NCBI GenBank assembly: GCA_965203345.1
Contig: CBDBCK010000027.1
Coordinates: 87,044-151,043, forward strand
Origin: Dehalococcoidia bacterium
GTDB taxonomy: Bacteria; Chloroflexota; Dehalococcoidia; Lucifugimonadales; Lucifugimonadaceae
Length of the DNA: 64,000 nucleotides
Direction: 5' to 3'
Part shown: piece by piece, positions 1-64,000 of the stretch
Layout: the number at the start of each line of letters is the position of its first letter
Position numbering within the stretch: the stretch's first letter is position 1
The notes under the pieces: model-generated
The model's input: the letters and a program-made list of their open reading frames with translations, nothing else
Databases searched by the model: none
What the model was told of the DNA's origin: nothing
Position numbers and translations under genes: made by a program

Positions 1-1
1 A

Positions 2-1729
2 TCGGGGCTTGTAAAAACTCCGCGCATTGTGGTGCGTGATGACGCTTTGGTGGACCCGAAAACCTATAAATCTCGTCTTTATCATATATACAGCGACTCG
101 GAAGTCAAAGATGACCTGAGCCGCCGTAAGGCCGAACCTCACGAACCATTACCTGCTCTGGTAACAAACGCTTATGCTTTGCTGGGAGCGGATTGGGAAA
201 AAACGAAAGACAAGTGGGCTAGGCGTGAGACGCCTCCGGTAATGATCACAGTGGCAAACAGCACGGAAACGGCAGCGCGAATCAAACACACGTTTGACAA
301 CGGGGGCATATTAGTTGATTCGCTGTGTGAACCCGAGGGTATCCTGCATATTGACTCAAAGGTGTTAAAACAAGCCGAGGATAAAGAACCGGAGCCGCAA
401 ACTGTTAGAGCGAGAGACGAGGAAGGTAAAGGAACCCGGAAAGTAACTCAAAAAAAACGGGCCGACATTCTGCGTGAGCAGGTAAACACGGTCGGGCAGG
501 AAGGCAAACCCGGTGCTCGGATACAGAATGTCATCTCTGTGGGGATGCTGTCTGAAGGTTGGGACGCGCGAACGGTTACCCAAATTATGGGTTTGAGGGC
601 CTTTACAAGCCAGTTACTTTGCGAGCAGGTTATCGGGCGCGGGCTTAGGCGGGCATCTTATGAAGTTAACGAGGACACGGGACAGTTTGATGCGGAGTAC
701 GTCAATGTGTTTGGTGTGCCGTTCAGCTTTCTTCCACACGAGGAGACCGACAGTTCCCCGCCACCGCCCAGTCAGAAAATCACCATACAGCCGGTTGACG
801 AGAAAAGAGGATTTGCCATTAGATGGCCCAATGTCATCAGAATAGAGAGGACTTATAAACCGGAACTTTGGGTTGAGTGGGAAAACGTTAACCCATTGGA
901 ACTTGATGCTTCACAAACTGTGGCAATCGTGGAAATTGCCCCAACAGTTAACGGGGAGCCGGATCTTTCTAAAATCACGGATATAGATCTTGAAGAGTTG
1001 ACGAAGAAATTCCGCAAACAGAAAATGATTTTCAGTTCTGCGCAAACTGTTTGGAAAGAGATGAAGCCGAACTGGAAGGCTTCCGAGGCCGTACTGATAG
1101 CGGAGCTTGTACGGCTTACAGAGCAGTTTCTTGACTCGGATCGTATCCGGATAGTGCCCGAGCTTTTCAATCAGAATGAAAAGCGCAGACAGTTTGTCAT
1201 AGCGCTCAACATGGCCAAGATGATCCGGCATTTCTGGCAAGCCATAGATTTCAATAATACCGAGAGAACCGCGCTTGTTTTGGACAGCAACCATCCCATC
1301 CGTTCAACCAACGATATGCGCCCATGGCGAACCGGAAAACCCTGTGAATTCACCAGGAAAAGCCACATCAATCGTTGCGTTTTCGATAGCACCTGGGAAG
1401 CGTCCGAGGCGTTTGAACTGGATAGAAACAGAGAGGTTTCGTCCTGGGTAAAGAACGACCATCTAGGTTTTGAAGTGCTGTACGTACACAATGGCGTGGT
1501 CAGAAAATACCGCCCTGATTTTCTCATCCGAATGGAATCTGGGGAGTACCTAGTGCTGGAAACAAAAGGGCAACAGACCGAGCATGACGACACCAAGCAC
1601 AACTATATGAAAGAATGGGTCAAAGCCGTCAGCGAACACGGCGGATTCGGCCAGTGGCGGTTTGAAGTGTCCAGAAGGCCGGCGGATATAAAAGACGTTC
1701 TTGCAAGGAAGACGAAGGTTTATAGCTAA
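2..1729 (+). CDS. Type III restriction-enzyme-like helicase/nuclease (Res-type), C-terminal ~575 aa; 5' end lies outside the window
   Basis: The frame is open from nt 2 (SGLVKTPRIVVRDD...), so the listed Met at 29 is internal. SF2 helicase motifs V/VI (ISVGMLSEGWDARTV; QVIGRGLRR) are followed by a C-terminal PD-(D/E)xK signature (YRPDFLIRMESGEYLVLETKGQ). Confidence 0.7.
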   Translation, partial: SGLVKTPRIVVRDDALVDPKTYKSRLYHIYSDSEVKDDLSRRKAEPHEPLPALVTNAYALLGADWEKTKDKWARRETPPVMITVANSTETAARIKHTFDNGGILVDSLCEPEGILHIDSKVLKQAEDKEPEPQTVRARDEEGKGTRKVTQKKRADILREQVNTVGQEGKPGARIQNVISVGMLSEGWDARTVTQIMGLRAFTSQLLCEQVIGRGLRRASYEVNEDTGQFDAEYVNVFGVPFSFLPHEETDSSPPPPSQKITIQPVDEKRGFAIRWPNVIRIERTYKPELWVEWENVNPLELDASQTVAIVEIAPTVNGEPDLSKITDIDLEELTKKFRKQKMIFSSAQTVWKEMKPNWKASEAVLIAELVRLTEQFLDSDRIRIVPELFNQNEKRRQFVIALNMAKMIRHFWQAIDFNNTERTALVLDSNHPIRSTNDMRPWRTGKPCEFTRKSHINRCVFDSTWEASEAFELDRNREVSSWVKNDHLGFEVLYVHNGVVRKYRPDFLIRMESGEYLVLETKGQQTEHDDTKHNYMKEWVKAVSEHGGFGQWRFEVSRRPADIKDVLARKTKVYS

Positions 1730-1824
1730 AGCGATAGTGGTGATATCTACTATAGGATGAAGTTTCAAGGTGATAGAAATGGACAATTAGCCTTACGTGG
1801 TAGATCACCAGCGAGGCTGAATAT

Positions 1825-3489
1825 ATGCTGATAAAGGTAAAAACAGTACTGAAAAGTTTGCCGATTCTGCCGGTGGCATTTAGGTTCTTCGTTCGACGAG
1901 CGAGGAACTGGTTGGCAAAGAGAGATTTGTTGTACCGGATGAAGCTTTTGCAAGCACAGACCGACAAGCTGCCTAAGCTTGGCAATGAAGAAGTGGTGCG
2001 TCTCGTATTGTCCGGTAAAGATCCGGACGTCTTGTCTGAAATTGCACAGTCCAGGCTTACATTCATCCGCGATCAAATGTTGGAGCGCGTTGGAGAACCA
2101 GACAGGGCGCCGAACGTGGTAATAATCCTTGCGGATGATCTGGGTTGGGATGAAGTAGGCTGTCTGAACAAGCAGGTAAAGGAGACGCCTTCACTAGATG
2201 AGATGGCGTCGTCGGGCGTTTTGTTTGATCGTTTCTACTCGGCGTCTCCCATATGCTCTCCTACCCGCGCCAGCGTATTGACCGGTCGAGTGCCAGCGCG
2301 GTCGCGTATGACTATGTCCTCTGTACTTCCAGAAGAAGAGATAACCCTTCCCCAATGTTTGAGGGCTTTAGGGTATCGGACGGCACATTTCGGTAAATGG
2401 CATATAGGCTTCTTTGAAGATCCACCTTACACCTTTGCGAGTCTAGGAGCCCCCAGGGAGGCCTTGCATCATCTGAAAGATCGAATGACAAGCGCACGCT
2501 ATACCCCGGGCAAAGCCGGTTACGAACAGTGGCTTTCTGTAGATATAGCACAACACAAGAACGAGTACGGGATATGGCGCTTTTCGGAGCTGGACTATGT
2601 AGAGCAGGCAAACGGAAAATTCATAAAGACTCCCGGACATGACGGCTTCGTAGATGATCACTTTACGGACGCAGCATCTGCTTTTATGGAGGATTGTGTA
2701 AAGGAGAAGAAACCGTTTATGGCGATGTTATCTCTCAGAATGCCACACGTATTTTTTTATGAGGATAGGGTCACTATGGGATATTCAGGCGGTGAAAAGG
2801 TATCCCTTCCGGAGAAATATCGCTGCTTGAGCAGCTCGCAGCTGTACCCCGAGGTAGTTAAGGCTATTGATGATCAGGTTAAGCGGATAAGGGACAAGTT
2901 GCGTGAGTTGAGAGTGGAAGACGACACCTTGTTGTGGTTCATGAGCGACAATGGCCCTGAGTATCAGCTATGGGGGCGAGAAAATCATAATGCCTTGGCT
3001 GGTGGGAAATTCGCTCACTATGACAATGGCACACGCGTCCCTTCCATCGTTGAATGGCCTTCGGGGGCTTCCGCTGGACTGACGTTGTCCGACCTGTCCA
3101 GCACTTGCGACGTGCTGCCTACAATTTTGGAGGCCGTCGGGTATCGGCTTCAAGGTAGAAATGTTGATGGGGAGAGCCTGCGCTTCTTCAAGGGAGACGT
3201 ACCTGCTGAAATCAGGAAGCCGCTCGTCATATTTGATGACCATGAACAGAAATGGGCTAACGTTCTAGACGGCAACGATAAGCTCACGTTATTTTTTGAA
3301 TCAGAAGGCGGCTATTTCCCGCGTCACTCCGAAGACGCAGCGCAGATAAAGCTGTTTGACATGTCGCAAGATCCTAAAGAGGAGAACGACCTTCTAGCGG
3401 AGAGGCCTGATCGCGTCTCCGCGATTAGGGAGATATACGATGCTGCCGTCTCTTCAATATTGGATAGCAGGCGAGGTTTGGACTATTAG
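1825..3489 (+). CDS. Sulfatase (formylglycine-dependent arylsulfatase family)
   Basis: N-terminal metal-binding block NVVIILADDLGWDE and the C-x-P-x-R formylglycine motif (SPICSPTRASVLTGR). No signal peptide. The start is uncertain: Met85 at nt 2077 (MLERVGEPDRAPNVVIIL) would give a typical N-terminus. Confidence 0.85.
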   Translation: MLIKVKTVLKSLPILPVAFRFFVRRARNWLAKRDLLYRMKLLQAQTDKLPKLGNEEVVRLVLSGKDPDVLSEIAQSRLTFIRDQMLERVGEPDRAPNVVIILADDLGWDEVGCLNKQVKETPSLDEMASSGVLFDRFYSASPICSPTRASVLTGRVPARSRMTMSSVLPEEEITLPQCLRALGYRTAHFGKWHIGFFEDPPYTFASLGAPREALHHLKDRMTSARYTPGKAGYEQWLSVDIAQHKNEYGIWRFSELDYVEQANGKFIKTPGHDGFVDDHFTDAASAFMEDCVKEKKPFMAMLSLRMPHVFFYEDRVTMGYSGGEKVSLPEKYRCLSSSQLYPEVVKAIDDQVKRIRDKLRELRVEDDTLLWFMSDNGPEYQLWGRENHNALAGGKFAHYDNGTRVPSIVEWPSGASAGLTLSDLSSTCDVLPTILEAVGYRLQGRNVDGESLRFFKGDVPAEIRKPLVIFDDHEQKWANVLDGNDKLTLFFESEGGYFPRHSEDAAQIKLFDMSQDPKEENDLLAERPDRVSAIREIYDAAVSSILDSRRGLDY

Positions 3490-3533
3490 AGATTTGACGA
3501 ATGGGGGCAGATATAGGTAAAGGGCGCCTGGCC

Positions 3534-4676
3534 TTATGCTTCGCTTTGTTGCCTACGTTCCCAGCCGGGTTTGAACATGCGCAGAAAACGGTTCTTTCCG
3601 TAAGGGTATTTCTTCGCCTCCGCCTCGTTCAAGGTTACCCCTAGTCCTGCAGTGTCGGGTATAGAGAGACGACCACTTTTGACCTTCTCCCACCCTACAA
3701 GGACGTCTGAAGTCCAGGGTTCTAGAAAGTCGTCAAAGCATTCTTGTATGAATATATTCTCAGTAACTGCGCATATTTGAAGAGCCGCCATAGTTTTCAG
3801 AGGGCTTTCTGCGTTGTGTATCGCCAATTGAGCCTGGAACGATTTGGCTAATGCCGCTGCTTCTAGAGACGGCCATATACCACCTAACTTGAGCGGCTCC
3901 GGATTAATTATGTCTCCAACTCGTGCGGCCAATAGTTCCCTTACCTCTTGGATAGAACCACACCGCTCGCCTGCGATTACTCTAACTGGTACGCGACGAG
4001 AGACTTCCGCCAAAGCCTCCACGTCTGTGGAGAAAACGGGGGTTTCAAGCCAGGTGATGCGATACTTGTCGAACCTTGTCCCTATTTCAACGGCGGTGTT
4101 TATGGAGAAGCGGTCGTGCGCTTCTATCATGATGTCTGTATCTTCGCCTACCGCTTCTCTAACTGCGGCGACGATGCTCTCTGCAAAGCGCGCTTCGCTT
4201 CTGCTCATGGACTGATACGCGCTGCCGAACGGATCAAACTTTATAGCTGTATAGCCAGATCGGGTTACCGTTTCAGCCAGCCGCGCAAACTCTTCAGGAG
4301 AGCGCTCTCCCGAGTACCAACCGTTTGCATAAACCCTTACGTCGTCCCGCACCTTACCTCCGAGTAGGCGCCATACGGGAACCCCCAGGCTCTTACCCAA
4401 CAGATCCCAGCAAGCCATCTCAATGCCTGACATAGCGTGAGTTATACGCAGGAAGCCCGATAGGTAAAGGTCGTACCATATCGAGCGCAGCGCCCTTGGG
4501 TCTTTGCCTATGACTAGATGCTTGACCTCCTCTATACCTGCAACTACGGAGGCCGTCTCCAGTCCGGCAGTCGCTTCGCCGAGTCCGGTTAGGCCTTGGT
4601 CGGTATCAACGGTTACGAATATCCAGTTCTTCCATGGATTGCCTACAACGGTTGTCCTGATATCGGTTATGAGCAT
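3534..4676 (-). CDS. Enolase-superfamily enzyme (mandelate racemase/muconate lactonizing family, acid-sugar dehydratase-like)
   Basis: N-terminal capping domain (VTVDTDQGLTGLGEAT). Barrel metal-ligand blocks are IKFDPFG, MIEAHDRF and WLETP. 380 aa is a typical length. Confidence 0.85.
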   Translation of the reverse strand: MLITDIRTTVVGNPWKNWIFVTVDTDQGLTGLGEATAGLETASVVAGIEEVKHLVIGKDPRALRSIWYDLYLSGFLRITHAMSGIEMACWDLLGKSLGVPVWRLLGGKVRDDVRVYANGWYSGERSPEEFARLAETVTRSGYTAIKFDPFGSAYQSMSRSEARFAESIVAAVREAVGEDTDIMIEAHDRFSINTAVEIGTRFDKYRITWLETPVFSTDVEALAEVSRRVPVRVIAGERCGSIQEVRELLAARVGDIINPEPLKLGGIWPSLEAAALAKSFQAQLAIHNAESPLKTMAALQICAVTENIFIQECFDDFLEPWTSDVLVGWEKVKSGRLSIPDTAGLGVTLNEAEAKKYPYGKNRFLRMFKPGWERRQQSEA

Positions 4677-4794
4677 GATCTTTTATAGTATGTGCAGTAG
4701 CAGGCTGTAGGCCATTAGAGGTAAGGGTGTTCCTATCTTAGTGGCTATGGTCTGTTTTGTTTGGGGGCAACGTCCCGTGAAGAGCAAACAGCCA

Positions 4795-5553
4795 TTATAT
4801 TGTACGTATTGAGCCTCGTACGGCGGAGGCCTCGTCGCTTATAGCCCATGCAAACACCTTGGCTACGTCTTCAGGACTTGCCAGTGCATGTAGCTTTTCT
4901 TTTAGGCTTCCCTCTTGCTCCTCCATTTCGTGACTGGTTCGGACTTGAGCAGTTTTGAGAGGGGTTGCGACCTGCCCGGGCAGGATATCTACTACACGTA
5001 TATTTTTGTTCTTAATGCGCGATTGCATAACCATTGACAAGCCGTGTACTCCTCCCTTGGAGGCACCGTAGGCGAAGGAGGAAGAGCCTCCAAGGACGCC
5101 GGCGCCGGATGACGTGAGCACTATGACGCCGCCTTTGCTAGACATAAGGCGTGCAGCTTCTCGCACAGCTAGAAAAGAACCTCGTAGATTGATAGCGATT
5201 ACTCTATCCCAAGTCTCTATGGGGAACTCCTCCAGGTGCTGAGACGCTCCTTCTAATATGCCTGCTAGATGTACTAGCGCGTCTATACCGCCCAGAAACT
5301 GAAACGCCTCCGCGAAGGCATCTATGACCGACTGTTCTTCAGCTATGTCGGTCTTTATGAAATTGGTCTTGGCGCCGACGTTTCTTATCGCGGTTACCGT
5401 CTCAAGAGCGCCCGCTTCGTTGATATCAAGCAGGGCAGTCTCTGCGCCGCTTTTGCCCAAGAGCAGGGCAGTTTCGCGACCTATTCCGGTTGCAGCTCCT
5501 GTAACGACTATGCGCTTGTTCTTCAGAGAGGGCAAGAAGACGTCTTTGTTCAT
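4795..5553 (-). CDS. Short-chain dehydrogenase/reductase (SDR)
   Basis: Rossmann motif VVTGAATGIGRETA and catalytic YGASKGGV (YxxxK). Its start lies 2 nt downstream of the stop of the upstream (5556..6419) ORF, suggesting an operon. Confidence 0.85.
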   Translation of the reverse strand: MNKDVFLPSLKNKRIVVTGAATGIGRETALLLGKSGAETALLDINEAGALETVTAIRNVGAKTNFIKTDIAEEQSVIDAFAEAFQFLGGIDALVHLAGILEGASQHLEEFPIETWDRVIAINLRGSFLAVREAARLMSSKGGVIVLTSSGAGVLGGSSSFAYGASKGGVHGLSMVMQSRIKNKNIRVVDILPGQVATPLKTAQVRTSHEMEEQEGSLKEKLHALASPEDVAKVFAWAISDEASAVRGSIRTI

Positions 5554-5555
5554 TT

Positions 5556-6419
5556 CTAATCCCAGCTTATTCCGGCTTTATCCGCCGCTTTTCGTAAGCC
5601 GTCCGCGGCAAGAGGCACGTCTTTATCGGGTAGATGCTCTATAAGAACGTGTGCGTCTGGGTAGACTCGTTGCATACCCTGGAGAAAAGCAGCTTGATCC
5701 AGCATAGCCCCCGGTGAACCTATTATGGTTTCCTCAAAGCTCGGCAGAAGGCTCTCGCGTATAGTGAAGTCCTTGGCGTGGGCTCCTATGATTTTGTCAC
5801 CCAGTAGGCTGTAAAAACGTTCTATCAGTGCTTTATTGTCGTATGCATCTTCCAGTGACCCTATGAAGTTTACTGGATCCATGTTGAAGCATAACGCCTT
5901 TGAATCTACAGCGTCTATCAGGTCTTTCATCCTCTCCGGCGAGTATATGGGGCACACTATACCCCCTTCGGTTGCCAACCGTACTCCCTCGTTTGCGGCG
6001 ACGGTGCAAACTTTCTTGGTTGAGTCTACCAGACGGTCGAAAGTCTGTTCAGAGAAGTTTTCTGGGTGCGGAAGCCAAGGGCCTTTTGGATTCAGGCTGC
6101 CAGGACGCAGATAGGTATTAGGCGAACCAAGCCTGGCCGTAAGGTTTATCATCCGCTTCAGCGTCTTGACGGTGGCCGCTCGTTCCGCTTCGTCTTCGGC
6201 GATGAGGCCACCGCCGTAGTTTCCCACTGTCTGGGGAATAGGGAACCCCCGGGAGCTGTATAGTGACTTGAGCCGTTGCACCAGTTTATCCTCGATGTTC
6301 GATGGATTGTCAACCCTTATCTGAACCGTCTTGAAGCCTAGCTCTACCGCTTTATCAAGGACGTGTGTTGTTATCTTTCGGCAATCCCCGTTGACTAGAC
6401 CTGCTACACCTAAAAGCAT
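5556..6419 (-). CDS. Sugar phosphate isomerase/epimerase (xylose-isomerase-like TIM barrel)
   Basis: Overall resemblance to the AP-endonuclease-2/xylose-isomerase-like fold (recalled pattern). It is the first gene of the minus-strand operon 6419->3534. No sharp motif was seen. Confidence 0.55.
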   Translation of the reverse strand: MLLGVAGLVNGDCRKITTHVLDKAVELGFKTVQIRVDNPSNIEDKLVQRLKSLYSSRGFPIPQTVGNYGGGLIAEDEAERAATVKTLKRMINLTARLGSPNTYLRPGSLNPKGPWLPHPENFSEQTFDRLVDSTKKVCTVAANEGVRLATEGGIVCPIYSPERMKDLIDAVDSKALCFNMDPVNFIGSLEDAYDNKALIERFYSLLGDKIIGAHAKDFTIRESLLPSFEETIIGSPGAMLDQAAFLQGMQRVYPDAHVLIEHLPDKDVPLAADGLRKAADKAGISWD

Positions 6420-6698
6420 GTTTTCTCCATCTGATATTAGTCGTTACTGTGACTCTAAAGATTTAACAGACGTTTATTCAACGTATGACGCCGAAACCTC
6501 GCGACGTTTAGCGGTGCATATAGCGCGCTGATAGCATTTAATCATATTTGAACCCTTTACGAGTTGACGTATAAAAAGATTTGCTCAGGATTTCTGAATG
6601 ACTGCCCTAAATTTAATAGATGCCTTGTTGCTACCAGTAGTTTTATGGCAAAGACGGGTTAACTGGGACGACGTTTTCAAGTGCCATAGAAAGATTTA

Positions 6699-8102
6699 AT
6701 GACGACGACTCATACCGATTCGGAGAAGATAGAGGCGGATAGTTTTGAGAGTATCTCCGTGCGAGTCCACGAACAACTTGAAGAAGTTGAACGTCTTATC
6801 AAGGAGAGTAAAGCGGAGGAAGCCGCATCTGTACTTAACCAGATGCAGGCGGCCGATCTGTCAGAAACTATCCTTTCAGTTCCTCATAAGTTTCGGAGTG
6901 AGCTGCTGGGATATATAACAGATGCTTTGCTTGTGGAAGCACTTGAAGATATGAGTCCGGAGTACGCTGCGGAAATGGTCTTTATGCTGGATGAAGAACG
7001 GACGCCCCTGATGCTGGATAAGGTCTCTTCCAAAACCGCCGCTGATATCCTTCGTGCCTCCGACTGGGACAAGGCAAGCTGGGTGCTTGCACGTATGTCT
7101 TCCCGTAAGGACTTGGGCGAGCTGTTAATGTACGCTGATGAGGACGCTGGCGGCATAATGGACATCTCCATGCAAGTATTGCGGGCACACTGGAGTACGC
7201 CTTACGCTATAAACGTGTTGAGAATGTCCGAACGAGGCAAAGAGGACTTAAGCCATCTTTTTGCGTTAGACGATGAAAATAGAGTAGTTGGCCGCCTCGA
7301 TTTTCCAGATTTGGTCTTTGCTTCGCCCGGTTCTACTGTAGAGGACGTTATGCGGAGAGATTTTGTCTCCGTGAAGGCCGGAACCGACCAAGAAGAAGCT
7401 GCGTTGCTCGCCCGGCGCTACCATATGCCAAACCTGCCTGTAACAGATGACGAAGGAAGGCTGGAAGGGGTGATTTCTGCTGAAGACCTTCAGAAGGTAT
7501 CGGCACAAGAGGCCACAGAAGACATGTATCTGATGGCGGGAGTGCAGGCCGGTGATAGGGTGGTAGGCCCCATAGCTACCTCAATACGCAACCGCTTGCC
7601 CTGGCTTATGACTAACATAGTTGCGGTAAGCATAGTGGCGATTTTCCTGACCCTCTTTGCAACTACTCTGGATACAATTTCTATCCTTGCTGTATACCTT
7701 CCTATGATAATGAATCAGGCAGGGGTAGCGGGGACACAGGTTACAACGTTAATAGTGCGGGGGTTGGCCGTAGGGGAAGTCTCAACGCAGAATACTTTGC
7801 GACTTCTAGGCAGAGAGTATATGGTTGCGGGTGTAAACGGACTCATGGTTTCATTGGCTATGGGGGTGCTCGTAGGTCTCTGGCGTCAAGATGTTTACTT
7901 AGGCGTGGTGATTTTCGTAGCAATGCTCATATCGTACTTTGTAGCTGCCTCCGGGGGTGTGTTGATACCGCTGGGGATGAAGAAATTCAAGGTAGATCCT
8001 GCTACTGCCTCCGGAGTGGTGCTGACAATGTTTACTGATATGGCTGGGGGAATTGCTTACTTGGGCTTGGCGACGGTGTTCATTGAGTTGTTGCGAAAAT
8101 GA
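6699..8102 (+). CDS. mgtE: Magnesium transporter MgtE
   Basis: Acidic N-domain, a CBS pair (MPNLPVTDDEGRLEGVISAEDL) and a C-terminal five-TM domain ending ...FTDMAGGIAYLGLA. Confidence 0.85.
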   Translation: MTTTHTDSEKIEADSFESISVRVHEQLEEVERLIKESKAEEAASVLNQMQAADLSETILSVPHKFRSELLGYITDALLVEALEDMSPEYAAEMVFMLDEERTPLMLDKVSSKTAADILRASDWDKASWVLARMSSRKDLGELLMYADEDAGGIMDISMQVLRAHWSTPYAINVLRMSERGKEDLSHLFALDDENRVVGRLDFPDLVFASPGSTVEDVMRRDFVSVKAGTDQEEAALLARRYHMPNLPVTDDEGRLEGVISAEDLQKVSAQEATEDMYLMAGVQAGDRVVGPIATSIRNRLPWLMTNIVAVSIVAIFLTLFATTLDTISILAVYLPMIMNQAGVAGTQVTTLIVRGLAVGEVSTQNTLRLLGREYMVAGVNGLMVSLAMGVLVGLWRQDVYLGVVIFVAMLISYFVAASGGVLIPLGMKKFKVDPATASGVVLTMFTDMAGGIAYLGLATVFIELLRK

Positions 8103-8175
8103 AGATAAAGAGTGATTGTCTACTGATTCCGCGGGTATGTTCAGACCTAAGAGGTAGACGTCTATAAAGTTGCCG

Positions 8176-9702
8176 TTATCCGTCTCCTGCTGAAGGAGCG
8201 AATCCTGCGGCCACCGTTCGGCGCTGTATTTTGCCGGTAGCTGTGCGAGGCAGAGAATTGGTTACGTATATTACGTCTGGTACTTTGAAGTCAGCGAGCT
8301 TTTCTCGGCAGTGGGTCTTCAGCGTCTCTTCAGTCATGCTTTCCCGCAAGACTACCGCTGCGCGCACGCACTCACCATACTTTTTGTCTGGAACGCTGAA
8401 AGCGACGGCTTCCAGAACGGAAGGATGCTGTTTCAATACCTCGTCTATTTCCAGTGGTGATATCTTCTCCCCTCCCCTGTTGATCAGCTCCTTTATTCGA
8501 CCTGTGAGGGTGAGATATCCGTCCTCCGACAGAAAACCTTGATCACCTGTGCGGAACCATCCATCTTTTATAGCGTCTCTGGTTGCTTCAGGGTTGTTCC
8601 TGTATCCCCCCATCACGTTTTCCCCTCGTATGACGATTTCGCCCTTTGTATTTGGAGGTAAAATGCTCCCTTGCGACTCCATATCCATGATGGATATTTT
8701 CACGCCTGTTGCCGTTCCGACTGATCCAGGCCGTCGTTCACCTGGCGGTAAAGGGTTTGTGGACATTTGATGTGCTGCTTCGGTCATCCCATAAGCCTCA
8801 AGGACTGGGGCATTGAATCGATTTTCCAATCCCTTCAGCGTTTCTGTAGTTAGTGCGGCTGAGCAGGAACGTATGAATCTAAAACCGGAACGGGGAGCCT
8901 TGTCGTCATCTGCCCTCATAAGCAAGACTTGATGTATAGTTGGCGACGCAGAGTACCAAGTAGCACCGGTGGTCTGCTGAAGTTGCCAGAAGCGGCTCGC
9001 AGAGAAACGTGGCGGCACAACGATAGCGCCGCCCGTCGATAAGGTTGACAGAGCCGCGCCCATAAGGCCATGCACGTGGAAAAGAGGCATGACTATCAGG
9101 CTTTTATCTTCCACGCTCAGGGAATAAGACTTTGCGACGTTGAGTAAAGAAGCGACGATATTCCGATGGCTTAGAGGTACGCCTTTAGGACGAGACGTCG
9201 TGCCTGAAGTATGAAGCAGTAACGCAATATCATCCGGTGCTGGAGGTATGGGGTCGGCGGATCCTGAAAGTTGCCCGCCGTTTCTTGATAGCACAATGAA
9301 AGAATCGTCCGTCGCACTAACCTCAAGAATATCGACTCCCAATGAAGCCGCCGCTTTCTTTGCTTCTTCAGCTTCCGAATCCAGTATTACAAGCCTGCAG
9401 TCTGAATCCTCAATGTAGAAGCGGAACTCATTTTCGGTATAAGCCGGATTGAGAGGAGCAGCAACAGCACCCGCCCGCGTTACCGCCAAGAAACACGCCA
9501 TGAAACGGATGCTGTTAGGCAAAACTAAAGCTACGGCATCTCCATGCCTTACGCTCAGCAAGGCGAGTTGCGATGCCAAACGTTCAACCTCGTCAGATAA
9601 GAAGGCGTAGGAAAAGGCGGAGCAATCTTCTGTGATTATCGCTGTTCCATGCGGATTTGAAGAAGCGGCTTTAGAGAATATACTAGGGACGGTGTCTGTC
9701 AT
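8176..9702 (-). CDS. AMP-dependent acyl-CoA synthetase/ligase
   Basis: AMP-binding motif LLHTSGTTSRPKGV, plus GWFRTGDQG and GRIKELINRGGEKISP. Confidence 0.85.
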   Translation of the reverse strand: MTDTVPSIFSKAASSNPHGTAIITEDCSAFSYAFLSDEVERLASQLALLSVRHGDAVALVLPNSIRFMACFLAVTRAGAVAAPLNPAYTENEFRFYIEDSDCRLVILDSEAEEAKKAAASLGVDILEVSATDDSFIVLSRNGGQLSGSADPIPPAPDDIALLLHTSGTTSRPKGVPLSHRNIVASLLNVAKSYSLSVEDKSLIVMPLFHVHGLMGAALSTLSTGGAIVVPPRFSASRFWQLQQTTGATWYSASPTIHQVLLMRADDDKAPRSGFRFIRSCSAALTTETLKGLENRFNAPVLEAYGMTEAAHQMSTNPLPPGERRPGSVGTATGVKISIMDMESQGSILPPNTKGEIVIRGENVMGGYRNNPEATRDAIKDGWFRTGDQGFLSEDGYLTLTGRIKELINRGGEKISPLEIDEVLKQHPSVLEAVAFSVPDKKYGECVRAAVVLRESMTEETLKTHCREKLADFKVPDVIYVTNSLPRTATGKIQRRTVAAGFAPSAGDG

Positions 9703-9942
9703 TTTGGCGTGTGTGTTTTGCAGGATTAGTTATTTTTTTGAACGTCCAAATCGGACTATTCCTGCTTCAATCATATCGCGTTTATTGAGGCGTACATCCC
9801 GCGGACATAATCCTTCTCCTGTAAGTAGAGGGATTATGGGTAAGGGGAGAATGACTTGTTCAGCAAATCTACGGAATTCGGATAAGATAGTGTTGTTATA
9901 TATGAGAGGTTTCAGTTGAGAACATGAAAGGAAAGATGAGCC

Positions 9943-11304
9943 ATGGGTGCACAGGTCCAATACCTACTTGATGAGAAGCATATACCCGAAAGGTGGTATA
10001 ATATTCAGGCGGATTTGCCTTGGCCTATTGAGCCACCGTTGCATCCGGGCACACTTGAACCAGTAGGGCCTGATCTGCTTGCGCCTCTATTTCCTATGGC
10101 GCTCATCGGGCAGGAAGTGAGTTCGGACAAGTGGGTGGACATACCCGAAGAGGTAAGGGACGTGTACCGTCTTTGGAGACCTACTCCTTTGTACCGTGCC
10201 CGAGGGTTGGAGGCAGCACTAGGGACGCCTGCTCGTATCTTCTACAAGTATGAAGGAGGTTCACCCAGCGGAAGTCATAAACCAAACACTGCCGTGGCTC
10301 AAGTGTATTACAACAGAGAGGAAGGCACGAAGCGGATAACTACCGAAACCGGAGCCGGGCAGTGGGGTTCTGCCCTCGCTTTTGCTTGCAAGAAGCTGGG
10401 CGGAATAGATGCAAAGGTGTACATGGTAGCCGCTTCCTATGAGCAGAAACCTTATCGTCGCTCACTCATAGAGACGTGGGGAGCCGAGGTCAAGTCCAGC
10501 CCTTCGCGGGATACGAATTCCGGTAGAGGGATTTTAGCAGAGCATCCGGACTCTCCAGGTTCTCTGGGCATAGCTATATCAGAGGCGGTTGAAGACGCCG
10601 TCGGCAGAGAAGATACAAAATACTCCTTGGGGAGTGTGCTTAATCACGTCCTCATGCACCAGACGGTTATAGGACAAGAGGCAATAGCCCAGATGGAGAT
10701 GGCGGACGCGTATCCAGACGTGGTGATAGGTTGTGCAGGCGGTGGGTCGAACTTCGCAGGGATATCTTTCCCATTTATTGAAAACAAACTGACTCACGGA
10801 GCTTCTACCAGATTCGTTGCGGTGGAACCGGAAGCTTCTCCGTCGCTCACGCGCGGAAAGTACGCCTACGACTTCGGAGACACGGCAGGCACTACTCCTC
10901 TACTGAAGATGCATACGCTCGGCCATAACTTCATCCCTAACCCAATACACGCTGGCGGCTTACGCTACCACGGTATGGCTCCACTGGTGAGCGCACTCAT
11001 TGCACATGACGTGGTGGAAGCCAGGGCTTACCATCAGCGGGAAACTTTCGCCGCCGCCGTTCAATTTGCGCAGGTGGAAGGTATATTACCTGCGCCTGAA
11101 CCTGCACACGCTATACGCGCTGCTATAGATGAAGCTATGGTGGCTAAGGAGGCAGGCAGCAGCACGAACATACTTTTTCATCTGTGTGGGCATGGTCTGC
11201 TAGACCTTTCTGCATACTCAAGCTACCTGTCAGGTGATATGGTGGACTATGTCCTTTCTGACGCCGACATTGAAGAGGCTGTGAAGTCAGCTCCGAAAGT
11301 GTAA
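9943..11304 (+). CDS. TrpB-like PLP-dependent enzyme (tryptophan synthase beta, type 2)
   Basis: Long TrpB2-type N-terminus ([13 protein letters not shown]), PLP-lysine block [13 protein letters not shown] and a [10 protein letters not shown] loop. No trpA is adjacent. Confidence 0.8.
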
Positions 11305-11491
11305 ACGCACGACTCGGCAGACGGTTCTGTTGAACGTCTCTAGGCAATAGCGGTTTATTGGCAGGAGTCCTAACTATATATTAAGACCTGGTTTGTTCTT
11401 AGCATGATCTGAAGGGCAAAGATCGAAAGCTGAATAGGTAACGGTCTGAAAAGGAGGAAACAACCAGGAAAGCGAAGGTGTTTTCAAGGGT

Positions 11492-12013
11492 ATGAGCAAG
11501 GTGCGCGCTACATCTATTCTCTCTTTTTTGACGACTTTAGTCATAGTAACTTCGGCTTCTTGCGGCTCATCTTTAGAGAGTAAGACCGGACAGACTAGGA
11601 ACGACATTATTCGAGGAGAGGTTGTCCATATTAAGCCTCCACACTCTTTGCAGGAAGACTTCGTGTCTACGAAAGACGCTCGTATAGTAGTAGAAATCAT
11701 TTACGCGCCAAGTGCCGATTCTATGGGTGAGGTCGTATGGGAACAAAGCTATATGGATGATATCGGGTTGCCGTTTGTCTTTGAGATACCTGCCGGGGCG
11801 GTGGATTTTATTGAAGCGAACGCCAACGATTACGAAGGGTACTATATATTTGCGACTGTTTACAACCATGTCGGCGATGAGAGTGAAGCTGGTGATCTGA
11901 TTACCGAAACTTTCACCTCCATCAGCCCATATATAGGGAACGTGAAGATAGAAGTGTCCGGCCTGGAGCCCTGCAACAGTCCAAACGCTGGCGGGTTTTG
12001 CGCGTCAAACTGA
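11492..12013 (+). CDS. Putative secreted lipoprotein of unknown function
   Basis: Signal peptide with a Cys box (LVIVTSASCGSS) preceded by a GGAGGAAA RBS-like purine run. Family not recognised. Confidence 0.45.
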   Translation: MSKVRATSILSFLTTLVIVTSASCGSSLESKTGQTRNDIIRGEVVHIKPPHSLQEDFVSTKDARIVVEIIYAPSADSMGEVVWEQSYMDDIGLPFVFEIPAGAVDFIEANANDYEGYYIFATVYNHVGDESEAGDLITETFTSISPYIGNVKIEVSGLEPCNSPNAGGFCASN

Positions 12014-12206
12014 GTTCGGCATCCAATGCCCAGTGATTAGTTTCTCAAGTACAGCAACTGTTTCAAACCCGAATCATTATACGTAGAGGATGTTCTTGCA
12101 GTCCAGGTCTTACTAGTACCATTCGTCAGGATAAGTCCTAACGCTAGAGCAACCAGGTCTTCTCTCTCGCTATTGAGATGCTATACCTAGGTGCCTGCGC
12201 CCCTAA

Positions 12207-13433
12207 TCAACTCCGTACATTACCTCCGCCTACTTCATATTCCGCTACCTTTTCCAAGTTAATTTTGGGGAGATCTTCCCTATTGGCAGCCGTTATCAAA
12301 ACCTGTTCATACTGCTGGATGGCCTCCAGTACCAGCCTCTTTTTTCCTTGATCCAGTTCAGACATTACGTCGTCAAGGGCTAGTATAGGGACAGTCCCAG
12401 ACACTTCCTTGACGAAGGCGGCTTCCGAGAGTTTGAGTGCCAAGGCTATTGAGCGAGTTTGACCTCTAGAGGCGTAGAGCCCAGCGGGTCTATTGTTTAA
12501 AAACATCCCCAGCTCATCCCTGTGTGGTCCAAGCAAAGACATGCCCGTTGTTAGCTCTTTTTTTCGCAACGAGCCTAGCGAACTGAGCAACATCTCGTAT
12601 ATATCTCTCCGATCGGTAGCTTCGGTGAGCTTTAAGCTCTGACCCCTTATAGCCACCGAAGGGATGTAATTCAGTTCTAACCCCTCACCTGCAGTCAGTG
12701 TGGAGTGGATATCGAAAGTATGAGCAGACAGGCGTGCGACTGTATTGCGGCGAGAGTTTATGATTGACGCGCCTTCATACGCCATACGATCGTCCCAGAA
12801 TTCCAATTCCTTTACGTTGGAGCGATTATCCCTGATAGCGCGTAATAGGCGATTTCTATTAGTTATCACCTTGCCGTAGCGCTGGACACTCTTAAGGTAT
12901 GAACGATCGCTCTGCGATATGAGGATGTCCAAGTACCGCCTCCGGACGTTCGGAGAGCCTGTAACAAGGAAAATATCCGCTGCTTCAAACAGCACCGCTT
13001 TGACGTTTCCGACAAACTCAGCTGCGGACTGTTGCTGTATACTGTTTACACGAAAAGATCTTCGGATCAGGGGTACGTCCGACTGCCTATCGGGAACCAC
13101 ATCCAAGTCTATCTGAGAATGTGTGGCTTCAGACCTGTTCAAGGAGACACCTGATACCTGCATATGCCCGCCTGATCGGGCTAGCTCCCAGTTCACCACT
13201 TCCTGAAGAGCTGCCGCGTGTACAGGTTTGGCTACTGCGAGCATATATACAGCTTCTAGCAGATTGCTTTTGCCTTGTCCGTTTGCTCCGTGGAATAAGG
13301 TTACACCTGGGCCTACGTCTATCAGCGCTTCTTTCCAGTTGCGAAAGCCCTTAAGTGAGAGTCTAGCCAGATACATAACAGTCTCCAACAGCCCTATGTG
13401 ATGGGATTTCAGCAACGCGAGGAAATCCTGCAT
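12207..13433 (-). CDS. recF: DNA replication/repair protein RecF
   Basis: Walker A GANGQGKSNLLEA, an SMC-type signature region and Walker B ILALDDVMSELD. The true start is probably Met20 (MYLARLSLKGFRN) at nt 13376. Confidence 0.85.
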   Translation of the reverse strand: MQDFLALLKSHHIGLLETVMYLARLSLKGFRNWKEALIDVGPGVTLFHGANGQGKSNLLEAVYMLAVAKPVHAAALQEVVNWELARSGGHMQVSGVSLNRSEATHSQIDLDVVPDRQSDVPLIRRSFRVNSIQQQSAAEFVGNVKAVLFEAADIFLVTGSPNVRRRYLDILISQSDRSYLKSVQRYGKVITNRNRLLRAIRDNRSNVKELEFWDDRMAYEGASIINSRRNTVARLSAHTFDIHSTLTAGEGLELNYIPSVAIRGQSLKLTEATDRRDIYEMLLSSLGSLRKKELTTGMSLLGPHRDELGMFLNNRPAGLYASRGQTRSIALALKLSEAAFVKEVSGTVPILALDDVMSELDQGKKRLVLEAIQQYEQVLITAANREDLPKINLEKVAEYEVGGGNVRS

Positions 13434-13487
13434 CTATGTACGAGCTTGAGTTCATAATTCATAATACAGAGTAAAATTAAAAGAGCG

Positions 13488-14000
13488 ATGAATCTCAAAA
13501 AATGGATACGGACTGTGGAGGATTATCCGATAGGAGGCGTTCTTTTTCGCGACATCACGCCTCTGTTGGCGTATCCTCCCGCCTTCAAACGTGCCGTCCA
13601 GAGCTTGTCTGAATTACTGACCCCGTTTGATCTTGAGGCTATTTGCGCGATAGACGCTAGAGGTTTTCTTTTTGGTGCTCCCGTATCATTGGAGCTGGAT
13701 TTGCCTGTAATCCCAGTACGCAAGGCTGGGAAACTGCCGCCTGAGGTAACGGGCATAGATTACGTTCTTGAGTACGGTAGGGCGAGAATTGAAATTGGGA
13801 AAAACATACTGCAAAAGAAACAACGAGTTGCAATCATAGACGATCTATTGGCGACCGGGGGCACTGCACAAGCTACAGGGGAGCTCGTGGCACAAACGGG
13901 GGCTTTGGTTGTCGCGTATGCGTTTCTTATAGAGTTGACTTCTTTGGGCGGGCGAGAGAAACTTACTCCTCTTGAGATCGTCAGCGTCTTGAAGTATTGA
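13488..14000 (+). CDS. apt: Adenine phosphoribosyltransferase
   Basis: FRDITPLL N-terminal block and PRPP-binding motif VAIIDDLLATGGTA. 170 aa. Confidence 0.9.
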   Translation: MNLKKWIRTVEDYPIGGVLFRDITPLLAYPPAFKRAVQSLSELLTPFDLEAICAIDARGFLFGAPVSLELDLPVIPVRKAGKLPPEVTGIDYVLEYGRARIEIGKNILQKKQRVAIIDDLLATGGTAQATGELVAQTGALVVAYAFLIELTSLGGREKLTPLEIVSVLKY

Positions 14001-14006
14001 TCCATC

Positions 14007-14771
14007 TTGAGTAGATCTACGGCAGTTACCTTTGACTTGTGGCGGACGCTTATCGCTGAACCTGGTGGACATGCAGAATCGGCAAAGAGGGCGGAGCTCC
14101 GTCCAAAGGCGATATGCGAGATCCTTGAAAAACATGGCATAACCGATGCTGAAGGGATAGTTCAGGGTGCTTTTAACCAGATGTTTGAAGAGATACTTGC
14201 GGACCACGCTGAAGGGAAAGATATGCTTTATGAGGATAGAGTGGGCTCGTTGATAAGCAATATAGAATGCATATTCTCTTTGAGCTTGGAGCGTGCCAGG
14301 CAAGAAGTTGCGGACGCCTTTGACTCCGTGTTTTTAGAGCATCCGCCGGTGGTGCTAGATGGCGCTGTTCAAGCCGTTCAGCGTGTCAGGGAACTCGGAT
14401 CGAAGACGGCGCTCATATCCAATACTGGACCTACCTCCCCAAGTGTATACCGTCGGTGGCTTACCGCAAGAGGTCTCGGAGATCTGTTTGATGTTATGAT
14501 ATTTTCAAATGAGATATCTAGAGCAAAACCCGACCCTCAAATGTTCCTAAAAGCGCTGGAGTATCTGGGAGTGCAACCCTTAGACGCCATGCATGTAGGC
14601 GATAATCCATATGCCGACATAAGCGGAGCGGTTAACGTAGGCATGACAGCATTATGGCTGGATACCTCGGATCAGGGAAAACCTGCTAGAGCTCCTCACT
14701 TTATAGCCTCCACCATATCCGAAGCAGGGGAATTGGCAACAAGGTGGGTCAAAGCGTTACGGAATATATGA
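14007..14771 (+). CDS. HAD-superfamily hydrolase
   Basis: Motif I-like VTFDLWRTL, motif II LISNTG and motif IV HVGDNPYADISGA. Confidence 0.7.
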   Translation: MSRSTAVTFDLWRTLIAEPGGHAESAKRAELRPKAICEILEKHGITDAEGIVQGAFNQMFEEILADHAEGKDMLYEDRVGSLISNIECIFSLSLERARQEVADAFDSVFLEHPPVVLDGAVQAVQRVRELGSKTALISNTGPTSPSVYRRWLTARGLGDLFDVMIFSNEISRAKPDPQMFLKALEYLGVQPLDAMHVGDNPYADISGAVNVGMTALWLDTSDQGKPARAPHFIASTISEAGELATRWVKALRNI

Positions 14772-14829
14772 CGAAATCAGCCTTTTTAGCAGTTGTTTTT
14801 GCCTAATAGCGAAGATAAGGAATGACTTT

Positions 14830-15675
14830 ATGCCATACACATTTATCCCAGGCAAAATGTATAGAATGCCCTCTCACTTTGGGCCAAGTGCGGGACCTAG
14901 AGCTGGAAAAGACGGCAGGAAATTCGAGAACAAAGACAACCCTAAAACGACTTCCATATCAGTCAGTTTTCTCACAAACGCCGAGCAGTTGGAGGCATTA
15001 TTGCCAGAGCGGTTTGAGCTGTTCGGGGATCCCATTGTTACCGTCTATGCGAACTATATGAAGGATATTGAGTGGCTTGCCGGCCGCGGATACAATGTGC
15101 TTGGGATATCGTTTCCTGCCATGTTCAGAGGAGAAAGGGACCAAGCGCAGGGGAGTTTTCTGTCCGTGCTATGGGAAAACCTTACCGACCCAATCATAAC
15201 AGGGCGAGAGGAGTTAGGATTTTCCAAGATATATTGCGAACTACCTGATCCTTTTACCTTTGAGGGAGAGACACGCCTGTACGCCAGTTGGATGGGGTTT
15301 AGGTTTCTGGACGTTAGAGTAGGTGATATGCGCAAACTTTCTGTTTCTGATATTAAGGTTGAGGAGACTAGACGAAGGCAGCAGGCCGGAGATGGAGTCC
15401 TGCATTACAAATATATCCCTCGTACAGGTCAATGGGGGATGTCTGACGTAGAGTACGCCTGCCTGACGCCTGCTACTGCTCTGAACCGCGTTGTGAAGGC
15501 GCAGTGGACCGGTCGAGGGACGGTGCAGTTCCATAAAGCACGTTGGGAAGATATGCCGACTCAATACAATATAGTCAATGTTTTCCACACACTTGATATC
15601 AAGGAGCCAAGAGGTGCGAGCATAACCAAAACGATAGGCGCAAAAGATTTAGGCGACCAGCGAATTCTACATTAG
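14830..15675 (+). CDS. Acetoacetate decarboxylase (ADC) family protein
   Basis: Recalled ADC-family N-terminus (MPYTFIPGKMYRMP..FGP). The ~280 aa length and beta-rich sequence fit the family. Confidence 0.6.
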   Translation: MPYTFIPGKMYRMPSHFGPSAGPRAGKDGRKFENKDNPKTTSISVSFLTNAEQLEALLPERFELFGDPIVTVYANYMKDIEWLAGRGYNVLGISFPAMFRGERDQAQGSFLSVLWENLTDPIITGREELGFSKIYCELPDPFTFEGETRLYASWMGFRFLDVRVGDMRKLSVSDIKVEETRRRQQAGDGVLHYKYIPRTGQWGMSDVEYACLTPATALNRVVKAQWTGRGTVQFHKARWEDMPTQYNIVNVFHTLDIKEPRGASITKTIGAKDLGDQRILH

Positions 15676-15676
15676 A

Positions 15677-16510
15677 GTGGAACGGATAACTGTGGGAAGC
15701 TTGAAAGGCAAGACGGCTTTAATAACGGGTGCAGGCGGTCGCTTCGGCATAGGGCGCGCTATAGCACTGAGATTCGCTGAAGATGGCGCGGACGTAGCCG
15801 TGAATGACGTTGCAACATCCGGGAAGCGTGCTTATTTACCCGAACTAGTCAGCGAAATACAGTCTTTAGGACGGCGGAGTATACAGATCATTGCTGATGT
15901 ATCCAAAGCGGACGAGGTGGATAACATGGTTCAGCTAGTGGTCAAGGAACTTGGAAGCTTAGACATATTGGTGAATAACGCGGGGGCTTTGGCAGGTCGG
16001 GACAGAGTACCTGTAGTCGATTTGGAGGAGAAGGAATGGGATAGGATACAGACTGTAAACGCTAAGGGTGTTTTTCTGTGCTGCCGTTCTGCTGCTAGAG
16101 TGATGATAAAACAGGGTAGAGGTGGTAAAATAGTGAACGTATCTTCAGTTTCTGGTAAGAAGGGGATCGCTCGCTTTGCTGCTTACTGTGCTTCTAAGTT
16201 TGCGGTTATAGGTTTTTCTCAAGCTCTGGCGATAGAACTGGCGCCCCATAACGTCACGGTCAACTCCATATGTCCTAGCCTCGTCAATACCGAGCGCGTG
16301 GATGACATGGCTGCTGTATTGGCGCCAAGCGGAATTCACCCTGGCAGTCATCGCGAGACGCTGGTACAAAGAGCGGTGTCAAACACTCCTCTAGGTCGCA
16401 TGGTTCTTCCAGAAGATGCCGCGGGTGTTGCGTCGTTTCTTGCGTCAGGAGATTCGGATTTCCTAACTGGCCTATCGATTACGTTAGCAGGTGGCTCTTA
16501 TTTTGACTAA
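15677..16510 (+). CDS. Short-chain dehydrogenase/reductase (SDR)
   Basis: LITGAGGRFGIGRAIA, NNAG and YCASKFAV motifs. It starts 2 nt after the ADC-family stop. Confidence 0.85.
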   Translation: MERITVGSLKGKTALITGAGGRFGIGRAIALRFAEDGADVAVNDVATSGKRAYLPELVSEIQSLGRRSIQIIADVSKADEVDNMVQLVVKELGSLDILVNNAGALAGRDRVPVVDLEEKEWDRIQTVNAKGVFLCCRSAARVMIKQGRGGKIVNVSSVSGKKGIARFAAYCASKFAVIGFSQALAIELAPHNVTVNSICPSLVNTERVDDMAAVLAPSGIHPGSHRETLVQRAVSNTPLGRMVLPEDAAGVASFLASGDSDFLTGLSITLAGGSYFD

Positions 16511-16621
16511 GTATAGGGTGAATCTGACTTTCCCAAGTGGAGAGAGTCGATATATCAAGTCCGGCTTTGATAGATTTAGACCATGTAAAGTCAATCCAAA
16601 GGAGACCTTTAGGAGGTTAGA

Positions 16622-17311
16622 TTGGCAACAAAAAAGCAGTTAAATCAAACAACTAAAACCGCGCCTATCGTGGCAATAGTTGGTGGTACGGGTCGCACAG
16701 GCCGTTGGGTTGTCAAAGGAGCCTTAGAGCGTGGATACGTCGTACGAGCGCTTGCCCGAACTCCTTCTAAGATTGAGAAAAACGGTAATGATAATTTAAC
16801 TGTAATCAAAGGTGATGCAACCAACTTGGAATCAATCAAAGAGCTCTTAAGTGGTGCTGATACCGTCCTTTCTTGTTTGGGCACAGTCAAAAAGCCACAC
16901 TATATTGTTGAGAGTGGTATTAGTGCAATTCTGGCGGCGTTTGAGGTACAAGATAAGAAGCCTAAATTAGTACATATGTCAGCGGTAGGTTTAGGTAGCT
17001 CAAGGGATCAGTGTAAAAAATCCCTTGTTTGGTCTTTGATCGTGAATCTGGGTTTCCCACTGATTGGCAAAGAACTGTTTGCCGATATGGAGCGAGGAGA
17101 AAATCTGATAATAGAATCGGATGACGTTGATTTTGTGATTGCTCGCGCGGCTATATTAAGCGGTAAAGAAGCGCGAGGTTATAAAGTACAGAGGCCTCAA
17201 GAACCAGTTGGTAAAATGATGATTAGTCGTAAAGATATCGCTAATTTCATGTTAGACGTTGTAGAAGATCAATCGTATAATGGTGAAGCAATCTCTTTGT
17301 TTTCAAAGTGA
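16622..17311 (+). CDS. NAD(P)H-binding atypical SDR (NmrA/BVR-B-like)
   Basis: IVGGTGRTGRWVVKGALERGYVVRALAR Rossmann motif. No YxxxK of the classical SDR type. Confidence 0.7.
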   Translation: MATKKQLNQTTKTAPIVAIVGGTGRTGRWVVKGALERGYVVRALARTPSKIEKNGNDNLTVIKGDATNLESIKELLSGADTVLSCLGTVKKPHYIVESGISAILAAFEVQDKKPKLVHMSAVGLGSSRDQCKKSLVWSLIVNLGFPLIGKELFADMERGENLIIESDDVDFVIARAAILSGKEARGYKVQRPQEPVGKMMISRKDIANFMLDVVEDQSYNGEAISLFSK

Positions 17312-17410
17312 TTTCAAGCAAACCCAGCGTTTTTCGCCACATAGAATATACTAGAACTTGAATCAACTCTGCATTTTGACTAGGCTTTATAGAACTAGCA
17401 AAGGTACGCT

Positions 17411-18223
17411 GTGAAAGGAAATCGTCTCCAAGATAAAATCGCTATTGTAACAGGTGCAGGCTCCCGCGGACCTATGGTGGGTACCGGTCAGGCCGCCGCT
17501 ATTCTGTTTGCTAAGCAAGGTGCCAAAGTGTTGCTAGTAGATCTGGCTATTGAGAGCGCGGAACAAACTCTCAAAACTATAGAGAGTGAAGGAGGGAACG
17601 CGTCAACCTTTAAGGCGGACGTAACAAAAGAGGTAGAATGCAAATCGATGGTTGAAGCCTGCGTGGAACGTTACGGTCCGCCTAGCGTGCTATTCAACAA
17701 CGTTGGGACTCACGGAGCAGGTATGGTTACCGAAGTGGAAGAATCGGTTTGGAATCGCGCCTTGGACGTAAACCTGAAGAGCGCGGTCCTCGTCTCTAAG
17801 TACGTGGTACCGAAAATGGCTCAATCCGGCGGTGGATCTATCATCAATATTTCTTCTATAGACGGTTTGCGCGCCGGCAGTACAAGGAATATTCCTTATT
17901 CCGTGGCCAAAGGCGGACTGGTAACGCTCACGAAGGCCATGGCGGTACATCATGGCAGAGACAATATCCGGGTCAACTGTATAGCTCCGGGACATTTGTA
18001 CGCCCCTTTTGTGGCGGATATTTCTGATAAGTGGCGCAAGATGCGCCGCAATATTGCACCTTTGGGAACCGAAGGCGACGCTTGGGACGTAGGGTGGGCT
18101 GCTCTGTTTCTTGCGAGCGATGAAGCGCGCTGGATATCCGGAGCGATATTACCAGTCGACGCAGGGCTGCTGGCGGCGACGCCATTGGCCGTAGTGGGTA
18201 ACCTATCGGAGATGCAGGAATGA
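17411..18223 (+). CDS. Short-chain dehydrogenase/reductase (SDR)
   Basis: IVTGAGS..G.G Rossmann motif, NNVG and YSVAKGGL. Confidence 0.85.
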   Translation: MKGNRLQDKIAIVTGAGSRGPMVGTGQAAAILFAKQGAKVLLVDLAIESAEQTLKTIESEGGNASTFKADVTKEVECKSMVEACVERYGPPSVLFNNVGTHGAGMVTEVEESVWNRALDVNLKSAVLVSKYVVPKMAQSGGGSIINISSIDGLRAGSTRNIPYSVAKGGLVTLTKAMAVHHGRDNIRVNCIAPGHLYAPFVADISDKWRKMRRNIAPLGTEGDAWDVGWAALFLASDEARWISGAILPVDAGLLAATPLAVVGNLSEMQE

Positions 18224-19023
18224 CAGACTAGAAGGTTAGCTTTCCAGATAAAAAACGTCGCTCCACACACGTTGATCAAGAGATGACCGCTTTACTTGAA
18301 GGGTACCGGGATTGGGTTGTTAGTGACGATATGATGACGGTCCTGCCGGACTAGTCAAAAGGGTGTGTGAATGCGATCTACAGCGTCCCCGATTACAATA
18401 TCAGAATGAACTACGAAAGTCGCACTTTACTTTGTCTTCGATAATTACGTAGGTTGGTATATATTCTTAGTAGCAGAGTGTGTTTGAGTTTTACGCGACG
18501 GTGGCATATATTTTTCGTTAATTATCCTAGTCAAAATGCCTGCCTGCGGGTGAAATATCTAGATGAAAATGCTTATTATGCCCACGATTCGTCTGGATGT
18601 ATAACACAAACGTTAGAGACTCTAGTCAGCGGGTTACTAGAGTCTAATGCTCTATCCTACACGCCACTATAAATCAAAGAGCAACCGCTGCTATAAAGAA
18701 TAGTTAGCGTAACCTTACCAAAATCCCTACGGCATACGCATAAAGGAGCGCATAATAACAAGTCAAAAAGGACGTATGCTGTACTTATGCATCGGACGCC
18801 AGTCAAGCCCGTGCCTAATGGGTTAATGGCTGGCAGTTGATACCATAAAGCGTAAGAGCACATTCAGGTTGCTCTCACGGGATGATTAGAAGGTGATTTA
18901 CCTAGATATTAGACTAGGCAACTGCGAGGGAGTATACAGCCGTTTTGAAAATGACGGAACAGGTCCTCCCTTTAGCATCCCACACTGTAGAGAAACATGA
19001 GCATATGAAGACCGGAGAACGAT

Positions 19024-20703
19024 ATGGCTAAGATAACGGGAGGCAGATTTATAGCAGAAACCCTGCACAAGTACGGAGTAACTCACGTCTTTTTTATGCC
19101 CTTCATAATGCCTCGTGCATTGATGGAAATGGAGAAGCTCGGAATGAAACGAGTTCAAACTCACGGCGAGAAGGCGGCAGCTTATATGGCGGATGGATAC
19201 GCCCGCGTCAGCGGTAGAGCTGGCGTGTGCATGTCTCAATCTGTAGGAGCGGTCAACCTTGCTGCGGGGCTACAAGACGCACGCTTGGCTTGCTCGCCGG
19301 TCATTGCTATGACGGGTCGAGAGACGCATATGAACCATTACCGCCACGCGTATCAAGAGATAGACCACGTCAAGCCTTTTGGTTCGGTAACTAAATACAG
19401 TGCTCACATATCCGAGCTTGATCAGCTGCCTTTTCTATTGCGGCAGGCGTTCCGTTCAGCGACCTCAGGTACTCCGGGCCCTGCTCACCTTGACTTAGAG
19501 GGTATTGCTGGACAGGGAATAGCCGAAGCTGAAGGTGATCTTGAGGTGTATCTAGAGGATGCGTTCAAATCCCTGCCTCCCTTTAGACCGGAGGCCGAAC
19601 TTTCAAAAGTAGAGAAGGCTCTAAGGCTTCTCTACGCTGCGCAACGTCCCGTTATTGTGGCGGGTGGAGGCGTAACAGTATCACGGGCGGCGACGGAGCT
19701 GCAGACTCTAGCAGAGAAACTCTCCATACCAGTTGCTACTTCATTGAATGCCAAGGCGTCATTCCCTTACGATCATCCGCTTGCCGTGGGCGTTCCAGGC
19801 TTGTACTCGCGTGCATGTGCCAACCAAGTAATGTGTGAAGCCGACCTTGTATTTTTTATAGGAAGCCACGCCGGCGGTCAAGTTACCAACGCTTACTCTG
19901 TACCACCTCAAAGGACCACAGTCATTCAGCTCGATATCAACCCTGAAGAACTGGGACGCAACTATCCTATAGCAGTCGGGATGCAGGGCGATGCGCGAAA
20001 TACCCTGCGTAGGATGATAAAACACACAGAGATTCGCCGACCGCGTCAAGAGTGGCTAGACAGAGTGAGCAAGCTGGTAACTGCTTGGAAGAGAGAGACG
20101 AACATCAAAGCTGACTCAGATGTCCTACCCATGTTGCCCGAACGGTTGTGCCGGGAATTAACTGAAAGCTTACCTCCCGACTCCATACTCGTATCCGATA
20201 CCGGCCATTCCGGTATATGGACAGGGACGATTATAGACCTTAAGCACAGAGGACAGTCGTATATCCGATGCTCTGGTTCGCTTGGATGGGGGTTGCCCGC
20301 GGCTATGGGGGCGAAGTGCGCCAGTCCGGATCGGCCGGTCTTATGTTTCACCGGCGACGGTGGAGTCTGGTACCATATCACTGAACTTGAAACCGCCCTT
20401 AGGTGTGGCATTAACACTGTAACCCTGGTCAACAACAACCACTCTCTTAACCAGGAGAAGCATGGCAACGAAAAGGTTTACGGCGGACAAACCGACGGTT
20501 CGGACGAGTTGTGGCTATTCCCAGATACCGACTTCGCTAAAGTAGCAGAGGCTGTTGGGTGTCTTGGTATTGTTGTCAATAAGCCGAATGAGCTGTCTAG
20601 CGCACTGGATCAGGCTTTTTCAGCAGGAAGGCCGGCCCTTATAGACGTAAAAACCCATATTGAGGGCATTGCCACCAAAGCTTGGACGCCGGCCGAGAAC
20701 TAG
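19024..20703 (+). CDS. Thiamine-diphosphate-dependent enzyme (acetolactate-synthase-like family)
   Basis: N-terminal Pyr domain (GVTHVFFMP...HGEKAAAYMADGYARVSG) and ThDP-binding motif GDGGVWYHITELETALRCGINTVTLVNNN. Confidence 0.85.
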   Translation: MAKITGGRFIAETLHKYGVTHVFFMPFIMPRALMEMEKLGMKRVQTHGEKAAAYMADGYARVSGRAGVCMSQSVGAVNLAAGLQDARLACSPVIAMTGRETHMNHYRHAYQEIDHVKPFGSVTKYSAHISELDQLPFLLRQAFRSATSGTPGPAHLDLEGIAGQGIAEAEGDLEVYLEDAFKSLPPFRPEAELSKVEKALRLLYAAQRPVIVAGGGVTVSRAATELQTLAEKLSIPVATSLNAKASFPYDHPLAVGVPGLYSRACANQVMCEADLVFFIGSHAGGQVTNAYSVPPQRTTVIQLDINPEELGRNYPIAVGMQGDARNTLRRMIKHTEIRRPRQEWLDRVSKLVTAWKRETNIKADSDVLPMLPERLCRELTESLPPDSILVSDTGHSGIWTGTIIDLKHRGQSYIRCSGSLGWGLPAAMGAKCASPDRPVLCFTGDGGVWYHITELETALRCGINTVTLVNNNHSLNQEKHGNEKVYGGQTDGSDELWLFPDTDFAKVAEAVGCLGIVVNKPNELSSALDQAFSAGRPALIDVKTHIEGIATKAWTPAEN

Positions 20704-21082
20704 GGATAGAAAATGCCAATCCGCTCAATATTTCCAGAGCTTACGACCTCTAGTTGGTAAATTACTCTATGCCGGATCATTCCGGTGGATAAACTGGCTA
20801 TCCTCTGGGAGAAACTGGACGTTTCCTATAGGTTTTCTTTCATATGTTGTAAGGCCGGCCTATGAAAGCATTTTTGAACCTCATCCTTTGTCAAATTTGT
20901 CTTTGACCTGCCCTTTAGTTCTTTATCCGTCGCTTGATTTTGTAGGAAGACCATATCAGGACTGCAGCACTGAAGCGTATCCTTGTATCTTCTGAGAAAC
21001 TCCAGCCTCCAGCTTACCCAAGCTGGTTCGTTAGTTGTATTTTTAGTTCCCTTTAATTCTTATTCAGCAGAGGACTAGAGGT

Positions 21083-21157
21083 TGGCTCCCGAGACAGGAT
21101 TCGAACCTGTGACCCGCTGATTAACAGTCAGCTGCTCTACCGCTGAGCTACTCGGGA
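21083..21157 (-). tRNA. tRNA-Asn (anticodon GTT), CCA encoded
   Basis: Minus strand reads TCCCGAG-TA-GCTCAGCGGTAGAGC-A-GCTGA-CTGTTAA-TCAGC-GGGTC-ACAGGTTCGAATCCTGT-CTCGGGA-G-CCA. Full cloverleaf with a GTTCGAATC T-loop. Confidence 0.9.
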
Positions 21158-21323
21158 TAGCGAATAATTTATAGTTCTTTATATAGGGTGTGTACGTTGA
21201 TCGAGAACCGTTTATGAGGCAAAGCAATATTTAGATAGACATCTTTGATTATTATACCCTAATCGCGCCTAGTTGCCGTGTATCAATTTGAAGACGTCAT
21301 GTGATAAATAGGGATAGAAGCGT

Positions 21324-22634
21324 TTACTCTGTTGAAACGCTTTGTGACTGCGTCTTGGCACGAAGGCCTGACCCTCCTCGGAAAACCCTTGTAAGGAGTA
21401 CCGGAGCCAACACTGTGGTTACGACGGTCATTATTATGACGAACCCGAACTCAGAGCGTCCTATGACTCCACTGCTCAAGCCTATGCCCGCCACTATAAG
21501 TGCCACTTCTCCTCGTGGGAGCATTCCCGCGGCTATGCGTGAAGCCCCTCGTCTATTGAAACCCATTGCTAGAGCAGGAAGACCACATCCTAGGAGCTTG
21601 CTTAAGATTCCTGCTATAGAAATTACGATTGCAAAAGATACCGCCGTGGCTACAGAGACGCTACCTCCTGCTATAGCCGTAAAGTCCACCTGCATGCCCA
21701 CTATAGCAAAGAATAGAGGGGCCGCGAACCAAGAGACATGCCTCACTGGCTCTTCAATCCGTTCCTTCAACACTGTGGCGGAAAGGGCTAGCCCCAGCGA
21801 GTATGATCCGATTATCATGGCGAGTCCGAAGTAGCTTTCTGCTATAGCTGCAGCCGCTAATGCTATGCCTATGCTTAGCCCCGTATAGGCACCTGAACTG
21901 CGAAATCTGATGAGAAATCTGGATAGGTATGGAGCTATGAGGCTTCCGATTATCGTGAGCCCGAGCCAGAAACCTACAGCCTTGGCGAATATGATGCCTA
22001 TTCCACCTAGAGTTACCGTCCCTTCCTGAGATATGCCTGTAATGACGGCTAAGACTATGATACCAAGCACATCATCCACTACGGCTGCAGCGAGGACGGT
22101 AACGCTTTCTGGTGAGTCCAGCTTGCGCATTTCGGATAGGACTCGTGCCGTTATGCCTACGGATGTAGCCATCATAGCGGCTCCTACGAATAGGGCGGGT
22201 AGTGAGGCTTGCACACTGTCGAACGACGCGAGACCGAAAGCGACAGTAATAACGACTCCCAATATAAAAGGCACTAATGCTCCGCCGCTTGCGACGACTA
22301 GGGCTGGACGTATGTAGCGCACAAACAGAGCACGATCAGTCTCCAATCCTGCCTCAAAAAGGAGCACTACGGCTCCTATCTGAGAGACAAAGAACAGTTC
22401 ACTGGATACTGGAAGAATCTCTCCTCCATGCCCGGTATCGTGAGGAAGCGTAAACAGTGGATCCAGACCGAACAGCGACAAACTGCCTAAAGCGAAAGGG
22501 GATATAAGTATGCCGATTCCCAGCTCTCCCAAGACAGCCGGTAAGTGGAGGATACGTTCAAAGAATTCACCTCCTGCTTTTGCTAGTATCAGGATGATAG
22601 CTAGCTGAAGGAGTATTTCTGCTACTTCTTCCAT
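21324..22634 (-). CDS. Cation:proton antiporter (CPA2/Kef-type membrane domain only)
   Basis: About 12 hydrophobic segments. The N-terminus ILLQLAIILILAKAGGEFFERILHLPAVLGELGIGILISP is typical of the Na+/H+ exchanger family. No C-terminal TrkA-N domain. Confidence 0.8.
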   Translation of the reverse strand: MEEVAEILLQLAIILILAKAGGEFFERILHLPAVLGELGIGILISPFALGSLSLFGLDPLFTLPHDTGHGGEILPVSSELFFVSQIGAVVLLFEAGLETDRALFVRYIRPALVVASGGALVPFILGVVITVAFGLASFDSVQASLPALFVGAAMMATSVGITARVLSEMRKLDSPESVTVLAAAVVDDVLGIIVLAVITGISQEGTVTLGGIGIIFAKAVGFWLGLTIIGSLIAPYLSRFLIRFRSSGAYTGLSIGIALAAAAIAESYFGLAMIIGSYSLGLALSATVLKERIEEPVRHVSWFAAPLFFAIVGMQVDFTAIAGGSVSVATAVSFAIVISIAGILSKLLGCGLPALAMGFNRRGASRIAAGMLPRGEVALIVAGIGLSSGVIGRSEFGFVIIMTVVTTVLAPVLLTRVFRGGSGLRAKTQSQSVSTE

Positions 22635-22696
22635 ACTTTATCTCTATTCTTTGGCCTATGCGACTATAACTTGTGCATATAATTCTATGCTGCCAA

Positions 22697-23653
22697 TTAT
22701 GATTTTGTCAGTACTCTTTCGGGCCTCCAACAGAAACGCCCGGGTTCATAAATCAGAATTGCCAATGGAGCGCCATCGTCCGTATAAGCGAGCGCCTTCT
22801 GTCCGTATCCAATCTTGATTGAGGGCGAGTCTGCCGCCGGGACCGACCGACCGTTGGCGACCATCTCTGCCCGAATGGGGTCTAATGTGATCTTCTGTAT
22901 ATCTTTCAACGGGAAATCTATCGGGAGGATAACAGAAGTAAGGCTTCCTGATAGTGTTAACTGCTCCAAGTGTTCTATTGAGTGTGCATCTTTTATCTGG
23001 AAGTCTCCGACTCTCCGTCTGACTAGCCCGGCCAAGTGTGCATCAGAACCTACCTTTTTGCCAAAATCGTCCGCAAACGACCGGGCGTAGAACCCTTTTC
23101 CACACACCACTTCTACCTCTAAATTGGGAGGATCCCAGCTATATATCTCGATCTTACCTACGAATACAGTCCTTGGGAGGCGCTTCACCTCAATACCTTG
23201 GCGAGCAAGTTCGTAGAGGCGTTTCCCTTTGTGTTTTACTGCGCTATACATCGGAGGGAGTTGCTCTATTTCTCCTACAAACTGTGCTGCAACCTTCTTT
23301 GCGTCTTCCAATGTCACACTAGACCAGTCGCTTGATGAGACGATTTTCCCTTCGGAGTCGAAAGTATCGGTAGCCTCACCCATGCGTATTTTTAGGGCGT
23401 ACTCTTTTTCCCCTTGGAACACTATCTCAGCGAAGCGTGTAGCACCGTTGAGGCAAACAGGTAGCACCCCGGAGGCTACAGGGTCCAGTGTACCCCCGTG
23501 CCCTATTTTTTTTGGGCGTATGAGGCCTTTGAGCTTGCGGACGACATCTGCTGAAGTCCAACCAACGGGCTTATCTACGTTTATATAGCCGGGTGCAGTG
23601 AATCTTGCTTCAGCGCGTTTTACTCTGGGCTGTTTTCTTATTTGTTCCGGCAT
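22697..23653 (-). CDS. truB: tRNA pseudouridine-55 synthase TruB
   Basis: Catalytic block [24 protein letters not shown]. Positioned after rbfA. Confidence 0.9.
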
Positions 23654-23661
23654 ACGGACGT

Positions 23662-24015
23662 TCAGGAACGGATATCGTCAATGAGTGCTTCCAGCCGGTC
23701 GCGCTCTTCATGAATGTCGGCATAGAAACGCAATTCGGGAGCTTTGCGTAATTGAACTCGCTGGCAGAGCATTGAACGCAGCGCGGTGCTCATAGAGGTG
23801 AGGATATTCACCGCTTTGCGCGACTTATCGTCCCCCATTGCTCTTATATAAACGCGTGCGAGAGACAGGTCAGGAGAAACGTATAGATCGGCTATTGAGG
23901 TCATATCTGGTATGCGCGGGTCAAACACACGTTGTGTGATTATATATGCTAGCTCTTCCTTTATGGCTTGAGCTACCTTCGCCGAACGACGGTTACGGGA
24001 GGATTCGGTCTGCAT
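23662..24015 (-). CDS. rbfA: Ribosome-binding factor A
   Basis: 117 aa with an RVAQAIKEELAYII N-terminal block. Conserved infB-rbfA-truB order. Confidence 0.85.
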   Translation of the reverse strand: MQTESSRNRRSAKVAQAIKEELAYIITQRVFDPRIPDMTSIADLYVSPDLSLARVYIRAMGDDKSRKAVNILTSMSTALRSMLCQRVQLRKAPELRFYADIHEERDRLEALIDDIRS

Positions 24016-24029
24016 AAAGGCACTCAGTC

Positions 24030-25799
24030 TTATTCTCCTGGCGCTACAAGCCGCCAGGCTTCCAATATATCGCCTTCCTCAAAACCATTGAACCCGACCA
24101 ACATTATACCGCCTTCAAAATTGGTCCCCAAGGATCTGACGTTGTTCTGCAAGTGGCGCATGGACGAAACCCGACCTTCAAATATATTTTCGTTATCGCG
24201 TAACACTTTGATCATTGTTCCACGTCTGATCTCACCTTCCAGTACCCTAACTCCGGCGATTCGCCCGTTTCTACCTCTAGGAAATACTGACTGCACCAAC
24301 GCCTTTCCTATCTGCGTGTCTTTCGCTTTGTCTTCTTCCTGCCCGTCGATAAACTTTCCTACTTCGGTCAGCAGGTCGTATATGACTGAATACATTCTGA
24401 TGGTAATGCCCGAAGCACGCGCTTTGCGTCTTGCACCGGCTTCTACTCCCGTTTCAAACCCAACAATGATGGCACCAGAGGCGTCTGCTAACATAACGTC
24501 GGATTCGTTGACTGCTCCATTTCCTGCGTGGATAATTTTTATCAACGCGGAGTCATCCGATAGTTGCTCGACAGCTTTCCTTACAGCGTCAACTGAGCCT
24601 TGACTGCCCGTTTTTATTATTATGTTGAAGTTTTTTGCTCCGGCTGATTTCACCAGCCTGACCGCTTCGCTCATCGTAAGCGAATATGTTGAGTGGTTAC
24701 TCTGCTTTTGTGATATTTTACGACGTGCCTCCACTAGTTGCCTTGCAGTTTTATCATCCTTCATTATCTCGAATTGGTCACCGGGTAGCGGTACTCCGTC
24801 CAAGCCCAGTATTTCCACTGGCATTGAAGGTAGAGCTTCTTTGATCTGCTTACCAGAGCTGTCGCGCATCATTCTCACTCTACCCCATTTCAAGCCCGCC
24901 ACCATGAAATCGTTCGCTCGCACCCTTCCCGCGGTTACAATAACGGAAGCCAGAGGTCCGCGTGCACTGCTCATAGAGGCTTCTATCACTGTACCCAGCC
25001 CGGGCCGGTCAGGGTTTGCCTTCACTTCTTCTACTTCTGCGATGAGCAATATGGAGTCGAGCAGATCGCCTACCCCTTTGCCTGTTTTAGCCGAGACGGG
25101 AACGCATACGGCATTGCCACCCAGCTCCTCTACCTGTACTCCGGCTTCGTATAGTTGTCCTTTCACTTCATCTGCCCGCGACGGTTCTAGATCTATCTTA
25201 TTTAGTGCTACTAGTATAGGTACGTTTGCTGCTTTAGCGTGATCTATCGCTTCAACGGTTTGCGGTTGTACCCCGTCGTCAATCGCCACTACGAGTATCA
25301 CTATGTCCGTAACTTGAGTGCCTCTTGCGCGCATTGAGGTAAAAGCCTCGTGTCCGGGCGTATCAATGAAGGTTATCTTCTTATTGTTCCGAGATATTTG
25401 GTACGCGCCTATACTCTGCGTTATGCCGCCTTTTTCTATCTCGGCAACGGTTGACCCGCGTATGAAGTCCAGCAGGGTCGTTTTCCCATGATCGACGTGT
25501 CCTAAAATAGCAACCACAGGCGGTCGCGGCTGGGCATTCTTTTCGGTGAGGGTTTTATCTATCCCTGTTTTTACTCCGGCGGAACTTTCCGCTTTACTAG
25601 CGGGTTTTTTGACTGGCAGTCCGAACAATGTAGCCACACGTGCCGCTGTGTTGAACTTTACCTCTGAGTTGACGTTTAGCATCTCGCCCATTTTCATCAG
25701 GGTTTTAATGGTCTCAACCGGGGATTTGTCCAAAATGTCGGCCAACTCCTTCACGGTCATTCTAGGCGGTAGTTCAATAGGTTCTTTCATTGATTTCAT
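24030..25799 (-). CDS. infB: Translation initiation factor IF-2 (short form, 589 aa)
   Basis: G-domain motifs GHVDHGKTTLLD, DTPGHEAF and NKID. C-terminal IF-2 domains are present. Confidence 0.95.
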   Translation of the reverse strand: MKSMKEPIELPPRMTVKELADILDKSPVETIKTLMKMGEMLNVNSEVKFNTAARVATLFGLPVKKPASKAESSAGVKTGIDKTLTEKNAQPRPPVVAILGHVDHGKTTLLDFIRGSTVAEIEKGGITQSIGAYQISRNNKKITFIDTPGHEAFTSMRARGTQVTDIVILVVAIDDGVQPQTVEAIDHAKAANVPILVALNKIDLEPSRADEVKGQLYEAGVQVEELGGNAVCVPVSAKTGKGVGDLLDSILLIAEVEEVKANPDRPGLGTVIEASMSSARGPLASVIVTAGRVRANDFMVAGLKWGRVRMMRDSSGKQIKEALPSMPVEILGLDGVPLPGDQFEIMKDDKTARQLVEARRKISQKQSNHSTYSLTMSEAVRLVKSAGAKNFNIIIKTGSQGSVDAVRKAVEQLSDDSALIKIIHAGNGAVNESDVMLADASGAIIVGFETGVEAGARRKARASGITIRMYSVIYDLLTEVGKFIDGQEEDKAKDTQIGKALVQSVFPRGRNGRIAGVRVLEGEIRRGTMIKVLRDNENIFEGRVSSMRHLQNNVRSLGTNFEGGIMLVGFNGFEEGDILEAWRLVAPGE

Positions 25800-25821
25800 C
25801 TTACAGCAGGAGATGTAGGGT

Positions 25822-26136
25822 TTAACCTATACATTCCTTGGTTTTTACGGTTTTTACACCTGAACTCAGACCAACTAGACACTTTTTAAGTTCCTTTATA
25901 TTCTGTTCTGAAAGGGTTGTACGTAGCGCTCTAGCCAACAACCGTCGCATAAGTGCTTCATCCCAATGCTGTTCGGTGTAGCAGAGGTACGCACCTTTGC
26001 TCTGTATTTTGTGACAGTGGTCTAAAACAGCTTCCCCTGAAGGAAGGCGCGCTACCCGGATAAGCTCCGCTTTAGGAGACGGTGTACGGCATACTACGCA
26101 TGAGCGCACAGGCACGTGAAGGGCTGCTGATTTCAA
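25822..26136 (-). CDS. ylxR: YlxR-family (DUF448) RNA-binding protein
   Basis: PVRSCVVCR...LIRV...KGAYLC pattern. It starts on the nucleotide after the nusA stop. Confidence 0.75.
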   Translation of the reverse strand: MKSAALHVPVRSCVVCRTPSPKAELIRVARLPSGEAVLDHCHKIQSKGAYLCYTEQHWDEALMRRLLARALRTTLSEQNIKELKKCLVGLSSGVKTVKTKECIG

Positions 26137-27798
26137 TCACCGACGTCCCTTCTTCCGCGCTTCTCCTCTACTACGACGCGATTTTGTATCGTCATGAGCT
26201 CCTCTTAGATCAGCTATATCCTCAGCGAAGCGCAGTTCAGTTGTGCCGCCGTCGGAAGCTTGAGTTAGGAAGTCTACATCCCATATTGAGTTTCCGGAAA
26301 CGTTAGTTGCTTTCTTCTTGTCTTCATCTTCAACTTTGCGTCTTTCCTCTTCTTGACGTTCCAGTTCTGCCAGCTCTTTCTCTAAAGCGCGGATCTCTTC
26401 GTTTTCTCTTATACGCCGCTCTTCTTCAGCCTTCTCAGACTCGGAAGTATCTTCCGCAGGCGTGGATGTTTCTTTGGCAACGGGCACCTTTTCAGCTGGC
26501 TCTTCTGGTAGGACCTCTACAGGTTCTGTGGTTACCGTTTTTATCTCTTTATCCGTGGCAAAAGACTCGACCGGTTGCGCCTCAACTTCTGTTTCAGCGG
26601 GTGCCTGAACTTCGGCTTTCGCTTCAATTTGCCTTTCTGGCCCTTTTTGCTCCGCGGTTTCTTGTGTTGATTTGGCTTCAGACGGTGCTTCTCTTGCTCC
26701 TTGTATTTCTATGGCACAGTTGGTCAGCTTAGACGCCAAGCGCACATTTTGTCCATCTCTCCCTATCGCGAGTGAAAATTGAGGGGTTGGGACTATGACT
26801 TGCGCAACATTGGATTCAGGGTCTATAGTGACCTTTTCTACCGAGGCAGGACTTAAAGAGTTAGCTATAAATCTCGGCAGTTCCTCGCTCCACTCGACAA
26901 CGTCTATCTTCTCGCCCACCAGTTCGCTTACTATACTCTGGATTCGTATACCTCGTAGTCCGACACACGCGCCTACAGCGTCAACAGTGTTGTTTGACGC
27001 GAACACGGCAACCTTGCTGCGTGAACCAGGCTCACGTGCTATGGCTTTGATCTCTACGGAACCATTGGCTATCTCCGGAACTTCGCTTTCAAAAAGTCTA
27101 CGCAACAGATCAGGGTGAGAACGCGATACGATTATTTCGGGACCGGCTGGCGTGCGTTCTATCTTGACTAGGTACACTTTGAGCTGTTGACTCTGTCTGT
27201 AGCGGTCAGAATCGGACTGCTCAAGTGGAGGCATTATGGCTATCCCATCGCCTAAATCTACCCAAACTGTCCGCTTCTCTACCTTGTGGATCTTCCCTAC
27301 GAGTAACTGTCCGGACTTGTCAGAGAATTCGTCGAACAAGACATCTCTCTGGGCTTCTCGCAACCTTTGATCTATGACTTGACGAGTTGCTTGAGCTGCG
27401 ACTCGGCCGCGGTTATAATCCAGACTGCCGACTCTGATGGTTGAACCAACCTCTGCGTCTTTATGCCCCTCGGCGAGTGCCTCACTTATAGGTATCTCGG
27501 CGTCAGCGTAGTCTGCTTGGCCGTCTTCAACCACCCGTTTGATCAGAGCCATATCCACTTCGCCAGTCTCTGGATTTATTCTGACTTGCACGTCTTTACC
27601 TAATGCCTCGGGGTCGCGCCGGTAGGCTGACTCCAAAGCTGATTCTATGGCTGCCACAACAACGCGCTGCGACAGATTTTTATCTGCGGCCAAATATCTG
27701 ACCGCCATTAAGAGTTCGTTCTTTTTCACGTTTGTTCTCCGCTTGAGGCTCATACCGCAAGGTAATAAAAAAGTGGGCTTCTGCCCACTTCTGCTCAA
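26137..27798 (-). CDS. nusA: Transcription termination/antitermination factor NusA with a long charged C-terminal tail
   Basis: S1 domain (GQLLVGKIHKVEKRTVWVDLG) and two KH domains (GACVGLRGIRIQSIVSELVGEKIDVV; AIGRDGQNVRLASKLT). The real start is probably Met16 (27753) or Val24 (27729), giving KKNELLMAVRYLA. Confidence 0.9.
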   Translation of the reverse strand: MSRSGQKPTFLLPCGMSLKRRTNVKKNELLMAVRYLAADKNLSQRVVVAAIESALESAYRRDPEALGKDVQVRINPETGEVDMALIKRVVEDGQADYADAEIPISEALAEGHKDAEVGSTIRVGSLDYNRGRVAAQATRQVIDQRLREAQRDVLFDEFSDKSGQLLVGKIHKVEKRTVWVDLGDGIAIMPPLEQSDSDRYRQSQQLKVYLVKIERTPAGPEIIVSRSHPDLLRRLFESEVPEIANGSVEIKAIAREPGSRSKVAVFASNNTVDAVGACVGLRGIRIQSIVSELVGEKIDVVEWSEELPRFIANSLSPASVEKVTIDPESNVAQVIVPTPQFSLAIGRDGQNVRLASKLTNCAIEIQGAREAPSEAKSTQETAEQKGPERQIEAKAEVQAPAETEVEAQPVESFATDKEIKTVTTEPVEVLPEEPAEKVPVAKETSTPAEDTSESEKAEEERRIRENEEIRALEKELAELERQEEERRKVEDEDKKKATNVSGNSIWDVDFLTQASDGGTTELRFAEDIADLRGAHDDTKSRRSRGEARKKGRR

Positions 27799-28213
27799 GT
27801 CTGGAAGTTTATAGCTTGCACTTTTGATTGTATCACTGTGCTATATATACGCGCTCAAGTAAAGAGGCATAGTGCAATATTTATGTTGAAGATAGTTTGC
27901 TGATAAGAGATTTGAGTGCAACGGAAGAAATCTGGACGTGTAACCTACTAACGTATAGAAGCGTTTCGCTGAGTTTGTAAACAATAGACTCTCCAGAACG
28001 TCTGAACAAAACTCGCCTATTATGCCGTATATAATGTCGTATATAATGTACTGATAAGGCTCCTATCGTTTTCTAGGATGAAACAGGTCATATTTTGACC
28101 ATTTGGACTGAAAACGGTTAAATAGCATGAAGAGGGATAGCAGAAAATCAAAGTCAGAAAGGTCCGTCCAGAGGCAAGCAGCATATCTCGCCAATAGAAG
28201 GGATTAAAAATCT

Positions 28214-28906
28214 ATGAACAGTATTCCTTGGATAGGCTCGTTGCTACTTTCTCTAGGTGTAGGCTACGCACTGGGGGCCATTCCTTTTGCCTACCTTGTT
28301 GCGCGTAGTCAGGGCGTGAATATATTTGAAGAGGGTTCGAAACAAGCGGGGGCTAGCAACGTTTGGATAACCACTTCCGGGCGATACGGTGTCATAGTGT
28401 TTTCTCTCGACTGTGCTAAAGGTTTAAGTGCGATTATCTTTGCTAGGTTGTTGGGTATAACAGACTTGTGGCTTTTTTTCCCCGCTTCTACAGCTATCCT
28501 TGCTCATTGGAATTCTCCTTTTACAGGTTTCAAAGGAGGTGACGGAGTATCTACATGGATGGGGATAATGGGGGGAGTATTGGGGTTAGTCGGGGTGACT
28601 GCGTGCTTTGTAATGGGATTTGCGACCTTGCTTGGTAACGTCTTCCGCTGGCATCATCCTACCTTTATCGGAGGTGGCTTGGCCTGCTTCACGGTGTTAG
28701 CGGCACTCGGTATATCTGAGATGTTCCAGATAAGCGAACCGTTCTTTTTGGTGCCGGATCCTTGGGTGTTTCTGGCTGTATTCCCCAGCATTTGGCTTAT
28801 AACTGGTGTTTTGACGTTGTGGGGTGTAGTACTTCCGCACAGTATCCTGTATCATATGCGCTACCTAAATCCCGAACAAAGAACGGCGTCAAGCCAACAC
28901 AATTGA
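28214..28906 (+). CDS. plsY: Glycerol-3-phosphate acyltransferase PlsY-like membrane protein
   Basis: YALGAIPFAYLVAR...GS..AGASNVW...LDCAKG matches the recalled PlsY pattern. The GSGN motif is altered to GSKQ. Confidence 0.7.
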   Translation: MNSIPWIGSLLLSLGVGYALGAIPFAYLVARSQGVNIFEEGSKQAGASNVWITTSGRYGVIVFSLDCAKGLSAIIFARLLGITDLWLFFPASTAILAHWNSPFTGFKGGDGVSTWMGIMGGVLGLVGVTACFVMGFATLLGNVFRWHHPTFIGGGLACFTVLAALGISEMFQISEPFFLVPDPWVFLAVFPSIWLITGVLTLWGVVLPHSILYHMRYLNPEQRTASSQHN

Positions 28907-29091
28907 AGGTAGGGTACTGAGGCCAGTTAATGCGTCTGCCCTAGTTTTAAACTGTCTCTTATCAGAATTTATTGAAAAGTCACCCTGTGTTTCCTAACCG
29001 GCAGTTTATCTTATCCTTTTTATCAAGTCACTCAAGGTGACATAATTTATAGCCTAATGCCGAGCGTTACGGACAACACGGCTTAGATGGC

Positions 29092-29955
29092 TTAGATACT
29101 GTATGAATCTATAAGTTGTTTGGGGCTTTTGGGTATCACTGAGCGGATAGCTTCCCTCTCCATGTCTTCCAGTGTCGGTTTGTCGATCTGGTATATAAGC
29201 CCTATCGGTATGCCTGGACGCTTGACTAATGCTTCCGCTGCTTCAAGGTCGGAAGGGTCATGTTCGTCCGGCACAAGCCATGCCGAGCTCGCAATTCCTT
29301 TCTTACGGTTTCCCTTTAGTAGGTCGTAAGTGTCATTATAAGTTGTACAAGGGGACTGAACGTGTACTATGGCAAACCCTTTGTGATTCATAGCTTCTAA
29401 TATGCACTTAGCCAGCTCTCTGGGCTTGACTGAATAGTGGGAAGCCACGTAAGTAGCGCCGTAAGCCAAGTAGATCTTCAAAGGGTGCATAGGGATTTCG
29501 ATCTTACCATAGGGGGTGGACGAGGTTATCTGTCCGGTGCTGCTGGTAGGCGAACTTTGGCCTTTAGTCAACCCGTATACAGCGTTGTCCATTATCACGC
29601 AGGTGGTGTCCAGGTTCCTTTGCGCCGCCGGGCCTATATGCTCCGCGCCGATACTCAAAAAATCTCCGTCCCCTGCTACTATGACCGTATTCAGATCGGG
29701 TCTTGACATCTTGACGCCGAGCGCAAGAGGCAACGTGCGGCCATGTATGCCGTGAAGACCAAATGGCTGTTCTTCCTCCATAAGGTGCACCAAGTTGCCC
29801 GAACATCCTATACCGGCTATTATTACACTTTGCGAATACGGAGTCTCGTAGAGTGTCTTGTACTCTTGAAGGGCAGCGTCCAGCGCCTTGCGTACGCCGA
29901 AATCTCCGCAACCAGGGCACCATTTGAAATCATACGCAGGATTGAGCTTGCTCAT
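29092..29955 (-). CDS. korB: 2-oxoacid:ferredoxin oxidoreductase, beta (ThDP-binding) subunit
   Basis: CPGCGDFG and VIVAGDGDFLSIG motifs. I place the start at Met47 of the listed ORF (MSKLNPAYDF, nt 29955), which overlaps the alpha-subunit stop as ATGA. Confidence 0.85.
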   Translation of the reverse strand: MSKLNPAYDFKWCPGCGDFGVRKALDAALQEYKTLYETPYSQSVIIAGIGCSGNLVHLMEEEQPFGLHGIHGRTLPLALGVKMSRPDLNTVIVAGDGDFLSIGAEHIGPAAQRNLDTTCVIMDNAVYGLTKGQSSPTSSTGQITSSTPYGKIEIPMHPLKIYLAYGATYVASHYSVKPRELAKCILEAMNHKGFAIVHVQSPCTTYNDTYDLLKGNRKKGIASSAWLVPDEHDPSDLEAAEALVKRPGIPIGLIYQIDKPTLEDMEREAIRSVIPKSPKQLIDSYSI

Positions 29956-31712
29956 ACAGGGAGTCCTACCTTTTCTAATTGGTTCAGTTGCATTTTGATA
30001 CTTTTGGTGAGTGTGGAAGGCAAGAAAGGAAGGCCTGTGTACTGTGTTATAGACTTGGCTCTGATACTCTGCTGACGGAGAATAGTCGACCATTGTCCTT
30101 GGTAGTTAAGCTCCGGAACTATCACTAGCCGCTTGGTTTTCAAAGTGTCAAGCACCTCCGCGCACAAAGGGTTCAGAGCGACTGAATATATCCAACCGAT
30201 GTCGATCCCTTCTTTGCGCAGGCGGTTGTAAGCCTCTCTCACTGGCCCTTTTGAAGATCCCCACGGCATCAAAGCGACCTCTGCTTCGGGGTTTTCTATC
30301 TCCCAGTGAGCATCGTCCAGTAGCGAAAGCTTGGCGAACCTGCGTTGAGTAAGGCGTACGTGATGATACGGTAAATGGGTAGTATCGCCTATCTCGTCGT
30401 GCTCGGAGGCGTTTGCGACGTAGGCTCCAGTTCCTCCTGGTATCGGCATTTGGGGCGCAGGGTCTCCTGAAGACCAAGATGAGTAACGCTTGAATCCGTT
30501 TTGTCCTGAATAGACGTTCCGTCTCTCGTCCTTGATCTTAGAGATATCAGGCTTTGGGATGTTCTGTGCCTTTTCTGCCTGCCCGAATTCACTCATGAGC
30601 ATTACTGGTCCTTGATATCTTTCTGCCCAATTGACGGCTAACGCTCCAGTGTAAAAACACTCTTCTATAGTGCCAGGAGCCAGAACCGGCGGATGCAAGT
30701 CTCCATGCGAAGGATGCATACATGCGAACAGGTCTGACTGCTCCGATTTTGTAGGTAGCCCGGTGGCTGGTCCGCCTCTCTGAACGTCCACAAAGACACA
30801 CGGTATCTCCGCCATCCAAGCTAGCCCTATAGCTTCTGACATTAGTGATAAGCCTGGGCCGGCGGTGGCGGTCATTCCTTTTTTACCTGCGAAACCTGCT
30901 CCTATGATGGCGTTAGCGGCTTCTATCTCCGAAGTAGCTTGATAAGAGAATTTACCCTTTCCTACCAGGTTTTGTTCCATCCAGACTAGGATAGTAGTAG
31001 CGGGAGATATAGGATAGCCTACGTATATATCCAAACCCGCCGAATACGCCCCTAGTGCTAGTGCTGTGTTGCCAGTTATGAATATCTGTTCCTCTTTGGG
31101 AGGTGAAGGCATAGCGATGCGACCTGCACTGAAGCCACTCAACTTCGCCTGGGAAGCTCCCTCCCTTATCGCAGTTATGTTTGAGGCGATTATCTGCTCG
31201 TCGTTAGCTCGACCGCGTGAAAAACGTTTGGCTATATAGCTCTCAATAAACTCAAGCGAAAATCCTACCAATTCCGCCACTGCTCCTATAAAAGCCATAT
31301 TAGCCGCTCTGGGGTTGCCTGAGTCTTGGGCTATTTTCTGAGCGTTTAGTCCTAGACTTGAGGCTCGTTCATTGATTTCAAAGGACGTTGAGTCGTACAG
31401 TAATACCCCGTTCTTATCAATATCGGCAGAATGCAACTCATACGCGTCTTTGTTCAGAGCCACCAATACGTCTACATAGTCGCCGTTACTCAGGACGGGT
31501 GAAGTAGAGATCGTAGTTTGAGACGAAGCAGGCCCACCCATGATCTGGGATGGAAAGGTTGAGAAGGTATGTACGTAATACCCTCCTGTTGCCGCAGACT
31601 TGGCCACGGCTTCTGCAGAGGTAACAAGTCCCTGTCCTCCCTCCCCAGCAAACCTGACTGCGAAAGTTTTACGGTATCCTTGAGAGGCCATTGATTGCTC
31701 CGCTGTATCCAC
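29952..31712 (-). CDS. korA: 2-oxoacid:ferredoxin oxidoreductase, alpha subunit (gamma-alpha fusion type)
   Basis: N-terminal gamma-like domain (RFAGEGGQGLVT) and alpha-core motif GYPISPAT. 586 aa, translationally coupled to the beta subunit. Confidence 0.85.
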   Translation of the reverse strand: MDTAEQSMASQGYRKTFAVRFAGEGGQGLVTSAEAVAKSAATGGYYVHTFSTFPSQIMGGPASSQTTISTSPVLSNGDYVDVLVALNKDAYELHSADIDKNGVLLYDSTSFEINERASSLGLNAQKIAQDSGNPRAANMAFIGAVAELVGFSLEFIESYIAKRFSRGRANDEQIIASNITAIREGASQAKLSGFSAGRIAMPSPPKEEQIFITGNTALALGAYSAGLDIYVGYPISPATTILVWMEQNLVGKGKFSYQATSEIEAANAIIGAGFAGKKGMTATAGPGLSLMSEAIGLAWMAEIPCVFVDVQRGGPATGLPTKSEQSDLFACMHPSHGDLHPPVLAPGTIEECFYTGALAVNWAERYQGPVMLMSEFGQAEKAQNIPKPDISKIKDERRNVYSGQNGFKRYSSWSSGDPAPQMPIPGGTGAYVANASEHDEIGDTTHLPYHHVRLTQRRFAKLSLLDDAHWEIENPEAEVALMPWGSSKGPVREAYNRLRKEGIDIGWIYSVALNPLCAEVLDTLKTKRLVIVPELNYQGQWSTILRQQSIRAKSITQYTGLPFLPSTLTKSIKMQLNQLEKVGLPV

Positions 31713-31801
31713 GATTTTTAATTTTCAGCATTGAATTAAAAGCACAAATAGAATTTTATCGCTGTACAATGCGCTAGAGCTATAAACCGTAGAATAAAAT
31801 A

Positions 31802-32326
31802 GTGAAAAATTCAAGAAAAGCTTACAATTTTCAGATAAAACGTCTAATGGCAGCCGGTGGAGTGGTTATACGATGGGGAATCGGTTCTGGATTGGAAGTC
31901 TTGCTTTGTGTCAAGAAATGTTCCGCGCATCCATATCAGTTGCCAAAAGGCACTCCTCATGACGGCGAAACCGTAGAGCAGACGGCTTTGCGGGAAGTTA
32001 AGGAAGAGACGGGTATAACTGTTGAATTGTGTGAGCCTTTGGGCAGTACGAAGTATACGTTTTTGGGTAGACGCTCACGTAATTATGGAGACTCTCATAC
32101 TGTGAAGATCATAGACAAGACAGTCTACTTCTTCTTGATGAGAAGTTTAGGGGGGAACATATTAGATCACGATGATGAGTTTGATGAGGTGTTTTGGGCT
32201 GATTGGCAAACAGCGGTAAGAACATTGTCTTTCTCCGGGCACGCTCAGATGGTTGTACGGGCCGTATCCGTTTTCAAAGAACGAGAACGAACCGTGCGCG
32301 GTAGCAGTAGGCAGATATATGGCTGA
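31802..32326 (+). CDS. NUDIX hydrolase
   Basis: Nudix box GTPHDGETVEQTALREVKEETGI (Gx5Ex7REUxEExGU). Confidence 0.85.
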   Translation: MKNSRKAYNFQIKRLMAAGGVVIRWGIGSGLEVLLCVKKCSAHPYQLPKGTPHDGETVEQTALREVKEETGITVELCEPLGSTKYTFLGRRSRNYGDSHTVKIIDKTVYFFLMRSLGGNILDHDDEFDEVFWADWQTAVRTLSFSGHAQMVVRAVSVFKERERTVRGSSRQIYG

Positions 32327-32882
32327 TTTTCATTCCTACTCTGGCCCAAGAGCCTGTAAGGTGGCGCTGCGCTCTAAAAGGGAAAGCGACGTCTGCAAAG
32401 ACTATGAATGGCGCATAGACGAGGCACTGTGCAAGCTTGATGCAACCAGGCCTATTAATATGACTTTTGATGAATACAGGTGGTTTTACCTGCAGGAACT
32501 GCGCTTACCGTCTACACTCTCCGTTCGGTTTGCTATAGACACCCTTGATGGGAAACACATAGGGAACTGCATGTACTACGACATAGATCGTAATACACGG
32601 CAGGCAGAGCTTGGCATTATGCTCGGTGAAAAAGGGTATTGGGGGCAAGGATACGGATCAGACGCTGTGAGGCTTGTGCTGGATCACGCTTTCATGGAAG
32701 ACGAACTGGACAAGATTTACCTTCATACTTTGACTGATAACCTACGAGCTCAGGGCTGTTTTATCAAGGCCGGACTAAAGGCTTGTGGAGATACATGGCG
32801 GAACGGGTTTCATTTCCTTCGAATGGAGATATTGAAGGGGGAGCGGATGGAGATGAAGGCGACTTATAAGCGGGGTAGCTGA
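32319..32882 (+). CDS. GNAT-family N-acetyltransferase (RimJ/RimL-like)
   Basis: Acetyl-CoA loop GEKGYWGQGYGSDAV. The start is moved to Met23 of the listed ORF (MADFHSY), leaving an 8-nt overlap with the NUDIX gene. Confidence 0.7.
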   Translation: MADFHSYSGPRACKVALRSKRESDVCKDYEWRIDEALCKLDATRPINMTFDEYRWFYLQELRLPSTLSVRFAIDTLDGKHIGNCMYYDIDRNTRQAELGIMLGEKGYWGQGYGSDAVRLVLDHAFMEDELDKIYLHTLTDNLRAQGCFIKAGLKACGDTWRNGFHFLRMEILKGERMEMKATYKRGS

Positions 32883-32925
32883 GCCTTCTATCAGAAGCCT
32901 TATTCCTATATTGCGTCTAGTGCTT

Positions 32926-35172
32926 TTATGACGTTGTTTTTGTTATAGGAGCCATTGCAATCAGAAACCGCTTTATCCCTGCGCTCTTATCTTTGAATAC
33001 TATAGTTACCTCTGGTTCCAGTTTGTCGTAGTCTACTGTGACGACCATTCCTGCTCCGAAGAACTCGTGAATTATCTTATCTCCTGCGACAAGTATGGTT
33101 GAAGGTTTCGGGGAATTACGCTGTTTTTCCTCATAATGAGTGTCTTCAACGTCATCATCATAGTCATGGAAGGATGAATAGCGGGCAGGGTATGCCCTGT
33201 TGTGCCTGTGCGTCATAATTCTTGGATGAGTGTTGATTAGATTTTCCGGTAAGGCACTTAAAAACTGTGAGGGCAGTACGGGTTGGTTTCTGTAGCTTCC
33301 GGTGTAGCTCAGGTAAAGCCTGCGCCGCGCGCGCGTCATTCCGACATAGCATAGTCGTCTTTCTTCCTCTAACCCGTTCTCTTCCAGGGAGCGGGAATGG
33401 GGAAGTAGACCTTCCGTCATCCCAGCAATAAACACGGTATCAAACTCCAATCCCTTAGCTTGATGGAGCGTAATGAGAGTCAGCGTTTCTATGTTCTTAT
33501 TAAGTTCGTTTTCCGTATAGTCAGCTGAAGAAACCAGAGAGATATTTTGCAGAAATTCGTCTAGAGCCTCGCGTGGATCATCCGCCTTGTGCCTTTCAGC
33601 CAAAACCAGTAGCTCCTGAGCGTGATCCCGTTTGTCGCTGCTTGTTTCAGGGTCGGAGTCCATTTGCCGTTCATAGTCCATGGAGTGGATTATCAGCTTC
33701 AACAGTTTATCTGGTTGCATAGTGGTGCTTGCCGTTATGATTTTCTTCATATGTTCGGCAAAGTTCGCTACAGCTTTGGTGCCGCGAGCGCTCAGTCGGA
33801 CGTCCATGGGGTTCCCTTCTTCAGCCATGGATAGAACGGAATCAAGCAGGTAGGCATCGTTTCGGTCTGCTGCTCTACGTAGCTCAGCCAACGTTTTTGT
33901 CCCTATAGAGCGCGAAGGCTTATTGATTATGCGTTCAAGAGCTCCGTCGTCGTTGGGGTTCAGAACTACTCTCATGTAGGAGGCAAGATCCCTGACAGTT
34001 TCGCGCATGTAGAAGCTAACGCCTCCTATAACCTTGTAAGGCACACCCCAGTAGCGACATGCATGTTCTAGTACCCTTGACTGGACATTTGAGCGGTATA
34101 GCACAGCCGTTTCGTTCAAGGATTCTACGTTCCTTTTAGTCAGACGCGACACCTCGCGGATGACGTTATTTGCTTCTTCTTCCGGGTCGTAAGACTCCAT
34201 AACCGATACTGGAAGGCCTTCTTTTTTGTGAGTCCAGAGGTTTTTCTCTATCCTGTTTTGGTTTGGAAGAATAACTGCATTTGCGGCGTCCAAAATGTTC
34301 TGAGTAGAGCGGAAAGACTCGTCCAGTGTTACCACTGTACAGTCGCTGTAAGTGGCCAGGAAGTTGTCGATGTTTTCTGGGTCGGCGTAGCGCCAGGAGT
34401 ATATTGACTGGTCGGGATCTCCGACGACGCATATGTTACGTTGCGGATTGGAGAGTATCTCCCCTAACTTGAATTGCAAGCTGTTTGTATCCTGGAATTC
34501 GTCTATAAGAACGTGTTCAAACCTGTTCTGCCAATCAGCTTGAACGCTGGGGTTCCCTTCCAACATCAGAAGGGTTTTCAAGAGAAGATCATCAAAATCG
34601 ACAGCGTTGGCGCGGGAGAGAGCTTCTTCGTATCGCTCATAGACGCGAGCGTTTATCTCGTCTATCCAGTTCTCGGCTCTTTGGAATACGTCCGCTGGGG
34701 TCAACTTTTGATTCTTGGCTCTAGACACCAAGCTCAGAATCCTGCGTGGAGGATGTTCCTTTCTGTTTATTTCCATGGCGTCCATGACTGTTTTTATAGT
34801 TCTCAACTGTTCATTTTCGTCGTATATGGAGAACCGCTCTCTAATCCCTGCAGCCTCTGGATGGAATCTCAGTATGCGAGCGCATAAACTGTGGAACGTA
34901 TATACCTGAAACCCCGTTGCGTTTACGCTTGTGTTTTGCACAAGACTCTCGCACCGTTCGCGTAGTTCGTTGGCCGCCTTGTTTGTGAACGTCATGCCTA
35001 ATATACGCCAAGGTCGGACGTCCTCCTTAAGGACGAGCCAAGCTATCCGGTGCGCCATTACTAGCGTCTTGCCGCTGCCTGGACCTGCCACTATCATCAG
35101 AGGGCCACCTGGATGCGAGACCGCTTTTATCTGGTTGAGCGTGAGTTTTTCAAAAAACTTATCTTGTTGCAT
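32926..35172 (-). CDS. pcrA: ATP-dependent DNA helicase PcrA/UvrD family
   Basis: Walker A IVAGPGSGKT, plus LIDEFQDTN, TLHQAKGLEFDTVFI and VGMTRARRRLYLS. C-terminal Tudor-like tail (GDKIIHEFFGAGMVV). Confidence 0.9.
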   Translation of the reverse strand: MQQDKFFEKLTLNQIKAVSHPGGPLMIVAGPGSGKTLVMAHRIAWLVLKEDVRPWRILGMTFTNKAANELRERCESLVQNTSVNATGFQVYTFHSLCARILRFHPEAAGIRERFSIYDENEQLRTIKTVMDAMEINRKEHPPRRILSLVSRAKNQKLTPADVFQRAENWIDEINARVYERYEEALSRANAVDFDDLLLKTLLMLEGNPSVQADWQNRFEHVLIDEFQDTNSLQFKLGEILSNPQRNICVVGDPDQSIYSWRYADPENIDNFLATYSDCTVVTLDESFRSTQNILDAANAVILPNQNRIEKNLWTHKKEGLPVSVMESYDPEEEANNVIREVSRLTKRNVESLNETAVLYRSNVQSRVLEHACRYWGVPYKVIGGVSFYMRETVRDLASYMRVVLNPNDDGALERIINKPSRSIGTKTLAELRRAADRNDAYLLDSVLSMAEEGNPMDVRLSARGTKAVANFAEHMKKIITASTTMQPDKLLKLIIHSMDYERQMDSDPETSSDKRDHAQELLVLAERHKADDPREALDEFLQNISLVSSADYTENELNKNIETLTLITLHQAKGLEFDTVFIAGMTEGLLPHSRSLEENGLEEERRLCYVGMTRARRRLYLSYTGSYRNQPVLPSQFLSALPENLINTHPRIMTHRHNRAYPARYSSFHDYDDDVEDTHYEEKQRNSPKPSTILVAGDKIIHEFFGAGMVVTVDYDKLEPEVTIVFKDKSAGIKRFLIAMAPITKTTS

Positions 35173-35328
35173 TCAAAGCCTTTTAAACGAGCACCCACAA
35201 AGCGCCTGTGTTGCGCTTTCGCAAACCGTCAGGTCGTGTAACCAGCAGGGTGTAACGCTGCAACCGGTGTCGATTGTTGAACGGTGCGAATTTCTCCGTG
35301 GTATAGCGTGGCGAAGGCGCGAACAAGA

Positions 35329-36279
35329 TTAGCGGGTAGCGGGTGCCGTGGTAAGTCTTTCTATAGCTTCCATATCGGCATGTTCCTTCAACAGCTCTCG
35401 CATACGGCTCAATTTTTGGGGATGGGCGAACGTGGATTCGCTGTATAGCTCGGCCAGATTGTCGCATACTTCCATAGTGTCTCCGTCTGCCAGTATCATA
35501 GGCTTTTGCTTTTGCTTAGACTCGTACACCACGTATTCAACGGGGGTTATACCGGCCGTGATTACAAGTCCTGCCACCTCTTCGCTCTGCAGCGCCGACA
35601 GCTGTACGTCGGGACGATCTCCCCTTACTACTACCGCGTTGTTCTTCCTCGAGTTAAAATAGTAGGGACCCCAGTCCAGTATCATCCCACCTATCAGAAA
35701 GTGTTCAGCCAAACGCTCTCCGTGCTCTTCCCATGTTAGATAACGGCCTTGCAAACGTTCATTTATCTGATTGAGCGTAGGAGCGTTGAGCCGGCGGTCC
35801 TGAGGGAGGCTACCGAAGCAAACGACGTCGTTTACTTCCGCGGCGGCGGTTCGCATACGATATTGGGGGATATTGTTGAGGATCATGCCCGCGAACCTGG
35901 ATCCGTAGGCTTTTCGCGCCGCTGAGATATCCTCTTCGTTGGACGCGACTATAATTATCAATCCGTCAAGTGTTTCTGCCAATGTCAAATTGAACTGCTC
36001 ATCTCCCGCGCGTCCTTCCACAACTGCAACTGCCGCTCCTTTAAATTCAGACAAGATTGCCTGGGCCGCTTCCTGTGCAGAGTTTTGGGTTACGTTGAGT
36101 AGAACGTTTTCCTCAAAAGATAAACCGGCGTAGCTATGCTTCTCTGTTTCCGGCTGGCCGGCGGAAGTATCCGCTATCAGGATTCGTCCTAACTTTTCCG
36201 AGAGTATGGAAGCCAGACCAGCGGAAATAGCCGTACGACCGGACCTTTCCGATACGGAGGAGACTATGAGACTTGGCAT
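35329..36279 (-). CDS. Phosphotransacetylase N-terminal-like protein (CobQ/BioD-like domain plus DRTGG domain) without a PTA catalytic domain
   Basis: DRTGG-type block VVVRGDRPDVQLSAL...AGLVITAG. The N-terminal nucleotide-binding-like fold has a degenerate P-loop (SSVSERSGRTAIS). Confidence 0.55.
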   Translation of the reverse strand: MPSLIVSSVSERSGRTAISAGLASILSEKLGRILIADTSAGQPETEKHSYAGLSFEENVLLNVTQNSAQEAAQAILSEFKGAAVAVVEGRAGDEQFNLTLAETLDGLIIIVASNEEDISAARKAYGSRFAGMILNNIPQYRMRTAAAEVNDVVCFGSLPQDRRLNAPTLNQINERLQGRYLTWEEHGERLAEHFLIGGMILDWGPYYFNSRKNNAVVVRGDRPDVQLSALQSEEVAGLVITAGITPVEYVVYESKQKQKPMILADGDTMEVCDNLAELYSESTFAHPQKLSRMRELLKEHADMEAIERLTTAPATR

Positions 36280-36392
36280 GAACGCAGAATTTTTCGAGAA
36301 AATAAGAACTAAGGACCTTTAGAACATTGGAAATTATAACAGCAGAAGGTTGCGTTAGTCCTCTCTCAGTCGTACGATGATAATTGTGGCTA

Positions 36393-36468
<76 letters not shown>

Positions 36469-36670
36469 CTGAATGTATTTATCAGGCGCGTCAATAAAGC
36501 AAAGGCGCGCAACTAACGATCTGAACATGCTAGACTCGCTTTTCCTCTCTCGGCCAACAGTTGTTTTCAAAGCAACTTTGCTTATCCGCTTTCAGGCGAG
36601 AAGTTCAGGCTTAAGCGATTTCGTGGGGCGTCCTGCTGATTTTATCTGACGTCTCGTTTTTCAGGCAAAG

Positions 36671-37048
36671 TTGACTGACATGACTAAGGGAGTGTTAGTT
36701 GCTCTAGGGATAATGGTTGTAGGTGTAGCTACCATTCCTATACCGCCCGTTCACTGGGTAGTCCCTTGGCTTTCCCCTTTTGCGGCGGGATTTGCAGGAG
36801 TAGGAGCGGGAAACGTACATAAGGACAAAATAGCAGGATTCGTCCTTGTTACTACTGGGATATTGGCCGTTCCGTCCGCTGTGCTTGGCGCGTTAATACT
36901 GGTAAATCCGGGAGATTTCCTCCCAGATTTCATTCCCAGTTTCACGGGAGTTTTGGCACTTGCTCTCATCCCGGTCGCCATGTTTGGGATAACGGCAGGC
37001 AGCGTCATACGGTTCATGGTTGATTCTGACGATAAAACCTCTCAATGA
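36671..37048 (+). CDS. Small integral membrane protein, unknown function
   Basis: 125 aa with about four Gly/Ala/Val-rich hydrophobic segments and a TTG start. No recognisable family. Confidence 0.4.
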   Translation: MTDMTKGVLVALGIMVVGVATIPIPPVHWVVPWLSPFAAGFAGVGAGNVHKDKIAGFVLVTTGILAVPSAVLGALILVNPGDFLPDFIPSFTGVLALALIPVAMFGITAGSVIRFMVDSDDKTSQ

Positions 37049-37106
37049 GTAGTTCGCATTGAAACTGCAACTTACTATGATTGGGCGAAAGTCTACTGAG
37101 TGACCG

Positions 37107-38078
37107 TTACTCCCAGCGAAGATTTTCCTTACGCGTCTGGAGTATCCTCTTGGTTGCTATATCTTTGTCCGGCACTATAACTACGGGCGAGTCTGCGGCG
37201 TTAAATATCTTGCGTGAGAATGACCCCAGAAACAGCCGCGATACTTTGTCCCTGGAACGTGAAGCCGTTATCACCCATGATCCCGGAGTTTTTTCCTGTA
37301 ACTCTCGCATTGCAGTAACAGCGTCTCTTGTAAATGAGGTCGTTACTTTAACTCGTTTACTTTCCAGTTCGGCAATAGTTGAGTTTATGTAGTTGGATGT
37401 TCCGGGAGGGCCTTCACCAGTCAGCTTGCTGTTGATTATAAGGGCTGCCTTTGCGTTAGTACTAGCTAGCAGGGACTTCAGAAAGGGCATAACGATTGAG
37501 GCGGTTTTAGGGTGTTGTATCGGAACTATAAAGGCACGCGGGTCCAAGAAGCTGCGCCCCTTCAAATCCGTAAGATTGTCCTTTATTATCAAGATAGGCA
37601 CGGACGTGAGAGACCATAACTTCTCTGACAGGTTCCCTTTGAGAAAACGTTCCCACCGAGTATATCGGTTAGCGGTGATGACTATCAGGCCGGAGCCAAT
37701 CAGGCTGGCTCGTGCGGCTATCATGATGGGCGGTGGTCCGGTAGCTATTCCCCAGCGCACGTTATGGGTGAATGGCTTCAACTTTTCCGCTATCTCTTGG
37801 AGGTACGCACTTCCCAGATACGCGCCTCGATCGTGATGTGGAGCAGGGTAACGGACATGCTGTGCCGAGTTCGTTGTCCTGAACCTGTCTTCCGCAGGCA
37901 CCACGTGTAACAAGTTTATCTCAGAGTTGAACCATCTTGTAACCATACATGCGTACGGTAGGCTGATTTCAGACCTTGCGTTGCCGTCTAATGGAACGAG
38001 AACGCGTTCTATTTTTGCAGGCGCCGTTCCACTTGGGAACGTTAAAAAGGGGGCGACGCCGTTATTTTGATGCGCCAT
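37107..38078 (-). CDS. Tandem universal stress protein (UspA) domain protein
   Basis: Two Usp-like halves: RVLVPLDGNARSE...INLLHVV, and the C-terminal ...SVSRLFLGSFSRKIFNAADSPVVIVP. Confidence 0.65.
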   Translation of the reverse strand: MAHQNNGVAPFLTFPSGTAPAKIERVLVPLDGNARSEISLPYACMVTRWFNSEINLLHVVPAEDRFRTTNSAQHVRYPAPHHDRGAYLGSAYLQEIAEKLKPFTHNVRWGIATGPPPIMIAARASLIGSGLIVITANRYTRWERFLKGNLSEKLWSLTSVPILIIKDNLTDLKGRSFLDPRAFIVPIQHPKTASIVMPFLKSLLASTNAKAALIINSKLTGEGPPGTSNYINSTIAELESKRVKVTTSFTRDAVTAMRELQEKTPGSWVITASRSRDKVSRLFLGSFSRKIFNAADSPVVIVPDKDIATKRILQTRKENLRWE

Positions 38079-38278
38079 AGTTTGGATAGCTTGTTATTAG
38101 TTACAGAGAATTAAATTAGTCTTTATATAGTCTAATTACTTTGCTTGAAAATGTGTAATGCTACGGTGACCTATTCTGGTAAAAGGGGTTTCTCTGGTAT
38201 TTTCTTATAACAACTTATAAATCGGTTCCGTATCTCTGTAAACAGTATGCGCGGCATCAACCGGATATTCCCTGTTGT

Positions 38279-39175
38279 TTATCCTCTTTCCAGGGTAGTC
38301 TTAATAGCTTCTTCTAAAACTGGTTCCGGCGCGAAGTTTTCAAAACTGGCGGATATAAGACTGTCTGAACCTATGACGTACGTCCATTCATCGGCGGTTA
38401 TACCCCACTCTTCCAGTATGGGCGTCCTCACGCCGCTTGAGATGTCTCCTTGTATCTCCTCAGGATTTTCATATATGTCTATATGTATGAAATCGACCAT
38501 ACCACCGTACTTTTCTCTCAGACTGCTTACCGCTTGAACTTGCGGACCACATACTGGGGTGGTGCAGAAAGCAGGACTGGCGAAGACGACCACTAGAGGA
38601 CGGGGGGTCTCTATAGCCTCTTTCACCGTTAGCTGGTATAGCTGTTCATCGTAGAACGACCCGGTTGTGAGCGAGCTTAAAGTTGTTTTGTCGTTCAGGG
38701 TTCTGTTTGTGCTGGCAGGAGGACGCTCTCCGATGTCTACGGAATAGGTTTCTTCAGATACGTTAAAGCTCATTACGACCGGATCAGGGCTGGCTGATGG
38801 ACTCGGCACGTGCGCCCGAACTGCCCAACGTCCAGGTCTGTCAAAGTGGAGTTCAGCAGCGTACAGTCCCCTTTCCGTTTCCGGGAATTGATGAAAGCTC
38901 GCCAAGGCTTCCTGTGTTTGTACGCTTTCGTCCCACGTCTCTCGCTCCCCTATAAACTGATAATCAAGATCCAGTACCGGCAACTTGATTATGCCCATCT
39001 CTCCGGTAAGCACAAACGCGAAGCGCCGTTCGCCTATCGCCAAATCTTCAGTTCCCGGTATTGCTCCCCACGTTTCAGACTCTACCTTCCATTCGGAGGG
39101 TACCTTTCCACTTCCGCCACAATTCACCACGGCGACTAAAGCTATTGCCAAAAAAGTGGCAACTATGAAGCGCAT
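38279..39175 (-). CDS. Secreted thioredoxin-fold protein with an N-terminal beta-rich domain
   Basis: Signal/lipobox-like MRFIVATFLAIALVAVVNCGG (start taken at Met11 of the listed ORF). C-terminal thioredoxin-like block VVVFASPAFCTTPVCGPQV. Confidence 0.6.
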   Translation of the reverse strand: MRFIVATFLAIALVAVVNCGGSGKVPSEWKVESETWGAIPGTEDLAIGERRFAFVLTGEMGIIKLPVLDLDYQFIGERETWDESVQTQEALASFHQFPETERGLYAAELHFDRPGRWAVRAHVPSPSASPDPVVMSFNVSEETYSVDIGERPPASTNRTLNDKTTLSSLTTGSFYDEQLYQLTVKEAIETPRPLVVVFASPAFCTTPVCGPQVQAVSSLREKYGGMVDFIHIDIYENPEEIQGDISSGVRTPILEEWGITADEWTYVIGSDSLISASFENFAPEPVLEEAIKTTLERG

Positions 39176-39179
39176 AATT

Positions 39180-40367
39180 TTAGAAACCGGTTTCGTAGGT
39201 TCCAAAGGTAAAGGCGAAGACGGAGAAATCTTCCGAATTGGAAGTTACCTTAAGAGTGCGCTCCGCAAACGTTTCTTGTTCCACGATCTTATAGAGACGC
39301 GGTGAGTCCGCACGAAAAAAAGATCGTCCTTGCTCGTCAAACATAATGTCGTCCCCGGACTCGTTTTCCTTTAGAGGCTCGTCATCCAGGAATACATACA
39401 CGTCAAACGGCTCTTGCGCCTCAGAAGACACGACCACGTTGACGCTTCGGGAGAGGGTTCTCAAAACTATGAAGTCTTCCAGATTCTCGGTACTACGAGC
39501 GTGGGATATAGACTCAGGTCCTCGTCTCCACAGCCCCTGCAGGTAGTAGAAGTTGTGGGCATAGTCTCCAGGGTCTACGAACTCAATAACGTTATCGTCG
39601 TCCTGGGCGTAGTATTCAAGGTTTCCCGCGTAAGGGTTGAATGGGGTTGACCATCTGGTGCCGCCGTATATCTCACGGGTCTGCGTTACAGCGTTTGAGT
39701 CTCTGGTCTGTGAGTTGATAACCCCCGTTTCTATATCGGATACGTCCTCCCCGGCCGACTCAAGAGCAGATCTTATAGCCTGCTCAGTTTCGCAGTATTT
39801 ACCTTCGCCAAAGTGTTTGTAAACTATCTTGCCGGAAGAGTCTATTAGATATTTAGCCGGCCAAAACCTGTTGCCAAAAGCGCGCCACGTAGCGAATTCA
39901 TTATCTATCGCTATAGGCCATACCACTCCTTCTTCGTCTGCCGCCGCCTCTATATTCTCCCGCCGCTTCTCAAACTCAAACTCGGGCGTATGGACTCCGA
40001 TTATGGTAAGCCCTCTGTCTGAGTATTTATCGTGCCATTCTCGTAAGAAGGGCAGGGTTCGAAGGCAGTTGACGCAGGTATAAGTCCAGAAATCTATGAG
40101 CACCACTTCATTATCGTTCGCCAACTCCTGTATCAACAATGGGGAGGAGTTTATCCAGCCTTCTATGCCGGTTACCTCTGGACGTGGCCCTCCTTCCGCA
40201 ACCAGTTCCGGAGCTTCGCACGCGGCTGCCTGCGAAGATTGCGCCGCTGACCGTTCAGCCACTGAGGTAGGCGTGGGCAATGGATCGGGTTCGGCGCTGC
40301 CGCACGCCGAAGAAACAACCGCTACCAGCGAAACGGTTATTAAGGACAGTATGAACTTGTTCATCAC
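39180..40367 (-). CDS. Secreted thioredoxin-like protein (DipZ C-terminal-like: TlpA-type CxxC domain plus beta-sandwich domain)
   Basis: Lipoprotein-type signal LVAVVSSACGS and redox motif VLIDFWTYTCVNCLRTLP. An additional ~200-aa C-terminal domain follows. Confidence 0.7.
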   Translation of the reverse strand: MMNKFILSLITVSLVAVVSSACGSAEPDPLPTPTSVAERSAAQSSQAAACEAPELVAEGGPRPEVTGIEGWINSSPLLIQELANDNEVVLIDFWTYTCVNCLRTLPFLREWHDKYSDRGLTIIGVHTPEFEFEKRRENIEAAADEEGVVWPIAIDNEFATWRAFGNRFWPAKYLIDSSGKIVYKHFGEGKYCETEQAIRSALESAGEDVSDIETGVINSQTRDSNAVTQTREIYGGTRWSTPFNPYAGNLEYYAQDDDNVIEFVDPGDYAHNFYYLQGLWRRGPESISHARSTENLEDFIVLRTLSRSVNVVVSSEAQEPFDVYVFLDDEPLKENESGDDIMFDEQGRSFFRADSPRLYKIVEQETFAERTLKVTSNSEDFSVFAFTFGTYETGF

Positions 40368-40579
40368 TTACGATTATACCTGATTGAGCTCGTTTCTCGC
40401 GTGCAAAGACTGATTTTATAAGGTCTTTGTATGTAATACGCTTTTCTGTTTCAGGCCGCCCACTATTTATTAAGCAGATAGGGAGCGTTCCGTTGGTTCT
40501 TCAGCCTCCGCATATGATAGTTTTATCAGCAGGCAGGAGGCAAACAGAGGACAAGATTTATTCTACATTACAGGAGACA

Positions 40580-41863
40580 ATGTTGGACTATATAGCGGTA
40601 GGCGTTAATATAAAGACTGCGCCTTTGGAGGTGTTGGAACGGCTGTCCGTACCGCCTCACGAACTGCGAGAAGTGCACGAACTTCTGTGCATGGAGTCCG
40701 GTTCAGGAGTGCTGATTTCGACCTGTAACCGCGCCGAAGTTTACTCAGTGTCCGATAGTTCCGGACTGGACGTCAAAGAGCGTATGCTGAAGGAGTATCT
40801 GGACGACCTGTCGTTGCGCCGTTCACTGGATACTGAAGAGAAGGCAAGTGCGTCCCAGTATGCCTTCTCAATATCGGGAAAGGCGGCGGTGGAAAGGCTA
40901 TTTCGCGTTATAGCTGGCCTGGAATCGGTAGCGATAGGCGAGACTCAGGTTATGGGGCAGGTTGTGAGGTCCCTCCGGGCGGCGGGAGAGGCGAGATCCG
41001 TAGAGCCCGCCCTTTCACGTCTGTTTCACGCTGCGTTGCGAACGGGACGACACATCCACTACAAGACAGCTCTCGGACGCCGACAAACGTCAGTGCCCGC
41101 GTTAGGCGTCCGTATGCTTATGGACAAGGACCTGGTTGAAGGTTCAAGCGTCTTACTGTTGGGCGCAGGTGAAACCGGACGGCTCGCGGCTTTAGCTCTG
41201 CGACGTTCAGGCGTCAGAAGTATAACTATAGCTAGCCGCAGGGAGTATAAGGCGGCGCTTCTGGCAGAAGAGCTGGAGGGAAAGACGGTACGGTTTGAGG
41301 ACAGGGCAGAGGCGTTGAGAGAGGTGGACATCCTCGTAACTTGCACCGCTGCTTCAGAACCCGTAATCTGCGGTTCACACGTCAAATCGGCAATCGAAAA
41401 TCGCCCGGAGAGACGGCTTGCAGTCCTCGATCTGGGTATGCCGCGCGACGTAGATCCGAAGGCGGAAGAGATATCTGGCGTAACTCTTCTCACTATAGAG
41501 CGACTGCGTTCCACTATGGACGCCTTGACGCCGGAAGAGCGGGAGACTATTACCCAGGCGGAAGCGATTATAAATGAAGGCATAAGGCGGTTTGATACCC
41601 AGTCAGGCCTGGCGTCAAGTGAGCAGGCAAGGAAGGCGCTGTACCTTCACGCGGAGGAAGTTCGGAGGAAAGAGGTGGACTTCACCGTGCGGAGGCTTGG
41701 AGATTTGACCGATCGTCAGATAGAGCATATAGACGTTATGACGCGTGCCATAGTTAAGAAACTAATGGTGGAACCTGCTAATCTCATGGCGGCGCGTTCG
41801 GAACCGAAGACAGACCAGATCAGCGACTATCTGCAGACGCTGAATATAGGCTCTTTGGAATGA
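40580..41863 (+). CDS. hemA: Glutamyl-tRNA reductase
   Basis: ISTCNRAEVYSV active-site block and NADPH-binding LLLGAGETG. The start is set at Met52 of the listed ORF (ATG 40580, AGGAG at 40572-40576). The upstream 51 codons look non-coding. Confidence 0.9.
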   Translation: MLDYIAVGVNIKTAPLEVLERLSVPPHELREVHELLCMESGSGVLISTCNRAEVYSVSDSSGLDVKERMLKEYLDDLSLRRSLDTEEKASASQYAFSISGKAAVERLFRVIAGLESVAIGETQVMGQVVRSLRAAGEARSVEPALSRLFHAALRTGRHIHYKTALGRRQTSVPALGVRMLMDKDLVEGSSVLLLGAGETGRLAALALRRSGVRSITIASRREYKAALLAEELEGKTVRFEDRAEALREVDILVTCTAASEPVICGSHVKSAIENRPERRLAVLDLGMPRDVDPKAEEISGVTLLTIERLRSTMDALTPEERETITQAEAIINEGIRRFDTQSGLASSEQARKALYLHAEEVRRKEVDFTVRRLGDLTDRQIEHIDVMTRAIVKKLMVEPANLMAARSEPKTDQISDYLQTLNIGSLE

Positions 41864-43143
41864 GCGCGCCTGATCGCAACTCTTCCTTCTTTGAACGTTC
41901 ACTGAGGCTTATGCCTGGAGGCGTGAACAGCCCCGCCCGTTCCTGGCGCGCCGTCGGAGGAGTTCCCCGTTTCATCGCCAAAGGTAAGGGAGCTCACGTG
42001 TGGGACGTTGAGGGCAAACGGTTTGTGGACTATGTCTGTTCATGGGGGGCGATGATACATGGACACTGTCCCGAAGAGGTGACGGAGGCTATCGCGGAGG
42101 CCGCGGCTTGCGGTACGAGCTTTGGCGCACCCACGGAAAGGGAAGCGGTGCTCGCGGAGCTGATAATTGACGCTGTGCCGTCCATTGAGATGGTGCGATT
42201 CGTCAATTCTGGTACAGAGGCAACTATGTCTGCCCTTAGACTCGCAAGAGCTTTTACGGGAAGGGATAAGATACTCAAGTTTTCCGGAGGGTATCACGGA
42301 CACTCGGACTCTCTTTTGGTTGAAGCGGGCTCAGGACTTGCCTCCCACGCAGTGGTGTCGTCCGCGGGGGTTCCCCACTCGTTCGCTCTGGAGACCCTCG
42401 TTGCTCCATACAACAATATAGAGGCGGCGGAGCATATCTTTGAAGCCAATAAAGGCGAGGTTGCAGCCGTCATAGTTGAGCCGATAGCCGGTAATATGGG
42501 GATAGTCCGCCCCGTGGAAGGGTTCCTGGAAGGGTTGCGGCGGCTAACTCTGGAGCATGGCGCCTTGCTCATTTTTGATGAGGTCATAACCGGCTTCAGG
42601 GTTGGATGGGGAGGAGTGCAGGGAGAGACGGGCATTCAGCCAGATATCACCTGTTTAGGTAAGATAGTGGGAGGCGGATTCCCTATAGGCGCATATGGAG
42701 GAAGGGCTGACGTTATGCAGAAGGTGTCTCCCTTGGGGGATATGTATCAGGCGGGCACACTTTCCGGCAACCCCGTGGCTATGGCGGCTGGTATCGCTTC
42801 TCTCAATATGCTTAAAAAGCCAGGCGTATACGATGAGCTCCAAAGTAAAACGGACGCCATAACGGAAGGCGTAGCTTCAGTCCTGTCAAGGGCTGAAATA
42901 AAGTTCCGTATAAACTCTATGCGAGGAGCGTTCACCATCTTCTTTTCACCCGGGGAAGTAACCGATATGGACTCGGCGGCGGGAGCGGATATGGAGGGTT
43001 TCGGAAGATTCTTTCACAAGATGATAGAGCAGGGGATACATCCGCCGCCTTCAGGTTTTGAGGCGTGGTTCGTGTCGTTGGCTCACTCAGACCAGGACAT
43101 ACAGCAGACAATAGAGTCTGTGGAAAAGTGTGTCGACTTTTAA
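41860..43143 (+). CDS. hemL: Glutamate-1-semialdehyde 2,1-aminomutase
   Basis: MPGGVNSPAR, LIFDEVITGFRVGWGG and a PLP-lysine region (LGKIVGGGFP). 4-nt overlap with hemA. Confidence 0.95.
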   Translation: MSAPDRNSSFFERSLRLMPGGVNSPARSWRAVGGVPRFIAKGKGAHVWDVEGKRFVDYVCSWGAMIHGHCPEEVTEAIAEAAACGTSFGAPTEREAVLAELIIDAVPSIEMVRFVNSGTEATMSALRLARAFTGRDKILKFSGGYHGHSDSLLVEAGSGLASHAVVSSAGVPHSFALETLVAPYNNIEAAEHIFEANKGEVAAVIVEPIAGNMGIVRPVEGFLEGLRRLTLEHGALLIFDEVITGFRVGWGGVQGETGIQPDITCLGKIVGGGFPIGAYGGRADVMQKVSPLGDMYQAGTLSGNPVAMAAGIASLNMLKKPGVYDELQSKTDAITEGVASVLSRAEIKFRINSMRGAFTIFFSPGEVTDMDSAAGADMEGFGRFFHKMIEQGIHPPPSGFEAWFVSLAHSDQDIQQTIESVEKCVDF

Positions 43144-43195
43144 ATATATTAGCGATAATATTATTCTGAAGATTCTCCTTCAAGCGGAAATAAGC

Positions 43196-43855
43196 TCATA
43201 GATTTTCGGAAAGGAATCTTCCGACGCCTTCCATCATTGCTTTGACATCTTCTAAAGTATAGTCATCAAACTTTCCATGGACGGCACTATCCCTGATTGC
43301 TTTCCATGCTTGAATTTGTCTCTGTGTAAACCTGTTATAAACCTTTGCATCAGCAAGTTTTGTATTTAGTGATCCAATATCGTCATTACTTTTTACTGGA
43401 AGACTGTTCTTAGCGGAAATTTTTCTAAGGCCGTCTTCCAGAACAGCACCAATCAGAGACGCCGCGGGATCTTTATAGCCAGCTTCTAATAGGTGCTGAG
43501 TCATATCCAAGAAATCAGTAAATATCTCAGTAAGGACAAGGTCTTTAATCTGATCTAGGAAACCAAGCTCTAAATCCTCTTTTAACGCCTTCAAAATACC
43601 AATGCCAACACTCAAATGACTCGTATACCCTTGCCTGACAAGGTTGAGAAAATTTTCGTGGTAATGACTATCTTTCCCAACAACCCTTATAATCAAATTT
43701 TCCACACCGACTTTCCACTCAAAAAATTCTTCGTCACTCAGAGTAGGAAAACTACTCCTTCCTGGAGGATTAGGCGTGTCAGTTTTTCTAACCACCTCAG
43801 CTTTGGATAATAATTGATCTATGCGTTCGATAAGTTTGTCTTGCAACGTTGCCAA
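43196..43855 (-). CDS. Hypothetical protein with a C-terminal HEPN-like (Rx4H) helical domain
   Basis: R188-DSAV-H193 (nt 43277-43294) lies in a predicted helical C-terminal half (AASLIGAVLEDGLRKI...QAWKAIRDSAVHGKF...AMMEGVGRF). AT-rich gene, 19 nt downstream of the RM fusion gene. Confidence 0.5.
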   Translation of the reverse strand: MATLQDKLIERIDQLLSKAEVVRKTDTPNPPGRSSFPTLSDEEFFEWKVGVENLIIRVVGKDSHYHENFLNLVRQGYTSHLSVGIGILKALKEDLELGFLDQIKDLVLTEIFTDFLDMTQHLLEAGYKDPAASLIGAVLEDGLRKISAKNSLPVKSNDDIGSLNTKLADAKVYNRFTQRQIQAWKAIRDSAVHGKFDDYTLEDVKAMMEGVGRFLSENL

Positions 43856-43874
43856 TGTACGTTATCCTCTCAAG

Positions 43875-46800
43875 TTATTTTGAAGACGCTTCTTCAACCG
43901 TTTTGATTTCCTCTGCCGTGAGACCGTAGAGGTTGTAGACAAGCTGGTCTATCTCTTTTTCGTATTCGCGGACTTCTGCTTGCTGGGCTGTGTTTCCTAA
44001 GTAGTCGTCTTCTTCGGTACTAGAAAGAATTTTATTGACTAGATTAATTATGATTTTCCTTTCATTTTCTGAAATATCTGGGACAGGGAGATTGTTTATC
44101 ATGTCAGGTGTGAAGGTTATACCCTGGTTATAACTAGATGCAGGATACCTCTCTTTTATATATAAAATTGGTAGGTTGCTATTTAGGAGACCAAGCAAAA
44201 ATTTTAATTCTGTAATGTCTTGGTTGACCACAACAAGTGTGGGTATACCGGGGATAGTAGAACCATCTTGATCTAAACATACATCAAGCAGATTTAGCCC
44301 TTTTATAATTAATTTCGGCTGTAGCGACCTTCGAGAGTACAATGAATTCTGGAAAATTTCTAAGAACCTAGTTTTACTAACTACAGGTTGCTTATAACTG
44401 TTTCTAAGATATGTCATTCTTCGGGTTCCCCACTTACTGTAGTATTTGCCTATAGTACCAGTGTTTACAACCTTGAGATTTTCAGAGTCAAGTGCAGATC
44501 CTTGGAGTTCTTTTATTAATGGTCTAAGTTGATAAGCATCATTTGTAGCACAAGCGTTCTGACAAGTGGCAATATCAGATAAAGTTGCTTTAAAACGCTC
44601 AAGCTTTCGTATAAAATTCAATGAACTTGAAAACAAATAATCAAATGTGAACGGTGTGGATAGCGAAATTTTAGCGACAGTTCTCATTAATTGAAATTTC
44701 CCATTCTCAAATTCTAAAATTTCTACATTAGTTTTATCTCCACTACTGAAAAGAGAAACAATTGAGTCAACACTTGCATCTTCAAACACTCTTCTTCCAG
44801 CTTTCATAAGGATTGATATTTTCCCAATGGTGGCAGTTCTAAACTCTTTTCCAAATGGTCTGGATAACCATTTATCAGGGGTTATGAATGTTAAGACACT
44901 ATTATTGTTCATTAATCGAAAGCCAATTTCGAAAAAGGCGATGTACATATCCCAACTACCTCTAGTCCAAATAAAAGTTTCTCTGATACGCTTACGTAAA
45001 TGGGCTTGTTCTCCATTACTCATATCTCTTGAATTAACATACGGCGGATTGGCTATCACCACATCAAACCCTTTCTTTTCGTGGAACACTTCCGAGAAGT
45101 ACACTTCAAAATCAAAGTCCTTGTGGCCGTTGGTGATTTTGCTGATGAGATCGTCAATTTGCTTTTTGTATTGCTGCTTTTTTTCCGCGCTGGTTTCATT
45201 GAAGTACAGCGGCTTCAATTCCTCCAGCTCACCGAACAAGTCATTATTCAGAATATCTCTCTTTACACTCAAAAGCGAGTTGCCCTGCACGATTTTGTAA
45301 TCCAGATTAGGCAGAGGCTGAATGGTCTCGCGTTCCTCTTCGTCCACAACCAGTGACAGCCATAAACGCAGCTTGGCGATTTCCACGGCACTGGGGTCAA
45401 TGTCCACACCATACAGGCAATTTTGAATCGCCTGTCGTTTGAAGTGATAGGGGCTGCGCGCTCCATTCTCACCAATGTAAGGGGTAAGCGCGTTTCTCAC
45501 CCCGATGATCTCGTTCATCATACCCACCGGAAACGCACCTGATCCAACAGCCGGATCACAAACGCGAATTCCCGCAAGCTGCCGGTCAATGAACTTGGCT
45601 TGATCGCGTACACCTTGAGGCAGTTTAAAGGAATATCTTTCTGTCTCACGGCCTTCGTCTATTATACGACTGTCGTGTTCTACCACGGACTCGCCGTGTT
45701 TGATAAGCTTTTCAATGTCTTCTTTACTCACTTTACCATCCAGTTCAATCACTAGATAGTTGATCAGGCTTTCTTGGCACATGTAATGGACGATCTCGCG
45801 CGGGGTATAGTAGGTGCCTTTGGACTTGCGATCTTTCACCTCCAAGAGATTTTCAAAGACCTTGCCGAGCATCTCTGGATCAACTGCCACTTCCTTTTCC
45901 AGAGGCTCGTCTTCTTTGACGGTAAAGTTGTAACGGTCAAAAACATCCAAGACCCCATCGCCGAGGTCACCTTCTTTCGTTTTATTGCCATTAGAGAATA
46001 GTTTATTTGGAATAAGAATGTCTGTATTTACCCAGTCGTAATCATTAATAGGATCAAATAGACCTCCATTCAAAAAAGGAATACGACATTTAAATCGGCT
46101 GTAGTAGTCATCCGAACGTTCCAATCGTAAAGCTTCGTAGAACAACGGTTCAAAAATATCATTAAAGAAATTCACATAATCTCCATGTTTCTTGTTAAAA
46201 AGCTCCCGCAAAAAGTGTTTTGCGCCGGAACCCCATGGTTCGCCGCGCCTTACGCCAAACCAGCCTTTCTTCTGCAAGAAGTAGAGGAAGATGATCTGCC
46301 CGAGGAATTTCTTGGTAAAGTCCGCAGTATCAATATCTTTCTTTTCAAAATCAGCCTTAATTTTAGCGTCTTTTTTAACAATTTCGTCAAGCGATTCCTT
46401 AAGTCCAACGAAAAGGTTTCGGTACCTTTCAAAGAACTCCTTGGTAACGGTTTCAACGCCGAAAGCTTCTTCTAAATTTTCAAGAAACGGTGATTCATCA
46501 TCCTCACGCAAGAGTGGTATAAGCCGGCTCTGTGCTGTGTGGCTGTTTTCGTTTTCGCCGACCAAAAATGAATAGCGGCGGGCGGGGGTGAATTTCTCTT
46601 CCACCTTGCCACTCTCGTTGAATGTGTATTCCATCTTCACAAAGGAAAACCGCCAGTCGGCACTGTCTGGCGCAACAAATGCCGCGAGCGCCGCGTCTTT
46701 CATGTCGCGCTGTTTGAGATAATCGGCGACAAAGTTCCGCAAAGAAGCTCTTGCTCTTTCAATAGAGTTTGCTTTCTGCAAATAGACAATCAGCAGGTCG

Positions 46801-47012
46801 GTTTTTCTGTCTTCCGAATCCGTATAAGTACCTAATCTTTCATATGTCTTGATAGTATTTTTGAACTTTTCTTTTATATAACCCCTGCTGTGAAAGGCTT
46901 TCTCTTCATCAAATCTATTCAGGATATTTTTAAGTAAATAGACAAAGAGATCTTTGTCAAAAGGCCTCTGTAAGGTCTCCTGAACAAGTTTTTTTGCGGC
47001 GACGGTATCCAT
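43875..47012 (-). CDS. Type IIG / Eco57I-family restriction-modification fusion protein (gamma-class N6-adenine DNA methyltransferase with a TaqI-like C-terminal specificity domain)
   Basis: GTYYTPREIVHYM, motif I CDPAVGSGAFP and motif IV VIANPPYV. C-terminal LLGLLNSNLPILYIK...QLVYNLYGLTAEEIKTVE tail is typical of this family. 1045 aa. Confidence 0.85.
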   Translation of the reverse strand: MDTVAAKKLVQETLQRPFDKDLFVYLLKNILNRFDEEKAFHSRGYIKEKFKNTIKTYERLGTYTDSEDRKTDLLIVYLQKANSIERARASLRNFVADYLKQRDMKDAALAAFVAPDSADWRFSFVKMEYTFNESGKVEEKFTPARRYSFLVGENENSHTAQSRLIPLLREDDESPFLENLEEAFGVETVTKEFFERYRNLFVGLKESLDEIVKKDAKIKADFEKKDIDTADFTKKFLGQIIFLYFLQKKGWFGVRRGEPWGSGAKHFLRELFNKKHGDYVNFFNDIFEPLFYEALRLERSDDYYSRFKCRIPFLNGGLFDPINDYDWVNTDILIPNKLFSNGNKTKEGDLGDGVLDVFDRYNFTVKEDEPLEKEVAVDPEMLGKVFENLLEVKDRKSKGTYYTPREIVHYMCQESLINYLVIELDGKVSKEDIEKLIKHGESVVEHDSRIIDEGRETERYSFKLPQGVRDQAKFIDRQLAGIRVCDPAVGSGAFPVGMMNEIIGVRNALTPYIGENGARSPYHFKRQAIQNCLYGVDIDPSAVEIAKLRLWLSLVVDEEERETIQPLPNLDYKIVQGNSLLSVKRDILNNDLFGELEELKPLYFNETSAEKKQQYKKQIDDLISKITNGHKDFDFEVYFSEVFHEKKGFDVVIANPPYVNSRDMSNGEQAHLRKRIRETFIWTRGSWDMYIAFFEIGFRLMNNNSVLTFITPDKWLSRPFGKEFRTATIGKISILMKAGRRVFEDASVDSIVSLFSSGDKTNVEILEFENGKFQLMRTVAKISLSTPFTFDYLFSSSLNFIRKLERFKATLSDIATCQNACATNDAYQLRPLIKELQGSALDSENLKVVNTGTIGKYYSKWGTRRMTYLRNSYKQPVVSKTRFLEIFQNSLYSRRSLQPKLIIKGLNLLDVCLDQDGSTIPGIPTLVVVNQDITELKFLLGLLNSNLPILYIKERYPASSYNQGITFTPDMINNLPVPDISENERKIIINLVNKILSSTEEDDYLGNTAQQAEVREYEKEIDQLVYNLYGLTAEEIKTVEEASSK

Positions 47013-47159
47013 ATAAGCTGTTCTCAGGGATTGGGACGATAAACAGAATGCAGAATTTGCCCAGCGACTACCTCAGTCTGGGGTCGTGAATTTGTGACCA
47101 GTTTTAGGTTGGAGCGATTAACCATAGTTATTGAAGTAAATCATCAACGTTTGTTTTGC

Positions 47160-47249
47160 TGGCGGAGAGGACAGGATTCGAACCTGCGGTGCGCTTACGC
47201 GCACACACGCTTTCCAAGCGTGCCCATTAAGCCGCTCTGGCACCTCTCC
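47160..47249 (-). tRNA. tRNA-Ser (anticodon GGA), long variable arm, CCA encoded
   Basis: Minus strand reads GGAGAGG-TG-CCAGAGCGGCTTAATGG-GCACGC-TTGGAAA-GCGTG-TGTGCGCGTAAGCGCAC-CGCAGGTTCGAATCCTGT-CCTCTCC-G-CCA. Confidence 0.9.
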
Positions 47250-47474
47250 GACGTAACGAGGGGCGTAAATTTCGTTTGCATTGTACTACCGCCGTTTATC
47301 GTGGCCGCGGCAGTACAATATTAACCCTTTACGCGAACCTGCTTTGAACAAAACAACTGAGGTTGCGCGCTTCGGGAGTGGTCCGCTACTTCACTCCTCC
47401 CAAAAGGCTCGCAAGTGAAGTATAGCATTGTAGCTCTTTACGTTTGCCTCACCTGTCCTGTGTGCGTACTAACT

Positions 47475-47777
47475 TTACTCCCTTACGCTTTCTTTATTAT
47501 CAAACCACTTTAATGCATTTGGTCTCCGGTGTGGACATCCCGGCCAGCAGCACGGCCGCCGCTTGCCTTTCCGCAAATCTTCAGAGAGACGCTTGAGGTG
47601 TTCCTCGCGTGTTTCTACTTTTTTTACAATGGTCACCCAGCAAATCCATTCATTGCGGGCAAGAGGCGTTAATCCATTCCATAATTCCAGGAGATCGGGG
47701 TTGGATTTCTTCTGAAGAATCTCTTGAAGGTCTTTTGGTACTGTGTGGTTTACACCGCTGGAAATTTTTGTTGTCAT
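47475..47777 (-). CDS. YdeI/OmpD-associated (OmdA) family protein
   Basis: ...WNGLTPLARNEWICWVTIVKKVETREEHLKRLSEDLRKGKRRPCCWPGCPH matches the recalled YdeI C-terminal pattern. The start is taken at the second Met (MTTKISSG). Confidence 0.65.
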   Translation of the reverse strand: MTTKISSGVNHTVPKDLQEILQKKSNPDLLELWNGLTPLARNEWICWVTIVKKVETREEHLKRLSEDLRKGKRRPCCWPGCPHRRPNALKWFDNKESVRE

Positions 47778-47794
47778 ACGTAAATCATAATAAA

Positions 47795-48201
47795 TCAAAG
47801 AGCATCCATTGGCATGAATACGCTTTGCAATATCCTGGCGCACTCTCGTAGACGGTGTTGGAACCAGGATCCGTCTGATTCCATCATCTCATCCATCGCT
47901 ACCTGCATTTCTTCCCAGGACGGGCGGTTGATGTACTTTGCAATTGACCATTTGTGACCAAATGGGTCGAGTATTTGTCCTGTTCTATTTCCGTAAAACT
48001 GGTCTTCTACTGGCATCAGCAGTTTTGCGCCTTGCTGTATTGCCTTTTCCACTACCGCGTCTGGGTCATCAACGTAAACGTTAAATCCAACGGATTTTAG
48101 ATACGAAACAAGCCGATTTTTTGGCAAAGAACCCTGACTTTCACAAACTGCCGCGCCTGTGACGGGGCCATCCGCCCTCTTTTTGGAAGTAGAAGTTACA
48201 T
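47795..48201 (-). pseudogene. VOC (glyoxalase/bleomycin-resistance, PhnB-like) gene lacking its 5' third; the reading frame runs into tRNA-Ser(CGA)
   Basis: The C-terminal VOC half is intact (FNVYVDDPDAVVEKAIQQGAKLLMPVEDQFYGNRTGQILDPFGHKWSIA). The only in-frame ATG lies inside the tRNA gene, and the expected N-terminal beta-alpha-beta module is absent. Confidence 0.5.
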
Positions 48202-48291
48202 TGGCGGAGAGGGCGGGATTCGAACCCGCGATGCACAGATGCACATACCGGTTTTCGAAACCGGCGCCTTAAGCCGCTCAGCCACCTCTCC
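48202..48291 (-). tRNA. tRNA-Ser (anticodon CGA), long variable arm, CCA encoded
   Basis: Minus strand reads GGAGAGG-TG-GCTGAGCGGCTTAAGGC-GCCGGT-TTCGAAA-ACCGG-TATGTGCATCTGTGCAT-CGCGGGTTCGAATCCCGC-CCTCTCC-G-CCA. Confidence 0.9.
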
Positions 48292-48562
48292 CGATATTGA
48301 GTATAGCGCGACGCTATTAGAATGTTATATTGTTAAATATATGAGTCATTCGGTGTTGCTCAAGTTTGGCTATGTTGTGCGTAAGCATGGACTGCCTTCG
48401 GAGCGTGCACTCAAAGCGTGCCTCCCACCGAATTTTCATATGCTATACAGGCTGAACGTAAGATTAGCATATATACATACTTCTGTTTGGGCTTCTTTAT
48501 AGAAGCTTCTATGACGCGCGCTGAATCTATCTACGGCTTTCTGTATACCCGTTTGCGTTTAG

Positions 48563-49957
48563 GTGAGTCCTTTGCCTGATACGTGGATGAGTGTAGTGCT
48601 CGCCGGTGGAAAAGGGGAACGGATGCGTTCAAGCCTTCCTAAACCTTTGCACACGGTAGGAGGCGTGCCGATGTTGCGCCGAGTGGTAGACGTGATGTCT
48701 GGCGCGGTTACGGGCGACGTAGATATGGCGGTGGTGATTTCGCCGCGTATGCTTGAGATGGTGGAAACGCGAGAATCGGTCGGTGGAGAGGTTCGGCTCG
48801 TCATTCAGCCCTTCCCTCTTGGAGGAGGTGACGCTTTGCTCAAAGCTCTGGAATCCTCTTCAACGGCGTCTCATATTGTAGTAGGCTACTCTGACGTCCC
48901 GCTTGTGAAAACAGAGACGGTTCGTAGTGTTATGAAGGAACACGTGAGCTCCGGTGCCGCTGTTACCGTGCTTTCGGCGGATATGAAAGACGCGGAACCT
49001 GGCGGCTTTGGACGGGTTGTAAGAGGAGAAGACGGAGCTTTGCTCAAGATAGTGGAACAAGCGGAACTCTCGGCTGATACGGCGGATATTGTGGAGGTAA
49101 ACGTCGGGTGGTACTGTTTTGACGCTCTATGGCTTCGCGAAAATCTGTCTTGCCTTACTTCACACCCGGAGGGTGAACTTCGCGTTACGGATCTGCTTGA
49201 GAAAGCGGCCAGGGAGGGACGGGCAGCCTCTTTTATGACTACAGACCCGTCAGAAGGGTTCGGTGTTAACGATCGTGTTCAGCTGGCGCGCGCGGAGGCG
49301 GTTGTACGTGATAGAGAGTGCCTCCGAATAATGGAGTCGGGCGTTTCAGTGCAGGATACTGCTAACGTTTACGTTGAGTCTCAAGTTACAGTTGGTAGGG
49401 ATTCCGTGATACTCTCCGGCGTTCACTTGCTGGGTGGTACTTCCATAGGTAAAAATTGCACTATAGGCCCTAACGCTTTAATATCGGACAGCGCGATAGG
49501 GGATGGTTGTTCCGTAGGCGCGTCTCATCTGAAAGACAGCACGCTTGAGGACGAGATTACAATAGGCTCACACTGCCTGATAAGACAATCTAGCACAATA
49601 CGCCATGGAGCCGTTATAGGTAACTCGGTTGAGATAAAGAGCAGTGACATAGGAGAAGAGGCTCATATAAACCACTTCTCCTACGTTGGCGACTGCACTT
49701 TGGGTAAGGGCGTAAACTTTGGAGCAGGCGCGGTTACTTGTAACTTTGACGGCACTCGTAAGCACAAGACGATGTTGGAAGAGGGCGCTTTCATAGGGTC
49801 GGGGGTTATGCTTGTAGCTCCCGTGGAGGTTGGACGGAACGCCAGGATAGGCGCGGGCGCGGTAGTTACTCAAAACGTGCCGGCCCGGGATACCGTGGCG
49901 GGTGTGCCGGCCAGATCAATAGCTTATACTGTAAACAGCAGGATGCATCACAAATGA
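48563..49957 (+). CDS. glmU: Bifunctional UDP-N-acetylglucosamine pyrophosphorylase / glucosamine-1-phosphate N-acetyltransferase
   Basis: VVLAGGKGERMRSSLPKPLH nucleotidyltransferase motif and C-terminal left-handed beta-helix hexapeptide repeats. The start is possibly Met9 (48587). Confidence 0.9.
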   Translation: MSPLPDTWMSVVLAGGKGERMRSSLPKPLHTVGGVPMLRRVVDVMSGAVTGDVDMAVVISPRMLEMVETRESVGGEVRLVIQPFPLGGGDALLKALESSSTASHIVVGYSDVPLVKTETVRSVMKEHVSSGAAVTVLSADMKDAEPGGFGRVVRGEDGALLKIVEQAELSADTADIVEVNVGWYCFDALWLRENLSCLTSHPEGELRVTDLLEKAAREGRAASFMTTDPSEGFGVNDRVQLARAEAVVRDRECLRIMESGVSVQDTANVYVESQVTVGRDSVILSGVHLLGGTSIGKNCTIGPNALISDSAIGDGCSVGASHLKDSTLEDEITIGSHCLIRQSSTIRHGAVIGNSVEIKSSDIGEEAHINHFSYVGDCTLGKGVNFGAGAVTCNFDGTRKHKTMLEEGAFIGSGVMLVAPVEVGRNARIGAGAVVTQNVPARDTVAGVPARSIAYTVNSRMHHK

Positions 49958-50027
49958 CAAACGTTTCGGAAGATTCTGAAGAAGGGCATAGACCTAGCGA
50001 GGATTATGCTGATAGAGGGCAGTATTC

Positions 50028-51272
50028 ATGTTAGAGTGGCTGCTCTTGTTGATAGTCCTCGTGTTTTTTTGGACTTTGTACTTCGTACTGTTGCTGTTTC
50101 TCTCCGCGTATCGTAGCAAACTACCTTTTGTGAATGCTACAAACAGTAACAAGTCGCCTTCTCAAGCTGAACGATTGCTTGTCTCCGTAGTACACTACAC
50201 GGCTCTTATAACTGGAACCGTTGCGATAGTCTATGGATTTTCTCTGTTCAATCTGGACTGGCGGCTAACTCTCGCGTTTAGCTTGTTGACAGGACTGACC
50301 TTGGCAATTGTCTTGAGGACCGGGGCCTTGTTCACAGCTCGTCGTTTTAAGAGGCGGACTTTGGACTTACTGGCACCTGTTGTCAGGTTATTTTCTATAG
50401 GTTCTTCTCTGCCGGGTCTCTCGTATGCTCTAGCTCTTGCAGATGGAAACGGCGACTCTGCGCGCAAGGACGCTGAAGAGATGATAAAAGAGGGGTTAGA
50501 GCTCCTGGAAGATTCCGTAGGATTACCGCACGGCGACAATGAGTGGCGTATGATACGTAATATCTTGCGCATGGACGATGTGAAGGTGAAGGAAATTATG
50601 CGTCCCAGGCCGGACGTAGTAGCGGTGTCCGTCGAGACTTCCCTGGAGAAGGTGGCAGCTTTAATGACGGAGTGTAGTTATAGCCGTTTGCCCGTGTACA
50701 GGGAGGATCTGGACGATATGGAAGGCATCGTTTATTCCAAAGACCTGATAGACGTCTTCAAGAGTAACGGACAGAAGGAGAAGTCCTTATCCGACATAAT
50801 GCGCGATGTACTGCTTGTCCCGGAGACCCAGAATCTTGAGGTGCTCCTGAACGTTTTCCGTGAGGAACGTTCTAGTATAGCCGTAGTGGTGGATGAGCAC
50901 GGTGGGGTTGTCGGAATAGTCACTGTAACAGACCTTGCAGAGCAGATTTTCGGGGAGATGATGGACGAATTTGATGATGAGCCTCCTGAGATAGAGATTT
51001 TGGAGGAAAGTTCGGCTCTAATAGACGCGGGTATCACCGTGGATCAGCTTAACCAGACATTGGGTACGCACGTGGACGGGTCAAGGGTGGATACGGTCGG
51101 CGGTATACTCTACAGAGAGCGCGGCGTTCCAAACATAGGCGATACCGTAAGGATAGAGAACGTAGAGTTGACGGTTGAGGGTATGTCCGGTAGACGAATA
51201 AAGCGTATACGAGCAGTTAAGGAAGCAGAACAGCAGGCCACTACGACCACGTTAAACGGAGGCGGTTCATGA
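50028..51272 (+). CDS. CNNM/CorC-HlyC family membrane protein (DUF21 TM domain, CBS pair, CorC_HlyC domain)
   Basis: N-terminal TM segments, a CBS pair (VKEIMRPRPDVVAV...; IAVVVDEHGGVVGIVTVTDL) and a C-terminal transporter-associated domain. Confidence 0.8.
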   Translation: MLEWLLLLIVLVFFWTLYFVLLLFLSAYRSKLPFVNATNSNKSPSQAERLLVSVVHYTALITGTVAIVYGFSLFNLDWRLTLAFSLLTGLTLAIVLRTGALFTARRFKRRTLDLLAPVVRLFSIGSSLPGLSYALALADGNGDSARKDAEEMIKEGLELLEDSVGLPHGDNEWRMIRNILRMDDVKVKEIMRPRPDVVAVSVETSLEKVAALMTECSYSRLPVYREDLDDMEGIVYSKDLIDVFKSNGQKEKSLSDIMRDVLLVPETQNLEVLLNVFREERSSIAVVVDEHGGVVGIVTVTDLAEQIFGEMMDEFDDEPPEIEILEESSALIDAGITVDQLNQTLGTHVDGSRVDTVGGILYRERGVPNIGDTVRIENVELTVEGMSGRRIKRIRAVKEAEQQATTTTLNGGGS

Positions 51273-51364
51273 GATTTATAGTCTCTTCTTCCTAGAGCGC
51301 CTTCGGGGAAAATCTCTTCCCTTCAATCAGTAAGCGGAGTGAACCTACTAGAACAGTAACGTTT

Positions 51365-52471
51365 CTATCTGCTTCTCTTTAACGCTTCAACGATGATCCT
51401 TGTGTTGTTGCGCATCATGCCTAAATAATCTTCAGCGCCGCTGTCAATTGTTCCCAATGACCCCGTGTGTAATCCGCCTATAAGTTCGGCTCCCGTTTCG
51501 TTGGCAACCGCTCCAGCAAGTCCTTCAGTCAGCGACGTCTCCGTAAAGATGACGGAGACGCTATTTTCCTGTATCAGCTCTACAAGCTCTGCCAGCTCCC
51601 TGGCGGAAGATTCTATCTCCGTTCCTCCTCCAGGGATCACCGCGCCTAATATATCTAATCCATACCGTTCAGCGTAGTATCCGAAGGCTTCGTGTGAGGT
51701 AACCATAACGCGCCTGTTCTCGGGTACCTGGTCAATTTGCGACTCTATCCATATATCCAGGGAGTCAAGTTGGCGTACGTAGTCTGCTGCGTTGGCCTGG
51801 AAAATGTCGCGTGAGGACGGATCCAATTCCGATAATCTCTCGGCAATGAATTGAACCGCACCTTTCACAAGCGTGGGATCAAACCAGAAATGAGGGTCCA
51901 GCTCACCGTGAACATGGGTGTCTTCGTGTTCTTCGTTGTCTTCGTGTTCTTCGTGTTCTTCGTTGTCTTTGTGTTCTTCGTTGTCTTCGTGTTCTTCGTT
52001 GTCTTCGTGTTCTTCGTTGTCTTCGTGTTCTTCGTGTTCTTCGTTGTCTGCGAAGAATCTGAACGGTATGGCCTCCACTTGTTCGGCAAGTCTATATACG
52101 ATCTCTGTATCATCAGGGACGTTATTCAATAACTCTTCTAACCTCCTGGATTCTAGCTCGTAACCGATGGCGAATATAGCGTCCGCTTCCGCAATACGAA
52201 CCACGTCGCGTGCTCCAGGTTGGTAGGTGTGTGGATCGGCTTGACGAGGTGATAAGCTGAAGGTATCTACCCTGTCTTCTCCAACCACTCTGACCCAGTC
52301 ATCCACTATAGAAGTGGTGGCGATCACTGACAAGGTAAGTTGGTCTTCTTGAAGCTCCTGATCTGTAGAAGTTCCTCCGCATGCCTGTAGAACGGCTGCC
52401 GTCATTATAAACGCCATTAGCGTTATCAACGAGAATTTCAATTTCTGCTCCTTGCACGGTAACATATTCAT
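51365..52471 (-). CDS. Metal (Zn/Mn-type) ABC-transporter substrate-binding lipoprotein, ZnuA/TroA family, with a His/Asp/Glu-rich loop
   Basis: Lipobox AAVLQACGG, cluster-9 SBP block VMVTSHEAFGYYAERYGL, and a loop reading EEHEEHEDNEEHEDNEEHEDNEEHKDNEEHEEHEDNEEHEDTHVHGE. Confidence 0.85.
   Translation of the reverse strand: MNMLPCKEQKLKFSLITLMAFIMTAAVLQACGGTSTDQELQEDQLTLSVIATTSIVDDWVRVVGEDRVDTFSLSPRQADPHTYQPGARDVVRIAEADAIFAIGYELESRRLEELLNNVPDDTEIVYRLAEQVEAIPFRFFADNEEHEEHEDNEEHEDNEEHEDNEEHKDNEEHEEHEDNEEHEDTHVHGELDPHFWFDPTLVKGAVQFIAERLSELDPSSRDIFQANAADYVRQLDSLDIWIESQIDQVPENRRVMVTSHEAFGYYAERYGLDILGAVIPGGGTEIESSARELAELVELIQENSVSVIFTETSLTEGLAGAVANETGAELIGGLHTGSLGTIDSGAEDYLGMMRNNTRIIVEALKRSR
51920..52048. 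repeat. Tandem 18-bp (9-bp sub-unit) repeat array encoding the HEDNEE loop of the ZnuA-like protein
   Basis: Plus-strand unit GTCTTCGTGTTCTTCGTT occurs six times head-to-tail from 51920. Two units carry an extra GTGTTCTTC and one has a C->T change. Confidence 0.85.
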
Positions 52472-52477
52472 TCATTC

Positions 52478-52515
52478 TGATACTTTGTATCATATAGTTA
52501 TGATATATAGTATCA
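52478..52515. promoter_or_regulatory. Cluster of overlapping AT-rich palindromes upstream of the ZnuA-like gene (candidate metalloregulator operator)
   Basis: TGATAC-TTT-GTATCA (52478-52492), TATCATA-TAGT-TATGATA (52488-52505) and TGATA-TATAG-TATCA (52501-52515). They lie 7-44 nt upstream of the ATG at 52471. Confidence 0.3.
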
Positions 52516-52672
52516 ATAAGAATTTCAACATTTATACGACTTGCGCATAACTTCGTAATCGGAAAATGACACTTATAGATAGGGAAGCCCTGGAGAATCA
52601 AGCAATAAGCGTCCAGAATCCTTTACACTTTTCGTACTTGTGAGCTACGTCCCGGACATCTGCCATTTGCTA

Positions 52673-52700
52673 TTGACAATTCGCCCCATGTATCTATGAT
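52673..52700 (+). promoter_or_regulatory. Candidate sigma-70-type promoter for amt-glnK
   Basis: TTGACA (52673-52678), 16-nt spacer, TATGAT (52695-52700), about 60 nt upstream of the preferred amt start. Confidence 0.3.
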
Positions 52701-52759
52701 TTAATTCATAAAGTAGGAAAGGTTTGACTCTAACAGGGTCTGGAATGGAGGATCTTTTT

Positions 52760-54004
52760 ATGGATACCGGTTCTATAGCTTGGATGCTGACCGCAACCAT
52801 GCTTGTTCTGTTCATGACTCCTGGGCTAGCATTTTTTTACGGTGGGCTCGTGCGAGGAAGGAACGTGGTCAGCACCCTAATGTACAGCTTCATTGCTATG
52901 GGAGTGGCAAGTATAGTGTGGGTACTGTGGGGCTTTAGTTTGGCGTTTGATGATGGAGGCAACTTCGGTTGGATGGGTGGCTTCAATTTCATTGGATTTA
53001 GGGGAATTGGAATAGGCAACGGTGTATTTGAAGGCGAGATACCTGATTTGCTGTTTGCTACGTTCCAGTTAACGTTCGCCATCATTACCCCGGCGCTGAT
53101 CACCGGAGCGTTCGTTGAGCGATTCAAGTTCACCACTTATCTGGTCTTTTTGGTTCTTTGGCTCACGTTCGTATATGCTCCGATTTGCTATTGGGTCTGG
53201 GGTGGCGGCTGGATTGGCAACCTGGATTTTGGCGGTAGTACGGCTTTGGACTTCGCCGGTGGCACAGTTGTTCATGTTAATGCTGGTATAGCCGCCGTTA
53301 TGGCCGCCGTGTTGGTGGGTAGGAGACGGAGGGCAGGGGTGGAACCGCATAGTGTCCCATTCGTTGTTCTGGGTGCTGCAATACTGTGGATAGGATGGTT
53401 TGGTTTCAACGCTGGATCAGCGCTAGCCGCTGATGGTGTGGCGGTGAACGCGTTCTTCGTTACCAACCTAGCGGCCGCTACGGCCGCGGTGGCATGGGCA
53501 ATACTCTCCTATATCCACACAGGTAAGATAAGCGGCGTGGGCGTTGCTACGGGGGCAGTTGCTGGCTTGGTTGCGATCACACCTGCCGCGGGCTGGGTCG
53601 GTGGGATGGGGGCTCTTGGGATAGGTCTTGGAGCCGGAGTACTGTGTCACTACGCCGTTTACTTTGGGATTCTTCGCAGGTACGGGCTTGATGATTCGCT
53701 TGAGGTTTTCGCGGTGCATGGAATCGGAGGCATCTGGGGAGCGCTTGCTACTGGTATATTCGCATGGGGTGCCTTGACAGGGACTAGCGGGGGAATCTTG
53801 AACGGCAACTTTGGACACTTCGCTGCCAATCTTGTCGCCGTAATCGCGACAATGGCTTACTCGGGCGTCGTTTCTTTTATCATTTTGTTCGCTCTTGACA
53901 AGATTCCTGGCCTGGGGCTTAGAGTGTCGGAATCTGAGGAGGATAGCGGACTGGATGTTACGGTACATGGTGAGCATGGATACGTAGCCGACGGTGCCAA
54001 CTGA
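52760..54004 (+). CDS. amt: Ammonium transporter
   Basis: MTPGLAFFYGG, DFAGGTVVHVNAG and AVHGIGGIWG motifs. I prefer the ATG at 52760 (GGAGGA at 52747-52752) over the listed TTG at 52724. Confidence 0.9.
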   Translation: MDTGSIAWMLTATMLVLFMTPGLAFFYGGLVRGRNVVSTLMYSFIAMGVASIVWVLWGFSLAFDDGGNFGWMGGFNFIGFRGIGIGNGVFEGEIPDLLFATFQLTFAIITPALITGAFVERFKFTTYLVFLVLWLTFVYAPICYWVWGGGWIGNLDFGGSTALDFAGGTVVHVNAGIAAVMAAVLVGRRRRAGVEPHSVPFVVLGAAILWIGWFGFNAGSALAADGVAVNAFFVTNLAAATAAVAWAILSYIHTGKISGVGVATGAVAGLVAITPAAGWVGGMGALGIGLGAGVLCHYAVYFGILRRYGLDDSLEVFAVHGIGGIWGALATGIFAWGALTGTSGGILNGNFGHFAANLVAVIATMAYSGVVSFIILFALDKIPGLGLRVSESEEDSGLDVTVHGEHGYVADGAN

Positions 54005-54097
54005 CAGAGTTATGCTCAGAGGTACAATATTGAAATTAAACGGACGAGGAGGTGGACGGTTTTGACCGCCCGCCCCTTGGCAATGGAGAAGTAAGCG

Positions 54098-54442
54098 ATG
54101 TTAAAAATTGAGGCAATTGTCAGGCCAGAAAGAACCTCTACAGTGATAGCCGCTATGGAGGCCGTAGGTATTAAAGGCTATTCGTACTGGAATATTACCG
54201 GCAGGGGACAGCAGGAAGGCGTTGAGGTCTTTACGGGTAGAGGAGGTCAGCTATCTCACCGAAGTGCTCTGCCTAAGACTCTCATCATGACGGTGGTAGG
54301 CGATAATATGAAAGACGCTGTTGTAACTGCGATCGTAGACGCGGCCAAGAGCGGTGAGATAGGAGACGGCAAGGTTTTTATATCGCCGGTTTCTGAAGTC
54401 TTACGCGTGCGGACCGGTGAAAGGGACGCAGAGGCGCTCTAG
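54098..54442 (+). CDS. glnK: P-II family nitrogen regulator (GlnK-like, divergent T-loop)
   Basis: MLKIEAIVRP... and C-terminal GDGKVFISPVSEVLRVRTGE match the P-II consensus. Located directly after amt. Confidence 0.85.
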   Translation: MLKIEAIVRPERTSTVIAAMEAVGIKGYSYWNITGRGQQEGVEVFTGRGGQLSHRSALPKTLIMTVVGDNMKDAVVTAIVDAAKSGEIGDGKVFISPVSEVLRVRTGERDAEAL

Positions 54443-54545
54443 TCGGACAGGCGTCGTACTATACGCTACGATTTTATCGCACTGCAAAGTATTTCATCTG
54501 TTTTGCCGTAGTTTGCTGTAGAATTCAAGTAGGCTTTTTCTACAT

Positions 54546-54622
54546 AGGAGCGTAGCTCAGCTGGCCAGAGCAGCGGTCTCCAAAACCGCAGGTCGGGGGT
54601 TCGAGTCCCTCCGCTCCTGCCA
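54546..54622 (+). tRNA. tRNA-Trp (anticodon CCA)
   Basis: AGGAGCG-TA-GCTCAGCTGGCCAGAGC-A-GCGGT-CTCCAAA-ACCGC-AGGTC-GGGGGTTCGAGTCCCTC-CGCTCCT-G-CCA. Confidence 0.9.
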
Positions 54623-54626
54623 AAGT

Positions 54627-54713
54627 GCCGGGGTGCTGAAATCGGTAGACAGGCTGCGTTGAGGGCGCAGTGTCCTTATGGGCGTGAGAGTTCGAGTCTC
54701 TCCCTCGGCACCA
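54627..54713 (+). tRNA. tRNA-Leu (anticodon GAG), long variable arm
   Basis: GCCGGGG-TG-CTGAAATCGGTAGACAG-GCTGCG-TTGAGGG-CGCAG-TGTCCTTATGGGCG-TGAGAGTTCGAGTCTCTC-CCTCGGC-A-CCA. Confidence 0.9.
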
Positions 54714-54735
54714 TACCCGATATACATACTCATGA

Positions 54736-54812
54736 GGCGGCGTAGCCAAGTGGTCTAAGGCGGGGGTTTGCAAAACCTCTATTCGGCGGTTCGAATCCGC
54801 CCGTCGCCTCCA
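54736..54812 (+). tRNA. tRNA-Cys (anticodon GCA)
   Basis: GGCGGCG-TA-GCCAAGTGGTCTAAGGC-G-GGGGT-TTGCAAA-ACCTC-TATTC-GGCGGTTCGAATCCGCC-CGTCGCC-T-CCA. Confidence 0.9.
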
Positions 54813-55032
54813 GCATCACTAAATTAGCCTCTGCAGTGTGAGAGTGTATTCTCTATTCCCTTATAGCGTCTTGACGTCAAGCGGTTCTGGTTCCTTCATC
54901 ACTCCTGGCGGTTTAGGGGAACGGCAAGCCAGAGATTTATGATACCTTGAATGGTACCTAAACTAGCGCGTTAAAAGAGATGATACGTGCTCAATATAGG
55001 GTGTAAATAGTAACAGCTTCTGGAACAAAAAT

Positions 55033-56208
55033 TTGAGGTTCGTGCATACTGCCGATTGGCAGCTAGGTAAGCCATTTGCCGTGATCCGTGACGATCAAAA
55101 ACGGTCGGAGGTTCAGAAGGCACGTATTGACGCGATCAGACGGATCGGCGAAGCAGCGAGGGCCTCTAACGCGGAATTTGTGCTGGTGGCTGGAGATATG
55201 TTCGACTCCATCCGCGTACATAAATCTACAGTTTCTGGTGCCTGCAGCGCGATAGGGAATATATCACTGCCTGTCATAGCTATCCCCGGGAATCATGACC
55301 ATGGCGGCCCCGGCAATCTTTGGGAGCAGGAATTCTTTGTCAGAGAACGTCAATCTCTCGCCCCGAATTTGAAGATATTGCAGCAAGCAGTTCCTTATGA
55401 AGTGGACTCGGCAGTTATCTTGCCTTGTCCCCTTTTGCGTCGCGCCGTTAATCTAGACCCAACCGAATGGCTGAGGAGCTCTGACGTTTACAGAGATTTG
55501 TCTCAGGATAAACCGCGCATAGTTTTAGCTCACGGGAGCACAGAGCCTTTTTTAACACAGTGGGAAGACGGTGAAGATGAGTTCGGTTCAAAAAATACTA
55601 TAGATATTGGCCGTCTGCCTCAAGAGGAAGTGGATTATGTAGCTCTAGGGGATTGGCATGGAACGAAGGAGATTAGCGAGAAGGTTTGGTATTCTGGTGC
55701 TCATGAATCAGACCGATTTCCGAAGGGTCCGCACTATGATTCTGGTAACATTCTGGTGGTTAACGCTCAGCGCGGGTTAGTTCCGAGAGTTGAGAAGAGA
55801 TACATAGAGATCCTCAAATGGACGGAGTTTTCCTTTGACTTCGTCGGCGATACTCCATTTAGCGATCTAGAAGATCGCCTGTCAGGGATATTAGAACAGC
55901 GCGTCAATAAAGATATCCTGCAACTGGAGCTTAAAGGATCCATCGGTATTGAGACCAGAAGCCGTCTTGACAAGTTTATAGAGCGTTTGAGAGCGCGTTT
56001 ACTACGGCTTGCACTAGTTGACAAAGTGCGCATAGCTCCAACGGACGAAGAGATAGGCTTCTTGACTCGACGGGCCGCAGATCCTCTGATCGCAAGCGTT
56101 GCTAAACAACTCTCACAAGAAGCTCAGGGCGATGGGCAGGAGGCAGATATCGCACGCATAGCTCTGAGTCGTCTGCACCAGGTCTGCAAGGAGGAAGAAT
56201 CGTTATGA
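55033..56208 (+). CDS. Calcineurin-like metallophosphoesterase, SbcD/Mre11-like nuclease subunit (non-canonical motifs)
   Basis: Motif I HTADWQLG (canonical SbcD has D-x-H), motif II LVAGDMFDS, motif III IPGNHDH, then LAHGS and LGDWHG. TTG start, 4-nt overlap with the following ATPase gene. Confidence 0.75.
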   Translation: MRFVHTADWQLGKPFAVIRDDQKRSEVQKARIDAIRRIGEAARASNAEFVLVAGDMFDSIRVHKSTVSGACSAIGNISLPVIAIPGNHDHGGPGNLWEQEFFVRERQSLAPNLKILQQAVPYEVDSAVILPCPLLRRAVNLDPTEWLRSSDVYRDLSQDKPRIVLAHGSTEPFLTQWEDGEDEFGSKNTIDIGRLPQEEVDYVALGDWHGTKEISEKVWYSGAHESDRFPKGPHYDSGNILVVNAQRGLVPRVEKRYIEILKWTEFSFDFVGDTPFSDLEDRLSGILEQRVNKDILQLELKGSIGIETRSRLDKFIERLRARLLRLALVDKVRIAPTDEEIGFLTRRAADPLIASVAKQLSQEAQGDGQEADIARIALSRLHQVCKEEESL

Positions 56209-59078
56209 GACTGTTGTCGGCGACCGTTCGGAATTACCGAATTCACAGAGAGCTCACCGTATATTTTGATGAGACCAAGAACCTTATTACAGGAAAGAAC
56301 GAAACAGGCAAGAGCACTCTTATAGAGGCGATCCACCGAGCACTATTTCTGAAGGCTACGGTTACCGGCAAGATATTGAGTGGAATGAAGTCGGAAACAT
56401 TTCCCGGCAACCCTGAGATCCAAGTTCGTTTCATCGCTGGAGAATCTGATTACAAACTGATGAAGCGGTTTGATGGCTCGCGCGGTACGACTCTCCTGGT
56501 TCAGGTCGAAGGGAACACGTGGCACGGTGAGGAGGCCGAGTCCCGTTTATACGGGTTACTGGGCATGGAGGATGGAATAACGGGACGCTTAAACCTTGAT
56601 CGTTTAGCGAAACAGTGGTCCCATATTTGGGTGTGGCAGGGGCAAAGTGGTAATGAGCCTTCGGAGCACATAGCTTTGCAGAATGACCGTCTGCTCAAAA
56701 CACTTCAGCAGGTTGGCGGTTTAGTCGCTGTTCAATCAGAGCTGGACGGCAAGGTAGCGAACAGTTTTACCCGGCTCAGGGATGAGATATTTACCGAACG
56801 CCAGGGGAAATTGAAGAAGGGTTCCTCATATTACGAAGCGGAACGGGAACTTCAACAAGCGGAGGAAAACAAGACCCAAACATTCTCAAGGCTTGAGGCT
56901 CTTCGTGGGCATATCGAAAAATGTGAGGACGCGAATGCTTCTATAAAAACGATATCCTCCGAGCTTGAAAAACTTCAAAAGAAGCAAAAAAAGGCGGCAG
57001 GGGAGATGGACAAGGTTAAGAAGCTAGAGGAAGACGCCAGGGAAAAGAAGCAGTCCTGTAAATACGCGGAGAAGCAACTTGAGAATCTGGAGGGTATCGA
57101 AAATGATATTAAAGATCTGAGAGAAACTGTAGGTTCTCTCCAGGAGTCATTAAAGCCTGATCAGGAACATGAAGAGCAACTAAAAATCGATGTAAAAGCC
57201 GCCGAAAAGGGAACTGCTAAATATTATGAAAAATATAAAAAGGCCTCTGCTGAAACGCGAAGGATACGCTTGAGGCGCGACCTTGCTTCAGCCTGTGTTG
57301 AACTGTTTGCAAAGAAAGATCTAAACGCCGATTTGCAACATAAGGTAAAAAGAGTGAAGGGGCTCAAAAAAGAGCTGTTGAAACTAAATGAAGATTTGGC
57401 AGGTCTTGCTTCTGTTGAAGAAGGTGATCTGAAGGAGTTGAGGTCATTAGAAATTGAGTCAGGGAAACTTTCCGAGAGGTTGGAAGCGATGGCGACGGGG
57501 ATTGAGGTGGTCGCTTCTGATAAAACCGTGCGGATAGGGGAGCGAGAACTGTACAGCGGTGAAAAGGTTACCGTTTCTGAGACCACCGAAATCAAGGCGG
57601 GCGATTCTCTGCATATTCGGATCCACCCTGGCGGCGAAACTCTTGATGACGTTCGTAAAAAATTGGCATCTTTGCAGGAGTCCCTACAAGGAAAGCTGGA
57701 TCGTTATGTTTTGGGATCGGTTGAAGAGGTATCAGATACGTTTGTCAAACGTGAGGATATCTTGTCGGAGGCGGATAGACTGAGAGCCCATTGTGAGGAG
57801 TTAGGTGATCAGGAGTTGACTGAATCGTACGATCGCGCAAATATTCAGCTCGTTGCTGCTAAGAAGAAAGTTAAACGCCTTAGTGTGAAGGTGGTGGATG
57901 CTGTACCAACATCAACCTTGAGGGAAGCGAACCATTGGCCCATTGATGAAGATGACGCATTAATTGAGAGCGAGAATAACGAAGCAGTGTCTCATGAGAA
58001 CTATGTAGATGATGATCTCGTTGCTACTGGGGCGGAAGTTGAATGCCGCAGTGTACAGCTGATAAATGCTCTACCAGCGACCTCGGAGGAAGCGAACCGT
58101 TGGCTTATTGATGAAGATGACGCATTAATTGAGAGCGAGAATAACGAAACAGTGTCTCAGACGAAATATGAATCAGTCGATCGGTCCCTTAAAGACCTTA
58201 AGGGTAAGCTGGAGGAACTGAGTGATAGTATCGCGGGAGAAAGCGGAGAGCTCAGCGATTCAGAGGCGCGATTGAGGTTCTTGCTTGAGAAGTACGGGGA
58301 TGATGAGGCACGAGCTACTACACTTAAGAATGCGCGAAGCAGTAAAAAAAAGGTGGAAGTTGCTCTTGGAAAGATAGATCAATCTATTGAAAATCTGGAT
58401 CCTGAAGTGCTGAAATTAGATATAAGGCGTTTGGGAGATGCCTATAAGGAACAGATGCGTTTAAAGCAAGAAAAGGAAAAGGCTCTAGCGGTCAGTCAAT
58501 CCGCTCTAGTTTCAGACGGCAGAGAGGATCCGTATGCAGAAAATCAGGATGCAAATGTACGGCTACAGACAGCAAATGAACGTCTTGAGATACAGAGACG
58601 TGGAGCAGAAGCGGTCAGACGCGTTGATGAGATTTTCAAACAGCAACAGACCGCTTTATCCGACCGTTTGTCTGGACCTCTGGCTCAGAAGGTAACCGAA
58701 TACCTTAAACACTTATACGGCCGCGGCGCACATGCTTTGGTTACGTTTGAGAATGACCGATTCAAGGGTGTAACATTGACTCGTTCTGCCAGCGGAAGGG
58801 CTGAGCCATTTGATGTTCTCAGCAGTGGAACCCGTGAGCAGGTGGCTGCTGCTGTACGCTTGGCTATAGCTGAACTGCTGGCGGCAGAGTACGACGGATC
58901 CTTGCCCGTTGTGTTTGACGATGCTTTTGCATACTCCGACTCTGATCGTATCGATACTTTGCAAAAGATGCTCCATTTTGCATCTTCACGCGGGCTTCAG
59001 CTCATAGTGCTGACCTGCAAGCCTTCAGACTATGCTTCATTGGGTGCACGCCAAAGGGAACTTCCCCAGAACACTTGA
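56205..59078 (+). CDS. SMC/Rad50-like AAA ATPase, SbcC/YhaN-like, with long coiled-coil arms and no zinc hook
   Basis: Walker A GKNETGKST, a Lys/Glu-rich coiled-coil body, C-terminal signature-like LSSGTREQ and Walker B LPVVFDDAFAYSD. It has six isolated Cys and no CxxC. Confidence 0.75.
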   Translation: MRLLSATVRNYRIHRELTVYFDETKNLITGKNETGKSTLIEAIHRALFLKATVTGKILSGMKSETFPGNPEIQVRFIAGESDYKLMKRFDGSRGTTLLVQVEGNTWHGEEAESRLYGLLGMEDGITGRLNLDRLAKQWSHIWVWQGQSGNEPSEHIALQNDRLLKTLQQVGGLVAVQSELDGKVANSFTRLRDEIFTERQGKLKKGSSYYEAERELQQAEENKTQTFSRLEALRGHIEKCEDANASIKTISSELEKLQKKQKKAAGEMDKVKKLEEDAREKKQSCKYAEKQLENLEGIENDIKDLRETVGSLQESLKPDQEHEEQLKIDVKAAEKGTAKYYEKYKKASAETRRIRLRRDLASACVELFAKKDLNADLQHKVKRVKGLKKELLKLNEDLAGLASVEEGDLKELRSLEIESGKLSERLEAMATGIEVVASDKTVRIGERELYSGEKVTVSETTEIKAGDSLHIRIHPGGETLDDVRKKLASLQESLQGKLDRYVLGSVEEVSDTFVKREDILSEADRLRAHCEELGDQELTESYDRANIQLVAAKKKVKRLSVKVVDAVPTSTLREANHWPIDEDDALIESENNEAVSHENYVDDDLVATGAEVECRSVQLINALPATSEEANRWLIDEDDALIESENNETVSQTKYESVDRSLKDLKGKLEELSDSIAGESGELSDSEARLRFLLEKYGDDEARATTLKNARSSKKKVEVALGKIDQSIENLDPEVLKLDIRRLGDAYKEQMRLKQEKEKALAVSQSALVSDGREDPYAENQDANVRLQTANERLEIQRRGAEAVRRVDEIFKQQQTALSDRLSGPLAQKVTEYLKHLYGRGAHALVTFENDRFKGVTLTRSASGRAEPFDVLSSGTREQVAAAVRLAIAELLAAEYDGSLPVVFDDAFAYSDSDRIDTLQKMLHFASSRGLQLIVLTCKPSDYASLGARQRELPQNT
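57924..58159 (+). repeat. In-frame tandem duplication (period 165 nt = 55 codons) inside the SbcC-like gene
   Basis: 71-nt cores at 57924-57994 and 58089-58159 differ at 4 positions. The peptides are EANHWPIDEDDALIESENNEAVS and EANRWLIDEDDALIESENNETVS. Confidence 0.85.
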
Positions 59079-59194
59079 CGTTGAGGTGAGCAAATGGAGC
59101 TGGGTATTTCTCGTTGTGAGGGCTCTTGATCTAAGTCGCGGGCTTCTCTCTTATGAATTTCCTCATCCGCCAGTTCGATTTTCAGCAGCGTACT

Positions 59195-60433
59195 CTACTT
59201 GGTTTGATTTACTTTGCCGCGGTATGGTGCAGGGGCAAATCTTTCCCGAATAGGTAGATGGATCATAGCAGCCACCAATCCTGCACCGATAGCAATCATC
59301 CACATAATCTCGTATGAGCCTGTTGATTCGTATATTCTACCGCCCAACCATGCTCCTAGAAAAGATCCAGCCTGGTGAGAGAAGAAGGTTACTCCGTATA
59401 GCATCGCCATATTACGCACGCCGAAAAGTACAGCGACTAATCCGCTTGTGAGTGGAACCGTTCCTAGCCATAGAAAACCTATGACGGCGCCAAACGTGAG
59501 GGCGCTCGTAGTTGATAACGGTATGAGTAAAAAGCCTGAGATAACAAATGAGCGGCCTATATATATTGCGGATAGGAGGAGCTTCTTTGAGAATCGCCCT
59601 CCCAAATATCCAAATATCAGAGTGCCCAGCAGGTTGAACAGCCCTATCAAGGCTAGGGCTGTTCCCGCAATTCTAGGAGATAAGCCTCCATCCTCTAAGA
59701 AGATGGGCAGATGAGTCGATATGAAAACTACTTGAAAACCACAAACGAAGAAGCCTGTGGTAAGTAAAATGTACGGTCGGTATCGCAAAGCTCTGCTTAA
59801 TACCTCAATGGTAGGCACGGCAGAGGTTGTGTTACCGGATGAACCCTTTCTGAATAGCAGAAGCGCCGCAAGCAGGGGTAGCATCGCAACGGAAAGTATA
59901 ACTAGAGTCGTTTTCCACTCGAAAGCCGAGATGAATTCCTGTGTAATCTGTACTACGGCAAACTGTCCCAATGAACCGGCTGCTGTAGCTATGCCTAAGG
60001 CAAGCGAGCGTTTTCCTTCTGGTGCAGCCTTACCGACGGCTCCGAGCATTACGCCCGTCCCTGCGCTTGCCATTCCGATACCTATCATCGTTTGGCCCCC
60101 AAACAATCCCGCTAATCCTCCGAAAGCCATTACAATCAACCCGACTGAATACAGCAAAACTCCGGCTATTGATATGCGAATCACCCCGTACTTGTCAGCA
60201 AACGCGCCTATCGCCGGGGAGAATATCCCCCATAACAGGTTCTGGATGGCTATGGCGAGGGCGTAGACCTCCCGTGATAGATCAAGCTCTCCCGTGATGG
60301 GTCCCAGAAACAGCCCGAACCCTTGCCGTACCCCCATAGTCATAAATACAAAGAAAGCTGCAACACCGACCACTATCCATAGTGAGCCGCTTGCATTTCT
60401 GCCGTATATTCTGCTAGATCCGTTTTCGCTCAT
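59195..60433 (-). CDS. MFS transporter
   Basis: 412 aa with about 12 TM segments and the typical MFS N-terminus (...FMTMGVRQGFGLFLGPI...AFADKYG). Confidence 0.8.
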   Translation of the reverse strand: MSENGSSRIYGRNASGSLWIVVGVAAFFVFMTMGVRQGFGLFLGPITGELDLSREVYALAIAIQNLLWGIFSPAIGAFADKYGVIRISIAGVLLYSVGLIVMAFGGLAGLFGGQTMIGIGMASAGTGVMLGAVGKAAPEGKRSLALGIATAAGSLGQFAVVQITQEFISAFEWKTTLVILSVAMLPLLAALLLFRKGSSGNTTSAVPTIEVLSRALRYRPYILLTTGFFVCGFQVVFISTHLPIFLEDGGLSPRIAGTALALIGLFNLLGTLIFGYLGGRFSKKLLLSAIYIGRSFVISGFLLIPLSTTSALTFGAVIGFLWLGTVPLTSGLVAVLFGVRNMAMLYGVTFFSHQAGSFLGAWLGGRIYESTGSYEIMWMIAIGAGLVAAMIHLPIRERFAPAPYRGKVNQTK

Positions 60434-60676
60434 GGAAGATGGTTTACACTCGTGCTTTTAGTAACAAACCTCTGATTCGGTCGCTGGCTATAACCGACCT
60501 GATCGCTTTTGTATCTTGGCAGACTCACGACCAGCTTTTACTGCCTTTGAATCCCTTACCTGCTGTAATTTATTATCTCTTAGTCGACGCGAACACTATT
60601 TTGGTGTTCTGAATGCAGGTTTTGATATTGGCGATATAAGAGTAATAAAAGAGTAAACTAGAATATAAAGTCAGGT

Positions 60677-61837
60677 GTGAATAAGAGAGATCTAATGAAG
60701 ATATTAGCTGTGCGTCCCATATTTTTGGATAGGTACCTCCTTGTGCAGGTGGACACCGATGCTGGTATAAGCGGACTTGGGGAATCTGGTGCTTGGGGTT
60801 TCCTGGAGGCTTCGGCGGCGGCCGTCGATAAGTTCGGTAGATACCTTATCGGGAAAGATCCGCGCCGTATTGAGCACCACTGGCAGTATATGTACCGCTT
60901 TTCTCACTTTCGTGGAGCTGCTATTATGGGCGCAATAAGTGGGATAGACATAGCTTTGTGGGACATATTAGGCAAGAGTCTGAACACCCCGGTCCATCAA
61001 CTTCTAGGCGGTAAAGTTCGTGATCGCGCTCGTGTGTACGGACACGTGTTTGGTTCTACTAAAGAGGAACTCGTGAACGGTGTTAAGGCGGCCAAAGCCA
61101 GGGGCTTCACGGCAGTTGGACATCTGACTCCCTTTTTGGACGAGGATCGCGAAGTGGCTTACTTCAAGACACATGCCGATAAAATAGAGGACGCCACAGA
61201 CACTGTGCGAAGGTATCGTGAGGCGGTGGGAAATGACGTAGATCTGTGCATTGAGATACATCGACGAATGACTCCGACCGAGGCCATCCAGCTTGGCAGG
61301 AGTATAGAGAGGTACACTCCTTATTTTTATGAGGACCCCGTTACTCCGGACAACTTTGACGAGATGGCTTATGTAGCTTCTAACGTTGCGATACCAATAG
61401 CAACCGGCGAACGTTTCTCGTCTCTTTGGGAGTTTGAAATGGCTCTTTCTCGTAACTCCGTTCAGTATGTACGCCCCGACGTGTGCTTGGTTGGAGGTAT
61501 TTCGGGAGCTGTAAAAGTGGCAGCCCTGGCTGAGGCCCGCCATGTGGGCGTAGTTCCTCACAACCCGTTGTCCCCCGTGAGTACGGCGGCATGCCTTCAG
61601 ATAGCAGCGACCGCCCCTAATTTCGCCTTGCAGGAGTACCCTTTAGGAGAGGACGTCTGGCCTAAGGCGGCGATGACTGAGAACAACGCGGAGTACGACG
61701 GAGAAGGCTACCTGAAGATATCAGACAAACCCGGCATAGGCATAGAACTCAAGCCAGACGCGGAGAAGGATTGTCCTTTTGTGCCTAGAGAAGTGGAAGC
61801 TAGATTACATGTAGACGGTTCAGTGGTAGACCAGTAA
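60677..61837 (+). CDS. Enolase-superfamily acid-sugar dehydratase (galactonate/mannonate dehydratase-like)
   Basis: LLVQVDTDAGISGLGES capping-domain block, with barrel blocks CIEIHRRM, FYEDP and ATGER. The start is possibly Met7 (60695). Confidence 0.85.
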   Translation: MNKRDLMKILAVRPIFLDRYLLVQVDTDAGISGLGESGAWGFLEASAAAVDKFGRYLIGKDPRRIEHHWQYMYRFSHFRGAAIMGAISGIDIALWDILGKSLNTPVHQLLGGKVRDRARVYGHVFGSTKEELVNGVKAAKARGFTAVGHLTPFLDEDREVAYFKTHADKIEDATDTVRRYREAVGNDVDLCIEIHRRMTPTEAIQLGRSIERYTPYFYEDPVTPDNFDEMAYVASNVAIPIATGERFSSLWEFEMALSRNSVQYVRPDVCLVGGISGAVKVAALAEARHVGVVPHNPLSPVSTAACLQIAATAPNFALQEYPLGEDVWPKAAMTENNAEYDGEGYLKISDKPGIGIELKPDAEKDCPFVPREVEARLHVDGSVVDQ

Positions 61838-61990
61838 AATAGTGCTGCCGTCTGAGTAACGTGCCTTTGACCGGATGCCCGGATTGAAGGGGTATAAAAT
61901 GGAAAAGTGATTCAAGTAAATTGGAGTTAAATACTATTAATATAACATTGTAACTTTTCCCAAATAATGGGACGGTCGCAAGGAGGAAAT

Positions 61991-62740
61991 ATGATACCTA
62001 ACACTATAATCAAGGCAAACAGTCAAGGAAGAAAAGCGTTGGTCTTCGGACTGACTTTTCCTTCTCCTAACCTTGTGGAACTTGCGGCACAGGCAGGTTT
62101 TGACGCCGTGAACATAGACGGAGAGCACGGCTGTTTCACCCCTGAATCGGTGGACGAGATATGTAGAGTGGCGAACGGCTTGGGTATGTCAGTGGTCGCG
62201 CGAACCCCGGACTGTGCCCCCTTCCAGGTGAACCTTTTTCTGGACAGAGGGGTGCAAGGTATAACGGGTCCTCATATTGAGAGCGGTGAGGAGGCGCTTG
62301 GGCTGGCAGACGCGTGTTTGTTTCCTCCGAATGGAGAGCGCTCTTGGGGCGGTGGACGTGGTACCGAGTTTAATGATGAAAGCGTGCTGGAAAGCAAGTA
62401 CGGAAGCAAACTAGCCTTCGCGAAGTGGAGCAATTCGAACATGCTCGTGTTTGCTCAAATAGAGTCGAAGCAGGCATGGCTTAACCTTGATGATATTTTA
62501 GCCGTGAAAGGGCTTACGGGCGTAACTGGCGGCCCGAACGACTTTGCTGCTTCGCTCGGATTCCCAGGTGAGCCAGGGCATCCTGAACGTGCCGCCGCAA
62601 CCGCGGACGTGGAGTCTAGGACGCGCAGGAGCGAGAAAAAGGTGGCAGGAGACTTGATGTTGACCTTGGATATAGGCAGCTTGATGCTCGGCGAGGCTCG
62701 CAGCTTTGTCGAAAAGCATAAAGATGAAGCGATGAATTAA
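61991..62740 (+). CDS. HpcH/HpaI-family 2-keto-3-deoxy-acid aldolase
   Basis: AQAGFDAVNIDGEHG and LDRGVQGITGPHIESGEEA blocks. The start is moved to ATG 61991, which is preceded by AAGGAGGA (61980-61987). Confidence 0.75.
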   Translation: MIPNTIIKANSQGRKALVFGLTFPSPNLVELAAQAGFDAVNIDGEHGCFTPESVDEICRVANGLGMSVVARTPDCAPFQVNLFLDRGVQGITGPHIESGEEALGLADACLFPPNGERSWGGGRGTEFNDESVLESKYGSKLAFAKWSNSNMLVFAQIESKQAWLNLDDILAVKGLTGVTGGPNDFAASLGFPGEPGHPERAAATADVESRTRRSEKKVAGDLMLTLDIGSLMLGEARSFVEKHKDEAMN

Positions 62741-63440
62741 TTCAGCTTCAATGCGGTAAGAGATGGTTTAAATTCGAATATTAGTCAATTTAATCAGACT
62801 GTTAAAACTTCCAAGGATGTTGAATCTCTCGAGTCGGTGTGTTTGTTGAGTTCGCCAGAATTGAAGACTAAACCTGTCAGGGCTACCGGATTTGATACAG
62901 GGTTTCAATTAAAGGAACGTGTCAATCACATTACTAATGGACAATTGCGTGTGGAAAATGAAAGATAAGATTGTGCTGGCGTTTTGTGAAGTAAATAGAG
63001 GCTGGCTACCAGATAACCAAAGCAAGCCGATACTATTTACCGACTGTTAAGGGTCGGAAAAATGCCTAGGGCGCTAACACAATATAGGCCGATATCTGCG
63101 TTGAAAATCAAGTAGCACAAAAATTCAGACTGGTACAGATATTATGCCAGATAAATAGTCTCGGGTTAATCGTTACTCATGAATCCGCCCTGGATTTAGG
63201 TTTACACAAATCTAAAGGAAAACAGCCCTATCATTGGACAAAAACCGGTTCCATCAGGAAAGGAGATAAAAATGACAAATTACGATTGGCTCGATTTCTT
63301 TATTCGTAAATCTTCCTTATGTTGTCTGTGTTCCATAATTTCCTCTGCGAGCGGTCGCTAGCGAAGTTTGGCTATTTGAGCGAGGAGAGACAACATCAAG
63401 AATAACAGGTTCAGATTTTAATAAATATTAAAGACAGTCC

Positions 63441-64000
63441 ATGACTACAGGTATGAAGACCCACATAGAGTTTCGGCTATCAAGATACCCGACGATTCAA
63501 AAGAAGGTATGCAGTTTAGCTGAGCCTGGGAGACAATTGCCCAAAAACAGCGGCGAGAAATTGTTACATGAAATATGGCGTTCTTCGTCAATAAGGGGTA
63601 CTCGCGTTCGAGGACGAGATGGAGAGTGTTATAAGGTGATTTATCCGGGTAGACCGTCTGGAGGTATGGGTCCAGACTTTCTTGACGCAGTGATTGAAAC
63701 GGAAGGCGGAAAGCGTCTGTTTGGAGACGTGGAGATACACGTGCGAGAGGAAGATTGGCGTTCCCATCAACACTACTTGAACCCTCGTTATAATGGCGTG
63801 ATATTTCATGCCGTACTGGAACAGGGAACAAAGCGCGCCGCTTCCTTATCCGGCAAGAAAATACCTATGCTTTTGATGGGATCTTTGATGGGATCAATGA
63901 TACCGCGGAACGAAGATACAGCCGAAGAACCCCTCACTGAAAACTCTTACCCGGAACTGCCTCCGCTCTTCTTGGACTTAAGAAAGGCGGGAATGGAACG
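63441..64000 (+). CDS. DUF2851-like protein, N-terminal 186 codons; continues beyond the window
   Basis: My own translation shows no stop from ATG 63441 to the window end. LLHEIWR...YKVIYPGRPSGGMGPDFLDAVIE...GDVEIHVREEDWRSHQHYLNPRYNGVIFHAV matches the recalled DUF2851 pattern. It is absent from the supplied ORF track. Confidence 0.65.
   Translation, partial: MTTGMKTHIEFRLSRYPTIQKKVCSLAEPGRQLPKNSGEKLLHEIWRSSSIRGTRVRGRDGECYKVIYPGRPSGGMGPDFLDAVIETEGGKRLFGDVEIHVREEDWRSHQHYLNPRYNGVIFHAVLEQGTKRAASLSGKKIPMLLMGSLMGSMIPRNEDTAEEPLTENSYPELPPLFLDLRKAGME

Follow-up and report, generated by a model that had tools for sequence, protein, structure and literature searches.

A compositionally foreign islet encoding an Eco57I-domain methylase and a HEPN protein: a candidate reduced defence locus in a Dehalococcoidia genome

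In a 64-kb stretch of Dehalococcoidia DNA (the window, at its full length), the gap between hemL and a tRNA gene is filled by two genes, one for a large DNA methylase and one for a small protein with an Rx4H motif. An earlier note on this DNA took the pair for a type IIG restriction-modification (RM) fusion beside a HEPN-like protein, and for a candidate uncharacterised defence module. The question that the locus raises is whether these two genes form a new system, or whether they are what is left of, or has gathered around, systems that are already known.

Structure and origin of the islet

ORF calls and ARAGORN agree with the earlier description of two co-oriented minus-strand genes, 19 nt apart, between hemL and tRNA-Ser(GGA). 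The first is a 1045-aa ORF with an ATG start (43875..47012, minus strand) and the second a 219-aa ORF with a TTG start (43196..43855, minus strand); both are intact. In the spacer between them (43856..43874, minus strand) the sequence GAGAGGA, which resembles a Shine-Dalgarno site, stands 9 nt ahead of the TTG; no terminator-like site was detected there, and the two genes are probably co-transcribed. A leader of 147 nt (47013..47159, minus strand), the presumed promoter region, separates the ATG of the 1045-aa gene from the 3' end of tRNA-Ser(GGA) (47160..47249, minus strand), which bounds the islet on that side. On the other side lies hemL (41860..43143, plus strand), an ORF of native composition whose homologues are named glutamate-1-semialdehyde 2,1-aminomutase (glutamate-1-semialdehyde aminomutase); it ends at 43143, convergent with the 219-aa gene and 52 nt from it. 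We found no integrase or mobility genes at the islet and no att-like direct repeat of the tRNA-Ser 3' end; further defence genes are likewise absent from the flanks.

The islet (43144-47159) has 40.9% G+C, and no other 4 kb of the window is so poor in G+C; its z is about -7.5 against non-overlapping 4-kb windows of the same 64 kb (mean 49.3%, sd 1.1, minimum 47.1). By comparison, hemL has 54.8% G+C, and GC3 is 0.43 in the 1045-aa gene and 0.35 in the 219-aa gene versus 0.52-0.58 in the neighbours. The values of 28-38% that the earlier note had counted on single rows suit the AT-richest part, the target-recognition region at 44026-45064 (35% G+C), but not the islet as a whole, in which 45000-46000 reaches 46-49%; its claim of a foreign composition is nevertheless borne out by the GC profile. 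Judged by its sequence, the islet is compositionally foreign and probably horizontally acquired.

The 1045-aa protein and its N-terminal region

PADLOC, Pfam and motifs identify the product of the larger gene as an Eco57I-domain N6-adenine DNA methyltransferase with a C-terminal target-recognition domain (TRD). The catalytic core (44733..45590, minus strand; aa ~475-760) matches Pfam Eco57I (aa 531-727, 7.7e-36) and MmeI_Mtase (aa 475-710) and has both methylase motif I (DPAVGSGAF, aa ~486-494) and motif IV (NPPY, aa 655) intact; in a profile search of the PDB it matches CamA (7lni), M.BseCI, PglX (8c45) and M.TaqI. The target-recognition region (43878..44732, minus strand; aa ~761-1045) shows a weak match to TaqI_C at aa 889-977.

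Could this one chain combine nuclease, methylase and TRD, as in a type IIG enzyme that needs no partner, with the HEPN protein as an auxiliary or neighbour toxin that adds a second layer of defence? The PADLOC profile PDLC03596 ('type IIG', the REBASE-derived REase_MTase_IIG) matches it end to end (1.9e-261), and it shares with the type IIG/IIL enzymes Eco57I, MmeI and DrdV the single chain, the N-terminal region, the helical spacer, the gamma-class methylase with NPPY and the TRD. However, its relatedness to the solved enzymes MmeI (5hr4) and DrdV (7lo5) is marginal and confined to the methylase core. The N-terminal 400 aa (45813..47012, minus strand) begin with an alpha/beta domain, whose strands lie at aa 54-152, and continue as a helical spacer; the AF2 model of this region (pLDDT 74) has no meaningful Foldseek match in the PDB, a profile search of PDB sequences returned nothing for it, and Pfam gives only marginal MmeI_hel matches, in 3 of 15 family members. 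Neither PD-(D/E)XK nor any other nuclease signature or Pfam nuclease domain was found in these 400 aa, and the family alignment holds no conserved (D/E)xK motif there. On the other hand, the family conserves the alpha/beta domain (~150 aa), in which some acidic and basic residues never vary (E58, D72, R88, R92, N93 and K105 are among the conserved positions), and this domain could by its sequence be a divergent nuclease that would make the enzyme self-sufficient; the ORF is also intact, and its TRD diversified, in two genomes whose loci have no helicase. In other words, the methylase, the TRD and the profile match of the earlier type IIG assignment stand, but a nuclease domain is not demonstrable, and members of the family nearly always have a separate nuclease partner, as set out below. 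We therefore consider the self-sufficient enzyme possible but unlikely.

The missing helicase-nuclease partner

Just upstream of the methylase, either immediately or with one small ORF between, a gene of ~1065 aa for an HKD(PLD) nuclease fused to an SNF2 helicase is present in 20 of the 22 other family loci, a small, partly redundant sample taken mostly from IMG/VR contigs. The methylases of these loci are 37-69% identical to the window protein, and the two remaining loci, L068 and L071, have remnants only. The near-constant presence of this partner suggests cleavage in trans. The HKD-SNF2 proteins score in PADLOC as 'C3a139 HKD+Snf2' and DrmD, and for the methylase there are partial matches to DrmMI and PglX. 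This pairing recalls known systems of a helicase-nuclease with a methylase, namely Type ISP LlaGI/LlaBIII, Hma (PMC11232893), DISARM DrmD/DrmMI and the BREX-related Type-2 BR systems, which use an HKD+Swi2/Snf2 effector (PMC12839542). However, the loci related to the window's are two-gene modules whereas the systems described have three to five genes, and the window locus is without helicase, DUF499 ATPase, DUF3780 and DrmA/B/C.

The HKD+SNF2 gene is absent from the 64-kb window. Its usual position corresponds to the leader at 47013..47159, in which tblastn with four helicase seeds (E≤10) found no credible remnant, and it is also missing from the sister contig described below; it might lie elsewhere in the genome, outside the window. 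The earlier statement that the locus has no separate endonuclease is thus correct, but it is not neutral, since the family usually has just such a gene. With this usual partner missing, the locus looks reduced rather than new.

The 219-aa protein and the neighbourhoods of its family

The smaller gene (43196..43855, minus strand) encodes a stand-alone protein of the HEPN family, whose N-terminal domain (aa 1-~100) is helical and variable and is followed by a HEPN domain (aa ~100-219). Its AF2 model is all-helical (pLDDT 90.5), and Foldseek matches its C-terminal ~110 aa to the HEPN proteins 2hsb (TMt 0.72, prob 1.0), 2q00 and 1o3u; the HepT toxins 7ae8, 7bxo and 6m6u are matched as well. The Rx4H motif reads R188-DSAV-H193, and R188, H193 and E140 are invariant in 28 of 28 aligned family sequences. 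Pfam HEPN (PF05168) matches 24 of the 28 members weakly (best 3e-7) and does not match the window protein, for which PADLOC, NCBIfam and PHROG have no model either. What had been called HEPN-like therefore has a genuine HEPN fold. The family, which has no name, is large: it comprises 4585 clusters of 50% identity at E≤1e-3, 2788 at E≤1e-10 and 750 at E≤1e-30, and its members are almost always stand-alone proteins of ~220 aa.

That this family is linked to RM or methylase genes in other genomes, a point on which the earlier proposal leaned, held when tested: of the 22 loci of the subfamily with at least ~44% identity, 15 have RM genes no more than 6 kb away. The systems involved are diverse. 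Six loci are type I operons of the order hsdM-[HEPN]-hsdS..hsdR (L008, L012, L014, L015, L032 and L056), and in L089 the gene closes a type I operon at its 3' end; elsewhere it adjoins type III-like mod/res genes (L004, L006, L007, L010, L017 and L024), a type II system (L086), CBASS (L003 and L062-65), an SLFN helicase (L013) or an AbiV-like gene (L088). The closest relatives of the window protein (62-67% identity) themselves adjoin five different types of system, and the RM systems linked to the family keep their own nuclease subunits.

In about ten Dehalococcoidia loci a homologue occupies the conserved synteny lspA-rluD-[HEPN]-gltX, without RM genes. This housekeeping context suggests that the family is not exclusively defence-linked, and one could imagine that the window protein is likewise a housekeeping factor for RNA binding or RNA processing whose position by the methylase is incidental. 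Those homologues, however, are only 37-47% identical to it; the closer subfamily is the RM-linked one; and the window gene is foreign by its GC3 and nearer to proteins of Patescibacteria and Thermodesulfobacteriota than to those of Chloroflexi. A housekeeping role thus seems to us highly improbable.

The pair itself is another matter. A relative of the large protein is adjacent to the HEPN gene in none of 57 genome loci (one locus holds a weak match, ~9 kb away and on the other strand), and among 22 methylase-family loci this HEPN gene occurs only in the sister contig L058. As a conserved module, the methylase-HEPN pair of the earlier note fails. We rejected a new uncharacterised defence system, since the pairing is not conserved and HEPN-RM linkage had already been described in 2013 (Anantharaman et al. 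2013, PMC3710099), with at least 16 HEPN clades linked to R-M systems and a PrrC-like second-line model.

The RM-linked HEPN proteins of that study (HEPN-T/PF05168-like clade) have the same Rx4H motif and four-helix fold, which in the window protein is closest to 2hsb, 1o3u and 2q00, and, like the window protein, stand alone, cluster with several R-M types and are predicted to be second-line RNases. Our family differs in its extra, family-specific helical N-terminal domain of ~100 aa; the window locus lacks an adjacent MNT nucleotidyltransferase, and the window protein does not reach the Pfam HEPN thresholds. HepT/MNT toxin-antitoxin pairs share the HEPN fold, the Rx4H motif and the structural matches, yet the MNT antitoxin gene is absent beside HEPN in the window and in the loci examined, and the 219-aa protein exceeds HepT by ~90 aa and has an N-terminal domain of its own. 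PrrC, of the type Ic EcoprrI locus, also places a HEPN-type RNase gene in or beside an R-M operon, and in six genome loci the homologue separates hsdM from hsdS, which recalls the place of prrC within hsdMSR. By analogy, the idea of a latent RNase that is released when restriction is neutralised may carry over. However, the 219-aa protein has no counterpart of the N-terminal ABC ATPase regulatory domain of PrrC, the partner of PrrC is type I whereas the window's is not and apparently has no nuclease, and the pairing of very close homologues with unrelated systems speaks against a dedicated protein-protein guard.

Allelic replacement in a sister genome

The contig L058 is ~95% identical to the window, the backbones of the two genomes differing by ~5%, and carries the same gene pair at the same site with the same tRNA-Ser arrangement. 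The earlier note had considered that a related genome might hold the two genes with native composition; in this one relative the genes are indeed in place, but the islet is still low in G+C. MAFFT sliding identity and blastn blocks delimit one contiguous divergent tract of 2.9 kb (43609..46519), with 23-88% identity per 60-nt row between flanks of 90-100%; the leader is 95-98% identical. The tract spans methylase aa ~165-1045, including the TRD, and HEPN aa 1-~83. The TRD region is unalignable (~35% identity), and at the protein level the HEPN N-terminal half is much less similar than the C-terminal half, which is 92% identical and keeps both R and H. This single contiguous tract points to allelic replacement between sister genomes.

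Since the replaced tract covers both genes, the donor allele must have carried both, adjacent to each other. That it runs from the C-terminus and TRD of the methylase into the N-terminal domain of HEPN would also fit co-adaptation of these two regions, and a coupled system. In such a system the HEPN RNase would replace the HKD-helicase effector: the methylase/TRD would detect unmethylated targets on incoming DNA and switch the RNase on, so that abortive infection is gated by methylation. The 19-nt spacing, with the HEPN gene's own Shine-Dalgarno, the retention of the pair in two genomes, and the variable accessory genes that fill the slot downstream of the methylase in other loci agree with such coupling. 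However, a contiguous recombination tract demands no functional coupling, and outside this lineage the two families do not meet (0 of 57 HEPN loci with an adjacent relative, 0 of 21 other methylase loci with HEPN). RM systems linked to HEPN also keep their own nuclease subunits, and even its nearest homologues accompany unrelated systems; we judge a coupled system very unlikely.

Alternatively, the islet may be a decaying remnant without a defence role since the loss of the helicase-nuclease, its methylase orphaned or inactive and its HEPN gene a passenger. The absent helicase, the remnant-only loci L068 and L071, and the lack of mobility genes, integrase and neighbouring defence genes would all agree with a remnant. 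The comparison with L058 makes it improbable: both ORFs are full length with catalytic motifs intact in two genomes ~5% apart, a fresh allelic replacement over the TRD was kept in frame, and the C-terminal half of HEPN, with its R and H, is conserved.

A model for the locus

We hypothesize, with somewhat better than even confidence, that the islet came in by horizontal transfer and is a reduced defence locus composed of two separable modules, a probably solitary methylase and a latent HEPN RNase. The 1045-aa protein would originally have been the methyltransferase-plus-specificity part of a two-gene, ATP-dependent restriction-like system, in which a fusion of HKD/PLD nuclease and SNF2 helicase worked with the Eco57I-domain methylase/TRD. 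We infer that restriction ended when the helicase-nuclease gene was lost in the window's lineage, and that the other protein was left as a site-specific methylase whose target specificity was swapped when alleles of the sister genomes recombined. Most likely it now works alone, as a site-specific N6-adenine DNA methylase, since motifs I and IV and the reading frames are intact in both genomes.

By analogy with HEPN effectors such as PrrC and HepT, the 219-aa protein is most likely a latent RNase that forms a composite active site on dimerisation. Its N-terminal domain would keep the RNase silent and detect the trigger. Release would come with phage infection or through an anti-defence factor, and the freed HEPN would cleave cellular or viral RNA and so abort the infection. 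We see in the islet a fairly ordinary defence locus, probably a decayed one, and not a new system. HEPN proteins have been described as backup effectors in BREX-related systems (PMC12839542), and the HEPN gene of the window belongs to a family that occurs beside many defence systems, probably as a backup layer, with no tie to this methylase in particular.

Composition and borders of the islet

Between the 3' end of hemL (plus strand, ending at 43143) and tRNA-Ser(GGA) (47160..47249, minus strand, its 3' end toward the islet), the islet at 43144-47159 holds two ORFs and no others. The larger gene, encoding 1045 aa, occupies 43875..47012 and starts with ATG; the smaller, encoding 219 aa, occupies 43196..43855 and starts with TTG, with GAGAGGA 9 nt 5' of this codon. 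Both lie on the minus strand with a 19-nt spacer, and the ORFs and coordinates thus bear out an earlier note, made from the sequence alone, that described two co-oriented genes bordered by hemL and tRNA-Ser. The flanks are housekeeping neighbours, and the G+C content of the islet, 40.9% against 49.3±1.1% elsewhere (non-overlapping 4-kb windows of the 64-kb window; z about -7.5), makes it the lowest-GC 4 kb of the window. GC3 is 0.43 in the large gene and 0.35 in the small gene, compared with 0.52-0.58 in the neighbours. The very AT-rich rows counted in that note are accurate for the part of the islet encoding the target-recognition domain (TRD; 35% G+C), but the methylase-coding part is at 44-49%.

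We rejected a classical tRNA-integrated genomic island because neither an integrase ORF nor a repeat of the tRNA 3' end at the far border of the islet was found. Promoter and terminator scans returned counts no higher than shuffled expectation and were left unused. A 24-nt inverted repeat (42991-43014 and 43211-43234, 83% complementary) spans the point where hemL and the small gene converge at their 3' ends; it may act as a terminator for both or have arisen by chance. At the other border, the GGA (47160-47249) and CGA (48202-48291) tRNA-Ser genes, both on the minus strand, 1 kb apart and 77% identical, enclose overlapping small ORFs of 122 and 149 aa within 47160-48291. Neither ORF matches a family, and the same arrangement is kept in L058, a sister contig that carries the same pair at the same site.

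The methylase and its usual partner

The 1045-aa protein matches the REBASE-derived PADLOC model REase_MTase_IIG (PDLC03596) with E=1.9e-261 and 869 bits, and in Pfam it matches Eco57I (7.7e-36) as well as MmeI_Mtase and N6_Mtase. Motif I reads DPAVGSGAF and motif IV, NPPY, lies at aa 655. TaqI_C matches weakly at aa 889-977, the profile alignment runs through the CamA and M.BseCI TRDs as far as profile position ~1035, and PF12950 is precomputed in many homologues, within a family that returns more than 8000 matches at E≤1e-20. Like type IIG enzymes, the protein thus combines an N6-adenine methylase and a TRD in one polypeptide. The endonuclease domain of a type IIG enzyme is usually of the PD-(D/E)XK type and sits on that same polypeptide. 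The N-terminal 400 residues of the window protein are modelled as an alpha/beta domain (aa 54-152) and a helical spacer (AF2 model, pLDDT 74); the family alignment contains no conserved (D/E)xK there, and a profile search of the PDB and Foldseek gave no sequence match and no meaningful structural match, respectively. Lenient scans of 15 members of the family found no Pfam nuclease family, and the full-length profile retrieves only methylase/TRD structures from the PDB (CamA, M.BseCI, PglX, M.TaqI), with MmeI and DrdV marginal. The type IIG fusion proposed earlier is supported by the methylase, the TRD and the profile match; for the nuclease domain, the motif, Pfam, PDB and Foldseek searches gave no usable match.

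We compared 22 other loci of the methylase family: 16 from IMG/VR, four carrying the three closest full-length homologues, and two in megabase contigs with N-terminal regions like that of the window methylase. In 20 of them (among L066-L085, L091 and L092) the methylase gene is preceded, directly or with one small ORF in between, by a gene of ~1065 aa that encodes a PLDc_2 (HKD) nuclease fused to a SNF2 helicase; the other two retain only C-terminal remnants of it. The best PADLOC match of this HKD+SNF2 protein is the candidate 'C3a139 HKD+Snf2', followed by DrmD, and the methylase of the module receives the PADLOC label 'type IIG'. The two-gene module, HKD+SNF2 followed by an Eco57I methylase/TRD gene of ~1050-1120 aa, is exemplified by L084:1803-8153 and L091:2304-9255. 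What lies 3' of the methylase differs by locus (428 aa; 172 + 1051 aa; 832 aa) and is mostly unannotated, and the HEPN gene is found in 0/22. One of these loci, L084, is a dense defence island, with a Cas6 gene upstream, a serine recombinase downstream and, beside the helicase-methylase pair (8150-11252), a cluster of a Dcm-type C5 methylase, Vsr and a GHKL (MORC-like) ATPase.

No HKD+SNF2 gene exists within the 64-kb window, and no remnant of one lies between the methylase ATG and the tRNA. Since the gene precedes the methylase in nearly all other loci and is missing here, we infer that the window gene is probably what remains of a split helicase-nuclease system: the half for methylation and specificity, without the restriction half. 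The rival that it is a self-sufficient type IIG enzyme beside a neighbouring toxin draws on the strength of the IIG profile match and on the N-terminal alpha/beta domain; a type IIG enzyme acts alone, whereas this family, on genomic evidence, normally comes with a separate gene. A further rival is that the whole islet is a functionless remnant, a reading that the putative loss of one half would favour and that the methylase motifs, both intact, do not.

Membership of BREX, DISARM, MANTIS and Hma was rejected because their partner genes are absent. The window protein scores 75.6 bits on NCBIfam BREX_1_MTaseX, for which the cut-off is 500, and a BREX locus is expected to contain PglZ and BrxC, whereas this one has two genes and housekeeping neighbours. 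The methylase gives partial matches to DrmMI (5.5e-30), but DISARM needs DrmMI together with DrmA, DrmB and DrmC/DrmD, and the window contains neither a helicase nor a PLD gene. The earlier statement that no BREX or DISARM partners are present is upheld by these results and by the lack of further genes between hemL and the tRNA.

A large HEPN family

Proteins of the HEPN superfamily are marked by a conserved Rx4-6H motif, a four-helix up-and-down fold and metal-independent endoribonuclease activity, the last of which would be a prediction for the 219-aa protein. The superfamily fold is present in the 219-aa protein as modelled (AF2, all-helical, pLDDT 90.5): its C-terminal ~110 residues superpose on 2hsb (Foldseek TMt 0.72, rmsd 2.0 Å, prob 1.0), with further matches to 2q00, 1o3u and HepT toxins, and whole-chain E-values are weak because half of the protein aligns. 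R188 and H193 of the Rx4H motif are invariant in 28/28 aligned homologues, as is E140. The first ~100 residues make up a helical domain of their own, which varies more: median identity to the window protein is 44% in this domain and 66% in the HEPN half. The window protein itself has no Pfam match even at E≤10 and none among PADLOC, NCBIfam or PHROG models, while 24/28 homologues match PF05168 weakly (best 3e-7) and 4/28 match DUF4145. The label 'HEPN-like Rx4H' given from sequence is well founded on the invariant residues, the fold and these weak matches.

The family is large. More than 600 close homologues share 50-70% identity, and a profile search of 1.84 billion representatives, clustered at 50% identity, returned 4585 clusters at E≤1e-3, 2788 at E≤1e-10 and 750 at E≤1e-30. 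With few exceptions, members are stand-alone proteins of ~220 aa. PrrC and RloC fuse an N-terminal ABC ATPase to the HEPN nuclease, whereas the window protein is 219 aa, all-helical and without a match to a P-loop/ATPase family. HepT-MNT systems have an adjacent gene for a minimal nucleotidyltransferase antitoxin; the window HEPN gene has no such ORF on either side, and no MNT gene appeared beside the family in the neighbourhoods examined.

Genomic neighbourhoods of the HEPN family

We sampled 57 HEPN loci from species-representative genomes together with several metagenomic contigs. Where the HEPN protein is ≥~44% identical to that of the window, genes for an RM methylase, helicase or specificity subunit occur within 6 kb in 15 of 22 loci, usually overlapping or directly adjoining the HEPN gene. 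The earlier note had made linkage to RM or methylase genes a test of its reading, and such linkage is seen. It does not extend to relatives of the window methylase, however, one of which occurs in only 1/57 loci, ~9 kb away and on the other strand. The HEPN gene sits within type I operons as hsdM-[HEPN]-hsdS...hsdR (L008, L012, L014, L015, L032, L056) or 3' of hsdS-hsdR-YgjP (L089), adjoins Mod and Res in type III-like loci (L004, L006, L007, L010, L017, L024), and lies 3' of a type II methylase (L086). Elsewhere it overlaps the end of a CD-NTase/Cap15 CBASS operon (L003, L062-65) or adjoins an SLFN-type helicase (L013), an AbiV-like HEPN gene (L088), an OLD-type ABC ATPase (L044) or an AAA_13 ATPase (L036). 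No member was found in viral contigs by an IMG/VR search.

The closest relatives of the window HEPN protein (62-67% identity) adjoin five different types of system, and the gene therefore behaves as a free-standing passenger of defence islands rather than as a partner reserved for one of them. We had considered whether HEPN phylogeny tracks the neighbouring system, which would hint at co-evolution; with nearest relatives beside five systems, it does not.

Several of these loci have features of their own. In L062:6495-9326 (also L063-L065 and L003), a 64%-identical homologue overlaps the stop codon of the CD-NTase + Cap15 operon; it is followed by an unannotated 215-aa gene, and its neighbours include a PvuII-like RM system that has two methylases. 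At L059:3362-4378 and L086:3632-4636 (also L060, L061 and L087), the 3' end of the HEPN gene is translationally coupled, with a 4-nt overlap, to a gene for a 334-338-aa protein. This protein, which neither Pfam nor PADLOC matches, occurs with the closest relatives of the window HEPN protein and has no counterpart in the window. Next after the closest non-sister homologue (68% identity; L088:289-1601) comes another HEPN gene, this one of AbiV type.

In about ten Dehalococcoidia loci, in MAGs (L020, L023, L027, L031, L033-L035, L037, L039), more distant homologues (37-47% identity) are flanked by housekeeping genes in a conserved order, which cluster sizes and pooled Pfam counts suggest to be lspA-rluD-[HEPN]-gltX. 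No RM genes occur near the HEPN gene in these loci, a hint that this branch of the family was domesticated or serves outside defence. This is the evidence that favours a housekeeping role for the window protein as well; the RM linkage among its nearer relatives favours a role in defence.

A diverged tract and probable allelic replacement in the sister contig

L058, the sister contig, is a 27.6-kb ENA contig with ~95-96% DNA identity to the window and the same order of genes: corC-like, glmU-like, tRNA-Ser(CGA), tRNA-Ser(GGA), a 1111-aa Eco57I-type methylase, a 215-aa HEPN protein, hemL and hemA. The next hemL genes in order of similarity, from Chloroflexi and Dehalococcoidia MAGs, reach only ~60-63% identity. 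The earlier note had held that relatives sharing the locus at native composition would mark it as ancestral; the sole close relative found does share it, but composition is still low in G+C (43.9% in the methylase and 36.0% in the HEPN gene of L058), so that test is half answered.

Identity between the two is 90-100% except in one contiguous tract, window ~43609-46519. Within it, the spacer and methylase part are 57-88% identical, the TRD is unalignable (~35%), and the methylase C-terminus and first ~83 HEPN codons are 22-82% identical; the HEPN C-terminal halves are 92% identical, and the N-terminal half from L058 is an outlier in the family. Allelic replacement through homologous recombination would explain this most simply, and methylase specificity would thereby have been exchanged between alleles. 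As the replaced tract spans both genes, its donor must have had methylase and HEPN side by side, and the pair would therefore have persisted as a unit in the gene pool of the lineage.

Hypothetically, the HEPN RNase could have taken over the effector role of the lost HKD-SNF2 nuclease in a methylation-based self/non-self system, in which the methylase/TRD reads unmethylated incoming target sites and activates the RNase through its fast-evolving N-terminal domain. This would amount to a hybrid of restriction and abortive infection, with RNA rather than DNA as the target of cleavage. In that case, co-adapted interacting surfaces would explain why the TRD and the HEPN N-terminal domain were replaced together. 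However, the methylase-HEPN pairing is confined to one lineage, and we regard this coupling as very improbable.

Model and implications

The best-supported account is that the islet consists of two separable modules. The first is probably a solitary N6-adenine methylase with an exchangeable TRD. The second would be a latent HEPN RNase, whose variable N-terminal domain may sense a trigger or auto-inhibit, and which would back up other defences through abortive infection, as proposed for PrrC (PMC3710099). The 2013 study that set out the association of HEPN RNases with R-M systems as a general principle (PMC3710099) links at least 16 HEPN clades to such systems and proposes a PrrC-like backup layer for them; the same idea has been put forward for HEPN genes attached to BREX-related systems (PMC12839542). 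What the analysis demonstrates for the islet is its gene structures and composition, the folds, the contexts of both families and the recombination tract, from which both enzymatic activities, the loss of restriction and the trigger are inferred.

The finding itself is real, and both proteins had been identified reasonably well in the earlier note. The data do not support its unnamed two-gene defence module, since the two genes are paired in a single lineage; the large gene resembles what is left of another two-gene system, and linkage of HEPN to RM was already described. What is modestly new is the size of a HEPN family without models, and that this 'type IIG' family appears to be normally helicase-nuclease dependent.

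The pairing is limited to one lineage, and the HEPN-RM principle has been known since 2013. The HEPN family, with thousands of members and no name, is found repeatedly within type I, II and III RM operons and downstream of CBASS, and is therefore a reasonable candidate for a 'backup' abortive-infection effector. There is also an annotation trap: a profile-based label of 'type IIG RM' may hide the methylase half of an HKD-SNF2 two-gene system, and where the partner is missing the methylase is probably an orphan. Defence-system censuses would be affected wherever such methylase genes count as complete RM systems.
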